NCBI GenBank assembly: GCA_019057865.1
Contig: JAHLWP010000033.1
Coordinates: 1-50,451 of the forward strand
Direction of reading: 5' to 3'
DNA length: 50,451 bases
From: Promethearchaeota archaeon
Lineage (GTDB): Archaea; Asgardarchaeota; Lokiarchaeia; Sigyniarchaeales; SOKP01
Part shown: positions 1-50,451 of the stretch, piece by piece
Numbering within the stretch: the stretch's first letter is position 1
Layout: every line of letters starts with the position of its first letter
Translations under genes and position numbers: made by a program
Notes under the pieces: generated by a model
The model's database searches: none
Told to the model about the DNA's origin: nothing
Seen by the model: only the letters and a program-made list of their open reading frames with translations

Positions 1-199
1 GTCGGCTCTCCGAACACGGAAAATAATAGAAAAAAAAATAAATACTTGAATACTATATGTAAAAAAAAGAATATTTAATTTTATAATTTAGTAAAATCAA
101 CAAAGTCCTCATGATATCCTAGATTTTTAAGTAAAATTTAAGCTTCATTGATGATTTTGTATTATCTTGTCTAGCAAATGCGCCTGAAAGAATTTAAAA

Positions 200-1609
200 C
201 TATTCAATCTTTTGACAAATTTTCTCAATCTTTTGAATAGTTCCATCAACAATTTCATCTGAATGTAATATACAGGTGTAAAATCTGCTTCCGGCAACAG
301 AAATAATTTCTTGGTTAACCAACGCAGCCCCCATATGCTCCATAAATTCTTTACGATGTTTGATTTGAGGACCTTGTTTAGGATCAGTAATATTCAGTCC
401 GAAAACGCACGAAGAATGGAAATGTACAGTACCCCCATAATTATACGAAAACCAAGGTAAATCATACTTTTCAAAGACTTCATTTAAACCAGTGGAGAGT
501 CGTGAGGCTGCCTTACCTGCAATTTCAGTTGCGTTAGTCTCTTCAACAAATTTCATAGCCCAATATGCTGCCGCGCAAGTTAGAGGATTTGCTGCTAGTG
601 TTCCGCCACAATATGCTCGTTTCGCACCTCCGCCTACTCCAGCAGCAACCGTTGCCATGATATCAGCTCTTCCTCCCAATGCCGCAGCAGAAGGATATCC
701 GTGTCCAACAATTTTACCAAAAACAGATAAATCAGGAGTATAGCCAAAATATGCTTGACCTCCTCCCATATGTAATCTAAAAGCACATACTACCTCATCA
801 GAAATAAGTAATGTATCATTTTGATGACAAAGTTCTTCTACTTCCTTATTAAATTCTGGTCTTACAGGAATAGCACCAGACTCACCACCCATGGGTTCTA
901 TAATTACCGCAGCAACTCTTTTCTTTTCCTTAAACATTTCTCTTAAGGCAACAATGTCGTTTGGAGGAACTGAATCTATAAATTTAAATATCTCCTTTGG
1001 AATCCCATGGGATTCCATTCTTTTCGTACCTGGTATATGCAAATCATAAACCAACTGATCTGACCAACCATGATAGCTTCCTCCAACTTTTATAATATAT
1101 TTTTTCCCTGTGAATACACGTGCTACTCGTATCGCTAACATATCTGTTTCTGTACCACTTTGAAGCCACCTAATGCGTTCGCAGGAGGGAAAATGTTTTT
1201 GTAATTCTTCAGCAGCTAAATATTCATATTCACTTGTTATTCCATGACAAGGTCCTGATTCCCTTATAACTTCTAAAACTTTTTCTGTTAATCCTGGATG
1301 ATTATGTCCTAAGATTATTGGTCCTCCATCCATTAAATAATCTGTTAACATAATATCATCTATAGTTTCCATATAACAATCAAATACTCTTTTACTTGTT
1401 AATGGAAAAGGATAATTAAAAGCTAGATTATGTTCAACCCCACCAGGTATGATTTTTCGTGCCCTTTCAAATGCTTCCTTTGATTTTACATGATTTTTCT
1501 CATATCTATTGACAATCTCTTTTAATTCTTCAGGTTTAAATTTTTTAAGTGGTTGACTAACAATGTTTTCAATTTTAGCTTTCATTTCTTCATATTTCAT
1601 GCTAAACAT
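200..1609 (-). CDS. Class III PLP-dependent aminotransferase (glutamate-1-semialdehyde aminomutase-like)
   Basis: IPGGV, SGTE, GSYHG, IIEP, DEV, PDLSVFGK (PLP lysine) and GTLAANP motifs; has an N-terminal extension compared with HemL. Confidence 0.85.
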   Translation of the reverse strand: MFSMKYEEMKAKIENIVSQPLKKFKPEELKEIVNRYEKNHVKSKEAFERARKIIPGGVEHNLAFNYPFPLTSKRVFDCYMETIDDIMLTDYLMDGGPIILGHNHPGLTEKVLEVIRESGPCHGITSEYEYLAAEELQKHFPSCERIRWLQSGTETDMLAIRVARVFTGKKYIIKVGGSYHGWSDQLVYDLHIPGTKRMESHGIPKEIFKFIDSVPPNDIVALREMFKEKKRVAAVIIEPMGGESGAIPVRPEFNKEVEELCHQNDTLLISDEVVCAFRLHMGGGQAYFGYTPDLSVFGKIVGHGYPSAAALGGRADIMATVAAGVGGGAKRAYCGGTLAANPLTCAAAYWAMKFVEETNATEIAGKAASRLSTGLNEVFEKYDLPWFSYNYGGTVHFHSSCVFGLNITDPKQGPQIKHRKEFMEHMGAALVNQEIISVAGSRFYTCILHSDEIVDGTIQKIEKICQKIE

Positions 1610-1792
1610 TTCAACTCAAAATTATGTGTTTTTAAATAGTAAGTCTTATATTTTTATTAGTTAAATATGTAAAGTGCGTATTAAAAAATAAGTTATCGTT
1701 TAATTCAGATTCCATGGATTTTATATATTTCTATATAGAATTATAACATTGCTTGAATGAAAATAAAAAATTTAGCTTTTTATCTTTAAAAA

Positions 1793-2263
1793 ATGATAGA
1801 AGATCTATTTTATTCCATGGAACTTAATATTAAAAGGATATTTTCTAATTTAGAACTTGATTTATTTCGATTATTTCATAAAAAAGTTAGAATTCATCCC
1901 GTAACTATAATTGTTCAAAGAGGTTTCCTATTTTTTTTTGTAAAAAATGAAGATTACTTTAAAGCAAAATCCCGTATAAAATTTGTTAGAAATTATTTAC
2001 CCAATAAGAAATTATTAGTTATTCGATTAGAAAAGACAATTGCTAAAATGATTTTTGGGTTTTTTCCTGATGTTTATATTCATAATATTGATTTAGAGAT
2101 TGATAAAAACACAGGTGATATAATTATAACTGTAATTCTTTTAACATATGAGGATAGATTAATTGCGATTGGTGCTAAAGGGAATTATATTAAGGCTGTG
2201 AATGAAATATTTGAGAAATATATTTATCCCGTGAAAATTAAGTGTGAAGTAGGTGGAATTTAA
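1793..2263 (+). CDS. Archaeal NusA-like KH-domain protein (divergent paralog)
   Basis: Size about 150 aa; C-terminal KH GxxG motif IAIGAKGNYIKAVNEIF; FFP-DV segment typical of archaeal NusA; first KH motif is degenerate. Confidence 0.7.
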   Translation: MIEDLFYSMELNIKRIFSNLELDLFRLFHKKVRIHPVTIIVQRGFLFFFVKNEDYFKAKSRIKFVRNYLPNKKLLVIRLEKTIAKMIFGFFPDVYIHNIDLEIDKNTGDIIITVILLTYEDRLIAIGAKGNYIKAVNEIFEKYIYPVKIKCEVGGI

Positions 2264-2347
2264 GGGAATTAAAATTCTGAGAATATAAGAATACAAGAAA
2301 TTTCCTTCAAATAATCTTTATTTACTTCTTCAACATTTATATTAAAT

Positions 2348-3973
2348 ATGTCTGGTTCACAAAACAAATATATACTTGCCATAGATCATGGGACTGGAGG
2401 TCCAAAATCAGCAATTGTCTCAACAACAGGGGAAGTGATTGATTGGTCATTTGAAGAGGTACCTTTGCATGTATATAAAGGTGGGGGGGTAGAACAAGAT
2501 CCAAATGATTGGTGGAATGCTATTCTGAAAACATGCAAGCAAGTTGTTGATAATGAAAAAGTGGCTATAAATGATATAGTAGGAGTTTGTAATACAAGTC
2601 AATGGAGTGGAACTGTACCAGTAGATAAAGATGGAAACCATTTAATGAATGCTATAATATGGATGGATACTCGAGGAGCTCCCTATGTAAAAAAGATTCA
2701 TAAGGGTTTATTAAAATTTTCAGGTTTTAATATAAGAAAAGCACTTATATGGTTAAAAAGAACTGGCGGAGCTCCAACTTTAAGTGGTAAAGATCCAATA
2801 GCTCATATGTTATGGATAAAACATGAACACCCAGATATCTATGATAAATCTTATAATTTTTTAGAACCACAAGATTATATAAATCTCAAATTAACAGGCA
2901 AATTTGCTTCTTCCTTTACAACTATAGGTCTTAATTGGCTAACAGATATAAGAGATATTAACAATATAAAATATTCAAAAAAATTAATTAGAATGGCAAA
3001 GATTGATAATAAAAAATTACCAGCCAAATTAGTAAAATCTACAGATGTTATAGGCAATATAACAAAAGAAGTAGCTGATACATTAGGATTAGATAGAAAT
3101 ACTAAGGTGATTGCTGGAGCTGCAGATGTTCCAACAGCAGCAATAGGATCTGGCGCTGTAAGAGATTTTGAAACTCATATTTACATTGGTACTTCAGATT
3201 GGGTAATTTGTCATATACCATCTAAAAAAGTGGATATGTTTCATAACATTGGATCAGTAGCATCTGGGATTCCAGGAAGATATATGATAGTTAACGAACA
3301 AGAAATAGCTGGAGGCACTTTATCTTTTTTGAAAAATCAAATATTATATCATAAAGATGAGCTTCTAAAAGAAGAAGCGGTGCCGGATGTATATAAAATT
3401 TTTGATCGCATCGTGGAAAAAGTTCCTGCTGGTTCAAATAATCTCATTTTTACTCCATGGTTAATAGGGGAAAGATGTCCTGTCGATGATCACACAATTA
3501 GGGGAGGACTGTATAATATATCGTTGGAAATGACACGTGAACATTTGATAAGAGCAATATTTGAGGGTGTTGCATATAATGTGAAATGGGCTTTTACTTA
3601 TGTAGAGAAACTAATTAAAAAATTAGTTATGAAAGAACATAGGGAAATGAAAAAGAAGGATGTTGTAATTCCAGAAATAAATATAATTGGCGGTGGAGCT
3701 CAGAGTAATATTTGGTGTCAAATTTTTGCTGATGTACTTGATAGAAAAATAAAGCAGGTAAGAAATCCAATACAGGCAAATGCTCGTGGTGCTGCTTTTA
3801 TTGCTTCAGTAGGACTAGGTTATCTCAAATGGGATGAAATTCATAGATGTTGCGAGATAGCAAACGTATTTACTCCCAACCCAGAAAATAGGAAAGTTTA
3901 TGACAAACTCTTCGAGGAATATCTAAACATTTATAAAATTATGAGAAAAACGTATAAACGATTAAATGAATAA
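2348..3973 (+). CDS. FGGY-family carbohydrate kinase (xylulokinase-like)
   Basis: AIDHGTGGPK, EQDP, IIWMDTR, GTS, GERCP, RAIFEGVAY and IGGGAQS motifs. Confidence 0.9.
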   Translation: MSGSQNKYILAIDHGTGGPKSAIVSTTGEVIDWSFEEVPLHVYKGGGVEQDPNDWWNAILKTCKQVVDNEKVAINDIVGVCNTSQWSGTVPVDKDGNHLMNAIIWMDTRGAPYVKKIHKGLLKFSGFNIRKALIWLKRTGGAPTLSGKDPIAHMLWIKHEHPDIYDKSYNFLEPQDYINLKLTGKFASSFTTIGLNWLTDIRDINNIKYSKKLIRMAKIDNKKLPAKLVKSTDVIGNITKEVADTLGLDRNTKVIAGAADVPTAAIGSGAVRDFETHIYIGTSDWVICHIPSKKVDMFHNIGSVASGIPGRYMIVNEQEIAGGTLSFLKNQILYHKDELLKEEAVPDVYKIFDRIVEKVPAGSNNLIFTPWLIGERCPVDDHTIRGGLYNISLEMTREHLIRAIFEGVAYNVKWAFTYVEKLIKKLVMKEHREMKKKDVVIPEINIIGGGAQSNIWCQIFADVLDRKIKQVRNPIQANARGAAFIASVGLGYLKWDEIHRCCEIANVFTPNPENRKVYDKLFEEYLNIYKIMRKTYKRLNE

Positions 3974-3995
3974 ATTTTTTTCTCTTCTTTTTTTA

Positions 3996-4856
3996 TTAAC
4001 CTTGAATTTTTTTTGCTATAGTAGCAGAAATCCTTTGATTAATAAAACCCTTAATTTCATTCATACGATTTTTAGTAATAGTAGAAGTTAATAATTTTGC
4101 TTTTAATTGCTTAATTAATTCTTTTTTAGAAATTTTCTTAACTCCTTTTAAGATAGATATTGTAAACTCCACATCTTCTATAAATTTGGCAATGTAATAT
4201 GCTAAAAATTTTAATTGTTCATTTTGATTTTCTTTTTCTAAAGCAGAATTAATAATTGACTTTTCAAGTTCTAAATCTAATTCCCATGGCATTTGGATTA
4301 CATGTTTGCGGGGATTCATTAGGAATGCATTTTTTCTTTGATTTTGAACCAAACTATAAAAATAAGTTGCCATAGGATAGATCTCATCATCAAATTCAAT
4401 AGTTTTTAAAGATCTGCTATTTTTATACATTTCAGGGATCAGTCCATCTAAGACATTGTTTATTTCATCCAAATTCAGTTTAGCTCCATTGTTCATAATC
4501 AAATATGATGGATAATTGAATAATCTTGCGTGTAACAAACCTGCGACACATTTAAAACCCAAGGTTTTAATTAAGTTTATCAATGTCATTGTTTTTATAG
4601 AGTCATCTATAATTTCTTCTTTAGGTTCTTCGATTGTGGGTGAAATTGAAAGATCAATAGCTTCATATCCGATAATTCTTCCTTTAACATCAAGAAAAAC
4701 GACAAATACGTGATCTTGACATACTGCACCTTGCGGGACTTGGATCTTTATATGCCCAAATTTTTTATCATAAAAGAGTGATTCTGGAATATTAACGGTT
4801 TTTACCGCACCACAGCTCGGACATGACAATTTAAGTGGTTTAAATCGCTCAACCAT
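3996..4856 (-). CDS. Asgard-type protein with N-terminal Zn-binding domain (CxxC...CxxH); C-terminal part possibly DENN-like
   Basis: SCPSCG...VCQDHVFVVFLD...IIGYEAID N-terminal domain; helical C-terminus. Confidence 0.6.
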   Translation of the reverse strand: MVERFKPLKLSCPSCGAVKTVNIPESLFYDKKFGHIKIQVPQGAVCQDHVFVVFLDVKGRIIGYEAIDLSISPTIEEPKEEIIDDSIKTMTLINLIKTLGFKCVAGLLHARLFNYPSYLIMNNGAKLNLDEINNVLDGLIPEMYKNSRSLKTIEFDDEIYPMATYFYSLVQNQRKNAFLMNPRKHVIQMPWELDLELEKSIINSALEKENQNEQLKFLAYYIAKFIEDVEFTISILKGVKKISKKELIKQLKAKLLTSTITKNRMNEIKGFINQRISATIAKKIQG

Positions 4857-5028
4857 AATTTTACCCCGCCTATATATAATAAATATAAAAAATTACACTT
4901 AATACATAAAAATTCCCTAATTTAAACTTTTTTTATTTGATAACATGAAATTAATTAAAAAAAAATAAAAAAGAATGTAATATTAAAAATTATTATAATC
5001 TTCCAATTATGGATATAACGTTAGATTT

Positions 5029-5553
5029 TTATCTATTTTCTTCTTTTTCATGATGGAGCATTACAACAATGCCTAATATTAACATAGCCATATCATCTGA
5101 AACATCAGGGGCAATTTTCACACCATACGTTCCTTTAATTTTAAATAACTTTTTACTTACTTCAGCAACTTCTTTACCCTCATATAAGATTTTATATTTC
5201 AATGTCCATATGTTTCCTTTCATTTTAAAAATCTTTTTCTCATTTAGATCTTCAAACCAATAACTAGGTTTTACTGATACTAATTTCCTTTTCAATTGTC
5301 CTATATACTTATTATCATCCTCTTCGCCACCCTCATAAAACTTATATGCTGAGTGCACAGAAGGTATTTTCTCGTGTACAGTAAGTAATGCATTATCTTC
5401 AAGATCTCTTAAACGGTATGTATTAGCAATTTTGATAAATTTACCCTTGAAATACCCAAGTTCTTCTCTATCTGGAGTCATCACCTTGACTTTATCTTTA
5501 AATGACACCAATTTTTCTTGCATTATAAATTCTCGTTGTTTAATAAGTTCCAT
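5029..5553 (-). CDS. LURP-one / Tubby-C / scramblase superfamily protein
   Basis: FIMQEKLVSFKD, KGNIWTLKYKI...VAEVSKK...TYGV and a terminal hydrophobic helix (MLILGIVVML). Confidence 0.8.
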   Translation of the reverse strand: MELIKQREFIMQEKLVSFKDKVKVMTPDREELGYFKGKFIKIANTYRLRDLEDNALLTVHEKIPSVHSAYKFYEGGEEDDNKYIGQLKRKLVSVKPSYWFEDLNEKKIFKMKGNIWTLKYKILYEGKEVAEVSKKLFKIKGTYGVKIAPDVSDDMAMLILGIVVMLHHEKEENR

Positions 5554-5670
5554 AATTACCTCATCTTATCATTATAGTTTATTAAATTATCAAAATTTGA
5601 GTTTTAAATCTAAGGTTTCAAATAAAGTAGAAAGAAATCTAAAAAAAATTATTAATAAAATTTTATTTAT

Positions 5671-7533
5671 TTAACCTTTTATTGTTTTTCCACTCTCTAG
5701 TTTATCTACATCTTTTTCCTGAAGTTCACGTCTCTGAACTTTGCCAGTCATACTAACTGGCATTTTACGTACAAATTCAATATATTTCGGTGATTTCCAT
5801 TTTGCCATATTATTCAAACACCATTCTTTTAATTGCTCACTTGTTATATCTCTATCAGCCTTGTAACCTTTCTTTAACGTCACCCAAGCTTTCACAAGTT
5901 CTCCTGTCATTTCATCAGGCAACCCTGCAACAGCAACCTCATCTACCATTTCATGATGTCCAAGTAGCTCTTCCACTTCTTTTGGAAAGACTGAATGACC
6001 TGAAACTTTGATTAACGATTTCTTTCTATCTCGTATCTCAACCCAACCATGTTCATCCATAAATCCAATATCTCCAGTCAAAAGCCATCTTTTACCACCC
6101 CAATCTTTCAAATTATCTTCTATTTCCTTTTGTACGCCTAAATATCCTAACATTATATGTGGCCCAGCACAACAAATTTCTCCTGTATTTTCAATCCCAA
6201 AACCTCCTCGTTCTTTAGTTCCATCACATATAGGACTGGTTCCAAAATTTTCTGAATCAAAAATAGCCCAATCAGCACCAGGAATTGGTAATCCTAATTT
6301 TCCAGTTTTGGTTGGACCCCAAAAAGGAGCTATACTTTGCATAGGAGACGTTTCAGTTAATCCATAGCCAGAACGTATTGGACAGAAAATCTCTTCAAAG
6401 GGTATTCGAACGTAATCATGGAGAGGTCCTGCACCTTGTGTTGCATATCGCAATTTTTTCCAAAAATCGTATTTTTTCTTATATTCTTCCACTCCCATTT
6501 CATTTACGAAATCCGTAAGTCTCTTGAATAACATTTCAACTCCAGTATACATTATTCCTTCAGGAGCATCAATCTTATTTATAGCTTCACATAAAACATC
6601 ATCTGAGGGTGGCCTTGGGAATAGAAGCATTACCATTCCTAACCCAAGAGCTGCATTCATAACACAGGTTAAACCAAAACTATGGAAAAACGGTATAGAA
6701 CCAATTGTTATCATTCCTGCTTTCAAATTTGTCCAAGGTTTGGCCATATTAAGATTAGCACTTAGATTCGCGTGTGAAAGCATTGCAACTTTAGGTAACC
6801 CAGTCGTCCCACCTGTCATAAGATACACAGCTGGATCAGTCCAAGGATCAATATCTACCTCGATTTCTGCTGGTTCAGTAGTATTGATTATATCTTCCAT
6901 CCAAATAACTTTATAATGCTCAGTTTCATGAGGTATTTTATCTTTAGCATTAGGAATTGCTAACTTTTCTAGAGTTTGTTCGTCAGCTGTCAGAAACTCT
7001 ACAAAATTCGAAGGTATCACATATTTTACACTCGTTTTTGGAAGCACATCTTTAGGACCTGCGATATATAACATATCCATCATAATAAACACTTTCGCCT
7101 TAGTTATTGTTAAAGAATGCAAGAGTTCCATTGGCCTATATGTGGGATTGATCCCTTGGACAATTGCACCAATATATTGACAACCCATATATGCAACAAC
7201 AAAATTTATAGAATTTGGAAGGTCAATCGCTACAACATCTCCTTTTCTAATACCTAATTCTTTATAAAGATATGTTCCAAATCTTTTAGCATAATTAAAT
7301 AAAGTTCTTAATTTTACACGCTCCATATATGAACCATAGACAAAAATACAAACATCTTTATCCCAAGTTTCAAAATCATCAGCAACTTTTAAAAAATATT
7401 TCCATAATGGCAAAATTTCGACATCTTCTATGTCCTTTAATTGTTTTGGAACACCTTCTGGCCAGTAGCCTCCTGTAAACCATACTTTATTCTCATCAAC
7501 TAGAAAGTCATCTAAACTTGTCATTTTTCTCAC
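5671..7533 (-). CDS. fadD: Long-chain fatty acid-CoA ligase (AMP-binding enzyme)
   Basis: MTGGTTGLPK, GYGLTETSP, TGDIG, DRKK and GKVQRREL motifs. Confidence 0.9.
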   Translation of the reverse strand: MRKMTSLDDFLVDENKVWFTGGYWPEGVPKQLKDIEDVEILPLWKYFLKVADDFETWDKDVCIFVYGSYMERVKLRTLFNYAKRFGTYLYKELGIRKGDVVAIDLPNSINFVVAYMGCQYIGAIVQGINPTYRPMELLHSLTITKAKVFIMMDMLYIAGPKDVLPKTSVKYVIPSNFVEFLTADEQTLEKLAIPNAKDKIPHETEHYKVIWMEDIINTTEPAEIEVDIDPWTDPAVYLMTGGTTGLPKVAMLSHANLSANLNMAKPWTNLKAGMITIGSIPFFHSFGLTCVMNAALGLGMVMLLFPRPPSDDVLCEAINKIDAPEGIMYTGVEMLFKRLTDFVNEMGVEEYKKKYDFWKKLRYATQGAGPLHDYVRIPFEEIFCPIRSGYGLTETSPMQSIAPFWGPTKTGKLGLPIPGADWAIFDSENFGTSPICDGTKERGGFGIENTGEICCAGPHIMLGYLGVQKEIEDNLKDWGGKRWLLTGDIGFMDEHGWVEIRDRKKSLIKVSGHSVFPKEVEELLGHHEMVDEVAVAGLPDEMTGELVKAWVTLKKGYKADRDITSEQLKEWCLNNMAKWKSPKYIEFVRKMPVSMTGKVQRRELQEKDVDKLESGKTIKG

Positions 7534-7673
7534 TTTTTAATAGTAAATTTTAATTTTGTAAAATAATAGCTAAATTTTCTACTATTATAATATGTTTGAT
7601 ATACTATAATATAATAATTTAACTTGATTTATCCATTAGATCTTAATTGAATTAATGACATTTTTGAAAATTA

Positions 7674-8531
7674 ATGGGTTTTAAAGATAAACTTAAGGAA
7701 AACTTAAAAGGTTTGTTAACAGAGGAAGAATTATCAATTCTTCCAAGGGGATTTCAAACAGTTGGGAAAGTTATAATTTTAAAATTAAATCCAATATTGA
7801 TTGAAAAAAGAGAGATTATTGGAAAAACTTGTTTAAAATTATTTCCAAATATTAGATCTATTTATATTAATTTAGGTAAAGTGGTAGGTACCTTTAGGGA
7901 CCCAAAAGGTATTGAATTTATTGCAGGGGAGGATAATCCTATAGTTGAACATAAAGAACATAGAATAATTTATAGGTTTGATATAACAAAGATTATGTTT
8001 AGTAAAGGTAATATTTATGAAAGAAAGTATTTAGCAACCTTAATTAAAGGCGGAGAAATCATTGTTGACATGTTTGCGGGTATAGGCTATTTTTCATTAC
8101 CCATTGCTAAGCATGCTTCACCTGAAAAGATATATAGTATTGAAATTAATCCTGTTTCTTATAAATTTTTAGTGGAGAATATAAAAATTAATCATCTAGA
8201 AGAAAAAATTATTCCAATTTTAGGGAATAGTAAGAAAGAAGTTTTAAACTTAAGTAAATCAGGCATAAGAGCAGATAGAATCATAATGGGTGTCTTTCCC
8301 GCACCAAAGGACTTTATAAGAGAAGCTCTATCATTGGCAAAAGATAAAGGGAGTATATTTCATTATGAAGGCGTAGTAAGTAAAGAGGATTTTCTCTCTC
8401 TATTCGAAGAATTCCATAATGAAGCCAAAAAAATGGATTTTAAATCTGAATTAAAAGCAAAAAGATATGTAAAAAGTTATGGTCCTAATTTATACCATGT
8501 CGTATTGGATATACTTGCTTATAAAGAATAA
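7674..8531 (+). CDS. taw2: tRNA(Phe) wyosine aminocarboxypropyltransferase Taw2 (Met-10+/Trm5 family)
   Basis: KIMFSKGNIYER, DMFAGIGYFSLP, EINP, ADRIIMG, FHYE and VKSYGP motifs. Confidence 0.75.
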   Translation: MGFKDKLKENLKGLLTEEELSILPRGFQTVGKVIILKLNPILIEKREIIGKTCLKLFPNIRSIYINLGKVVGTFRDPKGIEFIAGEDNPIVEHKEHRIIYRFDITKIMFSKGNIYERKYLATLIKGGEIIVDMFAGIGYFSLPIAKHASPEKIYSIEINPVSYKFLVENIKINHLEEKIIPILGNSKKEVLNLSKSGIRADRIIMGVFPAPKDFIREALSLAKDKGSIFHYEGVVSKEDFLSLFEEFHNEAKKMDFKSELKAKRYVKSYGPNLYHVVLDILAYKE

Positions 8532-8655
8532 AACATTTATCTCGTATTAAAAAGTTCGATAATTTTATTTATTGAATAAAAGAATTAGATATTATAGAAT
8601 ATTAAGAAATGAAAAATTTGTATTATTCGAAATCATAGTTTGGAATTGAATAAAA

Positions 8656-9903
8656 TTGCATGAAATGATTACTATTGGTCTTGATTATAGTCATAATAAT
8701 ATATTAACTCTTGAAGCTTCAAGTTATGCCGATTTCACCCAATTTTTATTTACTTCTGGTTTTAAATTAGGCAAAGTTGAAGCTGGTTTTGATTTATTAA
8801 CTAATTTTGAAAAATATGATGCTATTATCCTCTCAACACCAAAAAATATAAATTTAAAGCCAAATGAAATTGAGAATCTTGAAAATTATGTGAAAAATGG
8901 GGGCAGTCTTCTGATCTTTAGTTCAAGTGGAGGGGATTATACAAATAAGACTAATTTGAATGAATTAACTCAAAGGTTTGGATTTAAGTTTGAATCAGAT
9001 GAAGTTAATGATTCAATGAATTATGTTTTTCTACAAAAAAGACCAATTCTAACTAAACTTAAGCCACATTTTATAACTGAACAAGTAAGAAAAATTGTTT
9101 TTTCCAGCTCTTGCTCAACTAAAACTATAGATTTTGTTGAGGATGAAAAAAATATAAAAATCGAAGAATTAATAGAATTAGGGTTAAATGGTTGGCGTAA
9201 GAAGTATGATGGAGAAAAATGGATTGAAGAGGACAGTCCTAAAATACCATTAATGGTTATTGTTGAATACTATAAAGGAAAAGTTGTGGCTTTTGGTAAT
9301 TCTAGCATTTTTTCTTCTTTAGGACAAGAATATGGATTTACTGCTTTTGACAATGATATTTTAATCGCGAATATAATAAGATGGCTGGTAATGGATGTAG
9401 AATCCAAAGGAAAAGTGATTACTATTGAATTAAATTTAGATTTGTTTTATTGGGGAAAAGACATTATTAAAAAAGATAATTGGGGAGGTTTCTCGGATCT
9501 TATTAATGTTAGTCTTAAAAGTTTCAAAGATAATTACAAGGAAATAATAGATAAAATAAAAACTATACAAAAAGAAAAATTAGCAAAACGAAAAGATTAT
9601 GAAGAAGCGAGATTGAAAGAAGAAATTTCTGAAGAAAAAATCCTTGAAAAAATACCTGAACCTGTTAGAAAACGAGAAGATCTCGAAGATATAATGAGTG
9701 CAATAGAGGAGATTACTGGAGAAAAATATGAACTTTCTATTAATTTTGAAGAAGAAGAGATGAGTTTGCCATCAGGATTAACTTATACCAACGATAATAT
9801 TATAGAATTTGAAAAAGGTTATCCTAAAAAAGCTATCTGGCATGGAAAAGCAACAAAAACTTTTATAGAGTGGTTAAAAAAAAAGTATGAGGATTCAAGC
9901 TAA
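8656..9903 (+). CDS. GIFT/DUF4350 (IFT52/GldG-like) domain protein with possible ribbon-helix-helix and acidic C-terminal region
   Basis: LDYSHNN...AIILSTP...EIENLENYVKNGGSLLIF...NELTQRFGF...GKVVAFGNSSIF...NIIRWL. Confidence 0.65.
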   Translation: MHEMITIGLDYSHNNILTLEASSYADFTQFLFTSGFKLGKVEAGFDLLTNFEKYDAIILSTPKNINLKPNEIENLENYVKNGGSLLIFSSSGGDYTNKTNLNELTQRFGFKFESDEVNDSMNYVFLQKRPILTKLKPHFITEQVRKIVFSSSCSTKTIDFVEDEKNIKIEELIELGLNGWRKKYDGEKWIEEDSPKIPLMVIVEYYKGKVVAFGNSSIFSSLGQEYGFTAFDNDILIANIIRWLVMDVESKGKVITIELNLDLFYWGKDIIKKDNWGGFSDLINVSLKSFKDNYKEIIDKIKTIQKEKLAKRKDYEEARLKEEISEEKILEKIPEPVRKREDLEDIMSAIEEITGEKYELSINFEEEEMSLPSGLTYTNDNIIEFEKGYPKKAIWHGKATKTFIEWLKKKYEDSS

Positions 9904-9976
9904 GAGAAACTTTTCTCCTATTATCATAAAATAGAAATAAAATGAAATATTTTCTTTTTAAGGGAATTCTGTTAGC

Positions 9977-11386
9977 TTGATTATGGATGACTTTTTATTT
10001 GTTTTAGGAAGGAATTGGCAATTATCATTAGCGGAACTTGATAATTGTCTCAAAAACTCAGAATTTAAAGGTAGGATAAAAGATTATTCTGCGAATATTG
10101 CAATAGTAGAATTTGATAGTCTGATTAGAGATAAATATTATGTAAATAAATTAATGGAACTTCAATTTATGTTAGGTGGTTGCCAAAAAATTGGCAAAAT
10201 CTATGAATTTATCAATATTCACACGATTTTCAATGCCTTTCCATTTAAAATAGAAAAATTCAAAGAGGTAGATAAAACCAGATTTAAAATATTAAATGTC
10301 ATGGAAAAAGTTCTTAATGAGATATTTCCAAAAATTCAGAATAAGAATCTTTTTTATGCGGTCTCAATTTACCCAAATCTTTTTGATGATGATTATTATT
10401 CAAAAATTTTGGTGAAACATTTTTTACCTTTCTTAAATAAAAAAATAATGGAGCTTTTGAAACAAAAAGGCGCACAAAAGGCACTATATTATCAATACCC
10501 TGAAAAAAATATAAAATCAGGGAATCTAAATCCAATATTCCCTCATATTGTAATTAAATATGGTTTACTAAACGAAGATAGAGCAGAAATAATTTTTGGG
10601 TTTACTGAAGAAGGATTATATATTGCAAGAACTTTTACAACTGATGACCCCAATTTTAAGAAAAAAATTGATGAAGAAAGACCTTTTAAAGAGTTTAAAA
10701 GTAGCATATCCCCAAAATTAGCACTTATGATGTTAAACTTTTTGAACTTATTTGAAAAGCGAGAAAAGAAAAATATTCTAGACCCATTTGTTGGCAATGG
10801 GACTATTCTGTTGTTTGCCTTAATACAGGATTTTCAAATATATGGTTCTGATAATGATCCTCAAAAAGTAGAAAACACAATCCGAAATATTAATTGGTTA
10901 TTAGAAGAATTAGAAGAACCTTTTCCTCTGCTATTAGATGACAGAATTACGAGAATAGATGCCGAGAATTTATCTGAAGATTTTAAACCTAACTTTTTTG
11001 ATGGTATCTGTACTGAACCTACATTAGGTCCTTATTATCATAAACAACCTTATTATAATCAAGTAAAAGAATTAATCCAATCTGAGTTAGAGCCGTTATA
11101 TAATGCAATTTTTAGAGAAACATATAAAATATTAAAGCCTAACAGAAGAATCTGCATTGTAGCACCAATTTTTAGCACTATAGATGGAGGAGATACTCAA
11201 ATAAATATCAATAAAATTGCTATAAATAATAAATTTAAATCGATATCAATGATAGATGCTAATAGAATAATTAATAAATCAAATCAAAAATTACAGTTTC
11301 GGAAGCAGAATATTAAGAATTTAATTGATGCTAAAAAAGATCAAGTTATTAAAAGAAAAATTTATGTATTTGAAAAGAAATTGTAA
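9977..11386 (+). CDS. TRM11-family SAM-dependent RNA (guanine-N2) methyltransferase
   Basis: N-terminal FVLGRNWQLSLAEL, SPKLALMM, ILDPFVGNGTIL, GSD and ICTEPTLG motifs. Confidence 0.7.
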   Translation: MIMDDFLFVLGRNWQLSLAELDNCLKNSEFKGRIKDYSANIAIVEFDSLIRDKYYVNKLMELQFMLGGCQKIGKIYEFINIHTIFNAFPFKIEKFKEVDKTRFKILNVMEKVLNEIFPKIQNKNLFYAVSIYPNLFDDDYYSKILVKHFLPFLNKKIMELLKQKGAQKALYYQYPEKNIKSGNLNPIFPHIVIKYGLLNEDRAEIIFGFTEEGLYIARTFTTDDPNFKKKIDEERPFKEFKSSISPKLALMMLNFLNLFEKREKKNILDPFVGNGTILLFALIQDFQIYGSDNDPQKVENTIRNINWLLEELEEPFPLLLDDRITRIDAENLSEDFKPNFFDGICTEPTLGPYYHKQPYYNQVKELIQSELEPLYNAIFRETYKILKPNRRICIVAPIFSTIDGGDTQININKIAINNKFKSISMIDANRIINKSNQKLQFRKQNIKNLIDAKKDQVIKRKIYVFEKKL

Positions 11387-11415
11387 TAGGAATATTAATA
11401 CATATGAAATAACTT

Positions 11416-12099
11416 ATGAAATTTTCAGAAATCTTAGATAAAATTGATGTTGTCCTAGAAGGAGAAGCGCATTTAGATGAGTTAGCAAGAGAAAGACAAG
11501 ATCCCTTTAAAATTTTGATTTCAACAATACTCTCCGCCAGAACTAGAGATGCCAACACTAGGGAAGCAACCCAAACGTTATTTGCTAAACATAATACTCC
11601 AGAGCGGATCTCTAGTGCAAACGTTGAACAGTTAGAAAAATTAATTTATAAATCTGGTTTCTATAAGGTTAAGGCTGCTAGAATAAAAGAAGTATCTCAA
11701 GTTTTATTAGAAAAATACAATGGAAAAGTTCCTAATAACTTTAATGAATTAATGAGCCTTCCCGGAGTTGGTGCGAAAACTGCTAATTGTGTATTAGTAT
11801 ATGCTTATAAAATTCCTGCAATACCTGTTGATACACATGTACATAGAATTAGTAATCGGATAGGATGGGTTAATACCAAGAATCCAGGAAAAACAGAAGA
11901 TGCTTTAAGAGATCTTATTCCTAGAGATCAATGGATCAGATTGAATCGGATCTTCGTTAAATTTGGTCAGGAAATTTGTTTACCTAATAACCCAAAACAT
12001 GAAATCTGCCCAATAGAAGATATATGCCCTAAAGACTTTTCAATGGAATTAGCATTAAAGAAAAAAAAAGAAAAAAAAAATACAAAAAGTGTTAAGTAG
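11416..12099 (+). CDS. nth: Endonuclease III (HhH-GPD DNA glycosylase/AP lyase)
   Basis: LISTILSART, LPGVGAKTAN and VDTHVHRI motifs; Fe-S motif variant C-X6-H-X2-C-X5-C. Confidence 0.92.
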   Translation: MKFSEILDKIDVVLEGEAHLDELARERQDPFKILISTILSARTRDANTREATQTLFAKHNTPERISSANVEQLEKLIYKSGFYKVKAARIKEVSQVLLEKYNGKVPNNFNELMSLPGVGAKTANCVLVYAYKIPAIPVDTHVHRISNRIGWVNTKNPGKTEDALRDLIPRDQWIRLNRIFVKFGQEICLPNNPKHEICPIEDICPKDFSMELALKKKKEKKNTKSVK

Positions 12100-12192
12100 A
12101 ATGGAAAAAAAGTATGATTCTTATTGTGGGTTATATTGCGGTGCTTGTGCAATCTTCCTTTCAAATGAGAAGAGTGAAGCTATTTCTTTTTG

Positions 12193-12774
12193 TTAATAAT
12201 GTTCTAAATCTTTATCTTTCTGCTTAAAAATATATCCAAGAAATACACCTCCTAATAATCCAAATAAGTGAGCCCATAAATTAATATCTGGTGCTAAAGA
12301 AGAGGCGATAAAAAATAAGACATAAAGAAGTGCAAGAAAAAGAAGAGACCTATCCTCTGTCACCATCAAAACAAGGACAGCCCCTATAAGCCCAAAAATT
12401 GCTCCTGAGGCTCCTAAACTTATGCTATCTAAAGGCAACAAAATTAAAGAAAAGAGATTTCCAATTAATCCTGAAAGAAAATAGATAAATATATATTCAA
12501 TTTTCGAATAAACTCGACTATTCTCAATTGTTGCACCGAATAATAGTAGGCCGATCATATTTGAGAATAAATGAATAATATCTATATGGAGAAATATTGG
12601 TGTGAAAATTCTCCAAATTTCGTGGTCTTCAATGATATTTCTGTTTATTTGAACAAGGAGAATAAAATCCTCCGTTAGAACTAGGTTGAAAGTGATATAG
12701 CAAAAAACATTAATAAAAATTAGAAGTATTGTAATCTTAGCGTCCTTTAAGGACTCTGCATCTAAGAAAATCAT
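12193..12774 (-). CDS. Rhomboid intramembrane serine protease
   Basis: WRIFTPIFLH, HLFSNM, GASGAIFG (catalytic Ser) and WAHLFG (catalytic His). Confidence 0.92.
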   Translation of the reverse strand: MIFLDAESLKDAKITILLIFINVFCYITFNLVLTEDFILLVQINRNIIEDHEIWRIFTPIFLHIDIIHLFSNMIGLLLFGATIENSRVYSKIEYIFIYFLSGLIGNLFSLILLPLDSISLGASGAIFGLIGAVLVLMVTEDRSLLFLALLYVLFFIASSLAPDINLWAHLFGLLGGVFLGYIFKQKDKDLEHY

Positions 12775-12860
12775 GATTATGATGTTATATATAAAATCTT
12801 AAAAATAATTATAACAAAATATAATAATTTATATTGACATTATATTTTTAGTATTAAAAG

Positions 12861-14063
12861 TTGATTAATTTGGACAAAAGCGTAAAAATAAATGAAAAAA
12901 AAAGAAGGTTATTGGATTCTTTAGTTAAGAATGAGATTCTAAGAGATAAGAGACTCTATAAAGCTTTTTTAGAAGTTCCCCTAGAAAAATTCATTCCAAA
13001 GAAATTCATACGATATGCTAAACTTTATTACGATGTTCCAAATGTTTTTTATTACGATGAGAGTAATCCAAAAAGTTATAGAACAATTTCAGCTCCCCAT
13101 ATGATTTCCATCATGCTTCAAGGTTTAACATTGGGGCCTTCTGATGATCTATTGATATTAGGGGCTAAAAGTGGATATATTTCTGCTCTCGCACACAAAT
13201 TAGCACCTAAAGGTGAAATTATTGTACTTGAAGCAAATTCAGATATAGCAAAAGTTACTTCTGAAAACTTAGAAAGATTGAAATTAGATAGTAACATAAC
13301 AGTAATAGTAAAAAATCCACTTCATGGCATGCCCGAATTAAGCCCATGGCAGAAAATCTTAGTAACTGGAGCAATAAAACAATCAAGAATACATCCCTTA
13401 TTAAAACAACTCGATCCTAATGATGGCGTCTTATATGCACCAATTGGAGAAGATTTTGTTCAATTCTATACTCAAATCTTAAGGATTAATGAAGAATTCT
13501 TTGGAAAAAGACAACTTCAGGTAAGATTTACCCCTTTAGTAACTCAATTAGAATTGAATGAATTAGAATTAATAACTGATTTTGACGAATTGGAAATTAA
13601 AGAAGATCATTCCAAAATTGATCTAACTGAAAGAATAGAAGTAAAATACGCTTCAAAAATTTTTGAGGAAGTACAATTACAACCAGAGCCCGAAGTTAAA
13701 CCAGTTGATATTAAACAGCGCGATAATGTAATATCTCATTTAGAAGATATAGAAAAAAATATTAAGAACTTAAAAAGAGAGGGAAACATAGAAAAATGCT
13801 TTAGTTGTGTTGAAGATATCGAATCGAACTTGGAAATTCTTAAAAAAGATAAAAAAATTTTTGAAATAAAACTAAAAAAAATGCAAAATATGTTGAATCA
13901 GATAAGTTCATATAATATTGTAAGAAAAGATTTAGAAGAACGAGAAATAACTGATTCATCTGTTATAGATAAAAAAGTTGAAATTATAAACAAACAAATT
14001 GAAGAAATTAATAACCTATATGAAATATTGAGAGAAGAAATTGAGAGAATTAGATCTCTTTAG
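12861..14063 (+). CDS. Protein-L-isoaspartate O-methyltransferase-like protein with C-terminal coiled coil
   Basis: TISAPHM, degenerate motif I LLILGAKSGY, ILVTGA, APIG and VRFTPL; about 150-aa heptad-rich tail. Confidence 0.75.
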   Translation: MINLDKSVKINEKKRRLLDSLVKNEILRDKRLYKAFLEVPLEKFIPKKFIRYAKLYYDVPNVFYYDESNPKSYRTISAPHMISIMLQGLTLGPSDDLLILGAKSGYISALAHKLAPKGEIIVLEANSDIAKVTSENLERLKLDSNITVIVKNPLHGMPELSPWQKILVTGAIKQSRIHPLLKQLDPNDGVLYAPIGEDFVQFYTQILRINEEFFGKRQLQVRFTPLVTQLELNELELITDFDELEIKEDHSKIDLTERIEVKYASKIFEEVQLQPEPEVKPVDIKQRDNVISHLEDIEKNIKNLKREGNIEKCFSCVEDIESNLEILKKDKKIFEIKLKKMQNMLNQISSYNIVRKDLEEREITDSSVIDKKVEIINKQIEEINNLYEILREEIERIRSL

Positions 14064-14151
14064 ATTTTTTCTATGTTAATTTATTTTTAATACTTTCAAC
14101 CATTTTCAAAATATTTTATCCATTATTTAAAAGTAATAAAACAGAAAATTT

Positions 14152-14664
14152 TTAATCCTTTAAAAATACTAAAACAGCTTTCATAAATTCTGGTAAGTCA
14201 TCAGGCATTCTTGATGTTATCAAATTATTATCGATTACAACAGGGAAATCTTCAAATTTAGCACCTGCATTTACCATATCATCTTTTATTGCAAAATAAC
14301 TTGTAGCTCTTCTATCTTTAACAATTTTCGCAGAAATTAAAACCCAGCCTGCATGACAGATACTTCCAATTAATTTTTTCGTCTCATTGATTCTAGCTAC
14401 AAAATTCAAAACATCCTTATCTCTTCTCAAATAATCGGGATTTTTTGTACCACCAGGTATTATTACTCCATCATAATCGTCTGGATTTACCTCCCTTATT
14501 AGTTTATCAGGTTTAATTGGATATCCATATTTTCCTTTTATTTCTCTTCTATGTAAACTAATCAATTCCGTTTCGTAGCCAGCTTCATTTAATCGAATAC
14601 GAGGATAATGCAATTCTAAATCTTCATACCCATCAGTGGCTAAAATTGCTATTTTCTTTACCAT
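14152..14664 (-). CDS. pfpI: PfpI/DJ-1 family protease/deglycase
   Basis: GYEDLELHYP, IIPGG, SICHAG (nucleophile Cys) and ITSRMPDDLP. Confidence 0.9.
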   Translation of the reverse strand: MVKKIAILATDGYEDLELHYPRIRLNEAGYETELISLHRREIKGKYGYPIKPDKLIREVNPDDYDGVIIPGGTKNPDYLRRDKDVLNFVARINETKKLIGSICHAGWVLISAKIVKDRRATSYFAIKDDMVNAGAKFEDFPVVIDNNLITSRMPDDLPEFMKAVLVFLKD

Positions 14665-14828
14665 TTTCCAATACCTCCTTGATTTATTTTAAAATTTTTT
14701 TATTACTTCAATTTTATACTACAGAGGATTTCCTTTTTTATTTTATAGGTTATAAATTATTATCATTACAGTTCTTTAATCCAATAAAACATAAGTCCAA
14801 CAGAAGAATAGAATACTAATTAAAAGGA

Positions 14829-15467
14829 CTAATTAACGTTTAAAAAGCCTACATATGCTATTACAAGCGCTATAATTATTAAAAGAAGATTCATAGGAGT
14901 TGGAATAATTCGATTTGGTGTTTTCCTTTTATAGTTTTCATAAATTTTGCCAAACTTTGGAATCAAGATTAAATTTTCTTCAAGCATAGCATTTATTTCT
15001 AATATAATTAAAATTAAAAGACTTATTAATAAAGAAATAAATGAATCTGAGATTATGGCAGCTCCTATAAAAATAATACCCCATGCTGAATATATAGGAT
15101 GTCTTATTAATTTAAAAATTCCATGAGTAATTAATTTAGAGCTAGTTTCATCTAATGATTTAACCTTATATATTTTTCTTGCTCTTTTGGCAAAATTTAT
15201 ACCTATAATAATGAGTGTAATGCCAAATAATGCGAAAAAGATCCAATACTGCTGAAAGTAACTAAAATTATTAGGGAACCACAATTTTAAAAAGCTTGAA
15301 TTAATAATGGGTATTGGTACTATAGATAATGTCCATATTAGAGGAAATAATTTATAAAATACTTTAACTGATTTTCTTTCTTTATCCTTTACTTTTAGAA
15401 ATAAGATCCAATAAAGGATAAGGTTGAAGATGAAAATTATTAGTAAAATAATCGTTATTAGTAGCAT
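14829..15467 (-). CDS. ICMT/PEMT-family integral membrane methyltransferase
   Basis: Multiple TM helices; LITHGIFKLIRHPIY, EE..L..KFG..YENYK...RIIP. Confidence 0.8.
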   Translation of the reverse strand: MLLITIILLIIFIFNLILYWILFLKVKDKERKSVKVFYKLFPLIWTLSIVPIPIINSSFLKLWFPNNFSYFQQYWIFFALFGITLIIIGINFAKRARKIYKVKSLDETSSKLITHGIFKLIRHPIYSAWGIIFIGAAIISDSFISLLISLLILIILEINAMLEENLILIPKFGKIYENYKRKTPNRIIPTPMNLLLIIIALVIAYVGFLNVN

Positions 15468-15541
15468 AATGTTAATTAATGCAAAATTAAATTTATTTTA
15501 ATGAATATCCATTCTGTTTTATAATTTCTGATATTGGTATA

Positions 15542-15962
15542 TCAATATTTCCCATATTTTTTAGCAGCACTCTGAAAGATTCTCAAATTTTTCAGTGGAA
15601 TTTCTTTAAAAATTACAGTACTAGGACCTATGATGAAATGCCGATTTTCTTGTAAAGCGTTCATTAATCCTTTTACATGATCAACAATTTGTTCTTTAGT
15701 ACCATAAGGAAGTATATAGCTGACATCCCCAAAGCCAATAACGACAAAATCAGGAAAATTTTCATTAATAAAATATGGGTCTGCACCGCCTTCCCAACCT
15801 TGTAGACCTTGATTTTCCCTTATAGTTATTTGTCAACTCATCCTTATGTTGGTTAATAAACTCCTCTCTTATATATTGGACATGTGTGGGGACTCTATCT
15901 AATTTATTTCTTTCTGAATCATTATACACCGCGAGATAACGTGTACGAGCATTCATAATCAT
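15542..15962 (-). pseudogene. Internally deleted uroporphyrinogen decarboxylase / MtaA-CmuA family gene
   Basis: N-terminal MNARTRYLAVY...LDRVP is joined near 15812, in a different frame, to QGLQGWEGGADP...GDVSYILPYGTKEQIVDHVK...FIIGPS...EIPLKNL...KKYGKY-stop (TGA at 15542-15544). Confidence 0.8.
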
Positions 15963-16003
15963 GAAATCAGTGAAAATAAAATAAAGAATTTAAATAAAAA
16001 AAA

Positions 16004-18139
16004 TTAACTATACTTATTTCTAAAATCTTCAAGTTTAGCTAAAATCTCATCTCTAAGAGTTCCAACAATCACTTTTTCATGAGATTTTAATTCTTTAACA
16101 AATTGCATAAATTGATGAAGAACTGGTCCAGAAGGAAAATTATCTCTCATCTCTTCTATAAAATTACTAAGATCATTCCCCGTGACAGCCTGATCAAGCT
16201 TTCTAAAGATCTTTGAGAATAACTCATAAATTTGCGCTCTTTTTTCTTTACTTAAGGTAGTTACGGCACCAGATACGATTTGACGGGGACTTAAAGCCTC
16301 TTCAGGAAACTCGTTTGTTGATACAGATGCTTTTCTGCCTTGAACAATGACTTGAGGTTCATATCTAGGATAATCACCTGAACCAGAACAATTATAATTG
16401 ATTATAATTGACTCATTTCCTTTTAATTCAGGAATTTTTACCTGCAATTCTGATTCCTCACCTATCTTAACAATTTCATGAATAGCACCTTCAGGAGGAG
16501 TGAAATCAGCTAAACTAAAACCCATCGGAATTTTATTTTTAACCATAATATTTTCTAATTCTACACTTCCTTTATTTTGAATTCGTACATTTATACTGAA
16601 TTCTCCTGCAGTCATTCCTGGTTTTATACTTTTTAAAGTTTTGAGCTTTCTTTTTACATATTTGACCTTAATATTTGGAGTTTCAAATGGAGAAATTATA
16701 AATGGTTTTCCAGGAATTGGTGAATTTACAATTATTGTAATTGGAGTATTATATGCAGTTTCTGGTTTTGGATTTTTTGCTAAAAGAGCATAATTTACTG
16801 TTATTTTTGCTTCTGGCGGTAATTTACTTTCTAAATTGAATAATTCTATATGAATTCTATGATCTTTATCAGGCTCTAAATCATCTGGATCAATTTCAAA
16901 TTTTCGTGTAAATTTTTGTCTAGAACTAATATCTACAGCTTTAGAAGCACTAAATAATTTGATAGTAATACTTTTTAGTTCAGGAGGGATAAAATCCTTA
17001 GGGATCTCATCTGTAATAGTGATAGTATTAATGTTTGCTGTTCCATTATTAACAATTGTATTTTGTATTGTCATATATGTGTTAGCATAAGCATCAACCT
17101 CTGGAGGATTAAGTGTTTTATCTATTGTTGCGGTTAATACGGGATAGATAGTAGATTCTTTATTAATTTCACCAATTACTCTTGTAATTACTAAATATAA
17201 AGGAGTAAATTCTATTGATGAACTTAGTTCTGGAACATTTTGATTTTCAACTTGGAAATCAAAACTCCAAGATTGGTCAGGATTTAAAAGTTTATCAGGA
17301 GTTTGAGAGACCACAGTTTCAGCTCCGGTCGTAATTCTGTGAGACACTTTTACATCTTCAAGTCGTACTTGAAATTCAGATTCATTAATGAATTCTACAT
17401 TGCAATCCCATATTCCTGGTTGTGATCCTTCATCTCTATCTATTCCGCTCATAGAATCAGTAAGACCTCTCACTTCAGGATTAATCATTGTTAATTTATA
17501 GTTGTTTATTAAATAACTTACATTTAAAGCTCCTAAAGATTGTACGTTTGTTTCTTGTACATTAACTTTACAAAGTATATCTAATTCAGCACGAGATTTA
17601 CCTTCTAAAGAAACTATCTCCCAAGATAAATATCTCTTTTCTCCTTCTTCTTTAATGTTAACAGTTCCTAAATTTGGAGGGGGAATTTCAATATCTTGAA
17701 GTATAGTAGGCATTTCTCGATTCAGTTTTATATCTAAGATGGGTAAATCTAAAGGATTGCTAAGTGTTAGTCTTAATTTACATTTATTTTCCCTTAGATA
17801 AAGAAATGCATTATTAACTTTATCAGATATTGATGTTTCTGTATCAAAAATTTCGTTTATTATTAAATTTGGTTGTTTAAGATTTTGTATTTCGTATTCT
17901 TGTATGAGTTCCTGTGTAGGATTTAGAGTTCCTATGTCTAATTCTCTAGATTTGATAGAAGTATTTACAGTTTCCTTTAAGTCGCAAGAAAGATTCCATA
18001 ATCTACTTTTTTGTGATGGATTCTTTAAAACTAATTTTCCATTACCTTTTATTTCTTTTTGCTTTAATGAACCATCTAAAAGTATTTTTTCATTCTCAGT
18101 AATGTCTATTACAATTAAATCACTCATAATTTTGCTCAA
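16004..18139 (-). CDS. Large beta-sandwich-rich protein without signal peptide (DUF11/Ig-like repeats; possible mu-homology domain) with helical C-terminus
   Basis: 711-aa ORF; repeated strand-N-x-G...I-x-D-x-IP and W-x-I-x-x-L patterns. Confidence 0.6.
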   Translation of the reverse strand: MSKIMSDLIVIDITENEKILLDGSLKQKEIKGNGKLVLKNPSQKSRLWNLSCDLKETVNTSIKSRELDIGTLNPTQELIQEYEIQNLKQPNLIINEIFDTETSISDKVNNAFLYLRENKCKLRLTLSNPLDLPILDIKLNREMPTILQDIEIPPPNLGTVNIKEEGEKRYLSWEIVSLEGKSRAELDILCKVNVQETNVQSLGALNVSYLINNYKLTMINPEVRGLTDSMSGIDRDEGSQPGIWDCNVEFINESEFQVRLEDVKVSHRITTGAETVVSQTPDKLLNPDQSWSFDFQVENQNVPELSSSIEFTPLYLVITRVIGEINKESTIYPVLTATIDKTLNPPEVDAYANTYMTIQNTIVNNGTANINTITITDEIPKDFIPPELKSITIKLFSASKAVDISSRQKFTRKFEIDPDDLEPDKDHRIHIELFNLESKLPPEAKITVNYALLAKNPKPETAYNTPITIIVNSPIPGKPFIISPFETPNIKVKYVKRKLKTLKSIKPGMTAGEFSINVRIQNKGSVELENIMVKNKIPMGFSLADFTPPEGAIHEIVKIGEESELQVKIPELKGNESIIINYNCSGSGDYPRYEPQVIVQGRKASVSTNEFPEEALSPRQIVSGAVTTLSKEKRAQIYELFSKIFRKLDQAVTGNDLSNFIEEMRDNFPSGPVLHQFMQFVKELKSHEKVIVGTLRDEILAKLEDFRNKYS

Positions 18140-18310
18140 CTATATGATCTTTTTAAAAAATTATATAATATCAAAATTATATTAGGTAATAAAAAAATAA
18201 AGTTTTATTAATTTAAAATTAAGTAGATAAATTGCTAACTTATTAATACTTATAAAATAACAAAGTATCTAAAACAAGAAGAAATACTATTTAAGAGGGT
18301 ATCTAGTAGA

Positions 18311-19132
18311 GTGGTTAATGAATTATTTTGGAAAATTGTGAAAGAATTCAATTATTTAATGAAATCTGCAATTGAAGGGCCGTTGTGTGTTGATCCATCT
18401 ATCTGCCATGGAGATTGTTGTTCAATTAAAATTGATGTTCCTAAAGTCTTAGCTAAAGAATATATTAAACGGGGATATGCTACTAAGGAAGACTTTATAA
18501 GAAGTAATGTTTTTAGCTTCCACTTAAGATTTGATGAGGAAAAAGGGAAGTGTTTTTTGTTTGATAAAAAGATTAATGGGTGTAGTGTACATAATTCAGG
18601 AATAAAACCACCACAATGTTTTATCTATCCCACTAATTTTTCAAATCCAGAGTTTAAAGCTATTGACTGTAAAAAGGCAGGGGGTTGGAAAATAAAAGAT
18701 ACTATAAAAACCAAAGAAGCAGAAAGATTACTTGAAAAAATGGTATTTCTTTGTCAATTAGAAGCTAAACAGGAATTAAAAAAGATTGAAAAAAGAATGG
18801 GAAAAAATTCTGGAGAAAAATCCATAGAAAATTTAAAAAAACTGAAGGATTCTATTAGACAAGTTGCTCCTAGTCAATTAGCGGGATTTAAGGACAGTTG
18901 GGATTACTTTCTCCCACTCCATGCGGAAGGATTATCACTTCAAGTAAAAAGATTATGCAATAAACTTAATCCAAAATGTGAATATATGCCGGAGGATTAT
19001 TTTGAATGTAAATTTATATGTGATATAGTTGCAAATGGTCTTATTGATATTTTACATAATAATTTAATACCATTTGTTAAAGAATACGGTGTTAGTGAGG
19101 AAGGTAAATACCCGCTTTATAAAATGGTCTAA
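18311..19132 (+). CDS. YkgJ-family (CxxCxxCC-like) Cys-cluster Zn/Fe-S protein
   Basis: CVDPSICHGDCC, CFLFD...GCSVH...KPPQCFIYP. Confidence 0.75.
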   Translation: MVNELFWKIVKEFNYLMKSAIEGPLCVDPSICHGDCCSIKIDVPKVLAKEYIKRGYATKEDFIRSNVFSFHLRFDEEKGKCFLFDKKINGCSVHNSGIKPPQCFIYPTNFSNPEFKAIDCKKAGGWKIKDTIKTKEAERLLEKMVFLCQLEAKQELKKIEKRMGKNSGEKSIENLKKLKDSIRQVAPSQLAGFKDSWDYFLPLHAEGLSLQVKRLCNKLNPKCEYMPEDYFECKFICDIVANGLIDILHNNLIPFVKEYGVSEEGKYPLYKMV

Positions 19133-19204
19133 TAATAGAATAATAATGAGTATTTTTAGGCTTTAAATAATTTATAATATTCTTAATAATAATAATAAAA
19201 AATT

Positions 19205-19726
19205 TTGAGCAAAAATTCAATGAGTTTTCCAGAATTTCGTGAAATGTTCTTCTGTCCTAAATGTGGGCAAATTGGAACTATATTTGTGTTAAAAATTAGT
19301 GGACAGAAAGTTATTGTAAAACAAAAATGTCCTAAACATGGAACTAGAGTATTCAAACTTCCAATAGTAGCTTTAGAGCAGGTAATTGATCTTATTCGTG
19401 ATGGAATATATCGATGTATGAGATGTGGACAAGAAGCTGTTGGAACTTGGATGAAAATGGATGGACCTTGGACTTTACATAAATGTACATGTCCGGCTCA
19501 TGGAAGACAATCACTCCAAAGAATCTGGAACACAGTTTTTAACCGAATCTCCGCCAAACCTGTGGCACCCCCACAATATGTGTCCCCTTCACCAGTACAG
19601 ACTTCTATTCCTAAATCTATACCACAACCTACATCAACTGGCGAGAAAAAGTTTTGTTATGGGTGTGGATCGAAAATACAAGAAGGAGAAAAAATTTGTA
19701 CAACTTGTGGTCGCGAATTAGAATAG
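19205..19726 (+). CDS. Multi-zinc-ribbon protein: two CxxC...CPxHG units plus C-terminal double Zn ribbon
   Basis: CPKC...KCPKHG, CMRC...TCPAHG, Pro-rich linker, FCYGCG...CTTCG. Confidence 0.75.
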   Translation: MSKNSMSFPEFREMFFCPKCGQIGTIFVLKISGQKVIVKQKCPKHGTRVFKLPIVALEQVIDLIRDGIYRCMRCGQEAVGTWMKMDGPWTLHKCTCPAHGRQSLQRIWNTVFNRISAKPVAPPQYVSPSPVQTSIPKSIPQPTSTGEKKFCYGCGSKIQEGEKICTTCGRELE

Positions 19727-19969
19727 AATTATTTTATTTTAAAATTTATACAAGAAAATCTTTATTCATAAATATTTAAATTTATTGAGATCATAGCTAA
19801 ATAAAAATAAGATTAGATTTGTGACTTTTTGGTATTAGAATTTAATTAAACAATCTTCAATCTAGTTGGTGTATATTCTCTCGATAATACATATTTTTAA
19901 GTAAAATACAGATAGTTATTGAAGTAATATTTTAATGATACTTTAAAAGTTTTTTAAAAGTTAAAAATA

Positions 19970-20347
19970 GTGTTTTTTATGTCTTTAGGAGATAAAAGTT
20001 TAACCGAATTAACTAAAAATGTTTTTTCAGATAAGTATGAATTTATTGAAGGTCCCCGAAAAGTAAAGGGCAAATCTGGGAAAATTTGGATTTTTGACGC
20101 ATTAGTTAAAAATGAAAATTCTTTATATGGTATGTTTATACGTGATTGGAAAAGAGAAATCTCCATTACACAATTACGACAATTAAATAAAGCTTGTAAA
20201 GATACAGAAGTGCAAGGAGGTATTATGATTTGTAATATAGTTACTGATTTTTCATGTGATTATAGTTTACAATTTGGAATTCAACTTCTCTCTAAAGGAC
20301 ATCTAATATCTAAATTAAGACGTAGGAAGTTTTCTACCTCCTTTTGA
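19970..20347 (+). CDS. Mrr-like PD-(D/E)XK-fold protein, probably degenerate active site
   Basis: KGKSGKIWIFDALV...FIRDWKREISI...GGIMICN...GIQLL. Confidence 0.6.
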   Translation: MFFMSLGDKSLTELTKNVFSDKYEFIEGPRKVKGKSGKIWIFDALVKNENSLYGMFIRDWKREISITQLRQLNKACKDTEVQGGIMICNIVTDFSCDYSLQFGIQLLSKGHLISKLRRRKFSTSF

Positions 20348-20606
20348 CTTAACTATATGACCGTCAAGACTTTTGAAGTATATAATTTTTTCTTGTTTTT
20401 CAGTTTTTTTTAAAGTTTTAAGGAGTTTTCGAATACAAACATAAATAGAAAATGAAAATTGTCCAAAAATTATACATGATAATTTTCTACGCTAATTATG
20501 TTCTTTCTCATATTTAAATTTAAGGATGTAAGAAAATTTTAATAAAAATTTATAAATAAAAAATTCTAAATATGATATAACGAGATGAAAAAGAGATTCG
20601 ATAACA

Positions 20607-20900
20607 TTGATTATTGTATATGAACTTAACAATCAATTAGAAGAATTTGAAGAATTAAAAATTGAAGAAAATGTTCCTTTATTTGAACTATTAGATTCAA
20701 ATAAAATCTTACTTTTTATTGATGCTCATAATCAGAAAGTATGGGAATGGCAAGGGAGAAATACATCCACAAGAATGAAATTCATAAATACTCAATTAGT
20801 ACCAAGTATTCGGAATAAACATGATATTGCTTATGCAATCACTACTGTTGACGAGGGAGAAGAAACAGTCGCCTTTAAAATAATGATAGGTTTACCTTAA
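20607..20900 (+). CDS. Single-domain gelsolin-like actin regulator (Asgard 1DGel type)
   Basis: LLDSNKILLFID...VWEWQGRNTS...VDEGEETVAF match the gelsolin repeat consensus (L.S.D.FILD, WxG, V.(Q/E)G.E...F). Confidence 0.82.
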   Translation: MIIVYELNNQLEEFEELKIEENVPLFELLDSNKILLFIDAHNQKVWEWQGRNTSTRMKFINTQLVPSIRNKHDIAYAITTVDEGEETVAFKIMIGLP

Positions 20901-21028
20901 TCATAACAATACTCTATCAAGAGTTTCTATTTATCCCTAAAAAAGATTATTAAACTTTCTCTCTTTAATTATTTTATAATTTGTAGATATTTGAATTAAA
21001 ATAATTAAAATTATGTGAAAGTAAGAAA

Positions 21029-22060
21029 ATGTTTGATAAAACAAAATGCACTCTATGTGGAGAGTGCTTAATGAAATGCCCATATTTAGCATATCCAGAA
21101 GATAAAGCTAAAATTGAATTTAAGAAATTAATTGATGGAGAAAATACTCCCATAACTGCTGATTGTATTACATGCGCTGCTTGTAATATGATCTGTCCTG
21201 AAGGGGCTAATCCGTTTGATTTGATTAATGAGAGACAAGAAGAAACGGGATCTTTTAAAATCACTGAAGCCGCAATTCGTATGTTTAATCTGGGTTCAGC
21301 TCTTCCATCTAAGATTATTAAAGGTAAACCAGAAAAACCAGTTATGAGTATATGTTCTCTTGGAGATCTATTACCAGGAGTTTTAGAAGGACAACTTTTT
21401 GATGGAATGACGTTCTTGAAAGGAGGAGATTATTTTTGTTACTTTGGATGGATACATGCAGGTAGACCGAGTATGTTAGAGGAAAATGCTCAAAAGTTTG
21501 TAGATAATCTTACTAAATCTGGTGCTAAAGAGATAATTTTATTCCATGATGATTGCTACGCAATGTTAACAAGTAAAGTAAAGGAATATGGAATAGAAGT
21601 ACCATTTAAATCTATACATATAATCGAATATTTACGAGATTACGTTAAAAAAAATGTAGACCAGGTGAATAAATTGAATATAAAAATAGCTTATCAACAA
21701 CCTTGTGCTTCCAGATATACATTCGAAAAAGATAAAATGTTAGATGAACTCTTCGAATTAATTGGGGTTGAGAGAGTAAATAGAAAATATGACAGAGAAG
21801 ATGCCCTTTGTTGTGGATCAACCCAAGGCTCAATGATAAACATTTCCAAAGAAGAACAAGATGAATGGCGGATGAAGATTATAATAGATGCTAAAGAAGC
21901 TGGAGCTGAGGCAATGGTATTTTTGTGTCCAATTTGTGTTCTTAGTCTTAGGAGTAGAGCAAAAGCTCAAGGATTAGAGCCATTTTTTATTAGTAACCTT
22001 GTTCGTGTAGCATTAGGAGAAGAACTCACCCATGGAGGAGCAGGAAAGATCTTTAAATAA
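21029..22060 (+). CDS. Fe-S oxidoreductase (ferredoxin plus CCG domains; HdrD/GlpC-like)
   Basis: CTLCGECLMKCP, CITCAACNMICP, YQQPC, ALCCG and CPIC. Confidence 0.85.
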   Translation: MFDKTKCTLCGECLMKCPYLAYPEDKAKIEFKKLIDGENTPITADCITCAACNMICPEGANPFDLINERQEETGSFKITEAAIRMFNLGSALPSKIIKGKPEKPVMSICSLGDLLPGVLEGQLFDGMTFLKGGDYFCYFGWIHAGRPSMLEENAQKFVDNLTKSGAKEIILFHDDCYAMLTSKVKEYGIEVPFKSIHIIEYLRDYVKKNVDQVNKLNIKIAYQQPCASRYTFEKDKMLDELFELIGVERVNRKYDREDALCCGSTQGSMINISKEEQDEWRMKIIIDAKEAGAEAMVFLCPICVLSLRSRAKAQGLEPFFISNLVRVALGEELTHGGAGKIFK

Positions 22061-22215
22061 TTAATTTTAAAATAATAATTAGAAATGATAGAAAACTAAT
22101 TGTTTTTAATAAAGCCAAATATATTAAGCAAAAAGATGAAAATTTTCCAGACATATTGGAATGGTCTAAGCCCCTATTAAACAAATTAAAATTAAAATAA
22201 ATTTAGAATATAACT

Positions 22216-24399
22216 TTGAATACAAAAAAAGATAATATTGAAGAAGAATATATCTTCGAGTTCTACGACGAGGATTATGCGGAATCCTTAGAAGAGGAAA
22301 TTCCTCAAATTGTAGAAGAATATAATAAGATTAATTTTGAAGAAGACTTAAATGATGAACAACTTGAAATCATCAATAACATTAAGGGACCAATGTTAGT
22401 TATTGCTGGAGCAGGAAGCGGTAAAACAAGAACAATTACTTATTCAGTTGCAAAACTATTGTTATCTGGAGTAAGGCCAAGTCAAATTATGTTAGTTACA
22501 TTTACAAACAAAGCGGCAGACGAAATGATCAAACGAGTTGAAGCACTTCTTGGAAAACGCCCTAAAGGCATTTGGGCCGGAACTTTTCACTCAATAGCAA
22601 ATCGATTCATACGAAGATATGCTAAAACACTAGGTTTAAAAGCAAATTATACAATAATGGACGAAACTGATGCAAAAGCATTAATGAAGCTTTCAATTGA
22701 GAAAACTAATGTAAAAGAAATCGAAGAACGCTTTCCTAACTCTAGAATGGCAAAGGCTATCTTGTCTTTTTCTATTAATTGTAGTAAGTCGATTCGAGAT
22801 GTTATCCTTTGGAAATATTCTCAATTTGAAAGTGAAAATGTTGTTAGAAAATTAGAAGAAGTCTTCAAAATTTATAGCACGAAAAAAGCTGAGGATAATT
22901 TAGTTGATTTTGATGACCTCTTGATATATTGGAATCAATTACTAGATGAAAGATCTGTTGCTCAATTAATTGCAAGAAATATAAAATATGTACTTGTTGA
23001 TGAATATCAAGACACTAATTATATCCAAGATGAGATTATATATAAAATAGTTAAGCAAAATCCAGAGCATAATGTAATAGCAGTAGGAGATGATGCTCAG
23101 AGTATATATGCATTTCGTGGAGCAAATTTCCAAAACATTTTGAATTTTGAAAAAAAATATAAGAATTGTAAGAAATATACGATTACGTATAATTATAGAA
23201 GTGTTCCACAAATTTTGGCTTTAGCCAATAACTCAATTCAATACAATGTAAAACAATTCAAAAAAACTATGCAGGCAACTCGTCCCAAAGGAATTTTACC
23301 CTTCCAAGTAAATGTTGGAGATGATAAAGAACAGGCCTATTTTATTGCAAATCAGATTTTAAATTTACGTTCAGATGGATATTCTTTAGAAGATATTGCT
23401 ATTCTTATCCGAGCTGGTTTTCATTCACTAAGAATTGAACTTGAACTAAGAGCTAAAAATATTCCATATGAAGTGAGAGCAGGAGTTGCGTTTTTTGAAA
23501 AGGCTCATATTAAAGACTTAATAGCCCATTTACGAATAATTGAGAATCCATATGATGAAATTTCTTGGTCTCGTATTTTTTCTATTATTCAAGGGATTGG
23601 TACTACTTCAGGTACAAAAATTTTTGAAGCTATTTCTAAATCTGAAAACCCCATTGATGCTTTAATTAATAAGATGTTCTATATTGAAAAATTAAAAGGT
23701 TCTAAAATACCCAAAGAAGGTATAAAAAATACCATCTCCTATGCTAAAAATATGGTAGGATTTACTCCAGAGGATTTGCCTTCTGAAGTTATTAAAAAAT
23801 TCATTTTAATCTTAGAAGATCATATCAAATCTAAATTTGATAATTGGCAAGATCGAATTGATGATTTAAATCAATTGAGTATATATGCAAATAATTTTTC
23901 GTCTATCCGTAAGTTTCTCGAAAATCTTAGCTTAAATTTAACCAATTTAGAATCTAAAACAGTTTTAGATGGGAGTCAAATTGAGGAAGAAAAACCTTTA
24001 ATTTTGTCTACTATTCACCGAGCAAAAGGCCTTGAATGGAGAGTAGTATTTATACCAATGTTATGCGAAGATTCCTTTCCTTCCTCAAGAGTTAAGGGTG
24101 ATCCTGAGGGATTTGAGGAAGAACGTCGTGTTTTTTATGTAGCTGTGACAAGGACTAAAGATCAATTATATTTGATTACACCCTCTATAGTTCAAGGGAC
24201 CAGAGGATATCAAGCTTTAAGAACTTCTCCTTTTATTTCAGAATTGAATCCAAAAGTATATAAAAGTTCATCCGTACAATTTAGATCCAAGATGAATGGA
24301 TTAAAAAGTATCTCTAAAAAACCCCAAAAGACATTTTTCACAACAGCAGACGAATTATTAAAAAAAGAAAAACCGATAAGAAAAAAGAGTAGAAAGTAG
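22216..24399 (+). CDS. uvrD: UvrD/PcrA-family SF1A DNA helicase with C-terminal FxxA-type tail
   Basis: AGAGSGKT, TFTNKAA, GTFHS, VDEYQD, VGDDAQSIYAFRGA, NYRS, STIHRAKGLEW and EERRVFYVAVTR. Confidence 0.93.
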   Translation: MNTKKDNIEEEYIFEFYDEDYAESLEEEIPQIVEEYNKINFEEDLNDEQLEIINNIKGPMLVIAGAGSGKTRTITYSVAKLLLSGVRPSQIMLVTFTNKAADEMIKRVEALLGKRPKGIWAGTFHSIANRFIRRYAKTLGLKANYTIMDETDAKALMKLSIEKTNVKEIEERFPNSRMAKAILSFSINCSKSIRDVILWKYSQFESENVVRKLEEVFKIYSTKKAEDNLVDFDDLLIYWNQLLDERSVAQLIARNIKYVLVDEYQDTNYIQDEIIYKIVKQNPEHNVIAVGDDAQSIYAFRGANFQNILNFEKKYKNCKKYTITYNYRSVPQILALANNSIQYNVKQFKKTMQATRPKGILPFQVNVGDDKEQAYFIANQILNLRSDGYSLEDIAILIRAGFHSLRIELELRAKNIPYEVRAGVAFFEKAHIKDLIAHLRIIENPYDEISWSRIFSIIQGIGTTSGTKIFEAISKSENPIDALINKMFYIEKLKGSKIPKEGIKNTISYAKNMVGFTPEDLPSEVIKKFILILEDHIKSKFDNWQDRIDDLNQLSIYANNFSSIRKFLENLSLNLTNLESKTVLDGSQIEEEKPLILSTIHRAKGLEWRVVFIPMLCEDSFPSSRVKGDPEGFEEERRVFYVAVTRTKDQLYLITPSIVQGTRGYQALRTSPFISELNPKVYKSSSVQFRSKMNGLKSISKKPQKTFFTTADELLKKEKPIRKKSRK

Positions 24400-24540
24400 A
24401 ATTTTTACGATACACTTAACTCATGAAACAAACTATTAATAGAAAACTAAATATTTATCTAAAAACTGTTAAATCTATTGAGTCTAAAAGAATTATTAGA
24501 AAAGAAGATATATAATTGAAAAAAAGCATAATTTTTAAAG

Positions 24541-25671
24541 ATGAGTGGTGAAAAAAGAAAAAGTCCATTGAAAGAATGTGTGGAATTTATAGAAGACCAT
24601 AAACTACGATATCAAAAAGAAGATGGAGCGTATGCTTTCAGCCCTGAGGAAGAAACTTTTGAAATTCAAGATGATAAAATCTTTGAGATTCCTAAGTGTG
24701 AAAATGCAAAAGATATTGGCTTTGTTGACGGAGGAAATGGTCCTATACTTAGAAGTGCAGATTTTAATATTAGTTTAAATCGTGTAGCGGGAGCTTTATT
24801 TACTAATAATGAATGGTATGACCCTACAAAAACCCCAGTCAAAATAGAGTTTTATAGCGCAACAGTTTTAGATCTTCTTGATGATAACACACTTGTTTAT
24901 AATACACGCTTTTTTCCTACAGAATCAGAATTTTCTGAGTATCTTCCTCAAGACGAATTAATATTTCCTGTTAGTGATCCAACTATAAGAGAAAGACTCT
25001 TCAGTATGCCAAATATTGAAGTTTTTGGAGGAATTGCGATGAGATTTGCGGAATGGACTTATGCGACAAAATTTATATCAAATGAATTAGAAGAAGGAAG
25101 TATTTTTGTGAGAGATGGTTCACTTCAAACTGGTTATACTGGAGAAACTGAAATTGCTGAAAATCTATATAAAATTGCCATCAAAAAAGGAGTTATAGTT
25201 ACAGGGCTTTCAAAAACTTGTCGTTTAATTACACAAAATGGAAATTCATTAAATTCATTGATTCATTATATTTGTAATAAGAAATTCCCAGATAGCGCTT
25301 GGTATTATCATCCTATATACAGAATTACAAAAGCTCAAGAAAAAGCTGATTTATATTTTGTAAAATTACATAAGAATTCACTTTATTCATTTCGGTTTGA
25401 TATATTATTAGATCAGGCAAAAAAAATGACTCAAGACCTACAGGAAATAATTATTTCTAACCTTGCTAATAATTCCAATGATTTATCTTATCCAGGGTAT
25501 CCATATGGTCTCATTAAAGCAGATCAATTAGCTGCGGTTAGTATAAAGGAACTAGAACCTCAGAAAATTCAATTAATTGCAGAATTTGATCAAAAAGGTT
25601 ATAATGAATTTATTCTACCTCGTTTACGTTCAGTAAACGCACATGATTTATTAAATATAATAAGAAAATAG
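24541..25671 (+). CDS. nurA: NurA 5'-3' nuclease
   Basis: FVDGG, RDGSL, GLSKT and PGYPYGLIKAD; first gene of a herA-mre11-rad50 cluster. Confidence 0.88.
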   Translation: MSGEKRKSPLKECVEFIEDHKLRYQKEDGAYAFSPEEETFEIQDDKIFEIPKCENAKDIGFVDGGNGPILRSADFNISLNRVAGALFTNNEWYDPTKTPVKIEFYSATVLDLLDDNTLVYNTRFFPTESEFSEYLPQDELIFPVSDPTIRERLFSMPNIEVFGGIAMRFAEWTYATKFISNELEEGSIFVRDGSLQTGYTGETEIAENLYKIAIKKGVIVTGLSKTCRLITQNGNSLNSLIHYICNKKFPDSAWYYHPIYRITKAQEKADLYFVKLHKNSLYSFRFDILLDQAKKMTQDLQEIIISNLANNSNDLSYPGYPYGLIKADQLAAVSIKELEPQKIQLIAEFDQKGYNEFILPRLRSVNAHDLLNIIRK

Positions 25672-25689
25672 TTTTGAGAAAGGTATAAA

Positions 25690-27264
25690 ATGGGAGATTT
25701 AGGAATAAAAATTGGTAGTTTTGTTACCGGTTCTTTAGTTAAATTAATAATAAGACAAAAGTCAGATCAAGAATTTGAGCTAGGACAGCTTTTCATCGCT
25801 GGGAAGGATAGAAAAGAATACAGCATTTACCAAATTAAGGATTTATTTTTTGGAAGCCAAATTCCCGATAATATTCTTGAATTAATGGCAGGTTATGGAT
25901 TAGAGAGAGAAAGATCTGATTTAAAAATATATGAACCTGAATTGAGAAACTATGTTTTAGCTCTCGCTAGACCATTAATATTTGTTAAGGATAATAAATT
26001 GTACTTACCAAAAAAGTTACCAACCTTTTTCTCAGATACTTTTAATATTGATGATACCCATTTAGAGTTTTTTAAGGAAGAAAAAATTGAAAATCCCTTA
26101 AATTTAGGTAGAATTCGTTCTGGATCAAAAATTTTGAAAACAGAAGTGATACTTGAAGCAACAGATGTATTAAGACACCATATTCTAATTCCTGCAACTA
26201 CAGGTCGGGGTAAATCGAATTTAGTAAAAACAATTCTGTATGATTTGATGGAAAACGATTATTGCGGTAAATTAGTATTTGATCCTCATAATGAATATTA
26301 TGGAACTGGTACTCAAAAAGGATTGAAGGAACATCCCAAAAGTAACCAATATATAGATTTTTATACTATAAGAACAATTCCTGGGAAGCTCGATTTAAGA
26401 TTCAATGTAAAGTTAATAGAACCAATTCATGTAATGGGTTCTCTTAATTTTACTCAACCTCAAATAGAAGCTTTAATAGGCTTTTATCGATTACATAGAG
26501 AGAATTGGATTCAAGCAATTTTTAGTGACGATACTGGTTTATATCAAAGACCTCAAGGACTTCATGTAGGAACCTTAGATGTCCTTAGAAGAAGATTAGC
26601 CATTTTATTAAATTTTGGATTTGATGCGAATAATAACATTGTAGAGAATGGTATTTATACTTTAAATGGATATGAATCTACAATAAGTAATATTGTTAAT
26701 TCATTAATTAAAAGCAAAACTGTTATTGTTGATACTTCCTTATTTGAAGGAGCTCGAGAAATATTTGTAGCAACCATCATAGTTGAAAATATATTTAACG
26801 AATATAAAAGATTAAAATTTAAGGATCAATTAAAAGATAAACCAGTTATTACAATTGTCTTAGAAGAAGCTCCAAGAGTAATAGGTAAGAAAGTATTAGA
26901 AACGAGAGATAATGTCTTCGGTAAAATAGCAAGAGAAGGTAGGAAGTTTAATATTGGCTTAATTGGAATAACACAGTTACCAAGTTTAATAGATAGAGAA
27001 ATCTTGGCTAATATGAATACTAAAATTATTCTAGGGAATGAAATGGGTCCCGAGAGAAGAACATTAATAGAAAGTTCCGCTCAAGATCTTTCAGATGATA
27101 GTCAAACAATTGCAAGTTTAGACATAGGTGAAGCAATTGTAACATCAAACTTTACTAAATTCGCAATTCCTATTAAGATACCATTATTTGAAGATTTATT
27201 GGAAGGTAAAACTAATGAAATTAAATCCAATAAAAAAATAAGAAAAGTATCCCCAGGTTTTTGA
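25690..27264 (+). CDS. herA: HerA helicase/translocase
   Basis: N-terminal HAS-barrel-like region, ATTGRGKS (Walker A), FDPHNEY, LEEAP (Walker B), AREGRKF and ITQLP. Confidence 0.92.
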
Positions 27265-27271
27265 TTAAGCA

Positions 27272-28582
27272 ATGATCAGGAAGAAAAATAAAATGAAAGT
27301 TAAATTTGCTCATATTTCTGATGTTCATTTAGGTGCTTGGAGAAATGAACTAATAAATGAATTAGGATATAAGGCGTTTGAAAAAACGGTAAATACCATC
27401 ATTGAGGAAAATGTAGATTTTGTTATCATAAGTGGTGACTTATATGATGTTAGTAATCCAAAAGTAGATGTAGTCGATCTGGCAATAAGAGAGTTAAAAA
27501 AATTAAGAGATAATCATATACCTGTGTATGGAATAATGGGCTCTCATGACTTCTCCCCTTCTAATAAATCCATGATACGTCTTTTAATTACTGCAGGGTT
27601 GTTCATAAATGTCTCCAAAGGCGATATTACAGATAACAATAAATTAAAATTAGAATTTACAGAAGATCCCCAGACTAAAATCAAAATTACAGGATTACGA
27701 GCAAGAAAACGTAGCTTAGAAATTGAAGATTTTGAAATTCTGGATCGAGTAATCTTAGAAAAGGAAAGTGGTATAAAAATCTTCATATTCCATACATTAA
27801 TAAGTGAACTTAAGCCTATTGAATATAAAGATATGGAATCCGCTCCTAAATCACTACTTCCTTTAAATTTCACCTATTATGCTGGGGGTCATATGCATAA
27901 AACGGTGCCAGATAAAGTACGTAAAAATGAAAGATCCCATAAGATTGACAATAAGACCAAAATAATATATCCAGGGGGCCTTTATCCTGTTAATTTTCGT
28001 GAACTTGAGCAGTATCAATACGGTGGATTCTGTATAATCTCAGGTGAAATAGATATTCCCTCTGAATCTTCAGAATTAGAAGTTAAATATATAGCTATCA
28101 AAGTTAAAGAAGCTGTTCCTCTATATATCGATTGCAATAATAAATCTCTCCCTCAAGTAGAAGATATTTTGGAAGAAACAATTCAAAGTACAGAATTTAC
28201 GGATAAAATAGTAACAATAAGAATGGTGGGAACCTTAACTTCTGGAAAAACCTATAAAATAAAATCTGATGAAATTAAACAAAAAATTATGGATAAAGGA
28301 GCATATGAAGTCTTACTTAACAAAACAGCTCTAAGTACAAAAGAATATGCTCCTATAAATGTCTTGGTGGGAAAAACAAACCAAGAAATTGAAGAAACTT
28401 TAATCCATGAGCATGCTCAAAAAATAGATATTAAAAATCTTACCAAAAAAGATGTTGAAAATAAAATCCATGAACTTTTAACTGTCTTGGGCAAAGAAAG
28501 GGAAGAGGAGATGAGAGTCAGGGATTATAATGAATACTTGGAGGAGAATTTTAAAAGGATTTTCCAGCTAGAGGAGGAATAA
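27272..28582 (+). CDS. mre11: Mre11 nuclease (start may be the second ATG, 27293)
   Basis: HISDVHLG, SGDLYD, GSHD, FH, GGHMH and YPGG motifs. Confidence 0.92.
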   Translation: MIRKKNKMKVKFAHISDVHLGAWRNELINELGYKAFEKTVNTIIEENVDFVIISGDLYDVSNPKVDVVDLAIRELKKLRDNHIPVYGIMGSHDFSPSNKSMIRLLITAGLFINVSKGDITDNNKLKLEFTEDPQTKIKITGLRARKRSLEIEDFEILDRVILEKESGIKIFIFHTLISELKPIEYKDMESAPKSLLPLNFTYYAGGHMHKTVPDKVRKNERSHKIDNKTKIIYPGGLYPVNFRELEQYQYGGFCIISGEIDIPSESSELEVKYIAIKVKEAVPLYIDCNNKSLPQVEDILEETIQSTEFTDKIVTIRMVGTLTSGKTYKIKSDEIKQKIMDKGAYEVLLNKTALSTKEYAPINVLVGKTNQEIEETLIHEHAQKIDIKNLTKKDVENKIHELLTVLGKEREEEMRVRDYNEYLEENFKRIFQLEEE

Positions 28583-28588
28583 GATAAA

Positions 28589-29758
28589 ATGATAATAAAC
28601 TCGGTTAAAATAAAAAACATCAGAAGTATAAAAAGTTTAGATATTGAATTTCCATCCTCTACAATGCTCTTTTTTGGAGATATAGGGAGTGGGAAATCTT
28701 CTGTCTTAAAAGCAATTGAATTTGGGTTATTTGGAACGTTAAATGCAGCTGAATTAAGCGGCGATTCATTATTACGTAGAGGTGAAAATTATGGAAATGT
28801 TGAATTAACCTTTTGTATTGATAATAGAAAATATATTGTTCAAAGAGCTCTAAAAAGAAGCAAGGATGGAAAAATATACCAAGAAAAAGGAACTATTATA
28901 GAATTTAATGGTTCCAATACTATAGAAACCTCCTTAGCTATAACAGATTTAAGAAAGAGGATCTTAGAATTACTTAATTATTCAATAACACGGTATGAAA
29001 AAACGCAAAAAATTCCTATATTTAGGTACACGGTCTATACTCCTCAAGAACAGGTTAAGGAAATAATACTTGCTAAACCAGACGAAAGATTTGAAATTTT
29101 AAAGGAAGTTTTCGGTATAGAAAAATATGAAATTGCCCTTAAGAATGTTGATATCATCAAAAATTTACTCAATTACAAATTAAAGGAAATAGAAATATTT
29201 CTTGACACTATCGGGACCCCAGAATTACGTATTCCAGAAAGAAAAGAAGAGATTGTAATTCAGAAGAAAATGATTAGAGAAATAAAAAACAACCTAGACC
29301 AAAAGGAAAAAGAGATAAAAGGGGAGGAATCTAAAATTGATAAATTCCAATCAGAATTAACTGAGCATTCCAATAAAATGATTAAAATCGAAAGCAATCA
29401 AAATATAATTAGCAATGCAGAAAATTCAATTAAAAACCATGAGGAATCTTTGAGTATATTAATAGAAGAAATTATTAAATCCAACGAGCAACTAAAAACT
29501 TATCCTATAATACAACTCAGCACCAATTTAACAGAAAAACAATTAGAAAAAGAGCTTGAGATAAATAGAAAAGTAAAAACTCAACAAGAAAATAAGAAAG
29601 CAATATTAAATAAGAAGATTAAAAATATAGATAAACTTCTTAAAGAGGGTAAATGTTCTTTATGCGGACAGAAAATTCACGAAAAAGAGAGGTTTAATAA
29701 CGAATTAAATAACACAACAAAAGATATTGATGATCTTTCTAGCAAAATAGAGAAATAA
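28589..29758 (+). CDS. rad50: Rad50, N-terminal part (Walker A, Q-loop, coiled coil, Zn hook); frameshifted
   Basis: KNIRS, GDIGSGKSS, YTPQ and CSLCG hook; continues in another frame at 29761. Confidence 0.88.
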   Translation: MIINSVKIKNIRSIKSLDIEFPSSTMLFFGDIGSGKSSVLKAIEFGLFGTLNAAELSGDSLLRRGENYGNVELTFCIDNRKYIVQRALKRSKDGKIYQEKGTIIEFNGSNTIETSLAITDLRKRILELLNYSITRYEKTQKIPIFRYTVYTPQEQVKEIILAKPDERFEILKEVFGIEKYEIALKNVDIIKNLLNYKLKEIEIFLDTIGTPELRIPERKEEIVIQKKMIREIKNNLDQKEKEIKGEESKIDKFQSELTEHSNKMIKIESNQNIISNAENSIKNHEESLSILIEEIIKSNEQLKTYPIIQLSTNLTEKQLEKELEINRKVKTQQENKKAILNKKIKNIDKLLKEGKCSLCGQKIHEKERFNNELNNTTKDIDDLSSKIEK

Positions 29759-29760
29759 AT

Positions 29761-30678
29761 ATGAAAATATCTAAAAATGAGGTAGATTTAAAAAATTTGA
29801 GAGAATATACTCAAAATAAATTGCAAAGAGATTCATTAGAAAGCATTATTAAGGAAAAAAAGAAACGAGAGGTGGATTTAAAAGAATTAATCAATGAATT
29901 AAAGGAAAAAATTAAGAAAGGCGAAAAGGAAATAAGTACGATTTTGAAAAAATATGAAATAATGGATACTGAAAAGCTTATAGAATTAAAAAATAATTTA
30001 CAATCGAAGCTTTCTGAACAAAAAACTTTAGTTAATCAATTAAAATCAGAGAAAGCTGAACTTAGGGAGACATTAGGAAGTGAAAATACAAATCTAGTTC
30101 ATTTAGAATCTGACTTACAAAATTTACAAAATGATTTAATGAAAAAGCAAGATCTTAGAAAAAAGCTTGAGTATCTTAAAGATTTAAAAAATTGGTTGGT
30201 TAACGAATTTCAAGTTCTTATTAGAGATATTGAGCGGGAAATCTTAGCATATAGTGCCCTTCAATTTAATGAGTATTTTAAGGATTGGTTCAGAATTTTA
30301 GTGGATGATGAAAATATAGAAGTAGAAATTCAAAGGGATGACTTTCAGCCAACAATTACTGTAAATGGTTATGAATCACCATTTAGAGACTTGTCTGGGG
30401 GAGAGAAAAGTGCATTATCATTAGCTTATAGACTTGCTTTAAATAAAATCATAAATGAACGATATCATGAAATTAAAACAAAAGATTTGCTGATTTTAGA
30501 TGAGCCCACTGATGGTTTTAGCCAACAACAGATAAATAAAATGCAAGATATTTTTGAAGTGCTAAATACTGCACAAATGATAATAATTTCTCATGAAACA
30601 AATCTCGATTCTTTTGTAACCGACATATTTAATTTTAAAAAGGAAAATCATATAACTAAAGTTACAAAAGAAAGTTAA
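29761..30678 (+). CDS. rad50: Rad50, C-terminal part (return coil, signature, Walker B, H-loop)
   Basis: LSGGE, LILDEPT and IISH; one missing base at ...GAGAAATAAATATG... would join it to the upstream ORF. Confidence 0.88.
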   Translation: MKISKNEVDLKNLREYTQNKLQRDSLESIIKEKKKREVDLKELINELKEKIKKGEKEISTILKKYEIMDTEKLIELKNNLQSKLSEQKTLVNQLKSEKAELRETLGSENTNLVHLESDLQNLQNDLMKKQDLRKKLEYLKDLKNWLVNEFQVLIRDIEREILAYSALQFNEYFKDWFRILVDDENIEVEIQRDDFQPTITVNGYESPFRDLSGGEKSALSLAYRLALNKIINERYHEIKTKDLLILDEPTDGFSQQQINKMQDIFEVLNTAQMIIISHETNLDSFVTDIFNFKKENHITKVTKES

Positions 30679-30759
30679 ATTTTGGTTAACCCTAATTATA
30701 AATAAATTTTCTTTATATAATTGACAAATTAAAAAAAAAAATAATTTTAGCAAGCGAAT

Positions 30760-30960
30760 TTATAAATCTCTTGCTTTTACAGTCTTTCTACCATTTGCTT
30801 TTGCTCGTCCTATAGCTTTATCAAGATACCATATAATATAATCATTCAAGGTGTCTCCATCAAGAACACCAGCAGAAGTGTTGCAGTCATGGCTTTTGAT
30901 ATATTCTCTTACTTTTGATTTAACAAAAAGGGGTTCATTTTTAGCGATTTTTTTTGCCAT
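30760..30960 (-). CDS. Histone-fold protein, alpha3-truncated (face-to-face-type) archaeal histone
   Basis: LFVKSKVREYIK...NTS...RAKANGRKTVKARDL; the protein ends right after the L2 RKTV..RD motif. Confidence 0.88.
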   Translation of the reverse strand: MAKKIAKNEPLFVKSKVREYIKSHDCNTSAGVLDGDTLNDYIIWYLDKAIGRAKANGRKTVKARDL

Positions 30961-31735
30961 TTTTTTGTCTTCCTCTTATAATATTTTATTGAAAATAGGA
31001 TTTAAAATTACTTTAAATAAATTTTTAGTTATTATTTATTTCCTCTCTGAATTTATAAAATTTTTTAATTTAACGGTAAATATATTTTCCCTTTTTTCTT
31101 AGGACTAGAAGGAAAAATTTTGAATTATAAAAATGTTAAATCATACCCAGAAAAAGCAAGATCGTTTACAACTAAGTTTTTTGAGGTTATATCTATTTTT
31201 AAAGCTTCAAACTTAAAAAAATCCTAAACTCTTTTCATGATTCTGAGCTTTCTATTACTAATTCTAATTTTACTAATTTAAAGAAAGGGTTTTTGGTTAT
31301 AATAAGCATTAAAAATCACAATCGAATATATATATGTTTTTTTAGTTGACATTTTTAAAAAAATTTTTAAATTTTAAAAAAGGCTTTAGATCTAAATTAT
31401 TACTGTGAATATTTAAATGTAAATGCTAAGGTATTACATAATTAATTAGAAAAAGCCTAATCAAATACACTTTAAGAAAGGTTTGGGATTCTAAAAAGTT
31501 TAATAAAATCTAAAAATCTTTTTACATGAAAAAAAAGAAGAGTTTATATTTAAGAAGTTAGACTTTATATTAACATTTTTAATAAGATAAAAGAGAAAGT
31601 CTAGGGAAAACTAAGTGTGAGTAAATAATCTAAATTATTTTTTATAGTCAATATCTTCTTCGATATTTTAGCCAACATAACTTTACAGTACTTGCTCTAA
31701 GAATTATTGTTTAAGAATTAGGAAATAATTAGATA

Positions 31736-32248
31736 GTGAATAAGATGAACAAAAACTTCCCTATTGATGATAGAATTCTTCTATTTATTGATAAATTGAA
31801 GAAAAGTATAAATGATGAAAAAATACCCTCTCGAATCGATAAAGCTATTAGAATGTTTAGAAGAGAAAAGAATTTGCTCTATATTGATAAAGATAATAAT
31901 TCCTTAAAAGCTGTGATAAAATCACAAACTAAACCAGATCAGTTAGAATATGCAATATCTCTTAAAAGGAATGGAGAATTTTTTTGTGGGACTCAAAATC
32001 TTTATTCGTGTGGAGGTCTGAGGGGAAAGATTTGTAAACATATTATATTAGCTTTAATTGCTGTGATAAAATCAGGAGTAGGAACTAGGAATGATATGAT
32101 TAATTGGGTTGAGAATACCATAACACACAGACCAAAATTTATAAAACCAGAGGTTCCAGAAATTTTTATGAAATATCAGTATGCTTTAGAGGGTAAAATA
32201 GAGTGGCGTCCTGTTGAGGTATTACCAGAAGATTTTATGGCATTTTAA
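31736..32248 (+). CDS. SWIM-like zinc finger protein
   Basis: AVIKSQT...YAISL...FCGTQNLYSCGGLRGKICKHI; C-terminal IEWRPVEVLPEDF. Confidence 0.72.
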   Translation: MNKMNKNFPIDDRILLFIDKLKKSINDEKIPSRIDKAIRMFRREKNLLYIDKDNNSLKAVIKSQTKPDQLEYAISLKRNGEFFCGTQNLYSCGGLRGKICKHIILALIAVIKSGVGTRNDMINWVENTITHRPKFIKPEVPEIFMKYQYALEGKIEWRPVEVLPEDFMAF

Positions 32249-32347
32249 AGTTAGGAAGATACCCTGTAAAAAAAGAATAAATAAATAAAAAAAAAGAGTT
32301 TTTGTAATTTTGCAATACCGATAAGAAACTTTCTTTGAGTATTCTCT

Positions 32348-32626
32348 TTATTTTGGAGGAGTTAATACTATTTCTATGGAGCTAACGTTATTCTCTTGCC
32401 CATTTTCTCCTTGCAGTTTCTCTGTGGAGAGCCTAATATCCTCGTATTCAGTTCCCTTGAGGAATCTGTTTCTAAGAATTTCACATACGTCAACTGCATG
32501 TGAAATAGCTCTACCACGAGCCTTAACAGTGCATACTTCGCCTTTATTAAGGATCATCATGGTCGCCATGACGTAATTCATTGTGGGTCGACGACCAACA
32601 AATACGTTATTTTCATCTTTTGACAT
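32348..32626 (-). CDS. albA: DNA/RNA-binding protein Alba
   Basis: VFVGRRPTMNYV, KARGRAISHAVDV and VSSIEIVL. Confidence 0.95.
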   Translation of the reverse strand: MSKDENNVFVGRRPTMNYVMATMMILNKGEVCTVKARGRAISHAVDVCEILRNRFLKGTEYEDIRLSTEKLQGENGQENNVSSIEIVLTPPK

Positions 32627-32699
32627 CTTTAATTACCTCTATGTTTTTTTAAATTTTTTAGTTTTTTTTGCTTTTTTGTTTTTGTGCGTTAATGTTGCA

Positions 32700-32724
32700 T
32701 CGTAATTTTATTTTTAAATTACGA
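32700..32724. promoter_or_regulatory. 9-bp perfect inverted repeat upstream of albA
   Basis: TCGTAATTT (32700-32708), 7-nt spacer, AAATTACGA (32716-32724). Confidence 0.4.
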
Positions 32725-32896
32725 GTATACATTTGTTTCAAATTTTTTAAATTTTTTAAATTTTATTGTCCAATTAATAAGAATATCGAATTTTTTGAAA
32801 TAAATTCTACTCACTTTATAGAAAAAGTCGAAAATAAATCAAAATTTTAAGTATTTAAAAAATAAAAAAATAGAATTTTAAAACTTAGAGTTATAA

Positions 32897-33136
32897 TTAT
32901 AAACCTTTTAGTTTTACACCAAGAAACATTAAAAACCAAGCGAGGAATAGTACAACTATTGCAATAAACATCCATGTTTCATATACAGAGAAGTCTCCAA
33001 TTTTAAAATCAGTGTCAATTAATATACTGTCTCCCTCTGGAAGTAAAAAACCCAAGTCAACTAAGATATATATCCCCAATACACATATAAGAAAGGATAT
33101 AATTACGGTAAATTTGGTTGGAGGTGTCCATGCCAT
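32897..33136 (-). CDS. Small two-TM membrane protein
   Basis: WTPPTK N-terminus, two hydrophobic helices, LGVKLKGL C-terminus; AGGTGA SD upstream. Confidence 0.75.
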   Translation of the reverse strand: MAWTPPTKFTVIISFLICVLGIYILVDLGFLLPEGDSILIDTDFKIGDFSVYETWMFIAIVVLFLAWFLMFLGVKLKGL

Positions 33137-33152
33137 TTTCTTTTCACCTTAA

Positions 33153-33197
33153 TAATTCTTTATTTTTTTAATTCTTTATTTTTTTTTAATTCTTTAT
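33153..33197. repeat. Three copies of TAATTCTTTAT separated by T runs, directly upstream of the small membrane protein gene
   Basis: Copies at 33153-33163, 33169-33179 and 33187-33197. Confidence 0.55.
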
Positions 33198-33309
33198 ATT
33201 TATTCAAAAATAGAGTATGAATTAAAATTGAGAGATCCATATTTAAGATTTATCTATTTAACTTTAAACCCATAATCTAATAACATTTAAGGGAAGAAAT
33301 AAAGTTATT

Positions 33310-34008
33310 TTATAAATCTAAATCATCATACTTAGTGAAATCTATTTCAATTATCTCTTTGAATTCACCTTTTTCTCCAGTTTTCGACTTATGAATTATT
33401 TTTTTATCATCCTCAGATATTTTCTCCTCTTCTTCTTTTTTAATGAAATCCCAAATTATGCTTATTACAAGTATAACGGAGATAATTATAAGCAGGGGGA
33501 TTAAAAGTCCTGAATCAGTTAAAAGTATTTTTACCCACCCAATATAAGGGATTATCCCACATACTACACCAAATATTTTATTTGCGGGGACTTCTGCCTC
33601 ATCAGGAGAGGCGTTTGCATCTCCTTTAGTTGTAAATAACCAACCATTGTCATACCTTTTACCAACAACACGATGTACAACTGGATCAGCTGGAGGATTT
33701 GACCATAACCCATGAGCATCAAATACAATAACGTCTCCTTCCTTTCCATCAATAGTCCCATTTTTTATATTTGCGGGATCTTTGCCCTTTACAAATAATA
33801 AATCACCTTTATTGTATTCCGGCTCCATACTTCCGGAAACTACTACAACCATAGGCAATTTAGTATCTAAGGAAATTTGCATAATAAAAAATATTAGAAA
33901 TGAGCCGGAAAAAGCAAAAACTATTAAAATGACTGCAGTAATAATTTTTCTTTTTGTTGAAATTTCTTTTTCCTTTTTTGTTGCAGTTTTTAATTTCTTT
34001 CTTTCCAT
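33310..34008 (-). CDS. sec11: Signal peptidase I, archaeal/ER (Sec11) type
   Basis: VVVSGSMEP, GDL, VVHRV (Ser-His dyad), TKGDAN..D and IPYIG; TM helices. Confidence 0.9.
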   Translation of the reverse strand: MERKKLKTATKKEKEISTKRKIITAVILIVFAFSGSFLIFFIMQISLDTKLPMVVVVSGSMEPEYNKGDLLFVKGKDPANIKNGTIDGKEGDVIVFDAHGLWSNPPADPVVHRVVGKRYDNGWLFTTKGDANASPDEAEVPANKIFGVVCGIIPYIGWVKILLTDSGLLIPLLIIISVILVISIIWDFIKKEEEEKISEDDKKIIHKSKTGEKGEFKEIIEIDFTKYDDLDL

Positions 34009-34240
34009 ATCTGTTAAACTAGTAATTCTATGGGCTATTAAAGAAAAAAATTAATATAAATTTTTGTTAAACTTATCAAATAAAATTGAAAATAAAGAAT
34101 TTGAGTTGTTACATATTTAGCTTATAGATATATCGATATTTTTACTAAATTTGATCACATAGAAAGAATTTTTAAACAATAATATCTAGTTGTTAATTAT
34201 CAATTTAACGAAATTTTATAATAGGGTAAGGATGTATTAA

Positions 34241-35065
34241 ATGCTTGAGAGAACTCATTCATTTGGTATAAAAAATAAAAGTAATACTGATATTCAAAAA
34301 ATAATGGAAGACGTATTACAAAAAAGTTTAAGATATTCCACAAAAACTGCTAAACTAGGAAATACTCTCCTTAGAATTAATTACTTCGATGAAAATATTG
34401 ATAAAGAATTACAAAAAGAAAACAAGATAACTATATTAAAAGAACCAGAAAAAAAAATTTATGTAAAAGTCAACGGAAAAATCTCAGATGCTCAAATAAA
34501 TCAATTATGGAGTGAACTAGAGAAAACTTTTGAAATTTCAGATGACCTGGATAAAGAAGTGGAAAAAATATTCTCTAAAGACGAAATTATTAGTAATATT
34601 ACAAGAAAGATTCAAGATAATGGATACAATATAGTGAAATCAGATGCAGAAACATTTATTGAGAATTTTCAAGAAAAATATAACCGTTTACCTGAAAAAG
34701 ATGAGATCAGTTCTATTGTAAAGGGCTATGTTATTATGACCAATGAAGAAAGATTAATAAATTCTGAAGAAGAAATTACTTCATTCACTGAGGAGGTTTC
34801 TACAGAAAATAACGTAAATATTTTTAAAGAAACTCTGGATAAACTAACTGCTTCAAAACATTCAAACCCAATTTCTTTACGTTCTTACGAGAACGGTGTT
34901 CTAGTAATTGAAAAACCTCTGGGACGTAGAAAATGTCCGAGTTGTGATAATGAAGGGCTAATTCATGAGATTGATGATAAATCAATTATTCTGATGGATT
35001 ATCCTAGAATTTACGGGAAGAAATGCTGTTGTGCTGAATGTGGTTGTGAATGGCGTGAGACATAA
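34241..35065 (+). CDS. Hypothetical protein with C-terminal zinc ribbon
   Basis: RRKCPSC...IYGKKCCCAECGCEWRET. Confidence 0.65.
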   Translation: MLERTHSFGIKNKSNTDIQKIMEDVLQKSLRYSTKTAKLGNTLLRINYFDENIDKELQKENKITILKEPEKKIYVKVNGKISDAQINQLWSELEKTFEISDDLDKEVEKIFSKDEIISNITRKIQDNGYNIVKSDAETFIENFQEKYNRLPEKDEISSIVKGYVIMTNEERLINSEEEITSFTEEVSTENNVNIFKETLDKLTASKHSNPISLRSYENGVLVIEKPLGRRKCPSCDNEGLIHEIDDKSIILMDYPRIYGKKCCCAECGCEWRET

Positions 35066-35258
35066 ATAAAGAGTCTATTTTTAACATCTATAAGGTTCTT
35101 TCAATTCAATACTTCTAAGAGAAATTAATCCCAAAAAATTCTAATTAATTCTCTTAAGTTTGATTTGAAAATAGTTTTATATATTTTAAAATTTAAAAGG
35201 TTAATAATTGATTTTTTTAAATTAAAAACATACAAATTAAAAATATATATTGATTTAA

Positions 35259-36224
35259 ATGGAAACTCATGGTATTATTTATAATCCTGTTGCAGGGAAA
35301 AAGAAAGAAACAACGAGAGATATTGAATATATGAAAAAATGTTTAGATGAATTAGATGTTTCATATAAATTATTTGAGACTGAATATATGGGACATGCGA
35401 TGGAATTAGCAAGTGAATTAGCAAAAGATGGATATAGAGTGATTGGCGCAGGAGGAGATGGTACTTGTAATGAAGTGATGAATGGAACTATAACTTCTAA
35501 TACTAATGCTTTGTGCGGATTTATTCCTATGGGATCTGGAAATGATATTCCTGCAGCTATTGGAATTCTTCCTGATATAATGAGAGCTTGTGAGATAATT
35601 GCTGAAGGTAATACTAGTAGAGCAGATATTGGATTTGCAAAAACAGACACGGGAATTCAACGCTATTTTTTAGGTATTGGGAGTCAGGGCTTTGATAGCG
35701 ATGTTACACGCAGATTTAATGAAGCAAAAAGAGGAAAAAGCTATGTTACACAAACTCTTAAGGCTTTATTGCCTTGGAAGAATAAGCAAATTAAGGTAAC
35801 AATGGATAATGATGTTTACGAGGGATATGCGAACTTATTAGCTTGTGCAAATGGTCCGAGTTATGGAGGATTTATGTATATTTGTCAAAAAGCGCGAGTA
35901 GACGATGGTCTTTTTCATATAAATATTGCAGATATTGGTAAATTTAAATTACTTAGACACTTTAATCGAATGTATAAAGCTACGCTCTTACCTCATCCAA
36001 ATATCTATGAATATACCAGTAAGAAAGTAAGGGTTGAAATGTTAAATTCTGAAGAACCTAATCCATACTTTTGTCAAGTTGATGGGGAAATTTTAGATAT
36101 TTTACCTGTTAATTATGAATGCATTGAAGATGGATATGAATTTATTCGACCAAAAGTAGATGAAGTAGCAGAAGCATTTAAAAAAGAGCATGGAAGATAC
36201 TTTTGGGATTGTAATTACGATTGA
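35259..36224 (+). CDS. Diacylglycerol/sphingosine kinase (YegS/DgkB) family lipid kinase
   Basis: NPVAG, GGDGT, PMGSGND, GFD, NGPSYGG, DDG and QVDGE. Confidence 0.9.
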   Translation: METHGIIYNPVAGKKKETTRDIEYMKKCLDELDVSYKLFETEYMGHAMELASELAKDGYRVIGAGGDGTCNEVMNGTITSNTNALCGFIPMGSGNDIPAAIGILPDIMRACEIIAEGNTSRADIGFAKTDTGIQRYFLGIGSQGFDSDVTRRFNEAKRGKSYVTQTLKALLPWKNKQIKVTMDNDVYEGYANLLACANGPSYGGFMYICQKARVDDGLFHINIADIGKFKLLRHFNRMYKATLLPHPNIYEYTSKKVRVEMLNSEEPNPYFCQVDGEILDILPVNYECIEDGYEFIRPKVDEVAEAFKKEHGRYFWDCNYD

Positions 36225-36240
36225 TATCTTTTTTTAGAGT

Positions 36241-36876
36241 TTGAAAAGCCTTATGCCAGATTGGGACGAGATTTTTTCTAAACGGGGAAAGATTTTTCAC
36301 GATCCTCATCCAGATATGGAAAAGATTTCTGAGTTATTGAAAGAAAAAGGAGTCAAACGAGTTTTAGATCTTGGATGTGGAACAGGTCGACACCTAATAT
36401 TTTTATCAAGGAAAGGATTTGTAGTATATGGTATGGATGCTTCACCTAAGGCTTTAGAGATGGCAAATAAATGGCTCATTGAAGAAAATGAAAAAGCAGA
36501 ATTACACTTGAATAGAATAGAACATAAATTTCCTTATGAAGATAAGTTTTTCGATGCTATAATTTCAATTCAAGTAATTCATCATAATCTGATAAAAGAT
36601 ATTATATCTACTGTTAAAGAAATTGAAAGAATTTTAAAAAAAGATGGTGTGATTTTCTTAACTTTTCCAGTATTAGGAACGGGATCTAAATTAGAAAACT
36701 GGGAATTAAAAGAAATTGAAAAAGGAACTTACATTCCTCAAAAGGGGCAAGAAAAAGGTCTCCCTCATCATTTTTTTACTGTAGACGAAATTTATCAAGT
36801 ATTTAGTTCCTTTAATATTCTGGAAGTTTATATGGATGAAACTAATCATCGTGCAATCTTAGGGATTAAGAAATGA
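36241..36876 (+). CDS. Class I SAM-dependent methyltransferase
   Basis: VLDLGCGTGRH, GMDAS, FDAIISIQVIHH. Confidence 0.88.
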   Translation: MKSLMPDWDEIFSKRGKIFHDPHPDMEKISELLKEKGVKRVLDLGCGTGRHLIFLSRKGFVVYGMDASPKALEMANKWLIEENEKAELHLNRIEHKFPYEDKFFDAIISIQVIHHNLIKDIISTVKEIERILKKDGVIFLTFPVLGTGSKLENWELKEIEKGTYIPQKGQEKGLPHHFFTVDEIYQVFSSFNILEVYMDETNHRAILGIKK

Positions 36877-36893
36877 GTTAAAGTCTTGAAAAG

Positions 36894-38033
36894 CTAGGTA
36901 AATTTATCTTTTTTAAATAAGGAAAATACAACTACTATTGCACCTAAAATGGCTATAGTCATTATTAATAAAGAAACCATTTCAATATCAATTTGGGGAA
37001 TATTTATATCTTCACGCCAAGGATGATTACCTTTATACATATCACTTAGATTAACAAAATAATTGTTATAGATAAATTGCTCTATTGCTTTACCAGTTAC
37101 TTCAAGACTGTGATTTGAAATATGGGAAATATCATCTTGAATTGTGTGATGATAAGGCCAATCTGGATTATTCCAAAAATTTATAATCAAATCAGCCGAA
37201 GGTATGCCAATATTTACAAACGCTTTATGGTCATCAGTAATATATCTAGAAATGGCATTTTTAGGGAATTCTTCTGTGAAACCTAAATTTCTCCCAACCC
37301 CGAATAACTCATCAAGTAAAGATGATGTAGAATATTGTTCATTTATAAATTTTAGATTAACTCCCCCCACCATATCTAATAATATCATACAATCAAATGT
37401 TTCATTTTCAGAATCGTAAAAGTTATCAATATCATCAACAAATTTTTCAGAGCCTTCACACCAATCCCATCCATCAATTCCATAAGCTACATCTCTTCCT
37501 TGATCTTCTGCATCAAAAAATAAAAACCATATTTGACATGATAAATTCTCTCTTCGTTCATAAAATACTTTAGCGAGTTCGAGTAGAACGGCACATCCAC
37601 TTGCTCCATCATTCGCACCCGGAACAGGATCATTTGGGTTAGTGCTATCTTTAGTTGCCTTGGCACGTGTGTCATAATGAGCCCCCAAAATAACAATATT
37701 ACTATAATTTTCATTTAATTTAAATAAAATATTCTGACATTCAGTTGAAAGAATGGTAAAATTATGGAGGATATAAGTAAAGTTATTATCAATTTCTTTA
37801 AATTTTGAAATAAAATAATTGGTACAATTAATTCTTTCTTCTGTCCCAGGGATTCGAAATCCTATATCTAATTGATCTTTAATGTAATTATAGGAATTTT
37901 CTTCATTAAAGTTTAATTCAACATCAATATTTTGTATTTTTAGGTTACTTGTAAAAATTTTAGGAATGAAAAATGAAAATATTGCAATTAAAATGAAACA
38001 ACTAAAAATTATTATCTTGTATTGCTTATTTAT
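36894..38033 (-). CDS. Membrane-anchored M28 peptidase / glutaminyl cyclase-like; true start about 115 codons upstream of the ORF-track start, probably ATA
   Basis: GAHYDTR, GANDGASG, FDAED, LLDMVG, DDH and HHT; the frame stays open upstream through FNEENSY...GFRIPGT and a hydrophobic N-terminal helix; GGTGGA SD at 38044-38039. Confidence 0.85.
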   Translation of the reverse strand: MNKQYKIIIFSCFILIAIFSFFIPKIFTSNLKIQNIDVELNFNEENSYNYIKDQLDIGFRIPGTEERINCTNYFISKFKEIDNNFTYILHNFTILSTECQNILFKLNENYSNIVILGAHYDTRAKATKDSTNPNDPVPGANDGASGCAVLLELAKVFYERRENLSCQIWFLFFDAEDQGRDVAYGIDGWDWCEGSEKFVDDIDNFYDSENETFDCMILLDMVGGVNLKFINEQYSTSSLLDELFGVGRNLGFTEEFPKNAISRYITDDHKAFVNIGIPSADLIINFWNNPDWPYHHTIQDDISHISNHSLEVTGKAIEQFIYNNYFVNLSDMYKGNHPWREDINIPQIDIEMVSLLIMTIAILGAIVVVFSLFKKDKFT

Positions 38034-38116
38034 TAGAATCCACCAATCAATTAAGAATAAAACTATATTTAAAGTTGTTATATAAATATTAAAAAATAAA
38101 AAAGAGATTTAAAGTT

Positions 38117-38539
38117 TTAAACAGGTTCGAAGCCTAAATCTACTCTCGTCTCACCTTTAATTTCAGTTTCTAAAAATTTTACTTTAACTGGCATATCTAC
38201 ACTAATAGTCTCCGGTTTACTTTCATCTACTCCTACTAATTGTCCACTAACCATAGGTCCCTCATCAAGTTTTATTACAGAGAAACAATAAGGTTTATTT
38301 CTTCCATAACCTTTTTCTACAAAAAAAGGAGTCCCCACCGTAATACTCGTAAACGCAGCAACTTTTCCCTTTCCTAACATTTCGACCCATTCCATATTTG
38401 CAGTATTACATTTAGTGCATAGTTTTCTTACAGGAACATATGTTTCTCCACAATCTTTGCATTTTGAGCCCATTAATTTTTTATTACGAATATACTCTAA
38501 ATAACTTTCAATGGTAAAATCTTTAACTGTTTCAGACAT
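38117..38539 (-). CDS. DUF35 Zn-ribbon/OB-fold protein (thiolase partner)
   Basis: CKDCG..YVPVRKLCTKC, G.V.AFT, PY...I.LDEGP. Confidence 0.9.
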   Translation of the reverse strand: MSETVKDFTIESYLEYIRNKKLMGSKCKDCGETYVPVRKLCTKCNTANMEWVEMLGKGKVAAFTSITVGTPFFVEKGYGRNKPYCFSVIKLDEGPMVSGQLVGVDESKPETISVDMPVKVKFLETEIKGETRVDLGFEPV

Positions 38540-38555
38540 TTTATCTTATTCACCT

Positions 38556-39815
38556 CTATTTTTCATAAATATGAACTACGCATGTCCCACCACTCCCACC
38601 TAAATTATGCGTCATTGCCTTTTCAACATCAAATTTCACTTGTCTATTCCTTTCAGCAATACCCCTCATTTGTTTAAAAATTTCTACAGCATGAGCTGCC
38701 CCAGTTGCTCCAACGGGATGCCCCTTAGATTTTAATCCTCCTGATGTATTGATTGGTAAGACTCCATCACGTTTCGTTTCTCCATTTCTTATAGCTTCAA
38801 CAGCCTTTCCTCTCTCATAAAATCCTAAGTCTTCTAGTGCAACGATTTCAGCTATAGTGAAACAATCATGCACTTCACAAATTTGAATATCTTTCGGTTT
38901 TAAACCAGACATTTGATATGCTTGCCTTGTTGCCTCTCGTGAAGCAATAAAACTAGATAAATCATCTCTGTCATGTAGTGATAATGCAGCACTTCCTTGA
39001 CCCGTACCAGTTATCCAAATTGGAGTATCCGTAAATTTCTTTGCAACATTATCAGCTGCAAGAAAGAGACATGCAGCACCATCAGTTATTAGAGAGCAAT
39101 CAAATAATCTTAAAGGATAAGCTATCATTGGATTCGATCGACTTTTAAGAAAATCAAACTCATCTTTCCAATCAGGAATATCTTTACCCTCTTTTTCGAG
39201 TCTGGCTTTTTTACTATCCATCATTTCTTTTATCGACTGTTGCATTTGTGCATAAGGATTTTCTCTCCCATTCTCATGATTCTTTATACCAACTCTCATT
39301 AGATCTTCTATTGTAGTCCCATATTTATGCATATGGGCAGAAGCAAGGGTACCATATAATCCTGGGAATGTTGCCCCTGCAGGATATTCGAATAAACTAT
39401 CAGAAGCCGTTGCCAAAACATCAGTAACTCCTGTAGTAGGTAATTCAGTCATGCATTCCACTCCAGATACTGCTATTACATCGTGTACACCAGCAGCAAT
39501 AGCAATTACAGCTTGCCTTAATGCAATACCACTACTAGCACATGCTCCTTCAAATCTAGGAGCAGGTTTTGGAGTTAATCCAACTAGATTAGCCAATTGA
39601 GGTCCTAGATGCCCTTGATGATTAAATAAATCTGAAGAATAATTTCCAACATAGCAAGCATCAATATCCTTAGATTCAATTCCATTATCAACTCTACTTA
39701 CTGCATCGAGCCATGCATCTATCCATAAATCTGGATTTCGTTTATTTGGGAAATGTCTTCCAAATTTAGACATCCCTGCTCCTACGAGGGCGACTTTTCT
39801 AGCTAATTTTGCCAT
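38556..39815 (-). CDS. Archaeal/SCP2-type thiolase (acetyl-CoA C-acyltransferase)
   Basis: EGACASSG (catalytic Cys), DCSLITDGA, EVHDCF, GGLKSKGHPVGATG and HNLGG. Confidence 0.9.
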   Translation of the reverse strand: MAKLARKVALVGAGMSKFGRHFPNKRNPDLWIDAWLDAVSRVDNGIESKDIDACYVGNYSSDLFNHQGHLGPQLANLVGLTPKPAPRFEGACASSGIALRQAVIAIAAGVHDVIAVSGVECMTELPTTGVTDVLATASDSLFEYPAGATFPGLYGTLASAHMHKYGTTIEDLMRVGIKNHENGRENPYAQMQQSIKEMMDSKKARLEKEGKDIPDWKDEFDFLKSRSNPMIAYPLRLFDCSLITDGAACLFLAADNVAKKFTDTPIWITGTGQGSAALSLHDRDDLSSFIASREATRQAYQMSGLKPKDIQICEVHDCFTIAEIVALEDLGFYERGKAVEAIRNGETKRDGVLPINTSGGLKSKGHPVGATGAAHAVEIFKQMRGIAERNRQVKFDVEKAMTHNLGGSGGTCVVHIYEK

Positions 39816-39954
39816 TTTATCTACCTAAATTTTTAATAATTTAAATTTAAAGAATTGAATTATCGAAAAATTATATTTGTTATTATTTTATTTCTTATTT
39901 TTTCTTTTTATTTATGAAAGATATCAAAATCTTAAACTCACAAAAATTCAATAA

Positions 39955-41190
39955 CTAATCATGAAAATACTTCACTAAATACCACACTTCAAATAAAACC
40001 CCTATAGCACTGAGTATAAAAGGGGCTATATAGTTCACATTTTCGATTAGTAATCCTCCTATAACTCCTGTAAACACAAAACCAATTCCTCTAATAAAAC
40101 CTACAATTCCATATGATTCTGCTTTTCTAGTTTCATCTAAATTCGTTAAAAGAATTTGTTCAGATGGAATAAATGTTGTCACAGATAAGCTTATACAAAT
40201 TTGAGCCACTATTATAAAGGGAAATAAAAATATTTCAAATCCCATTGTCCAAAGAGAATAAGCTAAACCATTCATAAAAAAAAATCCAAATCCAAAAAAT
40301 TGACTTAAAATTAAAGTTTTTTTCTTTCCAAGTTTATCTACTAATTTACCAGCAGGAATTTGTGAAACTAGACTAGCAATATTAAACGCCATTGAAAATA
40401 TTGCTAATTGTTCTATTGTGAAATTATATTGATCCTTTAAACCCCCACTATAAATTGACAGAGAAATACTATAAATAAAGATATCTAAAGTAAAAAAAAT
40501 CAATAAAACTTTTGTTTTAGGAGTTTGTAATAATTTTCGCCAAATCTTATGATCCTTATTCGTTGGATTGTGTTGTGGAACTAGACCTTGATTAATTTTT
40601 AGTTTATAAATATCTGTAAGAAACAGAAAATAAATTATCCATTCTATTAATAGTATCCCAGCAAATATTACAAAATAAAACCGTGAGTTTATACTCCCAT
40701 TAAACATTATTAAAGTAGAGCCACCTATTGTTCCTCCAAAAAATGAAAAAAACATTAAGCCATACATAAAACCTTTTGCTTTATCACTATTTTCAGAGGT
40801 TAAAAATTGTCTATTTAAACTATTAATTGTAAATCCCATGAAATATAAAAGGATACCAATTATTAGAAAATAGAGTGTACTAGAGTTTGAAATAATAAAA
40901 AATAGTAAACCTAAGATATATATTGGAATACTTACTAATAGTAGAATTTTACGTCCATGTTTATCGGATAATTTACCTACAATAGGTAATGGTAGGAACT
41001 GAATTACTCCTCCAAGCGATACTAAAACACCAGTAATTAATATTGAATTTGTAAGATCTAATATAAATGGCTGTAATAATACACTTAACATCCCAATTCC
41101 GAAACCATGAATTAAACCAATAATAAATAAAATCCAAAGATTTTTCCGTTTTAATTTATCAATTCCTTTTGAATCTTGGTTTAAATTCAT
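39955..41190 (-). CDS. MFS transporter
   Basis: About 12 TM helices; motif A GKLSDKHGRK and GKLVDKLGKK. Confidence 0.9.
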   Translation of the reverse strand: MNLNQDSKGIDKLKRKNLWILFIIGLIHGFGIGMLSVLLQPFILDLTNSILITGVLVSLGGVIQFLPLPIVGKLSDKHGRKILLLVSIPIYILGLLFFIISNSSTLYFLIIGILLYFMGFTINSLNRQFLTSENSDKAKGFMYGLMFFSFFGGTIGGSTLIMFNGSINSRFYFVIFAGILLIEWIIYFLFLTDIYKLKINQGLVPQHNPTNKDHKIWRKLLQTPKTKVLLIFFTLDIFIYSISLSIYSGGLKDQYNFTIEQLAIFSMAFNIASLVSQIPAGKLVDKLGKKKTLILSQFFGFGFFFMNGLAYSLWTMGFEIFLFPFIIVAQICISLSVTTFIPSEQILLTNLDETRKAESYGIVGFIRGIGFVFTGVIGGLLIENVNYIAPFILSAIGVLFEVWYLVKYFHD

Positions 41191-41299
41191 GAATTAAATT
41201 ACTCTTTTTATAATTCAAATATTTTATTATGAATAGATTTATGAATGATATCCATAGTGTATGCAGTGCTTATAATAAATAATATAAATCATATTAGTT

Positions 41300-41659
41300 T
41301 TATGATTTAGATTCCAAGCTCTTTCTTCTCATTCTTTTGAGATTATGCAATGCTTTCTTATATTCATTGCCTTTTTTTGCCCATTCCTCTAATTTCTCGC
41401 AGGGAAACTCTTGGCATTGATAACAAAAATCCAAATTTTTATCTTTTAAACAGCAATCGCGAATCCAACAATCAGAACTCCAACAATTTAGTACATCTCT
41501 GCAACCATTACAATGAAAATCTTCCATACTTACATTTTCCCATTGCCCTTCAAAATGCGTTACTAATTCTTTAGCTATTTCTGGATTATTTGGAGCCTTA
41601 TATATTTTACAATCACTACATACTAATCCACAAACAGCAATAATTTTTTCTCTACTCAT
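41300..41659 (-). CDS. DUF3795 Cys-rich protein
   Basis: AVCGLVCSDC...CNGC...CWIRDCC...FCYQCQEFPC. Confidence 0.8.
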   Translation of the reverse strand: MSREKIIAVCGLVCSDCKIYKAPNNPEIAKELVTHFEGQWENVSMEDFHCNGCRDVLNCWSSDCWIRDCCLKDKNLDFCYQCQEFPCEKLEEWAKKGNEYKKALHNLKRMRRKSLESKS

Positions 41660-41698
41660 ATTTTAGAAAAAAGATATTATACTTAATAATAAAATAAT

Positions 41699-42241
41699 CT
41701 AATACTCAATACCATAGCGAGCATTTATACCTCGTGAAGAATAATAGTGTTTTATCATCTTCATTTCGGTAACTAAATCTGCTACTTCTTTTAATTTGGG
41801 GTGCATCTTTGGACCCCCTGTTAAGATTATTTCAACTTTTTCAGGTTTATTTTTTACAATTTCCAATACAGGTTCAACAGAGATAACATTCATAGAGATA
41901 GCAACTCCAACTTCATCAAGTATCACAATATCATATTCATCGCTCATGATAATTTCTTTAGCGAAATCAAGTGCTCTTTTTCCTTCCTCCTTATCAAAAT
42001 CTCCCGGCTCGGCTATTAGCTCTGTGCTTCCGAATTGTTTTAACTCAAAGTTAGGAATCCCCTTAATGGCTTCTATTTCTCCATACTTATAATTACCTTT
42101 CATAAATTGAATCATAAAAACTTTAAATCCATGCCCCGTCGCGCGTACACCTTGTCCAATTGCGGCAGTAGTTTTACCCTTGCCGCGCCCAAAGTAACAC
42201 TGCACTAAGCCAACTTTCAATCTTTTTCTAGTTGAAGTCAT
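41699..42241 (-). CDS. cobO: Cob(I)yrinic acid a,c-diamide adenosyltransferase (CobO/BtuR type)
   Basis: GRGKGKTTAAIG, IQFMKG, ILDE, ADLVTEM..IKH and ARYGIEY. Confidence 0.9.
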   Translation of the reverse strand: MTSTRKRLKVGLVQCYFGRGKGKTTAAIGQGVRATGHGFKVFMIQFMKGNYKYGEIEAIKGIPNFELKQFGSTELIAEPGDFDKEEGKRALDFAKEIIMSDEYDIVILDEVGVAISMNVISVEPVLEIVKNKPEKVEIILTGGPKMHPKLKEVADLVTEMKMIKHYYSSRGINARYGIEY

Positions 42242-42314
42242 CTTTACATAAACACTTAAATTTATTATATTTTGGAATACTCTATTATTTAATTATTTTT
42301 TAATACTGGAAATT

Positions 42315-43091
42315 GTGATTTCATTGGGTAATTATGAGAAATTAGATAATCAATTAAATAAGTATCTTAGATTAGCTACTTTTCCTGTAGGTGTAAAATT
42401 ACTTGAAAACTCTGAAGATTTAGATAATATTAAATTTCTAAAAAAACCAGAACACAAACTCGTACTTTGCCAAATATTTAGTTATGCTAGATATTATGGT
42501 TGGACAATGGGATGTGCAAAAGGAGATAATTTATGCCCACTAGCAGAAATTTCTATAGGGTTTGAAGAATCACATAAACTTTTTGAAGAAGGAGCTTTTT
42601 TCATAGGAAGATATAATGAAACTAAAGAAGCTGCTAAAAAAACAACAGCTACAATGCCTAAAATCCCTTATGGTCAATATTCTGCAATTGTTTCAGGAGC
42701 TTTAAGGCGTATAGATTTTGAGCCTGATTTGATCTTAATTTGGGGAAACTCTGCTCAAATAATGAGATTAATTCAGGGATTCTTATGGAAAAGAGGAGGT
42801 AGAGTTTCAATGTCAACATTTTGCGATGGTGTATGTGCAGATACCATATCAAATGCTATTCTCACAGGAGATTTACAGATAGCTTTTCCATGCTTGGGAG
42901 ATCGACGTTATGGAATGGCAATGGATACTGATTTAATTGCATCCATTCCTTTCGAAATCATTAAGGAAATTATTAATGGTATGGAAGAAACACATAAAGC
43001 AGGTACGAGATATCCAATTCCTTATAAAATTTCTACACCAGACTTTTTTGTAAAATTGAAAAAACAATTGGATAAAACAAAGAAAAACTAG
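42315..43091 (+). CDS. DUF169 family protein
   Basis: L.TFPVGVK, LCQ, LCP, PDLILI.GN..Q.MRL, GVCA and PCLGDR. Confidence 0.85.
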   Translation: MISLGNYEKLDNQLNKYLRLATFPVGVKLLENSEDLDNIKFLKKPEHKLVLCQIFSYARYYGWTMGCAKGDNLCPLAEISIGFEESHKLFEEGAFFIGRYNETKEAAKKTTATMPKIPYGQYSAIVSGALRRIDFEPDLILIWGNSAQIMRLIQGFLWKRGGRVSMSTFCDGVCADTISNAILTGDLQIAFPCLGDRRYGMAMDTDLIASIPFEIIKEIINGMEETHKAGTRYPIPYKISTPDFFVKLKKQLDKTKKN

Positions 43092-43164
43092 TTTTTTTAC
43101 CTAAAATGATTTTAATAAATAATTATTAATTTAAAATATCTGGTTAGAGTGAGAGATAATCTTC

Positions 43165-44025
43165 ATGAGAACTAGTAAATTAATGTCGTTAAAAGAAGCA
43201 ATTTCATCTTATATTCAAGATGGTGATTTGATTGGTGTAGGAGGTCTATCCTTTTGGAGAAAACCAACAATTGCTTGTCATGAAATAATTAGACAAAACA
43301 TGAAGAACTTAACTCTTTGTACATTTGTAGGTGGAATCGAAGTTGACATGCTCATCGCAGGAGGAACTCTTTCAAAAATAAAATCATGTTTCGTTGGGAT
43401 GGAAATTTTTGGCATGGCTCCACACTTTAGAAAAGCAGTTGAATCTGGCTCTATTATTGTTTCTGAAGAAAGTGAAGCTACTATTGCTTTAGGATTGAGA
43501 GCATCGTACTTAAAAGTACCTTTCATGCCTTTAAAAGGAATTATCGGAACCGACATGCCAAAAGTAAGGAATGATATTAAACAAATCGAAGACCCCCTTG
43601 GTTCAGGAACTCAGGTTATGGCTGTGCCTAAGATAGATTTAGATGTAGCTATAATTCATGTGCCTTATGCTGATGAATTCGGAAATGCTAATATTGCTGG
43701 AGCAGTATGGATGGATGCAGATATGGCAAAAACAGCGAAAAATACAATTATTATCTGTGAAAAATTAGTTGAAACAGAAGATATCCGATATTTACCGGGA
43801 AAAGCACAATTACCAATGCAAACTACAGATGCGATTGTAAAAATACCATTTGGTGCTCATCCAACTAGTTGTTATCCCTTCTATACATTTGATCCACTTC
43901 ATATTCAAGAATATCTTAAAACTGATTTTGAAGATTATAAGATTAATTATATTATTAACAAAACTCCAGCTCAATATCTTGAAAAAGCTGGTGGGATTCA
44001 AACCATTTTAAATATATTGTTATAA
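43165..44025 (+). CDS. CoA-transferase family I fold, alpha subunit (GctA/IpdA-like)
   Basis: SKLMSLKEAI, GG...RKP, PFMP, DVAIIHV..ADEFGN and PFGAHPTSC. Confidence 0.88.
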   Translation: MRTSKLMSLKEAISSYIQDGDLIGVGGLSFWRKPTIACHEIIRQNMKNLTLCTFVGGIEVDMLIAGGTLSKIKSCFVGMEIFGMAPHFRKAVESGSIIVSEESEATIALGLRASYLKVPFMPLKGIIGTDMPKVRNDIKQIEDPLGSGTQVMAVPKIDLDVAIIHVPYADEFGNANIAGAVWMDADMAKTAKNTIIICEKLVETEDIRYLPGKAQLPMQTTDAIVKIPFGAHPTSCYPFYTFDPLHIQEYLKTDFEDYKINYIINKTPAQYLEKAGGIQTILNILL

Positions 44026-44052
44026 GGAGATTAACTTTTAGAGGTGTTATAA

Positions 44053-44850
44053 TTGAGTAGAATTATTCAAAATAATCAAACATTAGAATTAATTTATAAT
44101 AGAAGAACTATTCGTGCGTATAATCCTAAACCACTTACTCAAGAAGAAATAAATACAATTATACATGGAGCAATGAGAGCTCCTACGGCAGGGAACTTGA
44201 TGTTATACTCTATTATTCAAGTATCGGATCAGAAAATGAAAGACAAATTGGCGATCACCTGTGATAATCAACCCCATATAGCAAAGGCTCCCTTAGTTTT
44301 AATTTTTTTAGCTGATATGCAACGTTGGTGGGATTATTTTAAAATTTGTAAAACAAAAGATTTATGTGATGAGATTGGTGTAGAATTTGAAACTCCACAA
44401 GAATCTGATTTATTACTTGCCTGTTGTGATGCATTAATTGCCGCACAAAATACTGTTATCACTGCTGAAGCTTTAGGAATTGGTTCATGCTATATTGGAG
44501 ATATTATGGAAAATATTGAAATTCATCGTAAAATGTTCAATCTTACTCGATGGATATTTCCTATAATAATGGTCTGTTTTGGATATCCAAAAGGTAAAAA
44601 AGAAAATATACCTCTAACACCAAGGTTTCCTCAAAAATATATCCATTTTATTAACAAGTACAATAGACTAAATAAGCAAGATTTTACTGAAATGTTCAAA
44701 AATGTGAAAAGAAGTGATGACATAAAACATGCTAAGAATTTAGGACAAAAATTTTATTTTGCTAAGTTAGCTGCTGATTATTCTAAGGAAATGCGCCGAT
44801 CAGTTAAAGTGGCTATTAAAGATTGGATTGAAAAAAATAAAAATTCTTAA
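44053..44850 (+). CDS. Nitroreductase / flavin reductase (NfsA/NfrA family)
   Basis: RRTIRAY, APTAGNL, DALIAAQN...AEALGIGSCYIG, FGYP and PRFP. Confidence 0.88.
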   Translation: MSRIIQNNQTLELIYNRRTIRAYNPKPLTQEEINTIIHGAMRAPTAGNLMLYSIIQVSDQKMKDKLAITCDNQPHIAKAPLVLIFLADMQRWWDYFKICKTKDLCDEIGVEFETPQESDLLLACCDALIAAQNTVITAEALGIGSCYIGDIMENIEIHRKMFNLTRWIFPIIMVCFGYPKGKKENIPLTPRFPQKYIHFINKYNRLNKQDFTEMFKNVKRSDDIKHAKNLGQKFYFAKLAADYSKEMRRSVKVAIKDWIEKNKNS

Positions 44851-44871
44851 ATAATAAAAGAGGGATAAAAA

Positions 44872-45750
44872 TTGAAAGAATATTCGAAGGATTATACAAT
44901 AGATGAGATGATGACTGTTTTAATGGCAAGGGAAGTTAGAAACGATGATGTAATGATCGTTGGTGTCGCGACTCCTATGGTATGGGCCGCTTTCACTTTA
45001 GCAAAAGTAACCCATGCCCCTGATGCAATATACCATTACATTATGGGAAACACATTTGTCCTAGAATCTCGACAAGTGAGTTTGCTTTATCTTGAAATGA
45101 ATACAGCGAGAGCATACCGATTTCAAAATAGTGTGGAATGTACCTTGGAATCACTTCCGTCTGATAAACTTACCACTATAGAATTCTTTAGGCCTGCTCA
45201 AATTGACCAATATGGAAATACAAACAATATATGTATTGGGGATTGGAATAGACCTAAGATTAGACTTCCTGGAGCCGCAGGTATACTTGATTTTAGCATG
45301 TTTTATTCTCGTGGCTCTTTTCTTTATACACCTCGACATGATACAAGAACATTTATACCAACAGAAAAAATTGACTTTATTTCTGGGGTTGGATTCCCTG
45401 ATGGTAAACTTTCTATATGTGGTGGAGCAGGACCTCAATGCATAATCACTAATTTAGCCTATTTAGATTTTGAAGAGAAAATTAAAAGAATGAGAGTAGC
45501 ATCGATTCATCCTGGAACCGATATTGAAACAGTTAAAGATTCTACTGGGTTTGATCTAATTATTCCAAAAGATTTAAAGGAAACTGAACCTCCAACAGTA
45601 AAAGAAATCAGATTATTAAGAGAAAAAGTAGATCCATTAAATATTAGACAATTAGAAGTTCTATCAGGGAAAGAACGTGAAGATTTATTAAATCAAGTTA
45701 TTGAAAAAGAATTTGCAATGGAAAATAGATTTCCAAAATTATTGGTCTAA
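44872..45750 (+). CDS. CoA-transferase family I fold, beta subunit (GctB/IpdB-like), apparently lacking the canonical catalytic Glu
   Basis: AQIDQYGNTN, RLPGAAG, IDFISG, ITNLA, SIHPG, TGFDL and TEPPT. Confidence 0.88.
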   Translation: MKEYSKDYTIDEMMTVLMAREVRNDDVMIVGVATPMVWAAFTLAKVTHAPDAIYHYIMGNTFVLESRQVSLLYLEMNTARAYRFQNSVECTLESLPSDKLTTIEFFRPAQIDQYGNTNNICIGDWNRPKIRLPGAAGILDFSMFYSRGSFLYTPRHDTRTFIPTEKIDFISGVGFPDGKLSICGGAGPQCIITNLAYLDFEEKIKRMRVASIHPGTDIETVKDSTGFDLIIPKDLKETEPPTVKEIRLLREKVDPLNIRQLEVLSGKEREDLLNQVIEKEFAMENRFPKLLV

Positions 45751-45920
45751 ATAAAAAATATCATTGAATCTCATTTTTTTAGAGCATTATATTGAATAGT
45801 TTAAAAATACCTATAAAACATCAATATGTTTTATGTAATATAATAAAAAGTTATTAGATTATTAATTTATAATATAAGTAGCGAATTTTGTAATTGAAAT
45901 AAAAAGATATTTGAAACAAA

Positions 45921-46358
45921 ATGGAAAGAGTAAAACACGAGATTATAAGTATAGATGAATTGGAAAGAGTGATAAATAACATATTTAAAAATCATGATGA
46001 GATATTATTATGTTATTTATATGGTTCTTACGTATCAGGTAACAGAACCGAATTTAGTGATATTGATATTGGAATTTTCCTTGATAAAACATTCAAAAAA
46101 CACTATTTATATCAAATAGAATTAAGCTTAGAAATAGAAAAAGAATTCAATAACAAGATTGAAATTGATTTATGCATTTTAAATGAAGCCACACCTCGAT
46201 TTTTATATAATGTTATAAAAAGTGGACGGAATATCTATTCAAAGGAAAAAAAAATCCAACTTGAGTTTGAAATAAGAACTTTATACTATTATTTAGATAT
46301 TAAGCCAATGTTAGACATGTATGATAAAATAACCGTCATGGAGGCGCTTAAAAATTAA
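45921..46358 (+). CDS. mntA: MNT nucleotidyltransferase antitoxin (type VII TA)
   Basis: LYGS-X10-DID (GSYVSGNRTEFSDID), IDL..LN.A. Confidence 0.88.
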   Translation: MERVKHEIISIDELERVINNIFKNHDEILLCYLYGSYVSGNRTEFSDIDIGIFLDKTFKKHYLYQIELSLEIEKEFNNKIEIDLCILNEATPRFLYNVIKSGRNIYSKEKKIQLEFEIRTLYYYLDIKPMLDMYDKITVMEALKN

Positions 46359-46812
46359 AATAAATCGTGATTTAGTAATTACTAGGTTTAATAAATTAAA
46401 TGAATTTTTAGATATTCTAAATGAGCTCAAAAGTATCAAGAGAGAAGATTTCCTATCTAATTATAAGAACTATCTTACAGCCCAGAGAACTTTAGAAATT
46501 TGTATAAATATATGTATTGATATTGGAAATCACATTGTGTCCCTCAATAATACAGAAAAACCTGAAACATTTAGCGATGTCATAAAAATTTTAACCAAAT
46601 ATAATGTTATAAGCGAGGAACTCTCAACTCAGCTAATTAAAATGGTAAGATTCCGCAATTTATTAGGACATTTTTATTTAGAAATTGATAATGAAATTAT
46701 TTACAATATTTTACAAAATAATATAAAAGATTTCAATTCATTTAAGCAAGCAATATTAACTAAATTTAAAGAAAATCTTTTAGAAACTTCTGAGAAGAAG
46801 GATTCTACTTAA
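46354..46812 (+). CDS. hepT: HEPN/DUF86 RNase toxin; probable ATT start overlapping the mntA stop
   Basis: RNLLGHFY (R-X4-H-X-Y); frame is open from 46333 with a typical N-terminus (KINRDLV...RTLEICINICIDIGNHI); GGAGG at 46340-46344. Confidence 0.85.
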   Translation: MKINRDLVITRFNKLNEFLDILNELKSIKREDFLSNYKNYLTAQRTLEICINICIDIGNHIVSLNNTEKPETFSDVIKILTKYNVISEELSTQLIKMVRFRNLLGHFYLEIDNEIIYNILQNNIKDFNSFKQAILTKFKENLLETSEKKDST

Positions 46813-47010
46813 TTTATAATTAATAGCAGTTCCCGTGGAGATACTTAAGGAATTTAATGAAATAGTTATGAACTATCTGAATTGAATTAGATTAATAAAT
46901 GGAAAAATGGAAAAAATATTTCCAAAATTATTAATAAGATTTCTAAATTCTATTTGATTTAAATTTTTAATTTTAGGGATTATATAAATTTACTAAAAAT
47001 TATTGCCTTT

Positions 47011-47796
47011 TTATATATAATTGGCTTTCTCATTTACATATAACTTTATTTCGCGATTATGTTTTTCAAGTATTATAAAATCCAGTTTAGCCAGCTTATC
47101 AACATGATATTTCACAGAACTTCTTCTCATATTTAATTTCCTGGATATCATCGCTGAATTAATGCCAGGATTCCCTTCAATTAAATTCAAAATTTTTAGA
47201 CTGGTTTTTGACTTTTTTATCAATTTTAAGGGTATTTTTTTCACTTCTATTTTAAATAAAACAGGGAAAAAAGAAATATATTGCCCTAATTTCTCTCTTT
47301 TAATTATTCCATATTTTAATAGTACGTATAGATGCCATTGTAACTGCCCCTTTTGCAAATTACATTGTCTTAGGAGTTCATTATTATGAATTCCGGGTTC
47401 TTGCAAAATTTTATTAATTATATTTTTCCGATTCTCATTTTCAAAAATATCTTCGAAAGATAAATAATCACGTCCTCCAGTTATTATGGTTTTTCTCCTA
47501 AAATAGTCCTTGTACTGATTAACAGTTAATGAAATGAAAAATGATGAAAAAATTAGTATTAAAAATATTAATAAACCTATTAAAAACCAATTGAAGGTAT
47601 AATCCTTAGGTTCAAAAACCTCTTCATCCGGAGGCAATAAGGGAAATATTGAAATTAATGAAATACAAATAAGAGTAATGATAATACCTAATTTGATATA
47701 AAATAATCTTTTGTATTTCCTTATTTCTTTTTTTAAAAAACTCATATTAAATAAAAAGAAATTGATTATATATAATTTTAAAAGTTTCTTATTCAA
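47011..47796 (-). CDS. Membrane-anchored transcriptional regulator with two winged-HTH domains
   Basis: Two TM helices, then NENRKNII..I...PGIH..EL...GQLQWHL and IL..I..NPGI....IS..L...RSSVKYHV. Confidence 0.82.
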   Translation of the reverse strand: MNKKLLKLYIINFFLFNMSFLKKEIRKYKRLFYIKLGIIITLICISLISIFPLLPPDEEVFEPKDYTFNWFLIGLLIFLILIFSSFFISLTVNQYKDYFRRKTIITGGRDYLSFEDIFENENRKNIINKILQEPGIHNNELLRQCNLQKGQLQWHLYVLLKYGIIKREKLGQYISFFPVLFKIEVKKIPLKLIKKSKTSLKILNLIEGNPGINSAMISRKLNMRRSSVKYHVDKLAKLDFIILEKHNREIKLYVNEKANYI

Positions 47797-48410
47797 TTCG
47801 ATTCACTAATCTTAAATTGTTTAATAGTTAAAATTGGGATTATAAAACCAACAGAGTTCTCGTATTCAATAAAACTCTTACCATACTTTCTTCTTAGTGA
47901 GAAATCTTCTATTTTAGCTAAAATGATATAAGCAATTACTTCAATAAACCAAATGAATACTAGAAGAGAATTTCCATATGAGAATTCATTATCAAATGAG
48001 AAAATGGGAGATGTATTGAGAGAAATCATCGTAAGTCCGAGAGTCATGATGATTATTCCTAAATATTGGGGATGTCTTACATACTTGTATGGTCCTTTTC
48101 TTATTAGTTCTTTTCGATGAATCAATTGATATACGATTGAATAAATAAAAAATAAAGCTCCGAACAGTGCCATAACACTCCAAGGAAAGCCATAAGATAA
48201 AAAGAAGTCAAAATCATGCATCGCAATTTGAGGATTACTTAAAAAATAAGTAAAGTATGTAATTAAAGGAATGCTCATAACTCCAAACCATATAGAAGCA
48301 CATGGTATATATTGAAAAACTGGAATTAATAGAGATGAAATGGTGATTATAGAGTTTTTAATAGTCGATTTTAACTTTTCAATCATTTTTTTTTCCTTAC
48401 TTTTTTTCAA
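47793..48410 (-). CDS. ICMT/PEMT-family membrane methyltransferase-like protein
   Basis: LIRKGPYKYVRHPQYLG, ED..L..KYG..F.EY...V.F.IP. Confidence 0.8.
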   Translation of the reverse strand: MKKSKEKKMIEKLKSTIKNSIITISSLLIPVFQYIPCASIWFGVMSIPLITYFTYFLSNPQIAMHDFDFFLSYGFPWSVMALFGALFFIYSIVYQLIHRKELIRKGPYKYVRHPQYLGIIIMTLGLTMISLNTSPIFSFDNEFSYGNSLLVFIWFIEVIAYIILAKIEDFSLRRKYGKSFIEYENSVGFIIPILTIKQFKISESN

Positions 48411-48462
48411 TTCATTAAATTGTAAATAATTATTTCTATTTGTTTAGAAGAAATTTGCTTAA

Positions 48463-48490
48463 TAAAGCTTTAAGGTGCACTTTTCGAACA
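48463..48490 (-). promoter_or_regulatory. Shared promoter/operator element, copy 1
   Basis: Minus strand TGTTCGAAAAGTGCACCTTAAAGCTTTA, running into a TATA-like TTTATTA; about 53 bp upstream of the 48410 start. Confidence 0.7.
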
Positions 48491-48551
48491 ATTCAATTAG
48501 GAGTTATAGGAGGAATCCAAAGATATATTATAAAAAAATGGAATAATGCAG

Positions 48552-50099
48552 CTAATTTTTTAATCTATATTTTTTTTTGATGATAATAATCATAATTGCA
48601 ATTAGTATTAAAGTGAAGCTTCCACTAATTATTAAAAAAGGGATAAGTGAGCCTCCGGCTATAGTGTCAATGATAATCTCAATGTACGTAAATGGTCCAA
48701 GCCCATTTTCAGACGGAGGAGGTGGCGTTTGGTCGAATATATAACTGGAAATGATGTACATTTCATCAATTTCAGAACCAGAAATATCTTCAGTAATTAA
48801 TTTAATCCCCCTATTATGTAGGTTTTGATATACATGCCATCCTAAAGCATCATGAAGAACAATAGATAAGCCTATTGTTTTATCTATGTCTTTTCGAATC
48901 TCAACTGTACATTCATTAAAATGACACTGTAATTTATGAACATGAAAGCCATAATAGTAAAGCTTTATCTTATTATTAAGGGAGGTTTCCCTAATAAGAG
49001 AGTATTTAGTAACACGAGCGTCTAAATTTTCAAAACCATAGAGGTTGTTATTAAATCCCAACTCGTCTAAAGTCAACGCTGTGATCCAATTCAAATATAG
49101 TTCATTGAATGTGATATTATTACCTGCTCTTTGTAAAACATTTTCAATTCCATACGCTCCATCCGCAGGTTCCGTTATAAGATTTCGAAGAATATCAACA
49201 CCATAATGTTCAGCGATGTAGAATGCAAACAAATAGGCACCTCCATAATCAATAGAATTTAACATATTCCAATATAGAAGAGAATCTTCAGGATGGTCAA
49301 GAAAGAGATCTGACTGTGGACTAAGGTTGTTATATGGAGCTAAATAACCAGCATGATACACGGCATATTCCGCTAAAGCTTCGAGAGTGAAGTGAGGTTC
49401 ATCCATTTCATTGTTAAACCAAATGAGATGATGAAACTCATGAGCAATGGTAGGTATCCATGTTCTATAATAAATATGGAACATCTCGCACAGGTTAGAA
49501 TATTCTAAATCTAGTTCATTTCTCTGATCATAATAACTAATTGGATTATGAGAAAGCAAGATTATGATTCTTGGATCACCATCTATATCCCCCAATGTTC
49601 CGTTGGGATGTCCAGCTAAATCAATAATTTGAGGATAAATTGTATAGTCGAATTCATCGCAAATATTTTCCCCCTGTAGAGCTGCAGCTTGCTCTCCTAT
49701 TTCTGCTATACAATAATCTTCCATATAAATGTAGCAATTCTCTCCTATTGAGACCAATGTTGCATTTATTCTATAATATGACCAGCTATTGAAGTCCCAG
49801 ACCCAGAAAGCTCGTTGATCTCCTATATCTAGTAAAGGGCTGTTCTGGGATGAGCTTTGGGTATTTATAGAAGGAGAGTAAAAATGATTTTGTTGAGAAA
49901 TATTAGAGTACCTTAAGATATCATTTTTTTCAGAGTTTTGCTGTGAATTAATTTCTTTTGGTTTTTGGTTAGGTTGAAGATCAAGAAGATGTTCATTTCC
50001 AATAAAAATATAACTTGTAGTAAGTATCCCAAAAGACAAAATAATGAGGAGTATGAAGTTAACTATTCGAAAATGCAATTTTAATGTGATCAATTTCAT
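48552..50099 (-). CDS. Cell-surface zinc metallopeptidase (M30 hyicolysin/M6-like)
   Basis: N-terminal signal/TM, DIDGDPRIIIL, TIAHEFHHLI (HExxH), downstream E..AEY, DYG..YLF; C-terminal TM plus basic tail. Confidence 0.82.
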   Translation of the reverse strand: MKLITLKLHFRIVNFILLIILSFGILTTSYIFIGNEHLLDLQPNQKPKEINSQQNSEKNDILRYSNISQQNHFYSPSINTQSSSQNSPLLDIGDQRAFWVWDFNSWSYYRINATLVSIGENCYIYMEDYCIAEIGEQAAALQGENICDEFDYTIYPQIIDLAGHPNGTLGDIDGDPRIIILLSHNPISYYDQRNELDLEYSNLCEMFHIYYRTWIPTIAHEFHHLIWFNNEMDEPHFTLEALAEYAVYHAGYLAPYNNLSPQSDLFLDHPEDSLLYWNMLNSIDYGGAYLFAFYIAEHYGVDILRNLITEPADGAYGIENVLQRAGNNITFNELYLNWITALTLDELGFNNNLYGFENLDARVTKYSLIRETSLNNKIKLYYYGFHVHKLQCHFNECTVEIRKDIDKTIGLSIVLHDALGWHVYQNLHNRGIKLITEDISGSEIDEMYIISSYIFDQTPPPPSENGLGPFTYIEIIIDTIAGGSLIPFLIISGSFTLILIAIMIIIIKKKYRLKN

Positions 50100-50155
50100 C
50101 TATTTAACCTTTCCAACCTTTATTTTTCCTAATTTTCTGTAGGAATACTACTTTA

Positions 50156-50183
50156 TAAAGGTTTAAGGTGCACTTTTCGAACA
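50156..50183 (-). promoter_or_regulatory. Shared promoter/operator element, copy 2
   Basis: Minus strand TGTTCGAAAAGTGCACCTTAAACCTTTA, running into TTTATAA; 27/28 identical to copy 1; about 57 bp upstream of the 50099 start. Confidence 0.7.
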
Positions 50184-50257
50184 TTTTAATAATTTTCAAG
50201 ATTCATCTGAAATAATTGTCAAGGATTATTTTCCTCTAATTTTATGTACTTTCTTCT

Positions 50258-50451
50258 TTATTCAAAGTTTTTCTTTTTTAGGTGTCTGTACATAAAATAA
50301 CCTCCAGTAATGACGAGAATTGAACATGGGATAGCAATAGTGATTACAATTTCCGTTGGAACAAAATTTTGAATTGTTGGTACATTTGAGAGTTCAAGGA
50401 TCTCCAGACCGTCATCTAAATCAGTTAAAAATACTAAATTATTATCAACAA
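50258..50451 (-). CDS. Partial CDS (3' end): LVIVD-repeat surface protein with C-terminal TM anchor
   Basis: Translates as VDNNLVFLTDLDDGLEILEL...IVITIAIPCSILVITGGYFMYRHLKKKNFE-stop. Confidence 0.7.
   Translation of the reverse strand, partial: VDNNLVFLTDLDDGLEILELSNVPTIQNFVPTEIVITIAIPCSILVITGGYFMYRHLKKKNFE

Follow-up and report, generated by a model that had tools for sequence, protein, structure and literature searches.

A conserved FxxA peptide, likely a RadA-docking motif, in the disordered tail of a UvrD/PcrA-type helicase from one Asgard archaeal family

The window, which is the whole stretch of 50,451 nucleotides of Asgard archaeal DNA that we analysed, encodes an intact UvrD/PcrA helicase whose basic tail contains the segment TFFTTADELLKKEK (aa 706-719 of 727). 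Within this segment lies a conserved FxxA peptide that, according to structure prediction, is likely a RadA-docking motif. The explanation that we favour, with somewhat more confidence than doubt, is that a helicase of bacterial derivation uses a RadA-mimicking tail to tether itself to RadA and clears or remodels RadA filaments. We take the helicase to be a probable, hitherto undescribed regulator of recombination filaments in archaea; in our search of the published literature, conducted outside many subscription journals, neither an archaeal UvrD-RadA link nor an archaeal helicase bearing an FxxA motif was described. The features discussed below are located in Table 1.

Table 1. Positions in the window of the helicase gene, its terminal segments and the neighbouring resection genes.
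Feature	Position	Strand	Basis or remark
UvrD/PcrA-type SF1A helicase gene	22216..24399	+	727 aa, TTG start; Pfam, solved relatives, alignments; translation of the window
Acidic, aromatic-rich N-terminal extension, aa 1-43, before the Q motif	22216..22344	+	Without counterpart in bacterial relatives
Lys/Arg/Ser-rich variable disordered linker, aa 690-706	24283..24333	+	Orthologue linkers not alignable, lengths differ
Peptide F-F-T-T-A-D-E-L-L, aa 707-715, conserved; mimics the polymerisation motif (FxxA) of RadA	24334..24360	+	Logo, RadA comparison, complex prediction
Basic C-terminal end, aa 716-727, and stop codon	24361..24399	+	pLDDT <50
TATA-like element TATATAAT	24509..24516	+	Precedes the nurA ATG by about 29 nt; read from sequence
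nurA	24541..25671	+	Pfam NurA, E 9e-9; homologues at L007, L013 and L014 77-80% identical
herA	25690..27264	+	Pfam DUF87/HerA, E 4e-17
mre11	27272..28582	+	Pfam Metallophos, E 2e-16; consistent with Mre11
rad50, two ORFs (389 aa, 305 aa)	28589..30678	+	Pfam AAA_23, SMC_N, SbcC_Walker_B

Both helicase domains of the UvrD/PcrA/Rep family of SF1A enzymes score above their Pfam thresholds, with UvrD-helicase (PF00580) spanning aa 45-316 (E 8e-76, 255.8 bits against a cut-off of 23) and UvrD_C (PF13361) spanning aa 322-655 (E 1e-51, 176.7 bits against a cut-off of 25.6). The catalytic motifs expected of an SF1A helicase, which comprise Walker A (GxGKT), DEYQD and motifs III to VI, are intact, and residues G65-T71, D262-D266, G291-A303 and S598-W608 show no or almost no variation in alignments A1 and A2, the latter comprising 46 sequences and reaching 45% identity. 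By these motifs the helicase is active-looking, and AlphaFold2 models its core with confidence (mean pLDDT 80). Among solved structures, the best matches are PcrA (1pjr, E 2e-90) and UvrD (4c2u, E 7e-80), and the nearest relatives outside the Asgard archaea are bacterial, at about 40% identity. The initial annotation had called the protein Srs2-like, which holds purely as an analogy; of the known systems that we compared, bacterial UvrD and PcrA come closest in sequence and domain layout. Bacterial UvrD and PcrA carry a C-terminal Tudor-like domain, whereas the archaeal helicase has a disordered basic FxxA tail in its place and, in addition, an acidic extension at the N terminus. Matches to bacterial proteins begin at about query residue 38, and aa 1-32 of the extension have pLDDT values below 50 in AlphaFold2. 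Four residues of the extension (F14, E15, Y36 and F41) do not vary among close orthologues. At the other end of the full-length model, aa 690-710 and 717-727 have pLDDT values below 50 and a short helix is formed at 711-716; as modelled, the C-terminal tail is disordered and undocked. Some orthologues have a basic end after the motif, and many have none and stop exactly at ...DLFKSAIDLL.

We examined the conservation of the tail peptide among orthologues, on which the initial annotation had made its proposal depend. That annotation had placed F-T-T-A (F708-A711) in the basic tail, and the placement is exact, with F708 beginning at nucleotide 24337 and A711 ending at 24348. The motif proved to be present in 149 of 151 orthologue tails, the exceptions being one with Y in place of F and one that is truncated. 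It is kept down to 45% core identity, behind a linker that cannot be aligned; orthologues at 45-55% identity read NFITADKL, QFLTADELL or PLFT[ST]ADSLL. A logo of 107 distinct motif-bearing tails gives the consensus L-F-[KQT]-[TS]-A-[DI]-[DE]-L-[LIV], in which F occurs in 107 and A in 106 of the tails, which had been selected with a pattern that already contained both positions. Alignment A2, which is independent of that pattern, has A711 invariant and F708 and L714 at least 90% conserved, and L at +6, which the search pattern did not demand, is found in 102 of the 107 tails. FKSA is the commonest tetrapeptide (37/107). Almost every orthologue has a single copy of the motif; the exception, L022, has two copies in tandem and is also the orthologue with G or I in place of Ala. 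The conservation of the motif is clearly beyond chance and has the pattern typical of a short linear motif. The tail thus presents a conserved F-x-x-A core within a disordered segment, the combination by which A-motif recombinase-binding peptides are recognised.

A lone FxxA occurrence would not be significant, because the pattern F.[ST]A.[DE][LIVFYW] is not enriched genome-wide, with 13 hits observed and 16.8 expected from composition in a crude set of ORFs. Three other hits were examined, namely an acyl-CoA-ligase-like enzyme, a flavoprotein oxidoreductase and a small coiled-coil-like protein, and since each is either a metabolic enzyme or a protein of no clear family, we regard them as chance matches. 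The same lack of enrichment would favour the explanation that the FxxA of the helicase is a functionless chance occurrence in a tail of low complexity. However, the retention of the motif in nearly all orthologues, even where the helicase cores have diverged to 45% identity and the adjoining linkers cannot be aligned, effectively refutes this explanation, which we consider extremely improbable.

The positions of the tail that are invariant (F, [ST], A, acidic, L) are those common to the RadA motif. The polymerisation motif of RadA and RAD51, represented by F-M-R-A-D-E-Y in Pyrococcus furiosus RadA (PDB 1pzn) and by the site of F86 in human RAD51, shares with the tail a Phe that is followed by a small residue at +3, by an acidic one at +4 or +5 and by a hydrophobic one at +6, but it lies between two recombinase domains whereas the tail motif lies at the end of a helicase. 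The longer Pyrococcus string FMRADEYLKKR, which the initial annotation had quoted, agrees with the 1pzn entry. Among Asgard archaea, 122 RadA sequences read G-F-K-S-A-D-x-I-W-E-K-R, and the commonest form of the tail, FKSA, is identical to the core of this motif (G-F-K-S-A-D). The two RadA proteins of the host read GFKSADLIW and GFKSAVDVW. In favour of docking on RadA, a separate archaeal relative of the helicase ends in LFKRADEL and RadA of the same genome has GFETAD. Counting against it, the helicase tail does not track small differences in the RadA motif across genomes, in that RadA is almost always FKSA and the tails read FKSA, FQTA, FTTA or FISA; in the host of the window itself, the helicase reads FTTA where RadA reads FKSA. 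The best RadA-like match in the L022 genome reaches just 40%.

The FxxA 'A-motifs' of RAD51 partners occupy the pocket of the recombinase's own linker Phe (PMC11229353), and the initial annotation had anticipated that the helicase tail would be placed in the corresponding Phe and Ala pockets of RadA. When the ATPase core of RadA-2 (aa 96-332) was modelled in complex with the tail of the helicase (aa 686-727), the prediction placed F708 and A711 in these pockets. Each check named by the initial annotation that could be run computationally thus came out in its favour, although its interpretation is supported in part and overstated in some points. The ipSAE score was 0.86-0.87 in three runs, in contrast to 0.02 for the best of three controls, and the tail with an unrelated protein scored 0.00. 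Of 80 solved complexes, 58 attain that ipSAE mark, as do 2 of 110 mismatched pairs; these counts are rough because our own alignments were used. The three runs share at least 81% of contacts, the pLDDT of the partner is at least 53, and the tail residues predicted to contact RadA are aa 707-712, 714-715 and 718. A711 is predicted to contact RadA residues 157, 164, 166, 169, 184 and 187, and F708 to contact residues 156, 188-190 and 201. The residues predicted to make contact (ipSAE 0.86) correspond to the FxxA epitope site as published, although the docking may reflect recall by the model, which may be able to place any FxxA peptide there, because the structures of RAD51-BRC4 (1n0w) and of many RadA-peptide complexes (4b2i and others) have been solved.

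The peptide could instead dock on another hub, such as PCNA, RPA/SSB, HerA, NurA, Mre11 or Rad50, which would make its likeness to RadA coincidental. Motifs that bind clamps or RPA are typically short C-terminal peptides that follow a basic linker, the acidic-hydrophobic D-E-L-L may resemble helices that bind RPA, resection genes are neighbours in some genomes, and bacterial relatives, which have RecA but no RadA, have a loosely similar C-terminal peptide. We nevertheless consider another hub unlikely: the invariant positions coincide with the RadA motif, and no further DNA-repair protein of the genome has the motif at its C terminus, where a general hub motif would be predicted to recur. Nor does the tail have the Gln or the aromatic pair of the host's PIP boxes, which are canonical (Qxx[LIM]xx[FY][FLM]). 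A reading of the tail as a PIP box for PCNA was set aside, as its sequence appears unlike these C-terminal boxes.

We found the helicase in 50 of 54 genomes of one Loki-type Asgard family (E <= 1e-150). At the same threshold, 2 of 5 genomes in a second family of the order gave matches, which are without the tail, and none of the 191 genomes in the other 26 families matched. The initial annotation had referred to Asgard UvrD orthologues in general; the orthologues do carry the motif, but this range is too broad and narrows to one family. The tail is missing, too, from a paralogous sister clade of the same phylum and from most bacterial relatives. The next outgroups in the tree are bacteria, with helicases that end in F-L-[RS]-x-[IV]-[DE]-[DE]-L and have no Ala, and because of this similar ending a C-terminal peptide may predate the archaeal clade, with a partner other than RadA.

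Such an ancestry would also fit an autoinhibitory or dimerisation element that was inherited from a bacterial ancestor and is not involved in recombinase recognition. The C-terminal region of UvrD affects its self-assembly, a C-terminal F-x-x-x-[IV]-[DE]-x-L peptide is present in neighbouring bacterial branches, and the conserved acidic extension at the N terminus could pair with the basic tail. However, AlphaFold2 did not confidently dock the tail on the helicase core, the Ala and Ser/Thr of the archaeal form are missing from the bacterial form, and the tail did not dock on the unrelated control protein, all of which count against self-association and lead us to regard it as quite unlikely. 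In a bolder extension of the idea that recombinase mimicry arose independently in an Asgard lineage, the whole UvrD subclade, bacteria included, would have C-terminal peptides tuned to the resident recombinase, with F-x-[ST]-A serving RadA and an Ile-centred F-L-x-x-I-D-E-L serving RecA, whose linker in these bacteria reads A-I-D-Q-I-K-E-K-F; we hold this extension to be improbable, at roughly the level of self-association. The bacterial tails were separately considered as mimics of the RecA linker, a candidate that we rejected since the likeness between AIDQIKE[KR]FG (RecA, three genomes) and SFL[RS]x[I][DE][DE]L is too weak.

The initial annotation had also located the helicase beside nurA-herA-mre11-rad50. 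The gene is indeed co-oriented with these and lies 141 nt upstream, but rad50 is split here into two ORFs (28589-29758 and 29761-30678). The split is due to a 1-nt frameshift just past the zinc hook (CSLC) in this assembly; relatives have single rad50 ORFs of 704 and 694 aa, and the contig of an independent run, X3, has an extra T behind 29754 that restores one frame. The mre11 gene occupies the slot between herA and rad50, as in L007 and L014. The spacer of 141 nt and its TATA-like element give a weak hint that nurA may have its own promoter, and the element is only a weak hint because the genome is AT-rich. A promoter and terminator scan of the spacer, which used bacterial models and has archaeal promoters outside its scope, gave counts equal to the shuffled expectation. 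The co-oriented arrangement is found in the window and in L007, L013 and L014 (3 of about 27 Asgard loci), and the resection genes are convergent with the helicase in L006 and L031. L008-L012 have just distant HerA-like and Rad50-like genes, and about 15 Asgard loci have no resection neighbours within 8 kb. The term 'resection operon' was therefore too strong, because linkage is patchy in the clade, most loci are without such neighbours and the spacer is 141 nt long; neither linkage to the four resection genes nor co-transcription with them emerges as a conserved trait. One metatranscriptome has small contigs for nurA, herA and rad50 but not for the helicase; these contigs are few and point neither way.

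A role close to that of BRCA2, in which the helicase is a mediator or loader whose tail brings RadA monomers to ssDNA from NurA-HerA-Mre11-Rad50, would draw on the same docking evidence as filament clearance. The adjoining resection genes in several genomes fit this role, and the tandem motif copies of L022 recall repeated BRC units. The role appears unlikely, however, given that nearly all orthologues have one motif per protein, that synteny with the resection genes is patchy, and that the known family members UvrD, PcrA and Srs2 strip recombinases and do not load them (PMC4999840). The direction of action, stripping or loading, is not readable from sequence.

In the mechanism that we propose for filament clearance, one Loki-type Asgard family would have taken up a UvrD/PcrA-type helicase from bacteria, which then would have gained two disordered extensions, one acidic at the N terminus and one basic at the C terminus. 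The Phe and Ala of the motif would fill two hydrophobic pockets in the ATPase core of RadA that normally take the FxxA of the neighbouring RadA subunit, which would tether the helicase wherever this site is free; unassembled RadA, RadA oligomers and the subunit that ends a filament would all offer it. The tail would compete locally with contacts between RadA subunits, and the motor, translocating on ssDNA, would remove or remodel the filament. The helicase would accordingly be an anti-recombinase that acts like Srs2, UvrD or PcrA and is recruited as RECQL5 and FIGNL1 are to RAD51. We infer that the tail binds RadA in cells and that the outcome is removal of filaments rather than delivery of RadA.

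Several known systems share parts of this design. UvrD and PcrA dismantle RecA filaments (Veaute et al. 2005, as cited in PMC13470658). Like Srs2 of Saccharomyces cerevisiae, the archaeal helicase combines an SF1A UvrD-type motor with a non-catalytic region C-terminal to it, which contacts the recombinase in Srs2 and is predicted to do so here, and by analogy the proposed outcome, removal of Rad51 or RadA from ssDNA, would be the same. The tail differs from Srs2 in being without a PIP-like or SUMO-binding element, and we know of no description of the Rad51-binding region of Srs2 as a mimic of the FxxA polymerisation motif. BRCA2 BRC repeats, RECQL5, FIGNL1 and MCM9 likewise have an F-x-x-A peptide in a disordered region, and RECQL5 and FIGNL1 join such a peptide to a motor that removes RAD51. 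In contrast to these, the organism here is archaeal and the motor is of the SF1 UvrD type, and the flanks of the tail motif copy the polymerisation motif (F-K-S-A-D/I-D/E-L, compared with F-K-S-A-D-x-I in RadA) rather than the BRC consensus. A BRC repeat comprises about 35 residues, with FxxA and a second LFDE-type module, and usually occurs in several copies; we did not classify the tail as a BRC repeat because it has about 9 conserved residues, no second module in the logo and, except in L022, a single copy.

To our knowledge, almost nothing is known of how archaea restrain or remodel RadA filaments. The reach of our finding is limited to one family of the phylum, and its evidence is all computational. 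It is possible, though we would put it at slightly less than even, that mimicry of the polymerisation motif is not a eukaryotic invention and that an Asgard lineage, starting from a bacterial helicase, arrived at it independently, in which case prokaryotes would have their first counterpart of RAD51 control of the BRC, RECQL5 and FIGNL1 type. If the tail binds RadA, the helicase would offer a simple system, mutable at one Phe and one Ala, in which to study anti-recombination in the prokaryotes most closely related to eukaryotes. Binding would furthermore mean that copying the 'glue' motif of the recombinase, which is the principle of BRCA2, RECQL5 and FIGNL1, arose outside eukaryotes, and that a horizontally acquired bacterial enzyme was rewired to an archaeal partner by the addition of a short linear motif.

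Domain matches and comparison with solved structures identify the ORF upstream of nurA as a member of the UvrD/PcrA family with that family's features. Its closest solved relatives by sequence are exclusively bacterial, with PcrA (1pjr, E 2e-90) as the best match and Deinococcus UvrD (4c2u), mycobacterial UvrD1, E. coli UvrD and Rep as further relatives. The last core strand (aa 683-687) is followed by a Lys/Ser-rich stretch and by the peptide T-F-F-T-T-A-D-E-L-L-K-K-E-K at aa 706-719, and translation places F708 to A711 at nt 24337-24348, exactly where the initial annotation had located an FxxA motif. AlphaFold2, run on the full-length alignment, returned a confident core (mean pLDDT 80.4), a short helix at 711-716 and pLDDT below 50 at residues 1-32, 690-710 and 717-727, which suggests that the tail is not packed on the enzyme. 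An autoinhibitory tail is disfavored by this model, which shows no confident docking on the core, and also by a complex control with an unrelated protein, to which the tail failed to dock. At the other end of the protein, an N-terminal extension (window 22216-22344) is conserved, acidic and aromatic-rich (E-E-E-Y-x-F-E-F-Y-D-E-D-Y), with F14, E15, Y36 and F41 invariant; it is absent from bacterial relatives, is predicted to be disordered, and may represent a second short motif or a counter-charge to the basic tail. Strains in runs X3 (an independent run) and X4 carry an in-frame GAA insertion behind 22239.

Coordinates of the helicase, its neighbors and related genes
Feature	Position	Strand	Basis or remark
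UvrD-type helicase ORF	22216-24399	+	TTG start, 727 residues on translation
UvrD-helicase domain	aa 45-316		Pfam, E 8e-76
UvrD_C domain	aa 322-655		Pfam, E 1e-51
nurA	24541-25671	+	Pfam
herA	25690-27264	+	Pfam
mre11	27272-28582	+	Pfam
rad50	28589-30678	+	Pfam
Host RadA gene, locus L001	967-2220		host genome G000, contig C66
Host RadA gene, locus L002	1225-2223		host genome G000, contig C71
UvrD ending LFKRADEL (P0193), locus L086	8001-9965		adjoins gene with Nre_N and Nre_C domains
Second locus of the P0193 archaeon, L088	845-1813		archaeon with ~1.2 Mb of sequence

A single FxxA occurrence has little meaning, and the signal comes from orthologue comparison. Within a crude ORF set of the 4.26-Mb host genome, the pattern F.[ST]A.[DE][LIVFYW] was observed 13 times versus 16.8 expected, and the other matches checked were metabolic enzymes or lacked a clear family match. 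The orthologue sample comprised 120 homologues (70-96% identity), 22 complete loci of species-representative genomes and, at 45-55% identity, 8 more distant orthologues; all share the end peptide after linkers that vary in length and sequence. When 46 sequences were aligned, A711 was invariant and F708 and L714 were at least 90% conserved, and no position from aa 688 to 707 reached 90%. The motif anchored 149 of 151 tails (107 distinct 20-mers), the exceptions being one Y for F and one truncated protein, and the resulting logo reads L-F-[KQT]-[TS]-A-[DI]-[DE]-L-[LIV], with L at +6 in 102 of the 107 distinct tails even though the search pattern did not demand it. Such conservation, which the initial annotation had named as a check, combined with the variable linkers is typical of a short linear motif maintained by purifying selection. 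A general hub motif would be an alternative reading of the peptide, but no other DNA-repair protein of the host genome ends in it. A PCNA-binding tail was also considered and rejected: C-terminal PIP boxes in the host are canonical (e.g. Q-V-S-L-D-N-F-F, Q-H-K-L-S-D-F-F), with a Gln and an aromatic pair that are both missing from the tail. RPA, HerA or NurA would be further candidate partners of the peptide. At locus L022 (Promethearchaeota isolate DZ2M.159), the helicase ORF ends in two tandem copies with Gly or Ile in place of Ala (G-F-K-T-G-L-D-L-I and E-F-K-S-I-L-D-Y-T), which recall repeated BRC units; a canonical RadA was not recovered from that genome.

RadA/RAD51 oligomerisation is driven by the FxxA linker motif, which docks on the neighboring subunit's ATPase core (PMC4856416; PMC3374503). 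BRC A-motifs compete with this linker motif. The host encodes two full RadA proteins of 332 and 417 aa, whose inter-domain linkers read G-F-K-S-A-D-L-I-W and G-F-K-S-A-V-D-V-W, and the form G-F-K-S-A-D-x-I-W-E-K-R is almost invariant across 122 Asgard RadA sequences. FKSA, identical to the RadA linker, is the commonest helicase tetrapeptide (37 of 107 distinct tails), followed by FQTA, FTTA and FKTA, with FHTA in two tails. Beyond the Ala, the likeness continues at +4 or +5 (acidic) and at +6 (hydrophobic), which indicates that the tail copies the polymerisation motif itself and not the consensus of BRC repeats. The Pyrococcus RadA string quoted in the initial annotation (FMRADEYLKKR) agrees with the PDB 1pzn alignment. 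The N-terminal extension of the 417-aa RadA, ~100 residues long, includes a C-x-x-C...H pattern and a long acidic stretch of low complexity, and the longer form also occurs in related genomes (open frames of 432-444 aa).

Complex prediction with the RadA-2 core (aa 96-332, 35-row alignment) and the tail (aa 686-727, 46-row alignment) gave ipSAE 0.86-0.87 in three runs, compared with 0.02 for the best of three controls. Among solved complexes 58 of 80 reach the tool's mark, as do 2 of 110 mismatched pairs, counts that hold only roughly because the alignments were own-built. The runs agreed in at least 81% of contacts with partner pLDDT of at least 53. In the predicted complex, A711 contacts RadA 157, 164, 166, 169, 184 and 187, F708 contacts 156, 188-190 and 201, and tail residues 709-711 pair with the 187-190 strand; four residues of the published FxxA site lie within the interface. 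F708 and A711 are thereby predicted to occupy the RadA FxxA pockets (ipSAE 0.86), as the initial annotation had anticipated. Solved structures exist for RAD51-BRC4 (1n0w) and for dozens of RadA-peptide complexes (4b2i and others), and the high score shows likeness to these complexes and is not proof of tail binding.

We also examined how widely the helicase occurs, using a threshold of E <= 1e-150. Within the window's own family, 50 of 54 sampled genomes had a match, as did two of five from a second family in that order; among 191 genomes from the phylum's remaining 26 families there was none. The second-family proteins lack the tail and end soon after the core, which together with these counts indicates an element specific to one Loki-type Asgard family; conservation of the motif among Asgard UvrD orthologues thus holds for that family and not Asgard-wide. 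The 'Thor', 'Hermod' and 'Heimdall' labels on metagenome proteins do not alter this distribution. Outside Asgard, the closest relatives come from bacteria and share ~40% identity (WOR-1, Acidobacteriota, Verrucomicrobiota, Patescibacteria). In a FastTree tree of 154 representatives, the motif-bearing clade was monophyletic (support 0.997) and sister to a tail-less paralogue clade whose named members are Promethearchaeota or Lokiarchaeota. This paralogue clade includes P0125, P0171, P0176, P0251 and P0264, from other Asgard contigs of the same phylum, and the two paralogues occur together on at least one contig (isolate LW40_45, 1.28 Mb). The next branch holds two proteins ending LFKRADEL and GFVRADEL, one of which sits among archaeal genes (Archease, Nre, EMC3-like). 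RadA in the genome of the LFKRADEL archaeon has the linker G-F-E-T-A-D-V-I-F, which fits the RadA-mimic model, and this archaeon represents another archaeal lineage, at a greater distance, that shows this arrangement. The main complication is the following branch, a bacterial group ending F-L-[RS]-x-[IV]-[DE]-[DE]-L, since an acidic, amphipathic peptide at the C-terminus may have existed before the archaeal clade arose. The [ST]-A pair by which the RadA-like form is defined is missing from the bacterial tails, and the RecA linker in three such genomes (A-I-D-Q-I-K-E-[KR]-F-G) resembles these tails only weakly. Members of this branch (L052, L053, L063; P0139, P0153, P0172, P0177, P0196, P0200; Patescibacteria-like small genomes and others) carry the peptide as their very last residues, behind a long linker that is disordered.

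The proposed linkage to nurA-herA fared unevenly. The co-oriented order UvrD, nurA, herA, mre11, rad50 recurs in L007, L013 and L014, the last of which also shares the window's upstream Fe-S/CCG gene, but none of the four genes lies within 8 kb of the helicase gene in ~15 other Asgard loci. The resection genes are convergent on the helicase gene in L006 and L031, and in L008-L012 the downstream region holds no more than distant HerA-like and Rad50-like genes. These lie 0.5 to 8 kb from the helicase gene with 23-30% identity to window HerA and Rad50, and may form a different HerA/SMC-type module that occupies this position. In the 141-nt helicase-nurA spacer, a run of T directly follows the helicase stop and TATATAAT precedes the nurA ATG by ~29 nt; separate transcription of nurA is plausible. 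We consider the gene linkage suggestive and not a defining feature. A 1-nt frameshift directly behind the zinc-hook CSLC splits window rad50 into two ORFs (389 and 305 aa). The likely source run has contigs that match the window there, and an X3 contig has an extra T behind 29754 that restores one frame; the frameshift is either real strain-level variation or a homopolymer error. The L007 and L014 genes are single ORFs of 704 and 694 aa, and ~700 aa is short for an intact Rad50.

We found neither a link between UvrD and RadA in archaea nor an archaeal helicase with an FxxA motif described in the literature, of which our coverage is incomplete. Docking of the motif on RadA, whether for loading or stripping, appears probable. 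Sequence cannot decide whether the helicase is a RadA loader or a stripper; stripping is favored because characterised UvrD-family enzymes remove recombinases, and filament removal as the outcome of docking is a tentative proposal. In its sequence, its context and its predicted pose, the tail appears to match recombinase-binding peptides of the A-motif class, and it differs from a BRC repeat because it has no second module. By analogy, its mode of recruitment may be like that of RECQL5 and FIGNL1, and the helicase may work like Srs2.
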